A stretch of DNA of 64,000 nt from Vitrella brassicaformis CCMP3155 (Eukaryota; Protista; Chromerida), in NCBI GenBank assembly GCA_001179505.1, contig CDMY01000531.1, positions 248,001-312,000 on the forward strand. The letters run 5' to 3'. The notes beneath the pieces were generated by a model. The model saw nothing but the letters and a program-made list of their open reading frames with translations, did not search any database and was not told the DNA's origin. This document shows positions 1-64,000 of this stretch, one piece after another. Position 1 is the first letter of the stretch; the number at the start of each line of letters is the position of its first letter. The position numbers were made by a program, and so were the translations under genes.

Positions 1-337
1 GCATCCCACAGCTGACAATACAACAGCTGGCAATTCTGCTCGCCCGTGTTCAATCACCTTGGTTCCCGAGTGGTCAAATGAGCACAGGGATGGGTGACAG
101 GCATCGTCAAAAGGGGCAGCCGTATGGTCAGCGTCGTGGGGTAAGCACGCCAATCGGATCTCGAAAGCACCGCCGAAGTCAAGGTCGCCATCACTATCCA
201 TAAATGGAGGCGCCGCAAGCCTGAAAAGAGAAGGAAACGAGCACAGAGTCACAGCACATGAAGGTCGCTCGAGAGCATCGACCTCACCTCACTGTTGGCA
301 GCCACCTCCGTGCAAACTCCGGAATGACGTTCTCCAT
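1..337 (-). CDS. 5' part of a spliced gene running off the window; possibly a METTL22-like methyltransferase N-terminus
   Basis: ATG at 337 (MENVIPEF...LPTVR) splices GT-AG in frame to LAAPPFMDSDGDLDFGG...KVIEHGRAELPAVVLSAVGC. DSDGDLD and IEH...L..VG loosely recall METTL22 (DEDGDLD...IEH.MAT.LEDVGKQVW). No catalytic motif lies inside the window. Confidence 0.3.
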
Positions 338-694
338 CGGCCACACTGAAGGCTCCTGCTCAAGAGGCGAGAGGCCGACAGTCGTGATCTGGCCTCCGGC
401 TCTCCTGCACAGCACAACACAGCAAAGATCTGACATTTGACAACGAAATCCATGAATCAAAGAGCTTGTTCCGACCTCACCTATCGAATGACTGCCGCCG
501 TTCACCTCCAACTCGACGACTGCGCTCACTGGAACCCTCCAGCTCGCAGTCGGTGAGAGAAGCTCGCCAGTGAAAAGACCAGGAAGGGCCGAGAAGGGGA
601 AGGATCAGGGCCCAGCGAAGCGCGAGAGGAGCAACGGCAGCCCAATCAGACAGGAGAGCGACCGGGCTGCCAACCACCACGTGTATAGAGCAGG

Positions 695-2081
695 ATGCAG
701 GGCGAGTTTGAGAGTTACAACAAGCGCGGGGTCCCCCGCAGCAACACCCCAGAGGATGAGATTCGCGTCATGAGTGCAGGGAAGTTTAGTGCCTATGTGC
801 TGTATGCCGCCAAGTTGATGCAGGAGCAGGACAAGAGACAGTTCACCATCAAAGGTGCGCACACACAGGCAGACAGGGGCGGGGGTGGGCAGAGAAGCAC
901 AGATCTGACCTCCGTGTGTGGCCACGGGCACATGCTCGGCAACACGTCATACCGATGTTGTGTGTTATGTGTGTGGCTGGTGTGTGTGTGATCTATCAGC
1001 CACGGGTGCCGCTATTGCCCGCGCTGTGACCGTCGCCGAGACCATCAAACGCAAGTTCAAGGGCCTCCACCAGATCACCAAGGTGCGCCACACACACATG
1101 CACGCAGGGAGGATAGGGGTGGGTGAGTGACTGGATCTCTCTGGTATGCATCTGTGCGTGTGTGTGTGTGTGTGTGGTGATATCGTCTGTGTATTCAGTG
1201 CGGTACGACGACGATGATAGACGAGTTCAACAACGGCCGGATGGGCATGATGGGCGAGACGCGCACCATCTCCCGCAACGTGCCGTACGTCGAGATCCTG
1301 CTGTCGCTCGACGAGCTCGACAAGGACGACATCGGATACCAACCGCCACTGCCCGACGACGAAGTCACCGACTTCGACCCTGAGAGCCTCTACATGATGA
1401 GTAAGACCACACACGCGCACCCCCCGACCGACCGACAACACACACTCATGTGCATCTCTGTCTGTCCCTTGTCATGACGGCTTCAGCGCCGTTATCATAC
1501 CGCGGTGGCCGCGGGATGTACGGCGGTTATCGTGGCGGGTACGGCCCTCCGAGAGGGTTCGGTTACCGCGGTCGGGGCGGCGGGTTCAGGGGCGGGTTCC
1601 GCGGGGGCTATCGCGGCGGCAGGGGGGGAGGCTTCTGGAACGGACCACCGAGGGGCGGGTTCGGCGCTGGGCGGGGGAGCTACAACGGATTCGGCGGCTC
1701 ATACGAGTAAGCCAATCGAAGCCTCACACACTCATGGACACAACACAGACACTCGCGAACTGTCTCCTTCTCTCCCCTCCTTGGTGTCTTGATTGGATCA
1801 GTCCTTTTGCCAACGGCTACGGGGGCATGCGCGGCCGGGGAGGCTACGAGGGCTACCGGGGCGGCCGCGGCGGGATGCCGGGCGGGTACTTCGGCGGCCC
1901 CATGTATGGCGGGGGCGGCGGCTACATGGGTAATGGGCCCATCCACCAGTACGGCCCCGGAGGCATGCAGCACGGGGGGTATGGCGGCGGGATGGGCGGC
2001 AGCTGGACCCCCGGGCCCAGCTACGGCATGGGGGGCGGGTACCACCCCAACCCCATGATCCCCGCGGGCGGCCCCCTGTGA
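695..2081 (+). CDS. ALBA1: Alba-domain nucleic-acid-binding protein (Rpp25/Alba1 type) with long RGG/GYGG C-terminal tail, 5 exons
   Basis: Exons 695-854, 1000-1082, 1199-1400, 1487-1706 and 1802-2081 join in frame. EDEIRV...YAAKL...IKATGAAIARAVTVAETIKRKFKGLHQIT...YQPP is the Alba fold signature, followed by RGG repeats. Confidence 0.9.
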
Positions 2082-3632
2082 TGACCGTATGACACGACAG
2101 CCGTCGAGCAGATAAGGCAAGGATCGGTGTGTGGATGGATCTAGGCTAGTCAGTGTGGCGAATCCTCTCCCCTTTTTTCAGCGGCACGTGGCGTGGCGTG
2201 CGTGGTGACTGGATGGCTGAATGTCTGGCTCCTTGCACGGATGGATGGGTGCATGGGTTAGCGAGCGACTTAGTTGTGCATCCGTCCATCCCCCTCCCTG
2301 CTCCTGCTTGCATGTGATGCGTGTGTGTGGCGGGTGGATGTGGCACAGTTTTGCAATATGGATGGATGGATGAATGCGGCACCGAGCAGCAGACAGCAGA
2401 CAAGGCGACACAAGGCACGTGAACTGACCTGCACTTTTGTTGCGTGATTGAATTCTCTATAAGTGGGTGGGATGGCTGCATATGAAGGGGGGGCTTTCAA
2501 GCAACACGCACCGAGATAAGGCGAGACCAGACAGAGAGACAACTTGGGGGCAAACGGAGCGGTGATGAGAGATTCATCGCTCCAATACACCGCACAGATT
2601 CGCGCGCAGAGAGAGAGCGGGAGAGACAGATTGTTCGTAGGGCGGGCGCGGGGCAGCAGCAGACAGATTAAAGACACCACGCGTGATCGATCATCATTCA
2701 CCGGGGGAGAGGGCGTCTTTTCGTATGAAGCATCGATCATTGACCTGCCTTTCTCTACATCTGTCTGTGCATTGTATGTAATTTGATAGAATGGCCGTGG
2801 ATGGAGTGAGGCACCTTCCCGAATGGACCGCTGAGATGACGTGACACAGTGACACAGTGACGTGACTGAATGAAATGCATGCACCACCATCATCGTTGTT
2901 CGCGCGTCAATGCATTTCTCACTCATCAAACGCACCCAGCCTCTCTGTGTCACGACCCTCTCAGGTGTCTGTCTCTGGCTGGCTGGTTGTCTGACCTCCC
3001 TTCAAGTCGATGTTGGAGGGAGGCCGCCGACGCGCAGGGAAGCAAGAGAGCTACAGCAACAAGTCTGATCGATTGGGGGGGCGCGAAACCGAACCGCCCC
3101 CAAAATCAGCCCCCATTTCTCTCAGAATCGGCTGCAGAGCCCCTCTGCACAGCTGTTCTGAGGTCCCAACAGTATCCAACAGTCACGAGAGTCCCTGAGC
3201 ACCACCGCAGGGGACCAGCATCCAACAGCATCATGATATGGAGCGGCAAAGCTCCGAATGGCTTTATCGCCGGAGGCGTCCCAGTGCCCGGTTCACGGCC
3301 CATCGGAGGCCACCGAGCCGCCATGACAGTTCACCCTGACGAGGGAGAGCCATCGAGCAGCGGTAAGGCGGACATAGAACAGCCGTCGGCGTGGGCGTCA
3401 CATGCACTGTGGGTTCTTTGCGTGCATGCACCATTGCAGGGAGTACGGGAGAGGGCAGCGGGGTAGCATCGGACCAGATGGACGTGCCAGAAGACCACTG
3501 TGAGGCCAATGGTAACACTGACTACTGATTGCCAATCATATACATGGCAATCCATCTGTGCCTCCCCCGACTGCATTCATTTCGTGACTGTTCTGCACTG
3601 CAGTGTGCATATCTGCGGGAGTGAAGGACAAG

Positions 3633-4983
3633 ATGGTGACGAGACCGAAAAGAAAAACGGGCAAAGGTGACGAATAAGGGCCCACACAGGACAGAGACGC
3701 CATGTGCTCACGTCTTAATTGCCTTGACTGTTCTGCTGTGTTCAGATATGCCTAGTGGTGTCGTTGTCGACGTGTCGCACGAGCGCCGTGGCAAGCGGAA
3801 GCGCACGCCCAAGCAACTCCCCGACGATGGTAGGCAGACACACAATACACACACAACGCGGGAGCACATGCAATGCCATCCACCGGCCTGATTGATGTGC
3901 TTTCTTCACTGTGTCACTTTAATTGATGCAGAGGAGGATCCCACCAAGATCCGCCTACCCGGCTGCGGCGTGTCGGTGCGTGCCTCCCGCCCCCGCCGCA
4001 CAGACAAGAGCAAGAAGGCCACGACAGCGCCAAATGTGCAGAAGGAGGCGCCGCACATGGTCGAGTCATCGCAGCCGCTCCTCCCCTCTCCCACCGCGCC
4101 CACCCCAGACCATCCCCCGCCCCCCACTGACCAGGCCGGCATCGAGATTCTGCTCAAGATGACCAAGGAGGAAGCCGACCGTCTGGCTATGCCCCCACCG
4201 CCGCTGCCCGAAGGCTTCGTCATCAACAAGGCGGCGGCTTCCAAGAAGGCGGCCAGCAAGCCGAAAGCCAAGCCCAAGCCAAAGGCCAAGGGCAAGAGGG
4301 CCAAGGTGACGAAGGCGGAGAGGGAGGCGGCGGCCAAGGAGAAGGAAGAGGCCAATATGCAGCAGTGGAACTATGACCGGTTCATGCGCGAGCACGGGTG
4401 GATGCGGCAGATCAACCCCTTCTACCTGCCGGGCCAAGGGTCCCCCTGGCTGAGGGAGAGGGGGGAGAATGGCAACGAGAGCAGCTCAGAGTCCGACGAT
4501 GAGAACGAAGACTGGGGTAGGCGGACGAGGAGGGACGCCAGCCGGCCTGTTCCTGATGGGTATACCTGTGTGTCTCCCTCTGTCTCTCTCTGTGTCTTTC
4601 TGTGCGTGTCAGAGCGCTGGGCGGCGACGGACGCTTTCAAGGCTGAGCCGCCGAAACGTGGAGGGGAGCTCCTCCTATACGGGCTCGACGTCGCCATGGC
4701 CACGCAGGGCCACAAGGACGGCACGCCTGATAGGATCGAGGAGGAAGGCCAGGCGGAGGAAGAGGAGAGGCCCTCCAAGATGGCCCGCGTCATGGAGACG
4801 GACCTGTCAAGGCTGGGTGAGGGCGAGGGAGACGCGACGATGGCCGACACCCTTTTGTGGATGGAGAGGATGGAGGAGTGGTGGGCTGGCATGTCAATGC
4901 CGTCGCCGACGTGGCCGCCGATACAATGCGAGATGATGGCAGATGGGCTGCTGCAGGACAGCGACCTGTTTGCCTTTGAGTGA
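3633..4983 (+). CDS. Hypothetical Lys/Pro/Glu-rich low-complexity protein, spliced
   Basis: MVTRPKRKTGK|DMPSGVVVDVSHERRGKRKR...|EEDPTKIRLPG..., with good GT-AG junctions and long open frames. No recognisable domain. Further upstream exons near 3210-3360 are possible. Confidence 0.5.
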
Positions 4984-5091
4984 CAAGACACAGACCGATA
5001 GCCGAGCCCTGAGCGGCGCTAAGTGCCGAATCCAGGGGCTCAGAGCAGTAGATAGATGGCAGTGGAGACGGGGACAGACTGACGGACGGAT

Positions 5092-5912
5092 GGATGGATG
5101 GAGACCTGTCATGGTGCGTGTGTGCATGTGGCTGGCTGCTGCCGGAGGGTGACACTGTCTCTGCTCGATCGATGCGATTGGTGTTTTCCTAATGGACTCT
5201 TTTTCTCATCAGAATACGCACACTTCATGTTGCGCGTCAATCCATTCAGTCAGTCACTCAGCCATCAATTGCCTCCGCTCACACATTCCTGCGTGAGTTG
5301 TGTTTGGCGTAGAGGTAAGCCAACGCTCTTGGAAGGGGGCCGTTCTGTAGATGCTCCTTCGTCACAGCCGCTCTCTCGGTGTGGTGCTCCTGCTTGAAGC
5401 GGCCGTCCCCTTTGCTGCTGATGTTGGTGGTGGCCATTGTGGTTGTGGTTGTGGATGCTGACTCGTCACTCGCCGCAGCACCCTCCGACACATCAGACTG
5501 AGGAAACACACATCACATTCATTCATTCATTCATTCATGTGTGTCGTGAGTGAGAGGTTCATGGACTTACTTGTTGGCCATTGTCGTCTTCGTCACGTGT
5601 CTCATGTTTGTCGGCGCCCGCCACATCCTCAAGCTGACATCACAAAGACATCCATCACACATAGAGTTTGGTTTGTGCGTCTCCTTGCCTGTGTGTGCAC
5701 ACCTGGCTGTTGACGTTGTCTATGATGCGGTTATTCTTGGTCGTGCCATCGTCTTCACCATCGCCCTCTTGCTGCGCACTGCCCTCCACTGCTGTCGGTG
5801 GCATCAATCCGTCGGTGGCCAACAGAGACCCGGCCACCGGGTCACTGCCACTCACACTCGCGGCGGGTGTGTCGATCTGCCGGAACGACATCGGGCGCTG
5901 GACAGTGTAAGG
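5092..5912. repeat. Direct segmental duplication, copy 1 (copy 2 at about 9513-10562)
   Basis: Long near-identical runs (e.g. cacttcatgttgcgcgtcaatccattcagtcag and gccgtcccctttgctgctgatgttggtggtggcc). Copy 1 lacks roughly 190 bp of one intron. Confidence 0.95.
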
Positions 5913-5924
5913 CGAGGGGTCAGT
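5279..5924 (-). pseudogene. 3' half (last three exons) of a paralog of the 9747-11076 gene; no 5' half found
   Basis: TDPSPYTVQRPMSFRQIDTP...|LEDVAGADKHETRDEDDNGQQ|SDVSEGAAAS...RRNV* keeps frame and splice sites, but homology stops near 5910. Confidence 0.55.
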
Positions 5925-6375
5925 CTGTCTCTGTCAGTGGAGAGGGGTACAGACTGACAGATGGATGGATGGATGGAGGGGCGTGACATTGGTGTGGTGC
6001 ACTTTCTGATCCATCGATTCAGTGGGCACACATTACATTGAAGAGCAGCCAGGCACAAGCAGGTCACCAACACAAACATCACGCGCCAAGTCGGGTCGAG
6101 CAATGCACTGCATCTACACTCTACAAAAGTATGTGTAGCATGGCATTGCAGCCGTGGATGAGTGCCGGCTGTCTGTGTCAGTCTGTCCTCCACCTATGCA
6201 TCCCGCTACCAGCTGCTGCTCCCTGATGCGGCACTCCATTCCTCCATGCAGACCCCCACCCACAGCTGCCGTCAAATCTGACAACAGCCACAGGGAGGGA
6301 GACAGTTGGTGACGCGCCGCGCCCATTTGTCGTTCGGTCTTCTCACCTATCCTAAGCCATTCATTTGACGGACGG

Positions 6376-9300
6376 TCACGTCCGACGCTCGACACACAGC
6401 CCGTCGCCATCCAAGCTGAACTTGTATGGGCTGCCGCTGAAGTTGAGCCCAATCTGCTCAGCCAGGAACCGCCGCTCGAAGTCGGTGCTCAGGCCGTCGG
6501 CGTCGTCGCTGAAGTGTACTTGGGTCTTCTTGTGGCCCTGTCATCCATTCGACCAACACGACAGTGAGCGCAAACGCATTGCCCGGCAGTTTGTGTGTGG
6601 GTGGCGTGTGGAGCACCTTGAGCTCTTTGCTGAATGAGGCCACTGCGGCCATCACGTGCCGGTAGAACTTCTTCAAATGGTGACCCGCTACATCGCCTAC
6701 AGTGAATGAACACAAACACAATACACACAGACACAGACGCCATGCCTGCTGGCTCTACGAGACAACCCCCATCACCCNNNNNNNNNNNNNNNNNNNNNNN
6801 NNNNNNNNNNNNNNNNNNNNNNNNNNNNNNNNNNNNNNNNNNNNNNNNNNNNNNNNNNNNNNNNNNNNNNNNNNNNNNNNNNNNNNNNNNNNNNNNNNNN
6901 NNNNNNNNNNNNNNNNNNNNNNNNNNNNNNNNNNNNNNNNNNNNNNNNNNNNNNNNNNNNNNNNNNNNNNNNNNNNNNNNNNNNNNNNNNNNNNNNNNNN
7001 NNNNNNNNNNNNNNNNNNNNNNNNNNNNNNNNNNNNNNNNNNNNNNNNNNNNNNNNNNNNNNNNNNNNNNNNNNNNNCCCCCCCCCCCCCCCCTCACCAG
7101 ACACATGGATCTCTACTTCCTCGATCGGCGGCAGCTTCTCGTTGCTGGCCGGCCCCCACAGGCACGGGCTGTCGCGGGCGTGCACAGGCTCGAGGAATGC
7201 ATTCGCTGGCAGAAACATCTCCACCGACAGGCTCCTCTCCCGCCCCTTGCTGACCAGCGCCGTCTGCAGCCGCTCGAGGAACACCCAAACATCACCAGCC
7301 GGCGCGTCCAGCACCTCGTCGTAGTCTCCTGCCTTGAAGTGAGACAGGCTGGGCATGTGAGCGGCGATCTCGACCGCCCGCTTCTTCTTGGCCTCATCGT
7401 CGAGGGCGTCGTCCAGCAGCTGCAGTATGGAGGCGATGCCGAATGTGTCGTCCGAGAAGGCAGCAGGGATGGCCTCGTCCCGTCCGCTGTACATCACGGT
7501 GCCGGCCGTGGTGGCGGACTCGTTGATGAGCTTCTGGACGGTTGGGGTGCCGGTGCTGCTGCGCGAGAGGAGCTCAGCGTAGATGTCTCTATCCCCGTCA
7601 CAGTCACCCACAACGCGCTCCCGCAATGCATCTCGATGCGCGACGGCCTCGCTGCAGCAAAGCACCAAAGGACGACCACATCTGGTGTGCCGATCCCTCC
7701 TCTTCTCATTTGTCCTTACACGAGCACTGCGGCCCTCTGCACTTTCTCCCAGTGCCCGTCTGAGTTGCTCAGAATAGTGGCTAGGTCGATCTCGAGCTCT
7801 CGGATGGACTGCCTGACGCCCCTCGCCACCAGCACCTCGCGCAGCATGTCGATCTCGGCGGGGCTGCTCCGACCGATCCAGACGCCTCGCAGTGTGCGGA
7901 GCGCCGCCAACGAGCGCCCGTCGGCGGGCAGGACACTCAGCACATCGGCCGCCACCCTCCCGGTGCTCAGCCACCGGAGGTGTCCTTCGGTGAGGTCGAG
8001 CACCTCAATGGTCTGACAGTCGCCGAGCCATACCTTGGCACCCACCACCCCTGACGCAGCATGAAGGCTTTGGGTGATGAGCGTCTTGACAGCGGGCGTG
8101 CGCCACTGGCGACCCACGCGAGCCGACAGGCACTCGCTGGGTATTTTGTCGACCGTCTTGAGTGCCGGCAGATGGATGGGGGCGGTGGGGGCAGGGAGGG
8201 GGAGGTCAGATGATGGGGGAGGGCGAGGGATGTCCACGCTGTCGTCGAGCCTGACGGCCTCGAATGACATCACCTCCAATGTGCCCTTGTCATCGTCTTG
8301 TCGTGGCGCAGCAGCTGTCCCCTCCCCTCCTTCCCCGTCCTCCTTCTCCTTCTCCTTCTCCTCCTCCTCCTCCCTCTCCCGTTCTTCTTCTCTGCGATGG
8401 CCGCCCGGCCACGCCCGTGACCCTCCACCACGGCGACCCAGGTGCCGCGACACCAGCCCTCTCGATAAGCGGGATGGCGGTGCCTGATCTCTCGGACATT
8501 GGTCGCTCTCTGCCCCCACTTGTGCGCCACAGCCAGCGGCATGGTCTCCCACATTCGCCGCGCCGTGTCGTCCTCACAGTCGATCGTGATGTTGGTGTAG
8601 TTGGCGGCCGACTGGTTGAAGAGGGGCGTGCCGAGGGGCCGGCGGTAGCGGGTCAGCTCCCATGGCTGCAGGTGGCCGTACACGTTGGCCAACTCGTCAC
8701 GCGACAGACGGTGACGAGCCTGAAATGAAAAACAGAGAGGACAACCAAACGTGACGGGCTGACAGCATCACACTCATCGCCGCGCGTTGCTAACCGGACT
8801 TTGGCTCACGGGTGGATTGTTGCCGCTTCTATGAATCCAACGATAGGACGGACTTCTCACCACAGGCGCCTGCAATGCAATAAGACAACACGACAGCCAC
8901 AAGAAGGCAGAGGGCGGATCCATGCACAGACGACGATTGACGGCCACGCACCTCACCCCACCTGTGGCTCTGTGTGTGCCGCTCCCGATGCGGCAGCGGC
9001 GTCGGTGGGTGGGATGGGCGCATCTACAGCTACAGCACCGGTGAGGCTGGGCCCTCCCTGCTGGAGCCGGCTCGCGAGGGTGCTCAGCAGTGGGGCTATC
9101 GGGCCCAGCTGATGATTCACCAGCAAAGGACGCAGTGAGCGGCTCCTCGGCAGTGTTTCTCAGCCAGCCAGTATAACCCACCTGCGCGGCGATGGCAGCG
9201 GGATCTTGGTTGAGGAGCAGCTCCAGGCTGTCCTTGACGGCACGAGCATTCGCAACAGACTGAACGGAGGGAGAACCAAACACATCATCAAAGAGGAGAT

Positions 9301-9389
9301 TGAGAGGAGAAATCAAAAGATGGATCCTCTGCTCTGCCCTCTGAGCCTCTGAGCCCTCGAGTGTCTGAACTCACCTGATTGACGTCCAT
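6376..9389 (-). CDS. Member of a lineage-expanded hypothetical family (F-box-like N-terminal segment), interrupted by a scaffold gap
   Basis: MDVNQ|SVANARAVKDSLELLL...|LGPIAPLL...|ARHRLSRDELANVYGHLQPWELTRYRRPLGTPLFNQSAANYTNITIDC... ends ...GLSTDFERRFLAEQIGLNF...VERRT*. In-frame splice junctions were found. The family call is from memory of chromerid proteins. Confidence 0.65.
6778..7077. other. Scaffold gap (300 N), flanked by poly-C
   Basis: Direct count of the N run. Confidence 1.
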
Positions 9390-9512
9390 GGCGGACCAGC
9401 GACGTGTGCTGGCGAGGGAAAACCGGACACAGAGCTATCAAGCAACAAAGGCCTTCCCCCCCCCCCCTTTTTTTAGCTCGCAGAGGCAATGACCTCGTCG
9501 TTGCCTGTCACA

Positions 9513-10562
9513 TTTGGATGGATGGAGACTTGTCATGCGTGTGGCTGCTGGATGGGTGACGGTCTGCTCGACCGATGCACATTCATTCATTCTTGCACTA
9601 ATTTGTGTTCTGTCGACCGACCGATGCGACAGTCTGGTGTTTTCTCATGCAATGGACTGACTCATTTTCTCATTCATGAGAATACACACACTTCATGTTG
9701 CGCGTCAATCCATTCAGTCAGTTACTCAGCCATCAACTGCCTCCGCTCACACATTCCTGCGTGAGGTGTGTTTGGCGTAGAGGTAAGCCAACGCTCTTGG
9801 GAGGGGGCCGTTCTGTAGATGCTCCTTCGTCACAGCCGCTCTCTCGGTGTGGTGCTCCTGCTTGAAGCGGCCGTCCCCTTTGCTGCTGATGTTGGTGGTG
9901 GCCATTGTGGTTGTGGTTGTGGATGCTGACTCGTCACTCGCCGCAGCACCCTCCGACACATCAGACTGAGGAAACACATGCACGGCGGCACGGCTCTCTG
10001 TGTGTCTGTGTATCTCTGTGTGTCTGTGTGGCTGAGGGTAGTGAGTGCATCCTTTATCGAAAATTACTGTGTGGTGTGCTGCGCTGTGTGTTCCTAGTAG
10101 GCACATTAGAAGCGATTTCCACACATACACCCACACACGAGGCAAAGGGCACCGCAGACACCACACATCACATTCATTCATTCATTCATGTGTGTCGTGA
10201 GTGAGAGGTTCATGGACTTACTTGTTGGCCATTGTCGTCTTCGTCACGTGTCTCTTGTTTGTCGGCGCCCGCCACATCCTCAAGCTGACATCACAACACA
10301 TCCATCACACATAGAGTTTGGTTTGTGCGTCTCCTTGCCTGTGTGTGCACACCTGGCTGATGACGTTGTCTATGATGCCGTTATTCTTGGTCGTGCCATC
10401 GTCTTCACCATCGCCCTCTTGCTGCTCACTGCGCTCCACTGCTGTCGATGGCATCAATCCGTCGGTGGCCAACAGAGAGCCGGCCACCGGGTCACTGCCA
10501 CTCTCACTCGCGGCGGGTGTGTCGATCTGCCGGAACGACATTGGGCGCTGGACGGTGTAACG
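9513..10562. repeat. Direct segmental duplication, copy 2
   Basis: Matches 5092-5912 in the same orientation. Confidence 0.95.
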
Positions 10563-11076
10563 CGAGGGGCTGTATTGGGTGGGGCCGAGGTTGAGGTTGA
10601 GTTGGTTCTGCCCGGGCGCCGGTTGCGTCATGACGCCACTCGGAGGCATCATGCCCATGCTCGAGGCAGAGAGGGAGGGTGGGACGGCGGGGACGAAGAG
10701 AGGGGCTCCGTGCATGCTCCAGACATTGCCGCTTCGCTGCCTGAGTCTTGCCTGCTCGGCAATTGCGTCCTCCATCCCTTCGACCTGTCGACGAACTTCG
10801 TGGCGCAGCTGATTCACATGATCAGATAGAGACACAGAGAGTTACATAGTTCACACAAAAGTGTGTGTCTGAGTGTGTCGCTGACCTCCTCGCGCAGACG
10901 ATTGAGCTCCTGCTTCTCAAACTTCCTACACACACATGCAACCAAACACTAAGTGAACCTGTCTGTCTGCCTGTCTGTCTGTCTGTCTGTTTCTCAATGA
11001 GCCTCTCTGTCTGTGTGTCTGTGTGTCTGTCTGATTGATTGATTGAATGATTGTCTCACCATTTCTTCGAAGGCAT
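9747..11076 (-). CDS. Hypothetical protein with short N-terminal coiled coil and disordered acidic tail, 5 exons
   Basis: MPSKKW|KFEKQELNRLREE|LRHEVRRQVEGMEDAIAEQARLRQR...NVISQ|LEDVAGADKQETRDEDDNGQQ|SDVSEG...RRNV*. All junctions are GT-AG and in frame. Confidence 0.7.
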
Positions 11077-11383
11077 AATTTTGAGGTCGATGTTGGAGGG
11101 AGGCTGCTGGCACGACACACACCAAGGACCGGCCAGCAACGCCAACACACACAGCAAAGTCAGCGTCATCGTGCAGGCGCCCGTGGTTGGTTGATTGATC
11201 GTCAGCCCGTCACTCAGTCACTGAGTCACTCAGTCAGTCACTCAGCCGATGAACGATGAAACAGAGCGAGGCAGATCGTTACACATACATGTGCCCACAT
11301 ACATAATGATGCATACGTCATGACGTATATGTATCGTCTGTACATACATACATAAACGATACATGCGACGATTGACTCGGTGC

Positions 11384-11484
11384 GTCTGCAAACAAACAAA
11401 CAAACGAACGATTTGCATCTGAGTCAGAGATTCGTTTGTTTTCTCTGACCCAGAGGCAAATCGTTCGTTTGTTTGTTTGCAGAC
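11384..11484. repeat. Inverted repeat/hairpin: arms of about 47 and 43 nt, 11-nt loop
   Basis: Left arm gtctgcaaacaaacaaacaaacgaacgatttgcatctgagtcagaga. Reverse complement of the right arm is gtctgcaaacaaacaaacgaacgatttgcctctgggtcagaga (2 mismatches plus one caaa unit). Confidence 0.95.
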
Positions 11485-11657
11485 CGTCGTATACGTATCG
11501 ATATCGATGCACACGTCATTCGATCAGTTACTCGCGTTCCTTGACACGCCGGGCGAGCAGACGGCAGCGGTCTTCAGCCACGCGCTCGGCCATGCACTCG
11601 TCAAGGTCACAGAGCTCGCCACGTTCCAATCGCAGGCTGACTGGGCACTACCATCAC

Positions 11658-14600
11658 TCAATACGAAAGAAGGGGTTTCGCTTGTTCAATCGATCTCGGC
11701 ACCACACCCACGCCGCAATACGCGCACAGCCCGCCAGCGGGAGAGATAACATTCGATGAGTACGTTGCGTCACACACAGGGCACCTCCGAACATCCTCAG
11801 GCAGCTCCAGCCTCAGCGTCAGGCTGCACAGGGCCACCCTCCCACCGCATGAGTGACACCGCCACGCCAGGGCGGACAGGAACCCGTTGCAGCGAGGGTT
11901 TGGGCACACGCCGGAGAGGAATGACTCAGTGCCGCTCCTCTGTGATGCGATAACCCCTCTCAGCCACTCAATGCGGCTCCTGACAGCATGCATACCCACC
12001 TCTCACCGTCATGTCTGTGCGTGCAGCTTATGTGTGTGTTCACCCTTCATCTGGCGACAGGTATCGAGCGTATTCCTTGCCCAGGAGGATGGCGGCGATC
12101 TTGTCAGCAGCAGCCATGTCACCCTGCCGGAATGTCATGACGACCGCCTGTTTGCCGAAGGCAGCCGCATGGCGACTCGCCACGGGCACGCGGAGCAGAG
12201 CCACCCACAACGCTGCTACCTTCTCGGTGGGCTCGTCCATTGCACTCCACACCTGCACACACCCAGACAGACAGGCATTGTGGATGGATGGATGGATATG
12301 TCAAAGTCGCTGTGTGCCGGTTCACCTGTGCTGTGAGTAGAACCCTCGACACGAGAAGGTAGTTCGTTGCGACCCGGAAGCGGCTCCTTATCTGCTCGGG
12401 GGGCGCCAACTGGGCGGCCATTGGCGGCAGGAGAGGGTCACTCGGCTCGACGACCAGATACCCCGCCGACTGAACGAACGTCACCAGCGCACCCACCGTC
12501 GCTTGCAACAGCTCCGTTGCCTTCTCGACTTGCCGCGCATCGAAAGCCTCAAGCGCTCCGTGGAGGAAGGAGTCAACCATGGGCAGCACTGAAGTGCTGA
12601 GGGCCTGCACGTTCGGGTGGTCCACGATGACGTCCTTGCCGACGAGCACGTGGTCGAACTCCAGCCCCAGCCCCTCCTTGGCGAATCGCTTGAGGCGGTC
12701 GGGCTGCAACTCCTCTGCAGGGGCGATCGACTCGATGATTTCGCGCTGCTCGCCCTCTGTGACCTGAAACGCTGGCAGTGACTCCTCCTCTTCAGGCTCG
12801 TGTGCCGGCGCCTCAGTCGTCACGACTCCATTCTCCTTGGGTGATGGCTCGGCGGGCACGGCAGGCGCAGCAGGCATGCTCTGGGTGAAGTTGAAGCTGT
12901 CCAGCGGCCCGGGCTCTTGACGCTCCTCTTCCGGCCAGCCAGCGTCCCAACCACCGATGGCCCATGGCTCCTCTCCCCCTGTCGACTCCTTCCGCATCTC
13001 CACAGCCACATCCTCCAGCGTCGTGGGCTCCTCAGCCTCCTCAATGGGCTCGATTTCATGGCCCCCCCGCGACTCAGGAGAGACCGGCAGCTCCTCTCGT
13101 GACGACTGCGACTTGCTCGACGTCGACACGAATGACATCTGCTTGCGCCTCCTCGTGGTTGCCCGAGGGCCCCTGGCTGCCGCCTTGCTGCGGCGGGAGG
13201 CTCTCTCCGCGTCGACTGACTTCTCCGTTGGTGGCGCAAGGGAGAAGCTGACCAGGGGAGGGGGCGGGATGACGGCAGATGTGTCGGCAGGCCCCTTCAG
13301 GCGCTCGCCTTGTGACCGTATCCTGAACGAGGATAAAACAAGAAAGAAGGGCACAATGAGGTTCTCGCATGCTGCCGCCTGCCGCTTCTGTGATGCCCCT
13401 ACTTGATCTTCTTGAAGCGCGACGCGGCTGCATCCTCCGTCGCACATGACAGCACGCGACCTCGCTGCTCGTCGATCACACCCACAGGCCTGCAGAAGAA
13501 GGATGACATAACGCACACGACAGCGGTCCATCGCTGCACATATCTTGGCTCCAGGCTGACCTGCAAAAGCCGAAGACCCGTATCTCTGCGGCATCGAAAG
13601 CGTCTCCCTCACCCCCGATGGCCAGATCAGCCCCTTTCTCCACCATCGGCCCAGAATCCTTGGGCAAGTGGACGCAAAAGTCAGCGGCGTCGTGGGTCGG
13701 GGATCCGCCCAGCCTGAAGGTGAGGGACTTGGCAGCGTCGGAGCAGATGACGGCCAGGTGGAACCACTGGCCTTCTGGGATGGGAGGCCCCTTTGGAGAT
13801 GAAAGCTCAGCCGAAGACGACTTGAGTGTGAAGGTGGTGCCTGCTGCCGCAAGAACGCACGAGATGCGGAATGAGGAGTCGCGGGAAAGAGGAGAGATGG
13901 TGCTTGGGGACGCCTTCACCCTGACAGACAGGAAGAGAGCAACAATGTAGGTAGACCAAACGCACGCCCACTTCCAATACCTACCTGATCCACATCTCCA
14001 ATGTCCACCCTGCCGTGCCCTCTTCACCACCCCGCGAGCACGCGTGCTCAATCTCCTCGGCGGCAGCGTGAGCAATGCTCCCAGCTGCCCGCGAGCCGCC
14101 AACAAGGTCCAGTGTTGCATCACCATGCTGCGACTCCAGACCAAGGGCCTGGCCCTTGCCGAGCGTCACAGCCCACCCTGGTGGCGCGCCCGTGCCCCAC
14201 TCGTCCTCGAACTCCACCGGTTCGCCGCTGCTGAGGGCCTCATGCCAGAACTGGCCGGCTGCGAGTGCCTTTCGGACGGCTGCCCGGCGGCCGCATTTGC
14301 TGCTGTCGTTGACGGTGTCGCCCTCGCCCTCGGCGCACCGCCAGTAGAGTAGGAGGCCGGGGGGGCTGGGGGCGATGACCACCTGGTCGTCAAGTGGAGC
14401 TTGAGACGCCTTGGCAGCATCTTCCGAGGGGCGCTTGCCTGATAGAAAGAATACACTCATAGGGGAATGAGGAACAGATCGCCTTGCGCACCTTGCTGCC
14501 TTTCAGAGACTAGTAGCGTGGCGACCGTCTTACGGGCACTCGGCTGATGATCGAGAACGGACACAGTAATAGAGAGGTGACTGACTTTGGGTGTGTGCAT

Positions 14601-17600
14601 AACTTTGTTGAAGTACCTGGGGTGTGGTCATGCCGAGATGCTCCTTAATGGACGAGGGCAAGAAGGGCGCGATCTGGCCCTCTCGCGTCATCAAGAGCAC
14701 CGGTGTAGTCTGAACATATGACACAGCACAGATGAAAACATAACATGCAACGCTGCTCCCTGCACGGCCCATTGCCCACCTGCTGTGCGGGCCTCAGAGG
14801 TGTCCTCAGCTGAGCGACGTCCGGCAGCGATCCAGTGCTGGAACTCCGCCCGCTGGCCGCCAGTTCTCTCACCAACACCTCCACAAAGGGATCCCTCCTC
14901 ACGCCGAACACGTCCAGTGGCAGCCGGCGACTCGTGAACACCCGGTCCAGCATATTATACGGGGGCTGAGGTAGGGATGCCAGCCGATGGGGCGATAGCA
15001 GAGGGTCTGTGTGGTGGGTCAAGGCCGCTTCCAGGACGCTATCTACGGGCAGCAAGCTGCTGTACGGCAAGAGCAGGCGCAACCCTAGCTGGGCGGCCGT
15101 CTCGTCAGCCGCGCCACCCTCGGGATCACCTCTCATAGACCGAATGCACGCCAGCAAGCGCTCACGTCCTCCTTCTTGCAACGGACCGGCCATCCTCACC
15201 AGTGCGGTCAAGAGGGCTCGCATAGTGGTGCCGGTTGTGTCCTCGGTGACCAGCTTGCGGATCACTGCTCGGACGGCGCCTTCATCAATCCTCTGGTACT
15301 GCTCTCGCTGCTTCTTGGTCAGTGGCGCGTGTGACGTCACGTCGGCCCCCATCCCGAACATCAGCCCGACGGCGTGTGCGAGTGCAGTGCTCTCGGGGTC
15401 TGCCGCCCTTTCCCCCGCCCCTCGCCTCCTGGTGCCTGAAGGAGGTTGTCGGTGGCTGGCGATGGCTTGGGCGACGACAGCCTCACCATCACTTCTCCAT
15501 TGTGGCGGGGGCACAAGAGTAGCCAGACTGTCCCATAATGGGGGGACGGCTGATGCTGATCCAGATCCAGATGCCGATGCAGACTCGGGTAGAAGGCACC
15601 GGGGTGTCAGATACGAGACATCGAACGACTTGGTCAGCTGCTCGACCGTCGGCTTGGTCAACACACCCCCCTCACCCTCACTCTCGCGGCCCGCACCCAC
15701 AGCCACCCGCCTCTGCGCCACCCGCATCAAGGTCTCCAGCAAGGCCACCGGCCGAGCAAGCACAATGCCCTTCGGATGGATGCCCCTTGCCCATGACGCT
15801 CCGCCACCGGTGCGCAGCTCTTGGTCAGGGGGATCCTGTCTGAACCGATAGCTGAACAGCAGCAAGCGGTCGGGCAAAGCACCGATGATCAGCGGGGGGA
15901 GCTGCGAACACAGCAGTGGGTGCAAGGGGGGCTGCGTGGGCATTTCGGCGTCTGATGGAGGAATGTCCGTGTCGCAGGTGAAGACTGCAAGGGGCGTCGC
16001 AACAGCCAGGACGGATCCCGAGAGGAGCCAGGTGAGCGAGACGACCCGATCTGTCGGCGACCTGCTGGCGAACATGTCGAGCAGGACGGTGTTGGTCCAG
16101 CGTGTTGGCTTGGAGCCCTCGTCCTGCCGCAGCACCACCACATAACGCGGGGTGGCAAGACCGACCGAGTGGGAGTGCGATGAATCACCTGACAGAGAAG
16201 AGACAACAGGCGAGTCGCTTGATGGGGAAATCGCCTCCGTATGGTGGTTGCTGTTACCCGCATCAGTGGACACCGACCAGCTGAATGAGACCAAGGGGTG
16301 TGCATGAGGAAGGTCATCAGGACACGTGAAGGCTGGAGAGCGGAGCCTGGCTCCACCCTGCGGCCGATGCGTGTCCAGGAAAGACAGCGAGCCATCCTTG
16401 CGCGACCAGACGGCAATCGTGGCACCACCACTGAACGAAAGACACACACACACACACACATGCATATCGCATGAACCGATGTCTGCTGGCCTTGTTGGTT
16501 TGTTGGCCTGTTATGTCAGTCACCTGAGTGGAGTGGGTCGAAGATCGTGAGCCCAAAACGAAAGGTCCTCTCCGTCGGGAGATGCCGCAGCCGACTGGTC
16601 TCCCTGACAAACAAGAAAGCATGTCACAACAATGCCATCACTGCGATTTAGCGATCCAGTGATGCCTTCCTACCAGTGGGAGCACTTCAATGCGGCTTGA
16701 GGGTGGTGCGCTTTCGGGTGCTGCTGGCTTCTTGTCCTTCAACACAGCGATCCCTGTCGGTGCGCCGTCCCATCCACCGACAAGAGCAGCGTCGACGGCA
16801 TCTTTCACCCTCAGCAACACGCTCCCCCGATCCACCGCCCACAGCTCTCCCCCTCCCCCCTGCCCCTCCAAAGACACGCCAATTAGAACGTGTGTCGGGG
16901 CCGCCTTGACGCTCCTCGGCCGACAATCCACGATCGACAGCACCCGCACACCAGCTGCACCAGCTGCAGCTGTTGCTGTTGCTGCTGTGGGCAGCCCCAC
17001 CCCGCCGCCGGCAGGGCCGCTGGTGACGTGCTCGAAGGCGGTTTGCGTCTTGCCCGTGACCAGCGAGTATGTCTTGATGCGGCCTTGAGAGAGGTAGAGA
17101 AAGGACGAGGGCGCCTCGATGGAGGGCTTGACCGTCAGCTGGGGGCTGGCGTGTGGGGTGATGGTGAGGAGGCTGTCGACGGACGGCGCGCATGGGAGGG
17201 GCGTGTATGACTGCAAGCAAGGGGAATCACTCACAAAGAGAGCAGGCACTGTTTGGTGGCTTCCTCGAGATCTGACCCGTTCGAATGACGTCCCATGTGT
17301 CAGCGACTGCAGCACGTCCACCACACCAAGACGCCAGAAGCCCGCCTCCGGACCTTCCTTCGCCCGCACAGGCATGGCCACCTGCCACGGACTCAGCCAG
17401 TCGAGCAGACCCCCACCCCGCCGCCCAAATCGCTCAAAAGCAGTGGGAATCACCGCCAGCTCGGCTGACGGCGGCTGACTCAGCGGGTAGAGAGTGCGAT
17501 ACCACTGCAGGGTGGCAGGTGGACCGGCAGAAGGCTTCTGCTTTGCCGATGCTGCCGCTGCTGCTGGTGCTGCTCGTGTGGTGGCCACGAGGTGGCCCCA

Positions 17601-18048
17601 GAGCAGTCGGCCGTCTGTGAGAAGGGCGAGGAGGGTGGCTGAGGGCGCGGGGCAGAGGGGAGGGTGCCAGCAGAGGCCCGCTATGGGCTGGTCCAACACA
17701 CTGGACGCCACCAACAGATCGCGACCCACACTACAGAGCACACAAGACAACACCCATGAGCGAACCCTCAGCATCTTTCCCGCGTGCTGAACTAGCTCGC
17801 TCACCTGGCCGGTTTCCCGAATCTTTTGGGTTTGAACTGGGTGGTCTCCACGTGCAGGAGGAACTCAGCGATGCCCCAGACGCTGACAACGCCCCTCCCG
17901 TCGCCCGTCGCGAGCAGATGTGGCGGCCCCGCCCGATCTGCAGGCCCGCCGTCACCCCACAGCGACATGCACGTCACACCGCTAGACGCCCATCTGTCCT
18001 GGAGATGACACACAGGCACACAACCATCGACGAAAGCATCCTTCCTCC

Positions 18049-18086
<38 letters not shown>

Positions 18087-18854
18087 TCTCTGTCTGGGTG
18101 CTCCACCCACCCTCATTGGGTCACTTGGCGCCTTCGGAGCACTGACAGGCCTGGCCTCAAAAGCCAGCACATTCAACAGCTGCAGGGTCGTCTTCTCCCT
18201 CGCCTTTAGCCGCCGCTTGCCGTCCGTCTCAGAGGGAGGGAAATTGAGGCACCAAAACACACCCACCCTCCCCCCATCCGCCCCAAGGAACAGCAGATCC
18301 GCCGTGGGGTGGGCGAGGATGCTCGTGACGGTGCGCAGAGGGTGTGGGAGGTCGATCTCTAGCCACGCGGTGTTCTTGCCTCCCGCAGTGAGCAGCGCCT
18401 GAGTCGAGAAGCAGTGGATGCTGCCAGAATCCAGTTGGACAAACGTGGTCGCAAGGCGGTCAACCATCGCACCAGCCCCGACACACGAGCCCAGCACGGA
18501 GGTGTCGAACTCATCAAATGCGGTCGGCCGGAAGACGTTCTGCAGCTCCAGCGTCGCCGCGTTGAACAGGACGGTGAAGCCAGTCCTCAGCATCACCAGG
18601 ATGACCTGCTCCTCGAGGCACAGCTGGCAGATGAGCACCAGATCTTGATCTCGGTCTCTCTCGGATTCGACGAAGTGGTCGATAGGGACGGCCATCGAGT
18701 CGAGCAGACCGAAGGAGCCCGCTGCCACCAGTGTCAGGTGAAGAGCCACGCCGTCTGTGGCGTCGATGTGGTAGAGAATCATCGTATGAGCGTGGTGGAA
18801 AGGCAGACATCGGACGATGGACGCCCCGGCTGCAGGGGCGGTGAAGATCTCCAT
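11658..18854 (-). CDS. TSET/TPLATE-complex TTRAY1 (TWD40-1)-like protein: WD40 propellers, solenoid, LamG-like insert, alpha-COP-type C-terminal domain with Cys knuckles
   Basis: Multi-exon gene from MEIFTAP. Motifs recalling plant TWD40-1: DLPHPLRTVTSILAHP..DLLFLG, SFLYLSQGRIKTYSLVTG, DAVDAALVG, FKKIKIRS, and the terminal LCSLTL...CPVCDATYS...CAYCGVGVVPRS. LamG motifs: LLLYWRCAEGEG..VNDSS, WTLEMWI, QWFHLAV, AEIRVF. Confidence 0.75.
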
Positions 18855-19056
18855 TGTCACTGCGCCTTCCCTTCGCCTTTCAGCTCGCTGCGTAAACTCT
18901 TGAAACCACTTTCCTCGTGCGGGGAAAAACGGGGCTTCCGCGCATTCCGCTGCGCGAGTGGCCAAGGATAACGCATTCAGCCGACGATTCGGCCATCCAC
19001 AGGTGGGAAAAGGCACGAAAGAGAGCCCACGGGATGGCCATCCATGGCATCCATCC

Positions 19057-21919
19057 ATGGTGGTGCAGGTAGGTAGCATGAGCACGGTGTATTCGGGTTC
19101 GCACCTGGCCGCCGGGACCATGTACGGGAACGTGCGTTCGCCGATGAACGCGTTATCGTACCCGAATGCCATATCGACGGAGATGCGCCCGCCGATGACG
19201 GGTGGTCCGCAGGCGCAGGGGGGTGTGGACGCCATGGCGGAGATGATGGCCATCAACCGCCACAAACAGCTGCAGCAGAACCTCATGAAACTCCTCACGG
19301 ACCCGGTGTATGAGGTACGGTACTACGGGGAGGGAGGGATGGATGGACAGATGGGGGATGAAAAGCGGTGGGGCAGGTGGGATGGATGGATGGATGCTCT
19401 TCTCCTTGTATGGTGTTCCTTGTGTGGTGTGTCGTGTTGTGGCCAGAGTTTGTTTGATTGCGTGTTGATCGCTGAGGGCCGGGAGATCAGAGCCCATAAG
19501 TGCATTCTCGCCGCCAACTGTGGTAACCACAAGACCTCACCGACAAAGAGGGCATCCACCACCTTGTGTGTGTGTGTATGTTATGTATTGTGTGTCATGT
19601 GTGTTGTGTCTGTCAGAGTATTTCCGCACTGCGATGTGCAGCGGCAGCCACGCCATGTCTCGCATCGACTTCAGCAACCAGCGGTACACGGTGGTCAAAC
19701 AGCTGGTCAACTACATATACGGCGGAGAACTAGACGAGAACACCAGCCTGGTGAGTCAGTGGGTTGGTCGACAGGGAGGGAGGGAGGGAAGCATGGGGCG
19801 CTCATGTACCCGTACCGATTTTCTATGTTGTGTGGCTGGTCAGACGGATATCATGGACGTGTTGGGGGAGGCGCGGGTAACCGCATGGAATACACCACAA
19901 AGACGCCCATCTGCGCACGCCCCTTGTGTTGTGTACCTGTTGTCACTCTTCAGGCGCTGGGTGTGGAGACCATGGACTCCACCTGTAATCCTCCCCCTCC
20001 CCCTCCCCCTTCACACACAAAACACACGCACAGAGCACACCACACCTCTCTCTCTCTGTGTCCATTCCATCTGTATGTGTGTCTATCAGCGGTTGCGCAG
20101 ATGGTAGTAGCTCGTTTGACGATGGAGACGTCCCTCGGTCTGCTGGAGCACGCCGAGATCGTCCACCATCCGCTCATCGCCAAGGGCGTCTGCCAGTACG
20201 CCGGCGAGCACCTGCTGGAGATACTCAAGAACCACACGGCCAAGCAGCGGCTGGTCAACCTGAGGGAGGACAACAAACCGTTTGTCATCGAACTCATCAA
20301 AGTCGCCGCCGCAAAGTGCAGGAATGGTCAGCAGAGAGCACAGAGGCGGGAGGGGGGAGGGGGGTCGTGTGGATGTGCGGATACGTGTGTGGTGTGTTGG
20401 TCCATTTCTCCATCAGAGCGTGACGTAGAGTTGGTTGTGGTGTTTGCCGTGGAGTGGTCGCAGAACGAGAACGCATGCGATCTGCTCAAGGTACCTGTCT
20501 GTCTGTTGATGCGTGGATGGATGGAGGGGTCGGGGCAAAGGATACGCCACGCCCACGAGAGCCGCTTGCTGGGCGCCTTCTGTGTGATGTGTGTGTGTAT
20601 GTGGGCGTATGTGGGCGTTGGTGTGTGCAGGATTGCAAGAACTGGCCGTGGAACGCGGACCAGGGCAAGTTGTCCATCTTCAGAACCGATGCTAGTACAC
20701 ACACACCAACACACACCAACACACAATGCCCCCACCCCAACACACAATCAACCACTCTCTGGGTTTCCCCTCCCCTCCCCTCTCCGCCACATCAGGCGAG
20801 ACCGGTCACGAGATTTCCAGCTACGAGTGGTACCCTACAGCACACCCACACCCACACAGACAGACCCACACAGCCACACCCCCACGCCCCCTCTGCGTGT
20901 GTTCGTTGTTCGTGTGTGTGTGTGTGTGTTGTCCATCCACAGGCGCATCTCTAACATCAAGGATTTGCTCAGCGGCACGCGCGAGTCGCCCCAGCGATTC
21001 GTGTGCGGCATGTGCTTCGACTGGTCCGTCCGCATCGACCACGGAGCGGAGAGTAAGCCAACCACACACCACCACACACATTTGCACACACAGACACGCC
21101 CAGGCAGGTGGCCGCATTTGTGTGTGTGTGTGTGTATGTGTGTGTGTGTGTATGTGTGTGTGTTTGGTGTCCGTGTGTGCAGACAAGGTTCGCATAGTGT
21201 ACGAGAACGCCACGGAGCGTGACCCCACGGCCGGCATCTGTCTCAAGCGTTTCCCCGCCGCCATGTTCGCATGGCAGGTCAGTCAGACAGACGCACCTGC
21301 CGCACCTTTTGTCCAATACCCCACACACGTGTGAATGGATATCTCTGTTGGGGTGTGTGTGTGGTGTCGTCTAGGTGATATTCCGCGGCCAGAATGTGTT
21401 CTACGAGCGTCCGGTATTCATCTGCTTCCCGCAGGACGTCAACCTCCACTGGTCCGTACTCCGCCCGCCCACAGACCAGACCATTCCGCCGACAGCTCTC
21501 TCCCTCTGTGTGCCTTGTGCGTGTGTGTGTGTGTGTGTGTGTGTAGGTCGACTACGTTGCCCATCGTGGCCAACGAGATCCACGACGATGACGAGATCAT
21601 CATCACGGTCGGTGAGGGCAGGGAGAGACACATACAGACACAGAATGCAGAGCAGGCGTATTTGTGTCTCTCTCTCTCCTTCAGTGCACGATGGCTGAGA
21701 ACCCCCTGATATCGCTCATCCTGTACCACTTCAGCAACGACCTAGAGGGGTAGATATGGCAGATACATACACAGGGGCGATTGGGCACATGGCCTTTGTG
21801 TGTGTGTGTGTGTGCGTGTGTGTGTGTGCACAGGACGGTAGCTGCCGAGGACATCCTGAACCGCCTGCCGCACATCGAGTACCGCTGCCTCTCCGCATAC
21901 GGACTCACCGTCAACGTGA

Positions 21920-21971
<52 letters not shown>

Positions 21972-22052
21972 CGCCCACACACACAAGGAAGCCGGCCAAT
22001 GTCTGTGTGTGTGTGCGTTCAGATGAAGAAGAACAAGGGCGGCCCCCTGTAG
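19057..22052 (+). CDS. BTB/POZ + BACK-like protein with a MATH-like C-terminal beta domain, many exons
   Basis: LFDCVLIAEGREIRAHKCILAANC|EYFRTAM...IDFS...VVKQLVNYIYGGEL is a BTB signature. Downstream exons splice in frame to ...MKKNKGGPL*. The start may be at 19078. Confidence 0.75.
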
Positions 22053-23032
22053 CTTCCATGATGATACACACACACACACCCTCTATGCGCGGGGCGGTAC
22101 ATGACATGGTGGTCTGGCCGGTTTCTCACAATGAATGCCAATGCCTCTTTATTGTTTTGCCTGCCTGCCCGCGCGCCAAACCCCACGTATGATCGCATTG
22201 TTTTTCCCCTGCCTGGCTCAACTACACTCGTGTCGATGAGTCGAATGAGCGCCATGCCGTGCCGTGTTTTGCATGTGTCTGCGCGTGGGGGTGTGGGGGG
22301 GGGTCCGCATCGATCGGCTAGCATGACCATGGCCCCCAGACACACACACACATATACACACACCATGATGTTGGGGCGCTTTCTGGGTCACTCACTGGGT
22401 ACGGTACCTCTCTCTCTCCCTCACACACGGACGATGTCATTGTCGTTTGGTCAAGCTAGCCAGCCTATGCCATCCCATCTCATGGATGGATGACATGAGA
22501 TGGGACGAACCGACGCGTCTTTTTTGGCATCCTCTTGATGCATCTGTGTGTGTGTGTGTGCGTGCGCGCGTGTGTGTGTGTCAAGCCAAGGGAGACGGCT
22601 GCTTGTACAGACATGGCATGGGTGTGTGGGTGGCAGTGAATCAGAAGGGATACGGAAGCGACCCGACACCGACGGTTCATCCATCCATCCATCCATCCCT
22701 CCATCCATTCACCACACACACGATCGCCATAGATCGCCAGAGTCACCCACCCCTCGATCTCGCTCGCTGATAGACAAGTGAGCAGCAGTGCGCTGTGTGT
22801 GGTGCCAGACGACCGTCGGGCATCTCCCCCTCGTCAACTTGCAGGCAAACGACGAGAGAGCCATACCGGACGGATGAATGACACCAACACGACAACACAA
22901 CCAACAGCATCAGAATCTGATCTCTCCAGGCTGGATGCTCACATTCAGCTCATGAATCGCTCCCTCTCAGTCGGCCTAAATCTATCTTACTGACAGCAAC
23001 GAGTACAGCCCCACCGGATCATATCACTCGTA

Positions 23033-23433
23033 TCACCCGCCCAGCCGCCTCCCTCTGCCTTTGTCGAACCTCCTTTTTCCATTACCCCCCTGATCGCCCC
23101 GACGCTTGCTGCCGGCTGCAGAGAGGGGCTCATAGACGTGTTTGTCGCTGTCGATTCGCCGCCTCAGCCACCGGGGGGCCGACAGCCACGCATAGCCTCC
23201 CATACCTGGGTAGATCTGACGCACACAGCCAGACAGGCAGACACAGAGGGCAGTGTGTGTGTGTGTGTGTGTTTGTGTGTGGGTGTGTGGGTGTGCCCAC
23301 CTGGTTGAAGAAATGGTAGAAGTGTCCGGTGGCGATGCCCATCAGGTGGGGGATGGCCGCGTTGATCTTCTGCGCCGACAGCACGTCGATCACCGCCTGT
23401 GCGAACGGCACCTTCCAGTACTGAACCTGTGTG

Positions 23434-23465
<32 letters not shown>

Positions 23466-24274
23466 CCCAACAGCCACACACCGTTGCACATGCCACCCCT
23501 CGCACACACACAAACACCCACACCCACCCGTATATTTAGGAACACCGGCACCATCGCGAACGGCTCTCTCCGCGAGCAAGCGTAGACGAGTGCGCTGCTG
23601 AACGCCCTGCCCGTGAAGGGCAGCTGGAACCTAAAGCCGATCAGCGAGAGCAGGATGACCTGCGTCAGCATGAACACCAGCTGCTCGGCGCTGCCCTTGG
23701 CCTCCTCCAGGCTCTGCCCATACTGCCACATAAAGTACATGGTGCTGATCATCGACAGGGTCAGGTCGCCCTGGAAGGCCATCGCCGTGAAGGGCCGCCA
23801 GAACTCAAAGGACCGCACTGTCCGCTCCCACTCGAGGGCGAACACCGAGGGGTCGACAGAGAGGGGCTTCAGCTGCAGCAGGCTGAGCAGGAGGGCGAGA
23901 GAGAGGTACAGGCGCGTGATGAGCTGGATGTTGGTGTAGATGCGCAGCACGGGGGCGATCCAGTTGGAGTAGAAACTCCGCCCGGGACTCTGGCTGAGCT
24001 TCCGCACGCCCTTGGGATCAGCTGTGGTGCGCCGCTGACGCCTCCCCTTTGCCGGCCCTCTGCTGCTGGCACGCGCGCCGCCTCTGCACGTAAAGAGAGC
24101 ATCCGGTGGCCTTGTCAGCAGAACACTGGATGGGCGAAGGTCGACCGGTCTGCTTCTTCGCACAGATGACACCCATCTGCCCTCCCCGCCACTCGGTGCA
24201 TGGTCGACGGGGGATGGATCAATGCAGAAGGCGATGTGCGCCAGGAGGAAGATCAGCAACCACGGGAGCTTCAT
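23033..24274 (-). CDS. DER1: Derlin/Der1 with signal peptide plus basic transit-like extension (probable plastid SELMA Der1), 3 exons
   Basis: Signal peptide MKLPWLLIFLLAHIAFC, then an Arg/Ser-rich segment, then ITRLYL...FEFWRPFTAMAFQG...YGQSLE...LVYACSRREP...HLMGIATGHFYHFF...GRGRRLGG*. The WR, LE, GH and G.GR.LG Derlin motifs are present. Confidence 0.85.
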
Positions 24275-24592
24275 TGTCAGGCAACAGCTGCAGACGTGGG
24301 AAGATGGATGGGCGGGAGAAGTGTGGTTCACAAAGCGGAGGAGCCGCCCTTCTGTTCGTTCGATGGGAAGGAGATGGCGGAGAGCGGGTGGATGAATAGA
24401 TCTGACGTTCTCGGGCGCCCTCACTGCAGGCCGAATCACTAAGCTCGCAGATCGGAGGGAGAAGCGGGGCAAAGCGAGAATTCGCCCACACCAGGGCTGT
24501 CCGAGCGTCACTGCATCGTCTGACCTGTGGAAGCAGTAGCGGGCGGTGCTCTGTCGGTGAGTGAGTGACTCGTTGTGGACGACGCGTGTGCG

Positions 24593-24964
24593 ATGATGAC
24601 GGACAACATCGTCATCAGCCGCGAGGAGATCGTCAAGGAGGGTTGGCTGTCCAAGCAGTCGAGGTTCCTCAGGGACTGGCGGCGCCGCTGGTTCATCCTC
24701 ACCCCACACTACCTCGCCTCATTCAGGAAGCAGGGCCAGTACACCAACCCCACTGAAATCCTCCGCCTTCGCGACTGCTCAACCGTCAAGTCGGCCGACG
24801 ACGAGGTCCACAAGGACAACGCTTTTCGCGTCGACACGCCGGGCCGCGTGTTTTTCCTGGTGGCCGACACGACGGCTGACAAGGAGAGCTGGATTGGGCA
24901 CATCGGGCGGCAGATGGTGCGGCCGAGCGTCATGACTGACTACGATGACGGCATGGAGCAGTGA
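24593..24964 (+). CDS. Single PH-domain protein (AtPH1-like), intronless
   Basis: KEGWLSKQSRFLRDWRRRWFIL...CSTVKSADD...FFLVADTTADKESWIGHIGR is a canonical PH domain. Confidence 0.9.
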   Translation: MMTDNIVISREEIVKEGWLSKQSRFLRDWRRRWFILTPHYLASFRKQGQYTNPTEILRLRDCSTVKSADDEVHKDNAFRVDTPGRVFFLVADTTADKESWIGHIGRQMVRPSVMTDYDDGMEQ

Positions 24965-25173
24965 CCGGCTTCTGTCTGTGTGGGTGTGGGTGCGGGTAGG
25001 GGTTGTGGGCAGTCAGGAAGGGCATTGTACAGTTTTGTTGTCGCTCGTGTGTATGCCTTGTGAGGGAGGCAGGGTGAGGGGAGACGGGAGGGTGGGTGTC
25101 TGGCTAACACTACTCACTGCGTATTTGTTTTTCATCGTCTCTTGAGTGGGTGACGGCGCCATTTTGTCGTGTC

Positions 25174-25242
25174 GACCGACCGACTGACTGACTGACTGAC
25201 CGACTGACTGACTGACCGACTGACTGACTGACTGACTGACTG
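25174..25242. repeat. (GACT/GACC)n tetranucleotide microsatellite
   Basis: Read directly from the sequence. Confidence 0.95.
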
Positions 25243-25862
25243 GCCTCGCCTCAGCTTCCCTGCTATCAGATGGTCCCCTCCCTCACCTGAAGCCGGCCGT
25301 CGCGCCTCTTTTTGCGTGATGCGTACGTAACCATGGAGTGAGTATGGTGTGCAGCGTGTGGTCTGCAGAAATGAAATGACGATGGCCGCCTGACTGACTG
25401 GCTAATGCGTAACATGATGCATGCGGATAATGCGATACGATCCAGTGCGTGTTCGTGTCGCCTTGGCTGCTCCCACTTGCTCTCTCTCGGCTCTCGACTG
25501 TCTGTCTGACTGTCTGTCTGTCTGTCTGTCTATGGAAAGCAAGCGTCCGCCGCCCTTTCTGGTGTTCGGCTGAGAGGACAGGCACTACTACATACTGTTG
25601 AGCATTGTGATGCGATGTCATTCTGCCGCGATCTTGTGCGTGAGTTCGTCGTCGGGGTCGTAGCGGTTCAGCGCTCTGTCTGCAGTGCGCTGAATCTCTA
25701 CAGTTTCGTTGGGGAATGGACGCATCGATTGCTACCGCTGACCAGCTGTGATGGATGTGAACATGAAATGGATTGATTCCCCCATGATGAAGGGACACTC
25801 GCTGACAGGGTTTCGAAGCAGGGTTTGACAGGGACACCCAATTTCAGAAAGGCTTAAATGAC

Positions 25863-26907
25863 ATGCACCCTCACCATCCGCAGCTCACCAAGGCGCAGGA
25901 GATCTGCCGTTTCTATCAGCGCAAGTTCCCGCGTGTCCCTCCCCTGTCAGTCGACGAGGCCGTCCGGCTGCAGTCGGCGGGAGAGAAGGTGCTTATGGTC
26001 GACTGCCGCACCGCAGAGGAGATGAGCTGCTCAATGGTGGACGGGGCCATCACTCTTGAACAGCTGGAGGAGGCCGACGAGGCAGATCTGCAGGCGGCAA
26101 CGATGATTGTGCCATGTATGTGAGCTGCCAGCACTCAGGCATCGCACTGACTGACAGGCAAGGAGAAAGTGAGACGGCAGACAGACAGACAGACAGACAG
26201 ACAGACCAAAGCAAACGTGCTTTGTCTGCCTTTGTCTGTTTCTGTGTGTGCGTGTCCTTGTCAGATTGCAGTGTGGGCTACAGGTCAGGCATCGTGGCAG
26301 AGCGACTCAGGAGGCAAGGCTACGAGGTATCTACCTACGGCGAATGAAGACCACACACATACAATGCAGCCCAGCCCCCTATCATGGATGGATTGCGATG
26401 CACTGGTGTGCGTCGGTCGGTCAGAATGTCCGCAATGGTGACGGCATCGTCTTGTGGGCCTGGCACGACTGGCAAAAACAGCACCAGCAGCAGAGCCAAC
26501 CTGCCGACCCAGCCACGGAGCCCTCAGCGCCATCGCCCCGCCTAGTAGTGCCCAGCCGCCAGCCGCCCGAGGTAGCGGATTCGTCACCCTTGCTTCTTGA
26601 GAAGAGCGGGCAGCCGACACGGGTGCACGTCTTCGGCTCGATGTGGAGTCATCTGCCGCCAGGCTATCAGGTGACTGACGGTGGGGTGGCACATCCATCC
26701 ATCCATCCATGTGTGTCCCTTCCCTGCGTTGGAATGGCGTGCTTGTGTGGCGATCAGGCTGTGACCTTCCCGCTGTGTCGGCAGCTGGCAGAGATTGTGT
26801 GCATTGTGGCCTCTCGTGTGGCGCAGATCATGAGATGCGAACGGTGTGTGTGCGCGTGCACTTGTCTGCCTTCCGGCTGCCGGCCATTTGGTCTGCTTCC
26901 AACATAG
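25863..26907 (+). CDS. Rhodanese-domain (sulfurtransferase-like) protein
   Basis: KVLMVDCRTAEE...MVDGAI, and active loop YCSVGYRSG formed across a splice junction, then NVRNGDGIVLW and VHVFGSMW. Start codon uncertain. Confidence 0.75.
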
Positions 26908-27215
26908 GCGACCAATGTCATCCATGTGTGTGTGCATGGACTGGACGACAGACAGACAGTCCCTCCCTTCGACTCAAGAGAAGTGCCTCCACGCGCCGAC
27001 AGAACCACATGCATGAGTCAGCGTTACACCCACATTGCAGCACACACAACACGCACCATTGTACTGGCCCAGGGCGATTTGGCATTGCAAAACTGATGGC
27101 AAGCACTGCTGCAGGCAAGTAGAATGTCGCCGACGCGTGCACGCGCAGGGTTCGTCGATGTCAGACCCGACTCAGGGAGGTCTGCGCGCTCAGCTCACAC
27201 GGATCGTCTGATGAG

Positions 27216-28999
27216 ATGAAGAAAAAGATCAAGAAGCCCGGGAAGGCGTCAGCATCTTGCCTACCTCCCAAGCAGCACGGACGTTCTCCACGGGACGGAT
27301 CTCCCGCTGCTGCAGAGGAGCAGCAACCATCCCCTGTGCCGAGGAAGCCCACCGAGAAGTTCATGAAAACCGACAAAGAAGTGGTTGAAGAGTGGCTTCC
27401 CTACACGAAGGTGAGTACGGCGAGGGAGGCACAGAGAGTGTGTTCTGCATGCCACCGCATTACTCCCGCCTCTCTGGTGCGGTGCTGCATGTAGGTGGGA
27501 GAGGTGATAGCCGTCCCCGGCCAGCGTCATTGCTATCTAGTGGCCGCCAAGTGCCCCCTCAGCGCGAATTTCGACCGCTGCATGGTCAGTGAGGACGACC
27601 ATTTCAGCCCTAATGAGATGCTGCAGATAATGGCTCGGCGAGGGCTGCCCGTCACAGCTGTCATCGACCTCACCAACACCAAGCGATACTACGACCCTGC
27701 TCTCTTCAAGAAGCAGGGCGTCGCTTACCACAAGCTGAGAGTGCTCGGCCGACAGGCGCCCGAAGCCGCACATGTGGCCGAATTCACCGGCCACATCGAT
27801 GAGCACTTCGCCGCCCACCCGTCGCCTTCTCAGCAGCGGCCCAAAGTGGTCCTGACGCACTGCACACACGGGGTCAATCGGACGGCCTTCTTCCTCATTG
27901 CTTACCTCGTCAAGAGTGCCGGCATGACCCTCGAGGCCGCGAAACATCTTGTCGAGATCAGGAGGGGGCACCCCATCAGGCACAGCTATCTGATTGAGGG
28001 GCTCACCACGATGCTGAGTGGGGGCGGCGAGAGGGGTGGCGAGAGCGGCAGCCAAGACAGCGGCGAGAAGAGGTGCAGGGAGGGTGGTGGTGGCGGTGGC
28101 GGCGGTGGTGGGGAGGGCCACACGGCCAAGAAACGGAAGACGGGAAGCGTGCCGACCTTCCCATACGACACTGGTACGTGAGAGGACACACACACACAGA
28201 CAGGCTGACAGGTGCAAACACTCCTCTGTGTGTGCTGTGGTGCATTCACTTGCAGCGTACAATGACCATTTCGAGACCCCCCTTGCCGCGTATCAGGACA
28301 TCGCGCCCGCCCTGCGGCACATTGCGGAGGGGCTGCGCAAGACCAGCGGCGAGCTGCGGATCTACGACCCCTTCTACTGCACGGGCAAGACCAAAGGTGA
28401 TCAACCATAGAACACACACACACCTCTCTGCAGCACATCCGTCGCATCCACACGTGTGTGTGTGGGTGTGCGTGTGTGTGTTCAGTCCATTTGCACAGCT
28501 TGGGGTTCAGGAGCGTCATTCACGAGAAACGGGACTTCTACTCTGACGTCAAGAACCAGGTGAGTGACTGAGTGAGTGACACCAACACAGCGCAGCGCAG
28601 CACAGCACAGCGCAGCGCAGCTGGACGGACACAACGTGTTGTGTGTTGCGTGAATGGCATGCAGACCGTCCCCGAGTATGACGTGATGGTGACCAATCCG
28701 CCCTTCAGCGACGAACACAAGGAGGACATCCTCCGCTTCGCCCTCAGCTCGCCACAGCCATGGTGGATGGATGGATGGATGGATCAACACACAACAGAGT
28801 GGCATGTCCGCGTGTGCGTCTGTCTGTCTGTCTGTTGTCTGTCGACCAGTTTCCTGCTGCTACCCAACTACGTGGCCACCAAGGGCTACTTCAGAGAACT
28901 TCGGCACCGCCTCGACCGGCTGCAGCGCGGCTTCTTCGCCGTCCCGCCCCTCAAGTACACCACACCACACCACACCACACCCAAACACACTCGTCCACC

Positions 29000-29034
<35 letters not shown>

Positions 29035-29416
29035 GTACGAGTACTCCCACCCCGAGAACACCGGCCATGCATCATCCCCATTCTTCTCCATCTGGTTCGT
29101 CGCCGCCGGCCACCAAGGCACTAACAACACCACCGATGCCACGTCGCTGTACCAGCGGTGGGTGCGCCACCTGCGGCAGGGGGGCGGGCCGGTCGGCATG
29201 GCCCTCGTGTGGACCGTCGAGGAGCTGCAGCGGCGCCATGTGGTCAGGGACGGCAATCGGCCGAACCCCAAGAAGAGAAGGAAAATGATGAAGGCCCGGT
29301 GTGTCGAGACGGAGGGGGTGCCGACATCAGAACCACAGCAACGGCCCAGCGGCTGCAAGAAGACGGCGCGGCGGAAGGCCGGGGCGCACAGGGCAAGAGT
29401 GGCGCCAAGCGGATAA
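27216..29416 (+). CDS. Fusion: PIR1/DUSP11/capping-enzyme-type cysteine RNA 5'-triphosphatase plus N6-adenine methyltransferase-like (NPPF) domain
   Basis: N-half: VIDLTNTKRYY...HCTHGVNRTAFFLIAYL. The same exon continues to FPYDT, spliced in frame (G|gtacgt...cag|CG) to YNDHFETP...IYDPFYCTG...LGF...DFY...DVMVTNPPFS...FLLLPNYV...SPFFSIWF. Confidence 0.8.
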
Positions 29417-30025
29417 GTAGATGTGGTGTGCGCCTGGACACGTGGACGTGTCGGTTTCGGTTCCACCCTGGCCTCTTGTCGTCAAAGTTCCGTTCCACAC
29501 TTGCACGTCACCGCGTGCGTGTCGGCCGACTCGTGCGCGTGTGTCGTGCGGGTGGGGTGATGGTGTGTTGAAGGACCAGACCATCTGTGGCGTTTATCGC
29601 TGTGAGTGTATGATATGCGAGAACCGCTTGTGCGTCGAGCGACGATGGATGCCGATTCGATTGAGAACATGAGTTGGTTGAATTGTTGATTACATTACGC
29701 TACGCAAGAAAGGGGTCCACAACACGAACACAGCACACGCATCTGCACACTCATCTATCGTAGGTAAAAACTTGCCGGCTCCGTCATACTATACTACAAC
29801 GCACCGTCCGTCCATTCCATCAGCTCACCCATTTAACCATCCATCCACACTGAGTGTACACACACACACGGGACAGCCCAGGGACGACACGTGCGAGAGG
29901 AGGGAAAAGAAAAAGGATACACCCACCAGCCAACCACCAAAAAGACGAGGCCCAAGACAAGAGGCAGCTCACCCACTCCTCCCCCACTCCCCCACCCATC
30001 CACTTCATGCCTGCAGTCAGTCAGT

Positions 30026-30053
30026 AGTCACATGGTGGCGCCCAGTGGCACCA
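30026..30053 (-). promoter_or_regulatory. Histone 3' stem-loop-like element (H2B side)
   Basis: Minus strand T-GGTGCC-ACTG-GGCGCC-ACCA-TGTGACT; 27/28 identical to 32575-32602. Confidence 0.7.
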
Positions 30054-30436
30054 GAGTGTTGGTCGTTGGGTGTGTGTTGGCTCAGTCAGTCCGGCAGGCA
30101 GGCAGGCAGGAAGGCGGATGGGTGTGAATAGTCTGCGTGTACGGGCAGTCAGTCAGTCAGTCAGTCGGAAAAGACAGACATCATCATCGCCTCCCTCACG
30201 AAGAAGGGCAGCAATGCATCGCTGGCTGCATCATGTCACCCATCCCCCCACCCCCCTCTCCCCCCGTCCATTCCATGTGTGTGGTGTGGTGGTGTGTGGT
30301 GTGTCCGAGTCTCTCGCTCTCCCCCTCAGTGAGTTATTGGCTCCCTCTTCTCGCCTCTCATCAGTCAGTGCATCACGGTGGAAGGCAGGCAGGCAGTGTG
30401 CTGTCTATGTGAAGTGAATTCCACCCCTCGGTCTCT

Positions 30437-31241
30437 TCACTGGGGGCCGCCAGTGAACCTGACACATCACACAAGACACACCACGCACACACAGGGGGAA
30501 TGATGATGAGAGATGTGTGGCGGGCGTGTGTGGTGGTGGTGGTGGTGATGTCCTGTCTTACTTGGTGACGGCCTTTGTGCCCTCCGACACGGCGTGCTTG
30601 GCGAGTTCGCCCGGCAGCACCAGCCGGATGGCCGTCTGGATCTCGCGACTCGACAGGGTGTCCTTCTTGTTGTACTTGCACAACCTGCACACACAAACCA
30701 CACACACCACACACACAGCACATATCATGACACACATGGTGATGTGTTGTCGTGTGTTGGTTACATACCTGCCGGCCTCCATAGCGATCTTCTCGAACGT
30801 GTCACCGCTGCACCACCACACACAGGGAGAGGCAGAGACAACACGCGCAGCGCACGATGGATGACCAAACGCACCCCACCACACTCCCTGCCTCCCTCTC
30901 TTCCCCTCCCGGCCTCGCCCACTCACATGAAGCTGCACATGATGCTCATGCCCTTCTTGGAGATGCCCGTGTTGGGGTGCACCTGCTTGAGCACCTGCAG
31001 ACCGCCACAGCACACCACATACAGGGAGACGAAGCGGCGTCTCAGCACACACACACATCGCACCCACCATCCCTCCCCTCCCCGTGTGTGTGGTGTCCTG
31101 ATGGTCTGTCTGACCTACCTTGAACACGTAGGAGGCGTAGGTCTCCGTGCGCGCCTTCTTGCGCTTCTTCTTGCCCTCCTTCTTCTCGCCAGCGGGCTTG
31201 GCGGACTTCTTCGAGGCCTTCGACTTGGCTTTGGGCGCCAT
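30437..31241 (-). CDS. H2B: Histone H2B, 5 exons
   Basis: MAPKAKSK...ETYASYVFK|[23 protein letters not shown]|[12 protein letters not shown]|[42 protein letters not shown]|FTGGPQ*. Confidence 0.95.
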
Positions 31242-31581
31242 GATCTCTCAACTCAACACACGATAGGCGATAAGGCGATAGGTACGCAGCACAAGGAGCA
31301 ACAAACGCGGCAAGCAACAGGGGGTCTCAACGCTATCGCTCTCCCAAAAGTCGGCGGGATTTAGTGCGGCGAGTGTCCGTCAAACACATCGCCTTGCATG
31401 TGTTTTGATCGGATCGCGCCAATCATTTTTGACGTCCCCCGATCGCCACTCAGCTCGCACAGCCTCTGAGCACTTTGAGAAACTGTCCCTCCAGCGCTAC
31501 CCCCGATTGACCCTCTGAGTGTTTGAGCGTTCATCTCCCTCTGTCGAATCGTATCTTACATCAGTTTGTCGCGTTAGCAGC
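31242..31581. promoter_or_regulatory. Bidirectional H2B/H2A promoter region
   Basis: 340 bp between head-to-head start codons; contains a CCAAT box near 31419. Confidence 0.6.
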
Positions 31582-32229
31582 ATGTCGGGCAAAGGCAAAG
31601 GCGGTCGTGGGAAGAAGGGCGGCAAGGCCGTGTCTCGGTCTGCCAAGGCGGGTCTGCAGTTTCCGGTCGGCCGTATCGCTCGCTACCTCAAGCAGGGCCG
31701 CTATGCCAAGCGGGTGGGCTCTGGAGCGCCCGTCTACCTCGCGGCCGTGCTCGAGTACCTCTGCGCCGAGATCCTGGAACTCGCAGGCAACGCCGCCCGC
31801 GACCACAAGAAGGTGAGGCCAAGAGGGAGGCAGGGAGAGAGGGTGGCGGGGAGGGAGAGAGGCGGGTGGGTGGTCATCTCATCGGTGTGTGCGCGCTGTC
31901 TGGTTTCTGTGTTGTGTTGTGTTGTGTTGTGTCTTGTGTGTGTCAGAGCCGCATTGTTCCGCGCCACCTGATGCTGGCGATCAAGAACGACGAGGAGCTC
32001 AACAAATACATGGCGGACGTGACCATCTCCATGGGAGGCGTGCTCCCCTCCATCCACAGCGTCCTCCTCCCCAAGAAGTAAGCCTGGCACCAGCCGACAC
32101 ACCACCCACCGCCTCCCCACACGCACACATCACGTGCCTCATGGCTGTGTCCCTTGTGTGTGTTGTCGTGTGTCCTCTTTGTGTGTCAGGTCCAAGAGCA
32201 AGAAGGCCGCGGTTGAGGAGAGCAAGTGA
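31582..32229 (+). CDS. H2A: Histone H2A (canonical-like, no SQ motif), 3 exons
   Basis: MSGKGKGGR...[20 protein letters not shown]...[27 protein letters not shown]|SRIVPRHL...[15 protein letters not shown]|[12 protein letters not shown]. Confidence 0.95.
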
Positions 32230-32574
32230 AGACCCACCAACCACACCACACTCACTACACCCACTGCCACCACCACTACCACAGGGTGCCTGCCTGCCTG
32301 CCTGCCTGCGTGCCTGTGATGGGAGGGGAGGAGGGGTCACAATGAGCAGCTGCTGCTGCTGATGATCTGCCTACTACCATCACCATACACCATATACCAT
32401 ATCATCATACCACTGACTACACTGTCTACTCACTACTATCTGACGATGAGCGGGCGAGCCAGAATGAGGGGGTGCAAATGGACGGACTGACTGATTGGAG
32501 GCGTGACATGACGACATGACACGGGTGGTCTGCTGCGACTGACCAGCCAACCACAACACACAACACAACCCTTT

Positions 32575-32602
32575 TGGTGCCACTGGGCGCCACCACGTGA
32601 CT
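32575..32602 (+). promoter_or_regulatory. Histone 3' stem-loop-like element (H2A side)
   Basis: T-GGTGCC-ACTG-GGCGCC-ACCA-CGTGACT; 6-bp stem with one G-U pair and a 4-nt loop. Confidence 0.7.
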
Positions 32603-33544
32603 TGACTATCGTGGCCCACAGCCAGAGGTGTAGAACAGACAGGTGATGGGTGTGGGGGGGCTGTGTGTGTGTGTGTGTGGATGGGTCGGTTGGCTGGCTG
32701 CATACCTTCTTGTCGATGTCTGCCGCCTTGGTTCTGCGAGGTGTTCGTTTCTGTCATGGCTGCTGCTGCGAGTCATGACAGCCACCGACACGGCCGTGGG
32801 TCCGAGGCGACAGCATTGGCGAGCGGGTGGGTGTTTTGATGGCTTGCAGAGTCGGTTGGTCTTTTTTTGTGGGCGTGTGGTTCTGTACAGTAGGTAGTGG
32901 CATTCACTCTAATGTGCCGAAAGTTCTGTGTCCTTAGGCGGTGCGGTGTGGGTGTCATGTCATGTCATGTCTTGGCTGATGTGGACGGACCATCGAGTGA
33001 ACTTTTTCATGTCATGTGGATGGGTGCTGAATGTGAATTAACCTCTGCAGCGTACTTCATTCACACACACACACGCATACCTTAGTCCCGTCCCCCACAC
33101 ACATGACATGCAACAAGCACACAACACACAGTTAAGCACCATGGCATGGCTACAAGGAAGCTACCGATGCATCCACCGCTTCACCACACACGCCATGCAG
33201 CGACGCACCGAACGAACAGGCCGTTCTTAACCAACCAACAGCGTCGCTCCTTGACCAGGATTAGCCAGACGTCGACAGCACACCACACAAGTGATGTCGT
33301 GTGCATAAATCACTACAGCCCACTTCAGCCCAGCCGCTCTCTCAACAAGTAAGGACTTCCATGCTGTGCTGTCGCCGTGTCGGTGCTTGTCATGACCCGC
33401 AGCAGCCAGCAGCCATGGTAGACGCCAACAGTCCCTCCCATCCTACCGACCCCATCCTCCCTGGACCATGCACCGATAAAGCGCACTCACATACACACGC
33501 AGACACCGCGCTCAACCAGCCTTTTGGTTCATGCATACAGTCCA

Positions 33545-36500
33545 TCAAAGGAAGAACAGGTGGTGCCTCAGCTCGTCGCTGGGGGCACACTTAAGCACGT
33601 CGCTCACCATGTCCTGGCAAGCACACACACACACACACACGGTGAGTACAAGAGAGAGAGAGAGAGAGAGGCGCTCACCCTCAGCTTGGCGGCGTACATC
33701 AGAGGCGCCGGCAGCCTGATGGGACCAGCCCTGCACACACAGATCAACACAGAGAGAGACACATGACATGAGTGGGTGCACTGGGTGGGTGGGTGCGGGT
33801 GTGGCTGACTGACCAGTTCATGTAGATGCACGCCAGCTGCTGCGTGAGCTCCTGGAAGGGCTCCGTGGCCATGCCCCCCAGCCCGTCGGCGAACAGAGAG
33901 TCGTTCTGCAAAACGTCATAGTACGTCGGACTCACCACCCCCTGCACCGGCAACACACATGCAGAGAGAGAGAGAGAGAGAGGGAGGGAGAGAGATGGAC
34001 CAACACACAGCCCGACATCGTGTGTGTGTCGGTTGTGTGTGCGTCGGGTCACGTACCTGTGTGACGGGCTGATGGGTCATGTAGAAATCAAACTTGTACG
34101 GCCGCACTATGTCCCGATCAAACACAGTGGCGGGCGGAGGGTTGCTCACCTAACCCACACACCCACACACCCACCCACACACACACACACCAACGCATTC
34201 ATTCATTCGTGAGTGATGCGATCTCATCACCACGCCCCACCACACGCACCCGCTGAGAGTTGGGTTCCATTTGGAAGAACCGCACGCCGCCCGGGCCCCT
34301 CTTGGACGCCACACACATCGTGACGGCGGGGTTGAAGCCGGCAGCGAACTCCTGCAGACCGCGGTTGATCGCCCCTTCGGCTGGCTGACGGAAATAAAGG
34401 CTGCAACACACGCCCAGAGGCAGACAGACAGACAAGGGTGTGTGTGGGGGGGGCCTACTTGTGGAGGATGGGTTTCTCTGCCTCCGGCACGCCGTCGCGA
34501 TAGATGACAATACGCCTGCAGAAACAACGTGTCAAGGTTCCTATTGTGGGTGTGGGTGGGGTGGCGTACTCGGGGGTGCATCCATTGGTCTGCGCGAATC
34601 GCTGCAGGAACGGCGGGAGGCACTGCTGCATGAAGGCCGCTTCACGCTCCTTGAAGGTGTCGACTACTGACAGTGTGTCGGTGCCTGAAGGTGTCGGCAA
34701 CACCTGCACCGCACTCATGTAGCTCGTCATTCTGACACCAACACACCCACACCGACACACACGATTGGGCCGGCGCTTATCTCTCTCTCTGTCTGGTCTC
34801 TGTCTTACTCGTCGTTGGTGGACGCGCACGCGGCCAGCACCCCCTGCTGTCGCGGCATCTTGCCAGTGCTCACTCCGATCACCTGACATGATGATCATGA
34901 CACACACGACGCAGAGGCGATGTGTTCATCCATCCGATCTCCTCTCTCTCTCTCTCTCTCTCTCTCGCTCTCTCTTTTACCATGGTCTTCCGGACGTTGC
35001 CCGTCTCAGTGTCTCTCAGCGACTCCTGTCAGCACACACAGGGACTTGACGCAGCCTGTGTGTGGGTGTGGGTGTGTGTGGGTGTGTGTGGGTGTGCAGG
35101 TGGTGACCAACCTAACCTTTATGGCCGGAATCGCCCAGATCCACCCCCCACACTTGACCACAATCTGGCCCACGAGCTTGGATCGCGCCACGCCCATCTT
35201 GTGGGCGAGGGTGCTGCGGCGGACGCACTGGCACGCCACGGGGAAGTCGACGTATGTGAGCTTCTTCAACCCGCTGTACACCTCTCTCGGCAGCGAGTCG
35301 GGCAAGATGGCGATCACCAGACACCTGCACACGCAGAGAGAGAGAGAGGGAAATGGTCGACAGAGATGGATGGATGGATGGATGGACCGTCTTGCGAGTT
35401 TGCCGGTCTCCATCTGGTGTCGTCTGAGCATGTCTTCGATGCCGTTGCGGGCCGCACGCACCCAGGAGCTCGCCCGCCCGTCGCCCGGCACCTCAACCGT
35501 CGTCGGCCGCTGAGCCACACCCACCTGGTAGCTGCACACACGACACACACACACGAATGCCGTCAATGATCGCTATCGCACAAAGGCCCACCCACCCACC
35601 TCATCAGCTGTTCGTTGAGCGCATTCATGAAGCCGCCGAGCTCTCTCTCGCCCCGCTCATGCAGCACCAGTACCTCCAGCAGCTGCTGGTCCGGCCCTCT
35701 CGCCACCGACCGCTTCATCGCACCCCCGATCCCACCCGGCTCCACCAAGTCGCGAAGCCCCACGTCAGCCATGCAGAGGTCGACGTCCATCTGCCGGCCC
35801 ACGAGGTGCATGAAGTCGGTCGGCTCGATGAAGGCGATGCCGCTTTCTTGGAGGGATTCACGCGCCCGCGTGCGTGGGGGCTGGCCGGTGAGGATGGGCA
35901 GGATGTCGCGGAGCTGTCTATAGCGTGTGTTGGGGTCGGTGCGCGTCTTTTGGATGAGGTTAGTGCGGAGGAGGCGGAGGGCTCTCTCGTCGCTGTGACG
36001 GGGAGGGCCTGAATGGAATGAACCGGATGAACGAGCAGGTAGGAAGGCAGCTCTTGGTGCGTGTGGCCACACCCACCCACCCATCTACCAACCAGTCACT
36101 TTGGCGAGCGACGGCGGGATGACGCACACGCCTTTCCGCCGAAGACAGACCTGCAAGGTAGACGCAGGAGACAACCACATCACGTCACATCAAGTGTGTG
36201 TCTGTGTGTCTGAGGTGCGGCCCGTTGTGTGTGCGTACAAGCATCGGCTGATCGCGTGGGCCTTGTGGCCGCAGCACGTCGATGCTATACCTCTCCATGA
36301 AGTACTGACACATACACACACACACACAGGCAGAGAGAGAGAGAGAGAGAGCATCATAGCATCACGTGTGGGGCGCATCAGTGGTGCGTACGCAGCTCGC
36401 ACCTCTCTGTATGTGATCTTTCTGTCAGGGAATTGCGAGTCGGGCGTCATGGCGAAGTCCACCCTCTCCACCGTGTAGCTCTGCACCGCGTGCTCTGTCA

Positions 36501-37653
36501 TAATCGTCCTGCAGACCATCCATCCATCCAACACACACACACACACACACAACGAATGCGCCAGTCCACACAGCAGATGGCGCATTCTCATCTGCGCCTC
36601 AGCGCATCGTTGACCGCCTGCTGCTTGGCCTCGTCGGTCCCCTGTGTGCGCGCCAAGATGTCCCGAATCATCTCCCACGCGTTGCCGCAGATGATCAGGT
36701 GGTTGATAGACACGGAAACGAACGGGCCGGCTTCCAGTGAAAGTGTGGAGGTCCTGAAGCCTCGTGCGAGTGCCAGCTTCAGCGATTGGTCGACGGTGAG
36801 GTCGATGGGCGCCGAGATGTCGTAGAAGGAGTCTCTCTGCGCCCAGAACTCGCGATTGCGGCTGACAGAGGGACAGGAGGACAGACAGAATAATGAGGGC
36901 GGTGCTGTGTGTGGCTGGCTGCCGTGATGATAGATACGCACCGCAATGCCGTCCGAACGGCGTTGTCGACGTAGAAGCTCTGAAGCAGCAAAGACAGCCA
37001 TACGTCATACCCACACACACGCACACATCCACACACACACACGGATCAGCCCATTGGCCGTCCCCTTCTCCCTCCCTCTCACCAAGGCATTCCGCATCCT
37101 CGCGCGGATCTCCAGCGGCGCACCGGCATTGTCGATGGCGCTGACACTCATCGGCACCTCATTCCGCCACCGCACCGTCACCGCATACGTGTGGCCGCCA
37201 TAACAGTGCTCGAACGTCACGCGCCGGCTGCCGTCGCCCTGTATGTCCGTGTGGCGGATGGTGAGGAGGGCGGTGCCGGTGAAGAGGCACTCGCCCTGCA
37301 TGTTGAGCTCCTGGCTGAGCTTGGCCTTCATGTCGGCGACGATGCGGTTTTGCCTGCGGAAGTCGCCGGGCAGCTGGGGACTGAAGGAGATGCTGTAGAT
37401 GTGCAGGTTGGTGCCTGGCTTGAACTTCACACGGACTGCATAAGAACAGACACACACACAGAGAGAGAGAGAGAGAGATAGGGAACACGTGTGCGGTGTG
37501 CGCTGTGTGTGTAGGGTGTGCTGCCATCTTCCCATTCTTGTTTCGCTCACTTGGCAGGACGCTTGCGATGGCCTGGATCTGCCTGCCCTTGGTGTAGTGG
37601 CCAGGGCGGTCGATGGGCACGATGCGAAGCTGCTCCTGCCTCTGAGGCGCCAT
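33545..37653 (-). CDS. PIWI-type Argonaute (N, PAZ, MID, PIWI), multi-exon, catalytic residues substituted
   Basis: LHIYSISFSP; PAZ segment YTVERVDFAMTPDSQF...ITYREYFMERY; MID segment VYSGLKK...ACQCV...VKCGG; PIWI segment IVIYRDGV, NPPPATVFD, DFYMTHQ, SPTYY, YMNWSGPIRLPAPLMYAAKL, and terminal HLFFL*. Confidence 0.9.
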
Positions 37654-38663
37654 CTCACACTACACACGTCGTCACCGCAGTGAAGGTCACTGACACAGAT
37701 CTGCAAACACACACAGCACACACAGAGAGGGGGGGGAGGGGGAGATGATGCCTTGCCGAGCTGCGAGCAACCGTTCTGCATCGCGCACCTGCAAGCTTAG
37801 CGGACAGGTGGAGGGAACCCCCGCCGTACTAACTGTGGCTCGGGGTGGTGACTATGACGCAGGAGAGTCACTGACACCCGTAACACGCTTGCTGCTGGCG
37901 TGTTCCTGTTTCCCCTGGAGGGTTTGTAGGGTTTGATTGCCTCTCAGAAATTGAGCCGGGCGAACCCCCCGCGCGAATCTCCTCCAGCAATCGTTCACAG
38001 TCGGCATACAGTCGGCATGGAAAGAGAAGTGTGTGTGTGTGTCCATGTAGTATAAAAGCCATGCATAGCGATAGCATCCATCACACTGAGTGAATTGGCC
38101 AACTTCTCACAGAGGCAGGCAGGCATGCGATTGCACACCGGACGGACATATGGTTGGTTACTCACCCGGTCCATCCACTCACCACCCACCTACACGCCGC
38201 CTGCTAGTGCCCCGCGCATGATAAAGCGAGACCGCTCTGGATGCCGCGGCAGTGCACCACCCACCACCCACCTCCCATCGACCTGTACACACGAAAAACA
38301 ACCTGAACTTTCTTCTTCCCCCCTCTCTACAAGTGTGAGCTGGCGGCCTGCCTGCCTGCCTGCGATACATGTGTGTCGAGTCAGCACCCATCGATCCATC
38401 CATCCAGCGTGCAATGCACCTCCGAAGAAAGAGGTCCAAGACAGACAGGCACACAACACAACACATGACATGAATGACACGCACATCGATCGCGTGGAGC
38501 GAGCCGGCCGGCCCTCAGTCGGGAAGGAGGCGACCGCGGCTGCGCTGCCCGACAAAAAACAGACGTAGGTGTGATGCATGGATGGATGGATGGATGTATG
38601 TATGCTCCGCATCAATAAGACGTAGCAACGCATGGGTGAGAGTGCACTGGGCAAGTGGGTGAA

Positions 38664-38699
<36 letters not shown>

Positions 38700-39263
38700 C
38701 CTGCCTGTCTGCAGGAAGGTTTGTATGTATCAGCGAGATCCCTCTCGTCTGTCTGTTGAAATCCCTCCTCCCCTCCCTCCCTCCCTCCCTCCCTCCGTCT
38801 CTCGTTCGTGTGTCTGAGTCATTTTTCTCAGCAGCGCCCCTCGATGGTTGTTCCGTTCCGCACATGAATGGATGGCCCCCTCGCCAGTTGGTGGCGAAGT
38901 CGCCCTCCATTCACGACAGAGAAAGAACAGCCCACCAAGCAGCAGCAGCAGGAAGTAGGTATGTGCAGGCAACAGAGCAAAACAAACACGGCGCCTCTCA
39001 CTGCACACCGCCGTGCCTGCAGGTCTATGAATGAATGGATGGATGGACTGGCTGGGGGGATGGGGGTGAGAGACAGAGGAGTTAGGTGAGTGCCAAATGG
39101 ATAGATCAAAACCGAAGACAGATAAGACAAGGAGAGAAGGAGAGACAGAAAAATAGCCAGCCAGCACTGGCAAGCCGGCCGGCTCTGCTCTGCTCTCGAC
39201 GTCCTCCCCCTCCCTACGTACACACCGCACCGCCCCCGCCACGGCAGCCCGATACGATCTGTG

Positions 39264-42200
39264 CTACTTCCCCGCCCCCAGCCATGAAGCCATCCACCCT
39301 GACTGCTGCTGCCGTTGCTGGGCACTGTCGCCCTTCGGCGCCTCAAGGACGATGTTGTCCACAAGCCGACAGGAAGGGCCCACCGACGCACCTGACACGA
39401 CACAGAAACGCCACGCCCACCACACACGTGCAGAGAGAGAACATCCGCCGTGGTCTGCCTGCGTGTGTTCTGTTCCTTACCGATAGCGACGCAGTAGCTC
39501 TTTGTGGGCTGCAGCACGTCGGCTGCCTTGCCCGTGTAAAGGTCGCACACAGTGATGTAGTCCACAGACAGACCGTGAGACGCCGCAAACACCCGCCCAG
39601 CCTCAGTCAGCACCCCGGCGTCCCGCTCTCCACGCCGGTGCTGCGCCTCGACGGCCTGCAGCGTCTGGTAGATGAGCGGCGCCCTCTTCCTCTCCTCCGG
39701 GGTGAGCCGTGCGTTGCGTGATGCGAAGGCCAGGCCGTCCTTCTCGCGGACCGTCGGCACCACTGCCACCTGCAGCAGAGAAAGAGGAGATGGGATGGAG
39801 CCATGGATTGAGGGAGGGAGGGAGGGGGAATGGGGTTACCTCGACGTCAGGGAAGAACTCGGCGCACAGTTTGCGCACGATGACGGTCTGTAGGAAGTCC
39901 TTCTGGCCAAACACGACCACCGATGGCCTGCGGACACACGAGAGAAGACAATTCAGCGACGTGTGCAGAGCGTCCTCTCACTTGCCCTTGCTCACCTTGT
40001 CCATGCGAAGAACTTCGTCAGGACGGTTCCAATGCCCCGGAAGAAGCTGAGTGAGACCAGCAGATTGACGTGTGTGCCCCCTTTCGGCCATCCATCTGTA
40101 TCCCTCGTCGCTCACACACTCACCCAGGTCGTTCCTTGCCCTCTCCGTCGACCGCCTCGATGCCGGCGAAGTCCACACGCGCCGGGAAGCTGTCCTCTGT
40201 GTGTGTGCAGAGACAAAGAAAGGGGCCATTCCACTCCATCCGCTGCGCTGCATGGTGATAATCCATCCGTACCAGCTGTGGGGTATATGTCCTGCACATT
40301 CGGGGTGAAGATGACCTCGACATTCCTGTCCCTCAGCTTGGCGATGTCCTCATCCAGACGCATTGGGTAGGTCTCAAAATCCTGCACAACCACCAACACA
40401 CAAAGCATGACAGCAGGAGCGATGCGGCGTAGACAGAGGCTCGCGAGGCAGCACGGACCTTGGCCGACTGGAACTGCAGCTGGTTGAGGAAGAGGCTCGT
40501 CCACACACGGTCACCGCGACGAGACGCCTCGTCAAGCTGACGGATCGCCCCAGACATCCATCCATCCAGACTGCATGAATGAATCCCTTGGAACCAACCC
40601 TTTTCTCCCCAGCTCACCAGTGCCATGTGCCCGTCGTGCAGGCCACCTAGGAAGGGCACGAACGCCACACGAGCCGACGCTGGCAGGGTGGACCGCACAC
40701 CCATCAGCTCACTGGGTGTCTTGCACACACGAGTGGCCATCGGTGGGCTGGTGGCCGCGGCTGTGGGTGCGAGGGCTGCATGGGTCTCCTTTGCCGCTGT
40801 TGGCTGTGGTGGTAGTGGTGGGGATGCTGGTGCTGGTGGGGTGGTCTGCCGCTGTTCCTCGAGCGCTTTGATCAGGTGGACGAGCATCTCGTTGACGGGC
40901 GCAGAGAGGCCGACCTTCCGCGCCTCAGACGCGATGGCGCCACAAATCGCCGAAATCTCGGTGGGGAGCCTGAAACAGATATACACCCATCCCATAGGAA
41001 GTCCATCTGCCTTGTCGTGTTCTCCATCCACCACCCACCTCATCCACCACCCACCTGTTCTCCACATCAGTGCGCATCGATGACGTGTTCGCGGCCGTGG
41101 TTTCAGCGGCCCTCTGCACCACCTTGACGAGATTCGACCCCTCGGGCAGCCGGATGCCTCGCGCGCGGCCTACCTCAGAGACCTGAACAGACCAGGAAAG
41201 GTGCGTGCGTGTGTGCGTTGGAATACTCTCGGGCGTAGGTGGCGGTGGGGGGTACCAACCTCCTGTGCGATTTGGGAGATGAGGGGCTCGAAGTGAGGCC
41301 GTGTGAGAGCACCGTTGTTGACGCCATACAACGCCGTCAGGGGATTCACGACGGCTGACACACACAGGCGACAACACAAGTTGAACATGGGGATGCCAAG
41401 GAAAGGCTGGCTGCTCACCATTGATGGCCAACTTGTGCCAGATGGTCTCCAGCACATCTTGCGACCGCACCGTGCGCGTCGTCAAAGCCGCCGCGTTCAA
41501 CAGATCCCTCACCCGCTCCACACACGCCTCGTCCTTCCTCTCCGCCGCCCCGATGACCGTCTCGCCCTCCCCCATCCGCCACACACGGCCCTCGTCCCCG
41601 GCACGCACAAGCGCCCCATTGGTGGTGGTGCCCAGCAGCAGCTTCGGGCCGTCGCGGCCTTTGAAGGCCTTCTTCAGCTCTAGCGGCGCGTCGAGGCCGT
41701 TCTGCAGGGAGAGGACGCAGCCGTCGGGCCTCACAGCCCTCCTGGCGAGCTTGGCCGCCCGTTCGGTGTCGGCGCTTTTGATCAGGATGATGGCGAGGTC
41801 GAAGGCGCCTTGTGGTAGGGTGGTGTCGTCAGTGACGACGTCCAGGGTGACGGGCGGGCCGTGGGGATTGCCCAAGGGGTCCACACACGACAGACCGCCG
41901 CCAGAAGAGATCGCACTCGCTGAGGAGAGACACAATTCCATATATGTGAGCGATGGTGCGGTATTTTCTCGGTGGGCTGACCTTGCTGTTGCCACCGCGT
42001 CGCGACGGTGACGGCTACATCCCCCTTGGTGGCGAGCATGTAGGCCACAAGTGACGCCATGCCCCCCGAACCGATCACCAACACCCTCTTCAACCCACCA
42101 GCCACCATGCCACCAACACCAGACGCAGATAAGGCCGGCTCACCCCCCTGATCAACCACAACATCAGCCGGAGACAGTGGCTCGCCCTCTGTCCATCGGA

Positions 42201-43771
42201 TGAAGGCGTCCCTCTCGCCGGGATCCATCAAGAACGAGTTGTGCTGCGGGTGGGGGAAGGTCTCCCGCTCCACTGCTGTGGCGTACTCCTCGACTGCTTT
42301 GGCGGTCTGCCGCCAGCCGTCGCCAAAGCGCCTGACGAACTTGAGGGAGAGGGAGCCGGGCGACTGCAGGCCCAATACGTCATGCCACACCAACACCTGC
42401 CCGTCACAGTGAGGCCCTGCAGTGCACACGAACAAACACACAGAGAGGGAGGGGGATGCGTGTGTGGAGGGCTTTGCGTTTGTCTGTGTGTGGACCTGCG
42501 CCAATGCCGATGGTCGGGATGGTGAGTCTGCGTGAGATCTCTTCAGCAACCTCTGAGCACACCTTCTCCAGGACGATCATGCAGCAGCCGGCAGCCTCGA
42601 GCGCCTGCGCCTCCTCGACCAAATACTGCACCCACCCATACACAACATCAGCCACCCAGACAGCACAGCACCTCTGGTTGCGAGTGCCGCCACTTGATGT
42701 GCCCTGGTCTCTACCTGGGCATCTTTGGCCGTCTTGCCCCTCGCAAGGAAGTTCTCGGCCGTCTGCGGCAGCACACCCGTGTGGCCCACGACCGGCGTCA
42801 GCTGACTCACGGCCTGCATACACCAACAGACAGACAGCCACACGGGAGTCTTGATCCCTCCCTCATATCATTGTATAGGTGGGCAGTTTACCTTGATTTG
42901 CTCGTACATGGGTCCCTCGATCTTGACGGCGGCCACGCCGCCCTCGTTGACGAAGCGAATGGCGTTTTGGACGGCCCTGTCGACGGTGCTGTAGCTGCCG
43001 AATGGCATGTCGCCGATGACGAAACACCGCGAGTTGCCGCGGGTGACTGACTTGCAGTGATATAGCATCTCGTCCATGCCGATCTGAAGATGAGATGAAT
43101 GATGGACCACCAGAGCTGCTGTGAATGGGGTTTTCCTCTGGTTTGGTTTGGTTTGGTTTGTGCAGCGTCAGTCACCTGGTTGGTGCGTGCGTGTCCGAGC
43201 ACCACGTTGGCCAGCGAGTCGCCCACAAGGATGCAATCCAGCACTGATGGACAAGAAAACAACAAAACGCGCCCTCTCATCAGCACGCCCGTTGAAAGAC
43301 CAGCTCTCCAACTGCCGCCTACTTGCAGAATTGGCCACTTGTGCGCCGATGAAGTCATACGCTGCAGGCAGGCAGGCAGGATAAGAACAACACAACACAC
43401 ACACGGGGATGGATGCCGTCCGCCCGATGCATCAGATCTGATGCTTACACATGCAGACACACAGACAGTTTTCCTCTCTCACCGGTGATGACGGTGATCT
43501 TCCTCCTCTCCTTCTTCTTCCGCAGCAGATCTCTCATCTTCAGCGACTTGACACCGCCGCCGCCACTCGCATACAACGTCCGCACACCGCCCATTCGCCG
43601 CCAATCATCACTCATGGGCGGCATCCGGCTTACCGCTGCCGGCGGTCTCGCCACGCACAGGCTGTGCAGCGCCATCCGGCTGACCGGCAGCGCACCTGAC
43701 GCCCTGGCTGCCGCCTGGCTGACTAGAGACCGACTTGAGGACAGAACTCGATGAACACTCAGTCCTTTCAT
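39264..43771 (-). CDS. Trifunctional pantothenate biosynthesis protein PanB(KPHMT)-PanE(KPR)-PanC(pantothenate synthetase) with organellar presequence
   Basis: PanB: AYDF, ILVGDSL, GDMPFGSY, VKIEG, VGHTG, TIGIGAG, GQVLVWHD. PanE: VLVIGSGG, SLQNG, IWHKLAINAVVNPLTAL, SSMRTD, TEISAICG. PanC: LHDGH, FGQKD, VREKDGLAFASRN, RLVDN. Both domain junctions lie inside single open exons. Confidence 0.9.
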
Positions 43772-44049
43772 CTTTCAACTCGGCGATGACTTGCGGATCC
43801 GAGTACGGCCTCCATGATGCTCACGCTGACGCGGTGACGGGACAAACAGGGAGATCGCGCACAGCTAAGCTCGCAGCCTTCCTCAAGCTCGCATTTGGCG
43901 GCGCATGGAGAGAGGGTCGCGGGTAGCGTCTGTGTAGTGGCTCGGCAGCAATGTTTGCCGAGCGCTGATTCAGCTTGCCTCTACCTCGCGCGACTCTCGT
44001 GGGAAGCGTTGCCGTGAAGGCCGGCGAGGCGCCGCGGGATCAGATCCCC

Positions 44050-46720
44050 ATGGCCGAGGTGATGGATGCCGTCCGTCCCTCCACCCCCACCCCCACCCCC
44101 CACCCCAGATCCTCCCTCCCCCTCTCCGCCACCTTCCCCGCCAGCAACCTCGATTTTACGCTGCCGCCGCAGCACCACCACCTGCACACAACGGCCAAGA
44201 CCGTCACGCGCATGCCCGTCATTATCAACCAGCAGACGACCGCTTCATCGGCCCTGCCGCAGTGCGATGGTGACGACGGCTCGTGTGTGGCCTCGCCGAG
44301 GTCGCAAGGCGAGGACCAGGCCGCTCCGAAGACGGTGCGGCGTGTGGCAGACCTGTTTTGGGGCATTCGGGGGAGGCAGAGGGAGGGGGAGAGGAAGGGC
44401 GCCAAGGCGGCCAGCGAGGCGCATCATGTTTCAGAAGAACGTAAGGAGAGATGAGATGGAACACAACACAACAAAATGATGGATGGATGCATGCCTGCCT
44501 GCCTGTTTGTCTGTTTGTTTGTCAGGTGTGCGGGGGGATTTCGATGCTGCGGATGCATGGTTGCGGCGTGAGCTTGACGTGGGCCACATCGTGCCGGTCG
44601 GTGCCCTGACGATGCTCAAGAAGCCAAGGGGATGCAACGCATTCACCTCGGTGAGCAAAGCGCTGACCATGATCAGCCAGCCAGCCACCCCGTCGCCCGC
44701 GCCTCGGTGTGTCTGCGTTTGCAGGTCCAGCGTGCAACCCTCGAATGGCAGTATGTCGATATCATATGGATTGACGCAAGAGGTGCGTTGACGTGACGTG
44801 CGACACACTCATACACAAGAAGCCATCGGTCGCTTCCATCCATCCATCCATCCACTCATTTATAATGTCCTGCAGCTCTATCGAGGCACCGTCACTCGTA
44901 CATGCGGACGCCCGCGCTGATGGAGCTGCTGGACAACGGCATCTTCAACCTCAGAAACGCCGGCACAGCCATCGCAGTGCCCTTCAGGGGCGTCGTGTGC
45001 AGCTATCCACGGATCGGTATCATCACAGAGGCGCAGGGAATGCCGCTCGCTAAGGTAGGGAATCAGCCACACCTCTCACACGAGAGATGTGCATCTGTGT
45101 GTGTGTGTGTGTGTGGTGTTGACAGTTTCTGCGTGAGTATCCTGACGTGATTCGGGTTGAGGAGCACCGTTGGTCGATCATGGAGCAGCTGGCCAGGGCG
45201 GTGGAGAGCCTGCACTGCCGCAAGACGCCCATCATGCACAGAGACATCTCAGAGCACACCGTCATGCTCCAATGGGTCAGCCAAATCAGCCAGCCCGCCA
45301 CTCCGACCAAAGCATAGACACCAACACGCCCCTCCCTCTCTCTCTCGCTCAACACATCAGGAGTATGAGGTGGTTCACCAGACGCCCACGTACATGGATC
45401 TGAAGCCCCGTGTCCGCCTGCGTCTGTCGCACTTCCTCTACTCGAGCGAGGTGTCGGCCACCAGCTGCATAGACGACCCCCCCACCGGCCCTTGTCTGCA
45501 CTACATGGCGCCGGAGGAGATCGTCGTGCCGTCAAGACACACCAGAATGGTATGTATTGTATGTATGTGGCGGGCTGGGGAAACAAACGGGAGGGATGAC
45601 TCTCTCTGTGTTTGTTGTGTGGCTGTGGGTGTAGGCGTGTCTGAAGTCTGATGTGTGGCGGGTGATGCTCATATTCCGGCTGCTGCACGGCCTGCACCTC
45701 AACACAAAGGTCAGTCAGTCTGACGTCGATAGCCATCCATCCATCCATCTGTCTGTCTCTACACGCGTGGTGTGCGTCTGTCCCTCTCCCTCAATCGGTC
45801 AATTGGTCAGGATGCGGCCGACGAGTATGATTTGTGGGCCGAGCTGTGTCGACTGGTGCCGGTGCGTTACGGCAAGCAGGAGGCCGAGTACATCACGCCG
45901 CTGCCCAAGATGATCAACGCCATGTCATCCCTCCTACCCGAATACAGATGGAACTCATCTCAGGTACGTGAGCCCTTTTCTCCACACGTCACCCCTTCCA
46001 CGCCCACACCCACACCCCTCTCGCTCTCTCTGTGTGCGTCACACACATACTAACAGGTGTTGAGTGTGCTGCATCGGCCAGCGACGGCCTACAGCCTGCC
46101 GCACGCGCCGTCGGGTCTCCTGAGGAGCGTCCCGGACACCTCCACCCCCTACCCGCGATATGACCCCGTGGTGCAGAAGCTCAACCCTCCGGCGCACTTC
46201 CTGGGCGGCAGTGACGTCAAGCAGCCGTGCATTCTCATTGTGCCCCACTTCGGGAGAGTCTGGTCAGTAGATAGATAAAACGGAGAGTGGGCGGCAGTGG
46301 AGAAATGCTCATGTCCATGTCCATGTGTGTGGTGTGTGCAGGGGCACGTTGTCTCCCTCCGAGTATTGCGACATCTGCCTGACGCCCTGCTCGCCCATCC
46401 CGCCGCCGAACGAGTCGTGCTGCCTCTCGTGCGGCTGCACACACGTGCCCACCAAGATGCCCCTCTACAGCGGCCATCACGCAGCCGCCGGGCCCACCCT
46501 CACCCGTCTGCGCGCCCCGCCGGCCCTTCCCCAGGGCATGCCGCCCCCCTTCTACTACCCCTCGGTGCACGGACATGCACCTGCACCCCCAGCCATGCTG
46601 CCCTATTATCCCTACTACCCGCCCTCTTCGTTGGGTGGGTATGGCTGTGGCTATGGGTATGGGTACCCCCACTACCTGGATCATGTCATGTACGGCGGTA
46701 ACAGAGAGGCGGGGGCGTGA
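44050..46720 (+). CDS. TKL-like pseudokinase with disordered N-terminus and Cys-rich, Pro/Tyr-rich C-terminus
   Basis: EQLARAVESLHCRKTPIMHRDISEHTVML, RLSHF in place of DFG, HYMAPEE, KSDVW. Boundaries and some exons are uncertain. Confidence 0.55.
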
Positions 46721-47398
46721 CGGGACTTGAGAGATGGGTGCTGGCTCGCGAGTGGGTGCGGGGTGGCTGGGTGGGACGGTGTGGTGGCATGGGTGTTTTT
46801 TGCCATACACATGCGTTCATTGGGGGATCGATGGCTGGATGGATGGATGGACTGACGGATTGATGTCGTGCTGGTGCTGTGGTTTGTAAGGGCTCTCTCC
46901 CTGGCTCTGTGCGTGCCGTCACTGCTAGAATCTTTCTTTCGCAATTGACTCGCTAACGGGCCACTTTCCGGGGGCGAGCGAGCTGCGAAGGAGAGATTCT
47001 AGCAGTGATGGTGCAGGTGCCAGGCAGGCCCTCGTTCCGTGCTTTTATCCAAAGAATGCATGTGTGGGCCCCTGTGGCCCTCTATCTCCCCGCTCTCTGC
47101 CGTGGGCGGTTCCAAGTTACTTTTATTTCAGCTCCCTTTGTGTGCCTCTTATCCACATGTATGTCTGTGCGGACAATTAACGACAGAACACAGCGCGAGT
47201 GTCTTTATGCGAAACGAGATGAGTAAGTCCATCCTGCCTGCCTGCCTGCCTGCCTGTCTCTTTCTTCATTCATGTGTACACTAACTATGGCGAGTGGCCG
47301 GCGGGCTGGTCGTCTTGACCGTCCTGATGCGTGGATGGATGGATGAGTGGTGTGAGGAATGCATGCACGACTGCACATTTTTCCCGTGCTGCCCCCCC

Positions 47399-47698
47399 NN
47401 NNNNNNNNNNNNNNNNNNNNNNNNNNNNNNNNNNNNNNNNNNNNNNNNNNNNNNNNNNNNNNNNNNNNNNNNNNNNNNNNNNNNNNNNNNNNNNNNNNNN
47501 NNNNNNNNNNNNNNNNNNNNNNNNNNNNNNNNNNNNNNNNNNNNNNNNNNNNNNNNNNNNNNNNNNNNNNNNNNNNNNNNNNNNNNNNNNNNNNNNNNNN
47601 NNNNNNNNNNNNNNNNNNNNNNNNNNNNNNNNNNNNNNNNNNNNNNNNNNNNNNNNNNNNNNNNNNNNNNNNNNNNNNNNNNNNNNNNNNNNNNNNNN
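47399..47698. other. Scaffold gap (300 N), flanked by poly-C
   Basis: Direct count. Confidence 1.
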
Positions 47699-48114
47699 CC
47701 CCCCCCCCCCCCCCCCCCCTGTCGATGAATGCAATGCACCAAGTGCAGCAGAGGTCCGTCGCTGCGCGACAATCACACACCGACAGTTCACTCAACACAA
47801 ATGGACAGACCAGCCCCTGACGAGCTGTCTGTCTGAGCTCGACACCTACTGCTGAACCAGATTAAAGCCAGCCCGCCAGCCGGTCAGTCGTCTCGAGGAA
47901 CATCGCCAATGACGGCCTTCCACGTACCTGCACATACACAAACACAGAGAGAGAGAGAGATGTGTGTGTGGTGTGTCGTGTGCGTACCGCCATATGTTTG
48001 GGATGAGGGCATGGCCATGCCGTCGCTGCCGACAGTCGCATGGCGAGAGCTGTCAGCACCACACACTGACGGCAACACAAGCGACACACTGCAGATAGCA
48101 CCGCTGTTCCTGTC

Positions 48115-49723
48115 CGGCCGTTGCAATGCACGTCCAATGTCTCGCCGCGCTTGGGCAGTGAGTGCGTCGACGCGACGCCTTCTCCGTCTCATTCAGGGCA
48201 TTTCGCAGAGGTCGTGTGGGCGGAGAGCGTCTGCATTCGTTATTATCCGTTCGGTCGCCGCGAGAAGAGTTCGCGTTTCTCGACGAAAGGAGACGGGAGA
48301 CGGGAGACGGACCTTCTTTGAGAAGTTATTGATTTCTCAGACAGCGCCTCTCATTTGACATTCGTTCAATCCTCCTGCGCATCGCCCTCAGCTCGCAGCA
48401 AACGGCTGACCGTTGAGGAGTGAGAGAGAGCAAACAGCAGCGACATGCTGTCAGCGTCCTTCGCCTATGTATGTCTACAGCACAGCAGCAGCAGCGCGAC
48501 AGCAAGAGCCCGTCGGCACGGATCAGGTTCAGCCGTCCCCTGGCCAGCCGTGCCATTTCACGACAGCGACACCAACAGCACACCAAGACCGTGACCCACC
48601 CCGTCGGCACGGATCACCGGCAGACCTCCCCTGCCCAGCCGTGCCACAAACAAGACCACCGCCAGTGCCACCACACACACCAACGGCGGCCAAGACGACT
48701 GGGCTTCGTCTGCTGACCACCGCGGCAGAGTGCCTTGCGGGAGAGGGCCGTAGAGACCGTGGCTGAGGAGCCGGATGAGGTGTGCGCCGACGTGGGCGAG
48801 GAGGAGCCGAGCATCCTCCCCCTGCCGCACCTCAGCAACACGGCCGCCACACGCCTCCCCGACCACCGCGGCGCCAGCGAGGCCGGCAGCAGTTTAGACG
48901 CCGCGGGAGCACCAAGCCCGTCAGCAAAGAGGGAGGGAGAGGGTGAGGGTGAGTGGGAGGAGGGCGATGAGTGGCTGGCCGACTTGGGCGAGGAGGAGAC
49001 CCCCATCAGCCACCCTCTGTGCAGCAGCAGCACTCTTAGCATCGCCACTCGGGACGGAGCGGGCTCTACGGCCGATGATAGCAAATCGCAGCAAGGTAAG
49101 TGACGGACTGTCTGGTCAGTCAGTCAGTGTGATTGGTTGATGGTCATGAGTGAAACTGTCGTATGTGTGTTGGCTCTGCGCTGCGTTCCGTTGCTCTCTC
49201 TATGTGCAGGTCTGTCAGTGGCCGAGCCGTGTGACGAAGGACCCCCTCCCGCCCCTATCCTCGCACCTGCACCACCCGCCATCCTGCGCCTGAAGAGCGG
49301 TGCCGAAGTAGAGCTCCGAGTCAAGCTCGGCGAGGGCACTCGCGGCAAGGTGATGGCCGGCGTGGTCAACGAGCGATGGATGGCCTTCAAGATGGCCATC
49401 AGGGGGGCGGGCAGCCGGACCATCTGCGAGGAGATGGAGGCCGAGAGGGCCACGATGGAGAGGCTGCAGCAGCGGAAGAGGGAGAGGGGCGAGATGGGCC
49501 TGTTTCTCGACATCTACGTCTACGCGGGTCCCTCGGACGGCGCCACGTTCCGCGCCAGCCCCTCTGAGCCGCCGCAGGAGGTGGCAGCACCATGGACGAC
49601 GCTGACTACGACGAGTGTGGCCTCATCGGCCATCGCTGTCTACGTTTTATATTCCGTAGTCCTTTTGATTCATGTCTCGCGTCGATGTGTCGGCTAGTTC
49701 GCAGCGTGGGAGTGACCTACGGG
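48115..49723 (+). repeat. Duplicated cassette, short copy
   Basis: About 48115-49233 matches about 50190-51313, and 49579-49723 matches 55005-55149. Confidence 0.9.
48729..49697 (+). pseudogene. Truncated protein kinase (N-lobe only) inside the short cassette
   Basis: Exon after 49210 reads VKLGEGTRGKVMAGVV...WMAFKMA...EEMEAERATME (Gly loop, beta3 Lys, helix C Glu), then jumps to the shared 3' module with no HRD/DFG. 5' exon structure unresolved. Confidence 0.55.
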
Positions 49724-50811
49724 AGGGAAAATAATTGCTTGATCAATCGCCCACCCATGTGAGGACCAGCGGCACGAACGTGTAGCCCTTCTGCCGACAG
49801 TTGGCACCGTACTTGCGGTCCTTGTCCCGTTCTACACAAAATACAAAGATAGACAATGACGAGTGCACTTCTGACCCTCTCCCTCCCTGTCTCTCCGTTG
49901 TGTTGTGTTCGCTGCTCACCGAAGTCCCACTGGCTTTGGTTCTTCCGCCATTTGCAGCGATTCCCAGCGGACAGATGTGCACACACACAAATGACACACG
50001 GGCGCCCATAGCCACGGCAGGACGCTGCAGTGCTCTGCATCGACAGATCTATCTGGCCAGTCTTGCAGTGATCGAGCCATCGCAGCACACCATGCGTCTG
50101 AGTGCCGTCATGTCGGCCGGGGAGGGTGGTCAGAGGCGACAGCACACCCAGTAGGTCACCCTCTGCACAGCATGCAGTCCTTGATGCCGGCCGGCCGTTG
50201 CAATGCAGGTCCACAGCCTCGCCGCGTTTCGGCAGTGAGTGCGTCGACGCGACACCTTCTCCGTCTCATTCAGGGCATTTCGCAGAGGTCGTGTGGGCGG
50301 AGAGCGTCTGCATTCGTTATCATCCGTTCGGTCTCTGCGAGAAAAGTTCGCGTTTCTCGACGAAAGGAGACGGGAGACGGGAGACGGACCTTCTTTGAGA
50401 AGTTATTGATTTCTCAGACAGCGCCTCTCATTTGGCATTCGTTCAATCCTCCTGCGCATCGCCCTCAGCTCGCAGCAAACGGCTGACCGTTGAGGAGTGA
50501 GAGAGAGCAAACAGCAGCGACATACTGTCAGCGTCCTTCGCCTATGTATGTCTACAGCACAGCAGCAGCAGCGCGACAGCAAGAGCCTGTCGGCACGGAT
50601 CAGGTTCAGCCGTCCCCTGGCCAGCCGTGCCATTTCACGACAGCGACACCAGCAGCACACCAAGACCGTGACCCACACCGTCGGCACGGATCACCGGTAG
50701 ACCTCCCCTGCCCAGCCGTGCCACAAACAAGACCAAGACCACCGCCAGTGCCACCACACACACCAACGGCGGCCAAGACGACTGGGCTTCGTCTGCTGAC
50801 CACCGCGGCAG

Positions 50812-52281
50812 AGTGCCTTGCGGGAGAGGGCCGTAGAGATGCCGGTGGCTGAGGAGCCGGATGAGGTGTGCGCCGACGTGAGCGGGGAGGAGCCGACCAT
50901 CCTCCCCTCCCGCACCTCAACACGGCCGCCACACGCCTCCCCTACAACCACCGCGGCGCCAGCGACGGCGGCAGCAGCCGAGAGGCCGCGGGAGCACCAA
51001 GCCCGCCAGTAAAGAGGGAGGGAGAGGGTGAGGGTGAGTGGGAGGAGGGCGATGAGTGGCTGGCCGACGTGGGCGAAGAGGAGACTCCAATCAGCCACCC
51101 TCTGTGCAGCAGCAGCACGTTTAGCATCGCCACGCGGGACGTAGCGGGCTCTACGCCCAATGATAGCAAATCGCAGCAAGGTAAGTAACTGACGGACTGG
51201 TCAGTCAGTGTGATGGGTTGTGGTCATGAGTGAAACTGTCGTATGTGTGTTGGCTCTGCGCTGCGTTCCGTTGCTCTCTCTGTGTGCAGGTGAGTCAGTG
51301 GGCGAGCCGTGTGTCGGATCCAATACAACGGACGAGCCGCGGGGCGTGTGCAGCCCGTCTCCGTCGCCCGGGTCACCGATGTCTGTGCCCTGTGGGTCCG
51401 CCCCGTCCTCGCCAACGGCCACCCCTCCTCCACTGGCGTTCGTCCTCACCGAGAGCGTCACGTTTGTGGCCGAGAAACGACTGACCGGCGGGAGGGGCCA
51501 CTGCGAGGTCCTGGAGGGGCGACTGCACGTCACCGAGGGCGGCGTCACCACCACACGACACGCCGTCATCATGAAGTCGGCCGCCAGAGGGGACCCACAG
51601 CGCCGCGACAACCAGAGGACCGCCGAACACTACGACAGGCGGTGTGACGAGTATAAGCGGGGGGCCAACATGGAGGCGGAGGGGCAGTGGGCTGAGTACA
51701 TCAACTCTTTCGCCACGGCCGCCCAGCGACAAGAACACCAGCACCAGTACAATCGCTTCCCCGAGACCCACACCGGGACGGCCCACATCGTACCACAGGT
51801 GCACATCCGCAGCAACAGGCAGCCCGAAGAGCCGCAGACAGAGGGGCAGGGCCACTTCGGCGACCACTACGCCGTATTTGACAAAGTCGGCAACGGTACG
51901 CACCCTCCCACTCACTCGCCGACAGAGAGACAGATAGACAGACACTACACAAAGAGGGACAGATGTTTGTGTCGCGTCATTTCTCTGTCTCAATCTGTAT
52001 CCGTATGTCTGTCTGTCTGTCTGTCTGTCTGTGTGCAGGCAAGGAGCTCGAGGACGTGATTTTCGACTCGACGTGTGGCAGCGACGACTACGGTGCCGTG
52101 GTGGGGGTCAACGTGCTGCTGTGCATGCTTGGGCTGCACGCCCTGGGCGTGACGCACAACGACTACCACTACGGCAACCTGCTGGTGGCGGACGAGGCCA
52201 CCGGCGGGCTCAAGGTCATCGACCTGGAGAGCCTGCGCAAGGTCGTGTGGGCCCGACACCCCACAGCAAAATGCAGAGAGG
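50812..52281 (+). CDS. Atypical (APH/RIO/haspin-like loop) kinase-like protein, paralog 1, truncated by gap
   Basis: GGRGHCEVLEG...AVIMKS...EAEGQW...|GKELEDV...LHALGVTHNDYHYGNLLVADEATGGLKVIDLESL: an HxDxHxxN catalytic loop and a DLE metal-binding motif. Confidence 0.6.
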
Positions 52282-52581
52282 NNNNNNNNNNNNNNNNNNN
52301 NNNNNNNNNNNNNNNNNNNNNNNNNNNNNNNNNNNNNNNNNNNNNNNNNNNNNNNNNNNNNNNNNNNNNNNNNNNNNNNNNNNNNNNNNNNNNNNNNNNN
52401 NNNNNNNNNNNNNNNNNNNNNNNNNNNNNNNNNNNNNNNNNNNNNNNNNNNNNNNNNNNNNNNNNNNNNNNNNNNNNNNNNNNNNNNNNNNNNNNNNNNN
52501 NNNNNNNNNNNNNNNNNNNNNNNNNNNNNNNNNNNNNNNNNNNNNNNNNNNNNNNNNNNNNNNNNNNNNNNNNNNNNNNNN
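52282..52581. other. Scaffold gap (300 N)
   Basis: Direct count. Confidence 1.
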
Positions 52582-53214
52582 GCGGGAGGGGCCACTGCGA
52601 GATCCTGGAGGGGCGACTGCACGTCACCGAGGGCGGCGTCACCACCACACGCCACGCTGTCATCATGAAGTCGGCCGCCAGAGGGGACCCGCAGCGCCGC
52701 GACAGCGAGAGGACCGCCGAGCACCTCGACAGGCAGTGGAACGAGTCGCTGCGGGGGGTCAACATGGAGGCCGAGGGGCAGTGGGCCTACTACATCAACT
52801 CGTTCGCCACGGCCGCCCAGGGACAAGACCACCAGCACCAGTACAATCGCCTCCCCGAGACCCACACCGGGACGGCCCACATCGTACCACAGGTGCACAT
52901 CCGCAGCAACAGGCAGCCCGAAGAGCCGCAGACAGAGGGGCAGGGCCACTTCGGCGACCACTACGCCGTATTTGACAAAGTCGGCAACGGTACGCACCCT
53001 CCCACTCACTCACTCGCCGACAGACAGACAGACAGACAGACAGACAGAGAGACACCACACAAATCGAGACAGATCTTTGTATTGTGTCATTCATTTTTCT
53101 GTCTCCATCAATGTGTATCCGTCTGTCTGTCTGTCTGTCTGTATGTGTGCAGGCAAGGAGCTCGAGGACGTGATTTTCGACTCGACGTGTGGCAGCGACG
53201 ACTATCGTGCCGTG
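52582..53214 (+). repeat. Partial kinase-like copy apparently identical to about 53627-54259; possible assembly redundancy
   Basis: Exon, intron and even the GACA microsatellite match the downstream copy, and the segment is bounded by gaps on both sides. Confidence 0.8.
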
Positions 53215-53514
53215 NNNNNNNNNNNNNNNNNNNNNNNNNNNNNNNNNNNNNNNNNNNNNNNNNNNNNNNNNNNNNNNNNNNNNNNNNNNNNNNNNNNNNN
53301 NNNNNNNNNNNNNNNNNNNNNNNNNNNNNNNNNNNNNNNNNNNNNNNNNNNNNNNNNNNNNNNNNNNNNNNNNNNNNNNNNNNNNNNNNNNNNNNNNNNN
53401 NNNNNNNNNNNNNNNNNNNNNNNNNNNNNNNNNNNNNNNNNNNNNNNNNNNNNNNNNNNNNNNNNNNNNNNNNNNNNNNNNNNNNNNNNNNNNNNNNNNN
53501 NNNNNNNNNNNNNN
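53215..53514. other. Scaffold gap (300 N)
   Basis: Direct count. Confidence 1.
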
Positions 53515-54940
53515 CCGATGTCTGTGCCCTGTGGGTCCGCCCCGTCGTCGCCAACGGCCACCTCTCCTCCACTGGCGTTCGTCCTCACCGACAGCGTCAC
53601 GTTTGTGGCCGAGAAGCGGCTGACGGGCGGGAGGGGCCACTGCGAGATCCTGGAGGGGCGACTGCACGTCACCGAGGGCGGCGTCACCACCACACGCCAC
53701 GCTGTCATCATGAAGTCGGCCGCCAGAGGGGACCCGCAGCGCCGCGACAGCGAGAGGACCGCCGAGCACCTCGACAGGCAGTGGAACGAGTCGCTGCGGG
53801 GGGTCAACATGGAGGCCGAGGGGCAGTGGGCCTACTACATCAACTCGTTCGCCACGGCCGCCCAGGGACAAGACCACCAGCACCAGTACAATCGCCTCCC
53901 CGAGACCCACACCGGGACGGCCCACATCGTACCACAGGTGCACATCCGCAGCAACAGGCAGCCCGAAGAGCCGCAGACAGAGGGGCAGGGCCACTTCGGC
54001 GACCACTACGCCGTATTTGACAAAGTCGGCAACGGTACGCACCCTCCCACTCACTCACTCGCCGACAGACAGACAGACAGACAGACAGACAGAGAGACAC
54101 CACACAAATCGAGACAGATCTTTGTATTGTGTCATTCATTTTTCTGTCTCCATCAATGTGTATCCGTCTGTCTGTCTGTCTGTCTGTATGTGTGCAGGCA
54201 AGGAGCTCGAGGACGTGATTTTCGACTCGACGTGTGGCAGCGACGACTATCGTGCCGTGGTGGGGGTCAACGCGCTGCTGTGCATGCTTGAGCTGCACGC
54301 CCTGGGCGTGACGCACAACGACTACCACTACGGCAACCTGCTGGTGGCGGACGAGGCCACTGGCGAGCTCAAGGTCACCGACCTGGAGAGCCTGCGCAAG
54401 GTCCTGCGGGCCCGACACCCCACAGCCCCCTGCAGAGAGGACGGCACGCCCGGCCCCCAGCCACCCACCGGCCTCCCTCCCCTGCAAAGCCACCCGGCCC
54501 CGCTGCACCTGTCGCTGCACCATCTGCAGACGTGGGCGAGGGGCGACTACGGCTATGACATCAAGGAGGTCAACGACTACACCCCCGCCACATTCGCCGT
54601 GTTGCTCCTCTCCTTCGACGGCCCCACCGCCGGGCACCTCCGCCACTTCGCCACCGACAAGCTTAGGGCCGTGCTGCACCACTTCAGTCACCTCGCCGAG
54701 GCGGACCTGGGCGACGAGGCCGCCAGACGCGCCGTGGGCATGTACCAGAGGGCCGTGGCGGACATCAGGCAGGAGGCCCGGCGGCTGTCAACCACCGAGC
54801 GGCAGGAGCGCGCCGTGGCGCTGGGCCGAGTGCTGCAGCAGCGACGACAAGGGCCGGCCACCAAAGCCCTCGGTGCTCAAGCAGCTGGTGCGCCAGTACT
54901 GCGACGAGACCATCGCCGACGTGTGTGCGAGTGTGAGGGT
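53515..54940 (+). CDS. Atypical kinase-like protein, paralog 2 (5' end lost in gap)
   Basis: Same architecture with HNDYHYGN and VTDLESL, plus a helical tail (KLRAVLHHFSHLAEADLGDEAARRAVGMYQRAVADIR). 3' end uncertain. Confidence 0.6.
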
Positions 54941-55358
54941 GGAGGCCTACCTCTCTCTCTCACTCTCTGGACGATGTGGCAGAGAGGACGGCACACCCGG
55001 CCCCAGGTGGCAGCACCATGGACGACGCTGACTACGAGAAGTGTGGCCTCACCGGCACATCGCTGCCTACGTTTTATATTCCGTAGTCCTTTTGATTCAT
55101 GTCTCGCGTCGACGTGTCGGCTAATTCGCAGCGGGGAGTGACCTACGGGCAAATTAATGCTTGCTTGCTCGTGAAGACACACACATGTTCTTCACAGTGC
55201 ACAAGAGAGAGAAGTCAACCGTCCGGCAGCTTGTCCATTCATCCATCCGTCCATCCAGTTATCCACTCAAGAACGTGCCATGCATTCCCTCTAAAAACAC
55301 GACGCCCACCCCACCCACACCCTTTACGGCTCTCCCCTCGTCGCATCAGCGATCAATG

Positions 55359-55620
55359 TCACGTCATCTGCCGTGAGTTGGTCCTGCCCATCGGCAGGTG
55401 GACGGATGGCGGCAGCGTCGAGGGATCGATCTGCAGCTTCTCCATCTCGTCCTGCAGGCACGCCATCGGCACACACGCCATGCACTCCTCTCTCTGTCCC
55501 CTGCTGTGTCTGTCCGTGTGTAGAGGGGTACCCACCTTGTCGAATGCGAGCAGTGTGGCGAGCACCGGCAGGAGGGCCTTCTGCCGGCTGTCGGTGAACC
55601 GGCTGCGGCTGCCGTACTCG
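55359..55620 (-). pseudogene. Orphan two-exon 3' gene fragment
   Basis: YGSRSRFTDSRQKALLPVLATLLAFDK|DEMEKLQIDP...RQMT* with a clean GT-AG intron but no in-frame start; it abuts a divergent gene. Confidence 0.35.
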
Positions 55621-55719
55621 GCGCATCAGACAGAGAAGTACATGAAGCAAACTTGCCAGCCACGGTGGGCTGTCTGCGATGAATATCTACGCAATCTCAG
55701 ACGCCAGCTGAGGCGAACA

Positions 55720-57555
55720 ATGATGGCACGTGAAGCTGCTGCGCAGACAGCAGCAGCAAAAGCCCCCAGTGACAAACGAGGTAGGATCGATGCGAGCTCT
55801 TGCATGCAAAGTATTGTGTGCTGGTTTTCGGCATGAATGCGCCGCCAGACTACTTGGCTACGCTGATAGGCGATGCCCAGCTTCCGGGTGTGGATGGCCA
55901 CTTGCATACCTTCGTTTCAGCCGACGACGTGCAGCGCCTCGTTGCTGTCTGCAAGCACCGGAACGAGCTCCTCAGCAATGCCTATGTGAGGACGCGCATC
56001 ACCAACTTCATCCAAACCAACAACCTCGACAACATTGTGCAGTTTCAGGTCTGCAGTACACGTGGCAGGCTGCTACTTAATGACAAAAAGGCCGACGGGG
56101 GGGCGTGTGGTGCGTTCTTCGTGTGTGTTCAGGAGCCCAGCGTGTCGGCATCAACTCGTCGCATCAACGGTGAGAGTCGCAAGAGGTCCAAGCTGCTCAT
56201 GATACTGTACCTGCTCGAGAACGGCGGCCGGTTCGCGGGCTGGGAGGGCGTGTTGGTCTACGCCAAGACGTGTGGCCGCCTCAAGACGCTGCCCATCCCC
56301 ATCGGAGATGCTGTGTGCAGCATCAAGAAGGCCGTCTTCGACAGCCGTGCCGAGAGCATCCGCGACTGGATGATCATCAGTCAGCAGTTCCAGGGCAAGA
56401 GGGAGGTGACGCTGTCGCGCAGCAAGTGCGGCCTGCCGGGGGCCGAGAAGTACTATCGGGAGATGATGGGCAAGCAGTGCATGTCGGTGTTCGGGCATGC
56501 CATTCTGTACGACCCTGCTGGGCACGCGAGGCCCGATGCCATTCTGTACGACCAGGCAAGGAGAGGGAGGGGAGGGGAGGGGTCGATCCGACCAACCTCT
56601 ATCTGTCTAATGCGCGCTGTCATGTGCTGTGCTGTCCTGTATCTCGCCATGCAGGTGCACGGGGGGCATGAGATGGGAGTGGCTGAGCTGGAGGAACTAT
56701 ATGATGAAGCGGCTTATCAGGAGGGTAACTACCCGTTAGTCCCCCATCCGTTCGCGGACTTTGACCTGGCCGACCCGCCCATCGCACGTACGTCTGCACG
56801 CACATCGGTGGCTGGCATAAGCGAGTGACGACACCTGTACTACTTGTGATGTATCTGTTGTGTGGTGCATGGATGCGTGCAGTCAATGGCGACACATATC
56901 GCAGCATTCGCGATGCCGTAGTCAAGTGGTAGGCCGACTCTGGGGCTGACTAATGTGCTGCTGAGTGAGCTGACTTGTACCTGCGTGGTTGTGTGTGTGT
57001 GTGTGTGTGTGTCGGTGCAGTTTGCAGGGTAAGTTGTTGGCGCATGAGGTGAATGGTGTGGGCCACCTGGGCGTACCCGGGAGCCCGAGGCTCCTCCGCA
57101 CCGTGCAACTCTGCAGCCAGGTGTGGTGCACAGATCTGCATGCTCACACATACTTGCACACATGTCATGTTTGTCTGCAGAGTCCCGATGAAGCCCTCTG
57201 GGGCCGCACGAGGGTGATGTCGACGATGGGTGATGACGTGACGTTCCGCACCATCACGCTGAGCGGCGACCAACCCGGGGACCCCTTCATCTGCTACCTC
57301 GAAGTCGTCGACTTGACAAAGGCACCTAACCCTGGAGACCGCGGCACCATAGCCTGTCGTAAGCAAGCAAACAGGGAAGCAACGGCGCTCGCTTCAGACG
57401 GCGACTTGGTTGATTATTTCTTTCATTCAGTGTACACGACGGAGGCCCAGCAGGCTGACGATGAGCAGCCTGCCGAAGTGAAGTTCCCCCTGACCATCCA
57501 GCTGGTTCGCAACACACTCGGCCAGCACGACGCTCACTTACTGCTCAACCTGTGA
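55720..57555 (+). CDS. Hypothetical protein of a lineage-expanded chromerid-type family, multi-exon
   Basis: MMAREAAAQ...KR|DYLATLIGD...QFQ|EPSV...LLMILYLLENGG...|VHGGHEMG...HPFADFDLADPPIA|LNGDTYRSIRDAVVK|CLQGK...|SPDEALWG...LLLNL*. In-frame splices found; the gene could instead end at 56932. Confidence 0.55.
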
Positions 57556-57822
57556 ATAGCTGACCCTCCCACCCATCTGATATCTGATGCGATCTGCGTG
57601 GAGTGTGCGTGCTGTGAGTGAATGGATGGATGGACGGACTGTGGTGGGCGGACGGCACTTCTGACATCATGTGAAAGAGATAAGGTGTCAGTATTATTCT
57701 GGGCGGAATAGACACACACCCACGCGCACACACACACACACACAGATGGCGCACATACAGGAGTTATCCAAATAGAGGCCATAGCAAATATCAGGTCGTT
57801 TCGACCACCCGCCCACACACTA

Positions 57823-57873
57823 ATTGACCTGAATAAACCTATTGACCTGAATAAATATATTGACCTGAGTAAA
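57823..57873. repeat. Three tandem copies of ATTGACCTGARTAAA, 18-bp period
   Basis: Copies start at 57823, 57841 and 57859. Confidence 0.9.
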
Positions 57874-57994
57874 ACCTCACCAGAAGACCACACACGTACG
57901 CACACACGCACACACATATATACACACCGATATCGACACGCACCCCTCCGTCCCGTTATACACACAAAGGTGCACACTGTACAGCCGCATCATC

Positions 57995-58407
57995 TCACAA
58001 TGGGTTGCCCAGGAGCCCCTCGTACTGCAGGGGCACCAGCACGCCGGGCAACACCTTGACAAACACCCGATTGAGCTGTACGGGCCTGTTGTCCTTGTCC
58101 ACACCCACGATCTTGCTCTCATCGATCAGCATGTTCATCGGCGGTGGGTTGTCAAACGGGTATTTCTGCACCAAAACAGCAGAGACCACACAATGCCATC
58201 CATCCACCTATGCCGTCTCTGTCTCTCTCCATTGCCTGCCCACTTGTCTGCCCAGCAGTGAGACTTCGTCCGGGCAGTCGGTCTTTGAAATGGAGTAGTC
58301 GTATATGTACGCCTCGCAGTCGTCGAGCTGCGCCTTCTCGTCGGGCAGCCGGCCGATGTACGCCTTGGCGGGGAAGAAGGTGATCTGGCTTTGGGCCAAC
58401 TGCAGAA

Positions 58408-58438
<31 letters not shown>

Positions 58439-58946
58439 GGGAGAGAGAGAGAGAGAGAGAGAGAGGGTGGCCGCACACACACACGTACATTAGACCATCT
58501 GTCGTGTGTGTGTCCATGGTGGCAGCTCACCTTGGCCCCGTCAAGAGGGTTCATCAGAGAGAAGAAGAAGTAGAAGTCCTCCCCCTTGCACCTGGTCTTC
58601 TGCATGAAGGACCCTTCCCAGGCCAGCCCAAACAGCTCCCTGTACAAGTCGCCAGCCAATGACGGGAGCACCGAATAGATGACCTCTCCGTAGGCCGGGC
58701 CGAGCAGAAAGTCGTCGTCGATGCAGCCTGCATGGCATGAATGTGCCAGCCCCCTCTCAACAAACACACAGAGATGCGTCGTGCTGTTCGTGTACGCTTG
58801 CCTTTCAAGTAGATGGCGTCCAGCTCCTCTTTGGTCCGATTTCTCAGCTCCGACAAGGTGCTGACGGGGTGGTCGTCTTTGTCCAGGCATCCGCAGTGAG
58901 CCAGCGGCACGCAAAGCGCCAGCAGACACGCAAAACCGCGCATCAT
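57995..58946 (-). CDS. Secreted Cys-containing hypothetical protein A (paralog of 61262-62122), 4 exons
   Basis: Signal peptide MMRGFACLLALCVPLAHC, then GCLDKDDHP...GPAYGEVI...LFGLAWEGSFMQKTRCKGEDF...YIYDYSISKTDCPDEVS...QKYPFDNPPP. Confidence 0.8.
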
Positions 58947-59014
58947 CTGATCGGCTTCCGGCTTGTACGCCGTGGAAGCCGACCGTTAGGCAAACCCTTC
59001 CAGCTGCGGCGGCG

Positions 59015-60570
59015 ATGAATCTGCTGAGTGTCGCGCTGTTGCTGTCCCTCCTGACCCCCTCCTTTGCCACTTGGCCATGGGAGGAGTGGTGGCGGGGCGG
59101 GCCGAGCGTCTCGGCCTCATCGGCGCCAGCAGAAACGGCACATGCAGCTCGGCCGGCCCAGCAACCGATGAAGGCTGCCCCGGCAGCACAGACACAAGCG
59201 CAAGCAGAATCAGGAGCAGAGCCGCAGCAACAGCCGACGAATGCTCATGCCCATGCAGCAACCGCCGAGCAAGAGCCAGAGAGGCAGGAGCCGGTGCACA
59301 AGACCGCTGCCGCCTCATCTGCCGCAGCGTCAGCCCGTCCAGAAGGCGGCGGCCTGCTCTTCCCAGACGAGCTTGAGAAATACAGCGTGGCGGAGCTGCT
59401 GCAGCTCTTCCATGAGGGCTCGGGGGAGGGCGACCTTCCCCTGGGTATGGCATTCGGCCGCGTGCAGAAGCACCTGCCCGACCTGGAGCTCTATTTTCAA
59501 GAGACAGAGGGGGAGGGACGGCTGGCCCGCCTGGAGAGGGAGATGAGGTCGGCAGAGGGAGAGGACACCCTGGCTTCCCTGCGCAAGAAGTACAACACCA
59601 CTGGTGAGGTGGACGACCTCCTGCCGGGCCAGAAGCTCTTCCATGAGGCGCTGATGAACGGGCTGAACACGACCAACAGCAGCAGAACAGTGGGCGAAGG
59701 AGACTTCTCTGATGTGGCCAGGGTGCTGGGTGATCTTGGGCTGAAGGTGGTGGAGCGGTTCCTGCAGTTCTTCGAGGAGGGTATTTGGACGGGCAAGCTG
59801 TTCATGGAGGTCAGTGGGCTTGTGAAGGAGAGGAAAGGACACCCGCCGCATCTCTGATGTGTGATCCATCTGTCCATGTCCGTTGCGTGCACTGCAGACC
59901 AAGTGCCAGGGCAAGCCTTTCAACTGGTACTTCAACATGTGGGACCCCGGCCACTTTCTCCTTCCCGTCATATCAGACAAGTACCTCGCCCAGGCCATCA
60001 TCGGTGCGCACGCACTCCGGCCACAAGTGCACACACTCGTCGGGCTGTGAGGATCGATCTGTCTGTCTCTCTGTGTGTCACAGCTGCGCCCGGCTACTTG
60101 TATCATGGGCAGGTCGAGAACGAGAACGTGAGGATCGACGACAAGCAGAGCATCGTCATCAGATACGACATCAAGCCAGCCATGTGCCCAGGTGTGGTGA
60201 CAGATCCAGCCCCCACCTCGTTGCTCTATGACGCACTTGCCATCCCCCCCCTCCCTCTCTCCCTCTCTGTCTATGTGTGTGTGTTTGCTGACCGATCAAT
60301 CACCCAGGTCCGACGACCAGCATGAAGATCGTGTCCCTTTGGAACCCCTTTGGCATCAATCTGGTGGTGGACGACGTGCGTGAGCTCGTCACGGTCAAGA
60401 AGGGCCTTTACATGGGGTTGGTGTACCTTAACCTCGGCAAGTACTGGCCCCTGGTGCAGATCTACAGCCTCGAGACACCCGTGTACGACGACGACGGTGA
60501 CGGTGACGATGACGATGACGACGACAAGGATGGCGATGACGAAGACACCAAAGAAACGACAGACAGATGA
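59015..60570 (+). CDS. Secreted hypothetical protein B with Ala/Gln-rich linker and acidic tail; remote relative of A and C
   Basis: Signal peptide MNLLSVALLLSLLTPSFA, then ELLQLFHEG, GIWTGKLFME|TKCQG, SIVIRYD, VVDDVRELV..GLYMGLVY and a poly-Asp tail. Confidence 0.7.
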
Positions 60571-61261
60571 CGGAGCGATGGATCCATATATGCCATGCCA
60601 TGCCTGCCTCCCTAATGCTTTGTACGTTTCAGTGTATATATGTCTAGCTAGGTACGTTGGTTTTGCATTGAAACGTGTCTAGGTTTGTATATATTTCCCT
60701 TGTATATATGTCTAGGTTTTGCTGGGATACGTTGGTAGACGAGTAGAGGTCATATGTACAGCAGCTCAGAGGCGCCGCTCAAATGTGTGGCATCACATAG
60801 GAGGCTGTCAGTAGTCGAGGCAGGTCATCACCTAATTCAGACGACTGTATCTGTCTGTGTGCGCGGCCGGTTTTGTACGAGAGCTGAGCGGGTATCCATC
60901 TGGCTGCGTGTCTGCCTGCATGCCTCCTTTGTCACATGTATATAACTCCTGCCGCCATTTCCTTCCTTCATGTTGCCCTTTGGTCTATGTGGTGCGTGTC
61001 TGTGCCAGCGAATGTATGTCTGTGTTTATACGGGAATGTATGTATGTATGTATGTGTGCGTGTGTGTGTATGGCTGTCTGTGTCCGATACGGCTAATACG
61101 ACATACATAATGTCGCTTTAGATGTTGCCAATCAAAACCGTATTGCGAAAAAAAGAAGTCATGTCTCTGGCTCGCAAAAACGCAACGGGCACCGTACAGT
61201 CGTGTAAACACAACTGACCGGAGGCGACGGAGCTGAGAATCCCGAAACGGAAAGGGGCAAG

Positions 61262-62122
61262 ATGAAGAGCTTTGGAGTGTGTGTCGTTGCCTGCTTGTTG
61301 GCACTCGTGCCGCTGGCAAATTGCGGCTGCCTCGACAGGGAGGACCACCCGATCAGCCACCCGAAGCAACTGAGGAAACTAGACCCAAAGAAACTCGACG
61401 AGATCTTCACACATGGTCAGCAGCGCAGCCCAGCGGATGGCGACGTCCACACGGATGCTTGTGCGTGTGCCTATGCGTGTGTGTGTGTGTGCAGGGTGCA
61501 TTGAGGACAAGATGATGCTGGGCCCGGCTTACGGCGAGGTCATAGCGACGATGCTGCCCTTCCCCTTCGACTATGTGTACCAGGAGCTGTTCGGGCTGGC
61601 CTGGGAGGGCACCTTCATGCAGAAAACGCACTGCAAGGGGGAGGACTTCCACTTCCACTTCTCTCTCCTCAACCCGCTCGACGGCTCCAAGGTAGACAGA
61701 CACACGCACCCTGTGTGTGCCGCATCATCTGTGTGAGTGTCTGTGTTGCCCTCCCTCCCCCTCTGTGTGTGCAGCTGTTCAAGAGCCAGGTCACATGGTT
61801 CCCCGCCAAGGCGTCCATCGGCAAGCTGCCTGACAAGCACAAGCGGCTCGACGATGAGAAGTCCTACATCTACGACTACTCCGTCTCCAAGACCGACTGC
61901 CCGGACGAGGTGTCGCCCTGGGGTCGGCAGAAGTACCCCTTCGACAACCCCCCGCCCCTCAAGCTGATCTACGACGAGGCGCGCATCGTGGGTGTGTATG
62001 ACGACAAGCCCATCCAGCTGGTGCGGGTCTTTTTGAATGTCTACGAGAAGCTGCTAATACCCATCTGGTACGAGATGTACGTCAGCGGCGAACAGCCGAC
62101 GGACGGCGAGTCTGATGAGTAG
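61262..62122 (+). CDS. Secreted Cys-containing hypothetical protein C (paralog of A), 3 exons
   Basis: MKSFGVCVVACLLALVPLANCGCLDREDHP...GPAYGEVI...LFGLAWEGTFMQKTHCKGEDF...YIYDYSVSKTDCPDEVS..GRQKYPFDNPPP...DEARIVG. Confidence 0.8.
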
Positions 62123-62850
62123 GCAGGGCAGGAGAGCTTGGGGTGGGTTGGGGGCGACAGAGAGATGAGTGCACTGCACGATGCATGTATCAATTCGATC
62201 AGGACAGTGAGTGCAGACAGGCCGTGAGCGTGCGTGAGTGAGTGATGCGTGTGGGTGATGGTTTTTTGGGCGTCCCGCGTGCAAAAGACACACATGGGGC
62301 CCTCCCCTCCTCTCCCCCTTCTGCGTGTAATGGCGTGATGTGCCTGTGCTGCTGCAATGAGGTATGAGATTTGAGGTGTGAGATGGATGGGTGGCGGATG
62401 GCTTTGTTGGGAGTTGGTAGTTGCTGTGTGGGCCAGCCGATGGTTCAACCACTCTCATGCCCTGCGTGTGTGAAGACATACATGCGCCAGCATGCAGCTG
62501 CTGGGCACCTACATGCCTCCGTGTGTCAGATCAGACAGACTCTTGAGAGCTGGGCTGGAGCGGCTGGACTAGAGAGGGATGGGCGTCTCGGTGTGTCGGG
62601 CAAGATTGCCCTGATTGCGTTGGATTGCCGTGCCCGCGGTCATTTATCGACTCGTTCACACCTCACTCAGCACACGCAGCAGGTGTCTATCTGCCTGTCT
62701 GCCAAGTCAACATTGACCTCATCTCGTTGGTCCACAGATGGCCCTGGAAGTCTTCAGCAGCAGAAGCAGGGCTCACTAATTACTTACACACACCGATCAA
62801 GCAATCGATGTCTTGTCACTCTCACACAGCAACATCCATCCCTCACTCCA

Positions 62851-63336
62851 TCACGACTGGCTGAAGAGCTGCCTCGATATGTGCTCACGGGCACTCGCCA
62901 AGGCCTATGGTGGCACACACAGATAGACACAGGCAGGGGTGGAGCGATTCGCGTCAGTCTGTGCGTGCAAGTGTGACGGGACTTTGGTCGCTCACCGCCT
63001 GGAATGGTTGTCCCTCCTGCGGCTCTCCCTCGAGCATGTTGCTGCGCTGTGTGATGATAGCAGGGTCGGTCCCGAAGATGATCCTACACACACACACACA
63101 CAGACACACAGGGAGCCGTGTGTGCCGCGTCGTTCTGTCCATCCCGCTGACTGACCCGCCATCCGTGCATTCGTCGAGCATGAGGAACAGCGAGTCCAGG
63201 TGCTCAAGCAGAGACCGACGCCACACCTGGTTCCTGAGGCAGATGAGATAAGGAAGGTATGGGAGGTGAGATGACACACACACGTCACACGTCACACGTC
63301 AGCCACAGGCAGCACACCAAACCAAATACACAGAGC

Positions 63337-63369
<33 letters not shown>

Positions 63370-63617
63370 AGCCACCCACCAACCTACCCAGTGATAGTGC
63401 AGATGCACTGGTAGATGGCGTTCATGAGCTCCAGCAGCATCAGCTCGTTCTCATCCCCCTCGCCCACCAGGTACACCACCACATCGTTCGAAGACCGGAA
63501 CAGAGCCAAATACTCGCCGACCATCATGATCTCAACTGCACCATCCCAACACGCACACACACACACGCAGCGAGTGAAGCGCTGGCCCATCTGTATCTCT
63601 CTCTATATATATCTCCA

Positions 63618-63652
<35 letters not shown>

Positions 63653-63846
63653 ATGTGTGTGTGTGCCTGCCTCCCTCGCCCACCGTCATTGCGCCCGGTT
63701 AGCCTGTTTGACTTCTCTGAGAGCTGTTTCTCGAACTTTTGCTGCGCTGCAAAGTCCTTGAAGTCGTCGTGCTCCCCAAAGTACTTGACGGCAATCCGCC
63801 CCCCGTCGCTGTCCAGCACCACTATCGCAGCCACCTGGTTGTGCAT
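62851..63846 (-). CDS. COPZ: Coatomer subunit zeta, 5 exons
   Basis: MHNQVAAIVVLDSDGGRIAVKYF...QQKFEKQL...|VEIMM...NELMLLELMN...|LLEHLDSLFLMLDECTDGG|IIFGTDP...|ALASAREHISRQLFSQS*. Confidence 0.93.
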
Positions 63847-64000
63847 CTTGCAATCGCTCACTCACTCACAGCACCAACATCCACAAGCAGTGACGCAAAA
63901 CAGTAGGCAGAGTGAGCGCTTGTCTGAGAGCTCTTGGCAGGCCTTGGCAGGCGCTGTTTTGGTTGAAACAGATCTTCAAGTTCTTCTGAGCTCGCAAGTG

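Follow-up and report, generated by a model that had tools for sequence, protein, structure and literature searches.

A PIR1-like RNA phosphatase domain and a methyltransferase domain of an orphan eukaryotic family are encoded by one gene of Vitrella brassicaformis

In Vitrella brassicaformis, one real, expressed gene encodes a phosphatase-like and a methyltransferase-like domain on a single spliced mRNA. The gene occupies positions 27216-29416 on the + strand of the window, i. e. the 64-kb stretch of DNA that was analysed; its seven exons comprise 1674 nucleotides and code for 557 amino acids with a single terminal stop, and its six introns, each bounded by GT and AG, are 80-105 nucleotides long (see Table 1). 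By sequence and predicted fold, the N-terminal half groups with the baculovirus phosphatase BVP, PIR1/DUSP11 and the triphosphatase of capping enzymes. The C-terminal half is a member of a large orphan eukaryotic family of normally stand-alone proteins. Both assignments go far beyond chance, since a search of solved structures with the phosphatase exon reached RNA phosphatases at an E value of 1e-18, and the five methyltransferase exons tile the family in order with 41-58% identity. While the kinds of the components are known, the architecture is new, and the protein is probably a bifunctional RNA-end enzyme. No second copy of either domain was found within the 64-kb window.

The gene had first been described in a sequence-only reading, and all the motifs named there (HCTHGVNRT, VIDLTNTKRYY, KKRK, FPYDT, DHFETP, YDPFYCTG and NPPF) were located in the sequence. 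The reading placed an in-frame splice at 28172/28256: The join is indeed seen in contigs from the runs X1, X5 and X6 and is kept in the environmental relative L001, but the donor was off by one base, as exon 2 ends at 28173 (28173|28174) and G28173 opens a GCG codon that is divided by the intron. Likewise, a glycine-rich linker and the KKRK patch do run into FPYDT within one exon as described, but FPYDT does not belong to the linker: it opens the series of motifs conserved in the methyltransferase family. The TGA that was noted to end at 28181 of the unspliced frame is present (28179-28181), so that retention of intron 2 would result in a phosphatase-only product.

Table 1. Features of the fusion gene, in positions of the window.
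Feature	Position	Strand	Content and basis
Exon 1	27216-27410	+	start codon (earliest in frame), basic N-terminal tail, EEWLPYTK as first residues of the phosphatase domain; 3' end in phase 0; spliced to exon 2 in contigs X1, X5 and X6
Exon 2	27495-28173	+	cysteine-phosphatase core, Gly-rich linker (predicted disorder), KKRK patch, FPYDT
VIDLTNTKRYY	27660-27692	+	RNA-phosphatase subfamily motif; sequence alignment
P-loop HCTHGVNRT	27858-27884	+	nucleophile Cys codon 27861-27863; invariant against PIR1-like proteins (alignment A4), aligned to the BVP P-loop
KKRK	28128-28139	+	basic patch in the linker; read from the sequence
FPYDT	28158-28172	+	start of methyltransferase family homology, within the phosphatase exon
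Intron 2	28174-28255	+	82 nt, GT..AG; absent from contigs X1, X5 and X6
Exon 3	28256-28396	+	motif X DHFETP 28264-28281; SAM motif I YDPFYCTG 28363-28386; 54% identity to P0003
Exon 4	28486-28559	+	LGF..IHEKRDFY segment; RDFY 28530-28541, its D and Y invariant in the family alignment
Exon 5	28665-28762	+	catalytic motif IV NPPF 28695-28706, followed by S..HKE
Exon 6	28850-28954	+	LLLPNYVATKGYF segment; junctions agree with the coordinates of contigs X5 and X6
Exon 7	29035-29416	+	YEYSHPENTGHASSPFFSIWF core end, conserved RPNPKKRRK 29258-29284, basic tail, stop 29414-29416

The assignment of the N-terminal half to the PIR1/DUSP11 and capping type of RNA phosphatases, as proposed from the motifs, agrees with the comparisons of sequence and fold. 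Exon 2 matches the Pfam family DSPc (PF00782; E 2.6e-13), and all nine PDB sequence matches are BVP (1.2e-18), PIR1 (6e-16) or capping enzyme (Mce1, 2e-15). Moreover, ranks 1-16 of the Foldseek list for the phosphatase model are exclusively taken by BVP, PIR1 and capping-enzyme triphosphatases, and RNA phosphatases outrank every protein phosphatase both by sequence and by fold. The nearest named database proteins were PIR1 in a word search with exon 2 (six matches) that was restricted to proteins of 124-395 amino acids and thus blind to fusions. With PIR1/DUSP11 and BVP, the best matches (E 1e-18 to 6e-16), the protein shares HCTHGxNRT, IDLTNTxRYY and the RGHPI segment, but the identity is merely 28-37%, and these proteins stand alone or bear low-complexity tails whereas the domain studied here precedes a methyltransferase. 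In the sequence alignment, the segment corresponding to the BVP loop that precedes the P-loop (RVLGRQAPEAAH) contains no Asp, the residue looked for there as a general acid. The exon 2 residues 178-226 in the region of the Gly-rich linker have pLDDT values below 50 in the AF2 model, and the KKRK patch in this linker may be a nuclear localization-like signal.

The likeness to capping enzymes calls for a different interpretation to be weighed, in which the phosphatase is the mRNA capping triphosphatase of the cell with a guanylyltransferase encoded elsewhere, and the methyltransferase writes cap-adjacent m6A(m) in the manner of PCIF1. Indeed, the match to the triphosphatase domain of Mce1 is only slightly weaker than those to PIR1 and BVP, and the metazoan and plant capping enzymes (Mce1/RNGTT) also join two enzymes in one protein, with this fold in the N-terminal position; in addition, NPPF is the motif of PCIF1 as well. 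However, the partner in Mce1/RNGTT is a guanylyltransferase, a nucleotidyltransferase with the KxDG motif, rather than an amino-methyltransferase, and no exon of the gene has a Pfam match to a guanylyltransferase domain. The nearest named homologues are PIR1 proteins and not capping enzymes, the stand-alone members of the methyltransferase family are devoid of a CTD-binding domain, and the alveolates studied so far use a metal-dependent capping triphosphatase of the TTM type. Taken together, these points make a role in mRNA capping unlikely. The poxvirus D1 protein (triphosphatase-guanylyltransferase-N7 methyltransferase) likewise unites a triphosphatase with a methyltransferase, but viral capping enzymes of this type differ from the Vitrella protein in that they combine a metal-dependent TTM triphosphatase with a guanine-N7 methyltransferase and have the guanylyltransferase in between.

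The C-terminal half had been read as a Rossmann amino-methyltransferase with NPPF as motif IV, and this is in agreement with the motif order X-I-IV, with the tiling of the family by the exons and with the fold likeness of the relative P0016. What had been missed is the family itself: A word search with P0003 revealed at least 339 eukaryotic proteins from green algae, diatoms, brown algae, Nannochloropsis and Euglena. The named members, among them P0003, P0016 and proteins of Chlamydomonas, a diatom, Ectocarpus, Nannochloropsis and Euglena, are all annotated as "hypothetical", and there is neither a Pfam model nor a solved relative for the family. Searches of Pfam, NCBIfam and the PDB sequences with single methyltransferase exons and with full-length members yielded merely weak matches local to NPPF; a phmmer search of the whole library with exon 7 detected 30 relatives, and an ESM-Atlas feature search with this exon gave no usable match. 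The family members share the motifs (F/Y)P(F/Y)xxDYxDHFETP, YDPYYCxG, RDFY, TNPPYSxxHKE, LLMPNYVA, YEYxHPEGTGHxxSPFxSxWF and RPNPxQRKK in this order, and the Vitrella protein carries all of them in the same order, with 41-58% identity exon by exon over exons 3-7, including the conserved C-terminal stretch of the KRPNPKQRKK type. For this stretch, a likeness to L19e was considered and dismissed (E 0.7, not significant). The members start with (F/Y/W)P(F/Y)xxDYxDHFET, to which FPYDT aligns by eye without gap over the splice junction, and the stand-alone proteins have a basic low-complexity N-terminal tail where the Vitrella protein has the phosphatase and the linker. The D, P, C and G residues of the motifs in exon 3 are invariant in the 106 aligned family members, and the invariant residues are retained with the exception of the Tyr of NPPY: this motif is present in 106 of 106 aligned members, but reads NPPF in Vitrella and in L001. 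In addition, EGTGH is changed to ENTGH, with Asn replacing Gly at a nearly invariant position.

It had been suggested to check both halves by structure prediction. The phosphatase model leads to BVP, PIR1 and capping enzyme as described above, and the fold of the methyltransferase family is predicted to be M.TaqI/HsdM/METTL5-like. The AF2 model of the methyltransferase has a pLDDT of 93.7, and the proteins lmo1582 (a putative SAM-dependent methyltransferase), DIMT1, DrdV, METTL5, MmeI, HsdM and M.TaqI were retrieved at Z 9-11, a comparison made with the family member P0016 as the query. For the P0016 model, the DNA enzymes DrdV, MmeI, HsdM, M.TaqI and PacII reached Z 9.4-10.6 with Foldseek E values of about 1e-3, and the RNA enzymes DIMT1 and METTL5 scored equally well. 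METTL5 (RNA m6A; Z 10.3) and PCIF1 (m6Am) share the NPPF-type catalytic motif with the Vitrella protein, but neither of them has a detectable sequence relationship to the family, and the Vitrella protein is devoid of a WW or helical domain. A kinship to PCIF1 was rejected: although PCIF1 structures are present in the PDB, neither a single member nor the family profile gave a sequence match, PCIF1 was outside the top 50 fold matches, and there was no WW match.

Beyond eukaryotes, phage DNA methyltransferases are the sole significant sequence relatives (phrog_799, E 1.4e-10; also the phage Lau218). This kinship, together with the fold likeness to M.TaqI, HsdM, MmeI and DrdV and the UniRef name "Site-specific DNA-methyltransferase" of the member P0163, would fit a phage-derived DNA N6-adenine methyltransferase that is linked to a phosphatase with another role, regulatory or on nucleotides. 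We consider this quite unlikely: the name of P0163 is an automatic label, and even though the motif order X-I-IV is common to the Vitrella protein, the gamma-class enzymes M.TaqI and HsdM (EcoKI) and phrog_799, the members of this family are eukaryotic proteins with nuclear-type basic tails that lack both a target-recognition domain and a specificity subunit. Their conserved core comprises only about 230 residues, and the model finishes with a helix past the catalytic domain. Moreover, all fusion partners seen so far are linked to RNA, i. e. the RNA phosphatase, an ALKBH5-like demethylase domain in the family member P0153, and CCCH in a chlorophyte cluster that is the structural sister of the family (TM 0.79).

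Very unlikely is the idea that both domains act on proteins, as a dual-specificity protein phosphatase and a glutamine or lysine methyltransferase of the HemK/N6AMT type. It draws on the generic nature of the DSPc family and on the glutamine methyltransferases among the NPPY enzymes, and HemK and Mtq2 do appear in the fold lists; however, they rank below the nucleic-acid enzymes, and the subfamily signature of HCTHGxNRT and IDLTNTxRYY as well as the ranking of RNA phosphatases above all protein phosphatases speak against it.

The joining of the two halves is supported both by transcripts and by a second genome. Intron-free contigs from the runs X1, X5 and X6, which belong to three studies, have all exons joined exactly as modelled, with the junction between phosphatase and methyltransferase at 28173|28256. 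These are assembled contigs and not raw reads, and their cDNA nature is deduced from the precise removal of each of the six introns. The 5' end of the X5 contig looks chimeric, and an odd skip of positions 27208-27264 was noted. In the relative L001 (87% nucleotide identity), all seven exons, all splice sites, the open frame and the ATG of exon 1 are conserved. All exon indels in L001 are multiples of three, whereas four of the six intron length differences are not, among them a 10-nt deletion in intron 2. In this comparison, which comprises just 80 substitutions, dN/dS amounts to 0.27 in the phosphatase part and 0.48 in the methyltransferase part. An artefact, in which adjacent genes were joined by read-through, mis-assembly or a faulty gene model, could appeal to the run data being contigs of which none is recorded as RNA and to the 5' end of X5, but it is effectively already refuted, because exon 2 carries the whole phosphatase core together with the first methyltransferase-family motif, the junction falls within this conserved motif, no in-frame Met occurs from the linker to exon 5, and the joints are identical in three studies with the frame kept open in L001.

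The sequence-only reading knew of no characterised protein with this pairing; none, characterised or annotated, was found among the listed family members or in the literature searched, and our search for the same fusion elsewhere, which it had proposed as well, did not reveal a second lineage among the family members. Neither the ten proteins scanned with Pfam among the 30 phmmer matches of exon 7, including all five longer than 400 amino acids, nor the 120 listed among the 339 matches of P0003 contained DSPc (PF00782). The same was true for the 57 matches of a search for long members with P0040, which was confined to the 8000 candidates with the most shared words, and the single protein retrieved from JGI metagenomes by a scan with exon 2 was L003, a distant PIR1 of the animal type and not a fusion. 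The full-length product of the Vitrella gene itself did not turn up in any of the searches. To our knowledge, this fusion would be the first case of a PIR1/DUSP11-type phosphatase that shares its polypeptide chain with another activity modifying RNA. It probably arose in the Vitrella lineage by the joining of a PIR1-like gene to the basic N-terminal tail of a stand-alone methyltransferase gene. The fusion is observed in the Vitrella lineage only, and the two domains could thus have come together there by accident, with no coupling of their reactions.

We favour, with a probability of roughly 0.55, a two-domain nuclear RNA-modifying enzyme with both domains acting on the same RNA, combining the processing of triphosphate ends with the marking of adenine. 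Based on the homology to BVP, PIR1/DUSP11 and Mce1, the Cys of HCTHGVNRT would remove the gamma and probably also the beta phosphate of 5'-triphosphate RNA via a cysteinyl-phosphate intermediate. The motifs and the fold of the C-terminal half suggest that it would bind SAM by the acidic side chains in YDPFYCTG and RDFY, and that the methyl group would pass to an exocyclic amine positioned at NPPF, most likely the N6 of adenine. The tether and the other fusions of the family, i. e. the ALKBH5-like domain and the CCCH-bearing sister cluster, suggest that the two domains would share one RNA substrate. This would be an uncapped or non-mRNA transcript, for instance a foreign RNA, an RdRP product or a product of Pol III, whose triphosphate end the phosphatase would recognise or process and in which the methyltransferase would mark an adenine. 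Against this reading stand the phage DNA methyltransferases as relatives, the equal fold Z of DNA and RNA enzymes, and the changes of NPPY to NPPF and of EGTGH to ENTGH at two positions that are otherwise strongly conserved in the family.

The orphan family itself probably corresponds to the third clade of group 2 of the predicted N6A-methyltransferases, which has a CHLREDRAFT_205675-like prototype, a broad range among microbial eukaryotes, fusions to CCCH and KH, and cognates in mobile elements (Iyer, Zhang and Aravind 2016; PMC4738411). The taxonomic range fits the published description of this clade; in addition, there is the CCCH-bearing chlorophyte cluster with its TM of 0.79, and phage cognates exist.

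The fusion to the phosphatase and the natural fusion of P0153 to a demethylase domain of the ALKBH5 type hint that the orphan family works on RNA. It is tempting to speculate, although the odds lean against so broad a view, that in green algae, stramenopiles, Euglena and chromerids the whole family methylates adenine independently of PCIF1, a function so far unrecognised, and that its targets are the 5' ends of RNAs or sites close by, or else RNAs that carry a 5'-triphosphate, for example Pol III transcripts and RdRP products. In Vitrella, a single protein would then combine this methylation with the removal of 5' phosphates, and thereby mark the identity or the maturation of an RNA. For a methyltransferase family that spans several major algal and protist lineages without an informative annotation, the fusion thus provides a concrete hypothesis, namely RNA methylation, perhaps in the 5'-terminal region, and it is relevant to the ways in which triphosphate RNAs without a cap are marked or matured in cells.

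Our analysis confirmed the observation and supports the first reading. Each half of the gene falls into a known superfamily, the methyltransferase half within a genuine but uncharacterised family, and their pairing is a new architecture that has been seen in one lineage so far. The frames and splice sites read over the gene, and then checked by script, give seven exons with a coding length of 1674 nt, i.e. 557 codons and one stop, at the end. The six introns are short (80-105 nt each), GT..AG in all cases and rich in CA/GT repeats, and the G+C content of the window is 58%. The sequence-only reading had placed the junction between the halves at 28172/28256: the splice stands, and the donor lies one base further, where the G at 28173 opens a GCG codon that the intron splits. 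The TGA that had been predicted to end the unspliced frame is present as well, since intron 2 starts with GTACGTGA. If this intron were retained, translation would end two codons after the junction and the product would be a clean phosphatase-only protein; the stop is also found in the environmental relative L001, whose protein P0186 terminates with ...FPYDTGT, and no RNA contig with the retained intron was seen.

Features of the gene and its upstream neighbourhood
Feature	Position	Strand	Remark
Derlin-like membrane protein ORF	23390-24709	-	by eye
PH-domain ORF	24575-24964	+	by eye
Rhodanese-like ORF	25863-26350	+	by eye
Segment omitted from X5 contig	27208-27264		57 nt, CT..AC ends
Phosphatase-methyltransferase gene	27216-29416	+	ATG at 27216
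Exon 1	27216-27410	+	joint 27410/27495 listed
Exon 2	27495-28173	+	joint 28173/28256 listed
FPYDT	28158-28172	+	closes exon 2
Intron 2 start	28174-28181	+	TGA at 28179-28181
Exon 3	28256-28396	+	joint 28396/28486 listed
Exon 4	28486-28559	+	joint 28559/28665 listed
Exon 5	28665-28762	+	joint 28762/28850 by flanks
Exon 6	28850-28954	+	joint 28954/29035 by flanks
Exon 7	29035-29416	+
Conserved C-terminal stretch	29200-29284	+	weakly L19e-like

Intron-free contigs, the open 557-codon frame and a second genome bear out the claim that the RNA triphosphatase-type and methyltransferase halves are spliced in frame. The stretch is present in seven public sequencing runs from four studies, and contigs of four runs were aligned to 27000-29700. 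Three of the contigs, from three studies, lack every intron that they span (X1, 1061 nt; X5, 3564 nt; X6, 2319 nt): the alignments list four joints at the modelled sites after stated cut shifts, and the other two fit exactly the contig coordinates flanking two repeat-masked introns. The unspliced form is found in X7. The runs carry no RNA record, but because six introns are lost precisely, we infer that the contigs are cDNA, a processed DNA copy being less likely; as cDNA, they show both domains expressed as one mRNA. At the 5' end, the segment skipped in the X5 contig reads GT..AG on the minus strand and includes the ATG, and this contig extends 1.2 kb more upstream; the X6 contig begins at 27210 and retains the ATG. 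Either a spliced antisense transcript that covers the gene's 5' end or a chimeric assembly with the gene upstream may account for the skip.

The second genome came from a whole-library search, whose top match, the family member P0001, is located on L001, an ENA metagenome contig of 2811 bp, with a called DSPc gene directly upstream. L001 is 87% identical in nucleotides to 27081-29995 and retains 7/7 exons and 12/12 splice dinucleotides. All indels in its exons come in multiples of three (+3/-3, +6, +9/-6), the introns differ in length by 22, 10, 4 and 11 nt (four of the six, not multiples of three) or by 6 nt each, and the homologously spliced frame is open over ~560 codons. The overall dN/dS ratio (Nei-Gojobori, 80 substitutions) is 0.38, with the phosphatase core at 0.27 and the methyltransferase at 0.48. 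The sequence comparison therefore indicates that selection maintains both halves and their junction.

The fusion might also be regarded as a read-through artefact, an explanation that we rejected. In full-length methyltransferase relatives the conserved core opens with (F/Y/W)P(F/Y)xxDYxDHFETP; here, FPYDT closes the phosphatase exon and AYNDHFETP opens exon 3. Therefore, the splice sits within a conserved family motif, and exon 2 alone encodes the phosphatase and the methyltransferase start. Moreover, no in-frame Met was read from the linker to exon 5.

Database searches were run exon by exon, and the joined 557-residue product was used for frame checks and substitution counts. Sequence matches, motifs and predicted fold agree with the proposed PIR1/DUSP11-type assignment. 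Exon 2, which holds both HCTHGVNRT and VIDLTNTKRYY, matches Pfam DSPc (2.6e-13), and among solved structures its sequence matches are RNA 5'-phosphatases only: baculovirus BVP (1.2e-18), human PIR1/DUSP11 (6e-16) and, by their triphosphatase domain, the mouse and human capping enzymes (2e-15 to 1e-14). Besides the L001 copy, the closest database proteins are animal PIR1-like (30-37% identity). In the sequence alignment, the stretch that corresponds to the BVP loop preceding the P-loop has no Asp. The AF2 model of this half, built from a shallow alignment, has a mean pLDDT of 70, with the core mostly >75 and exon-2 residues 178-226 below 50; BVP, PIR1 and the capping-enzyme triphosphatase occupy ranks 1-16 of its Foldseek matches. 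A capping-linked role is one rival reading: the triphosphatase domain is like that of Mce1, whereas the guanylyltransferase domain of the capping enzyme is absent from the Vitrella gene.

Taken singly, the exons of the methyltransferase half had no Pfam matches beyond weak local ones near NPPF. With the first 80 residues of exon 7 as the query, phmmer returned 30 proteins out of 1.84 billion representatives, and a word search with P0003, the closest full-length relative, returned 339. Named members come from Chlamydomonas, Volvox, Gonium, Haematococcus, Nannochloropsis, Ectocarpus and other brown algae, several diatoms, a chrysophyte, Incisomonas and Euglena; all are labelled "hypothetical" or "uncharacterized" except P0163, with the automatic UniRef label "Site-specific DNA-methyltransferase". 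Pfam gave no significant match for the ten members scanned, NCBIfam none for the family, and PDB sequences none with a single member or a 106-sequence profile. A typical member has a basic low-complexity tail and then a core of ~230 residues, with invariant D, P, C and G of YDPYYCxG, D and Y of RDFY, NPPYS, H of HKE, and several residues in YEYxHPEGTGHxxSPFxSxWF and RPNPxQRKK. The five methyltransferase exons tile this core in order (41-58% identity), in line with the proposed motif IV methyltransferase, and depart from two strongly conserved sites, with NPPF in place of NPPY (as in L001) and ENTGH in place of EGTGH. P0062, a chrysophyte transcript product of 467 aa, carries the NPPYS...LLLPVY segment twice, as an internal tandem duplication, and is the only member with a precomputed Eco57I Pfam tag. 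In the family alignment, the C-terminal stretch L..L...g.v....RPNPKQRKK is weakly similar to the N-terminal portion of ribosomal protein L19e (E 0.7); this is not significant and may reflect a basic helix alone.

The fold was modelled on a relative, residues 55-284 of P0016 with a 106-sequence alignment (pLDDT 93.7, pTM 0.89). Foldseek best matched this model to PacII, M.TaqI, HsdM and TrmN (E ~1e-3), and an exhaustive aligner to lmo1582 (a putative SAM-dependent methyltransferase), DIMT1, DrdV, PH1948, METTL5, MmeI, HsdM and M.TaqI (Z 9.4-11.0); PCIF1 was not among its 50 best fold matches. ESM-Atlas neighbours were phage EcoRI-methylase-like proteins, two large eukaryotic "hypothetical" clusters and a chlorophyte cluster with a CCCH zinc finger in every member (TM 0.79). 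By description, the family is probably the third clade of predicted group 2 N6-adenine methyltransferases, which is broad in microbial eukaryotes, often CCCH- or KH-fused, and has mobile-element cognates (Iyer, Zhang, Aravind; PMC4738411). A feature search found small phage and giant-virus methyltransferases, phrog_799 "DNA methyltransferase" was a significant match in PHROGs (1.4e-10), and tblastn found a podophage gene with 27% identity. A role in DNA 6mA, derived from phage ancestors, is a second rival.

The pairing had been proposed as new, and our searches found copies only in the window and on L001, with no paper on a PIR1-type phosphatase fused to a methyltransferase in the literature searched. 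PF00782 (DSPc) is absent from the precomputed Pfam domains of the 120 matches listed of the 339 and, by word search, of 57 long members; a direct Pfam scan of ten of the 30 phmmer matches, including all five >400 aa, found no DSPc, and a scan of JGI metagenomes with exon 2 gave one distant animal-type PIR1 and no fusion. These searches were limited in protein length and by word filters, with 219 matches unlisted, and absence elsewhere is provisional because they never returned the full-length protein of the window. A different partner occurs in P0153 (518 aa; 193-1749 of L002, a Tara Oceans marine eukaryotic contig), where a 2OG oxygenase precedes a methyltransferase of the same orphan family. 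The best solved relative of this oxygenase is the RNA m6A demethylase ALKBH5 (4e-8), and P0153 is a possible eraser-writer pair in one chain.

Based on family knowledge, the phosphatase Cys would strip ppp-RNA of 5' phosphates, and the methyltransferase would use SAM to methylate an exocyclic amine at NPPF. Given the tether and the RNA-linked partners in the family, the two domains would share one RNA substrate, which is probably a triphosphate transcript without a cap. Protein substrates are the last rival, and protein phosphatases all ranked lower than the RNA 5'-phosphatases among the fold matches. Basic patches, KKRK in the linker and RPNPKKRRK near the C-terminus, suggest that the enzyme would be nuclear. 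The fusion suggests a testable function for an orphan methyltransferase family.
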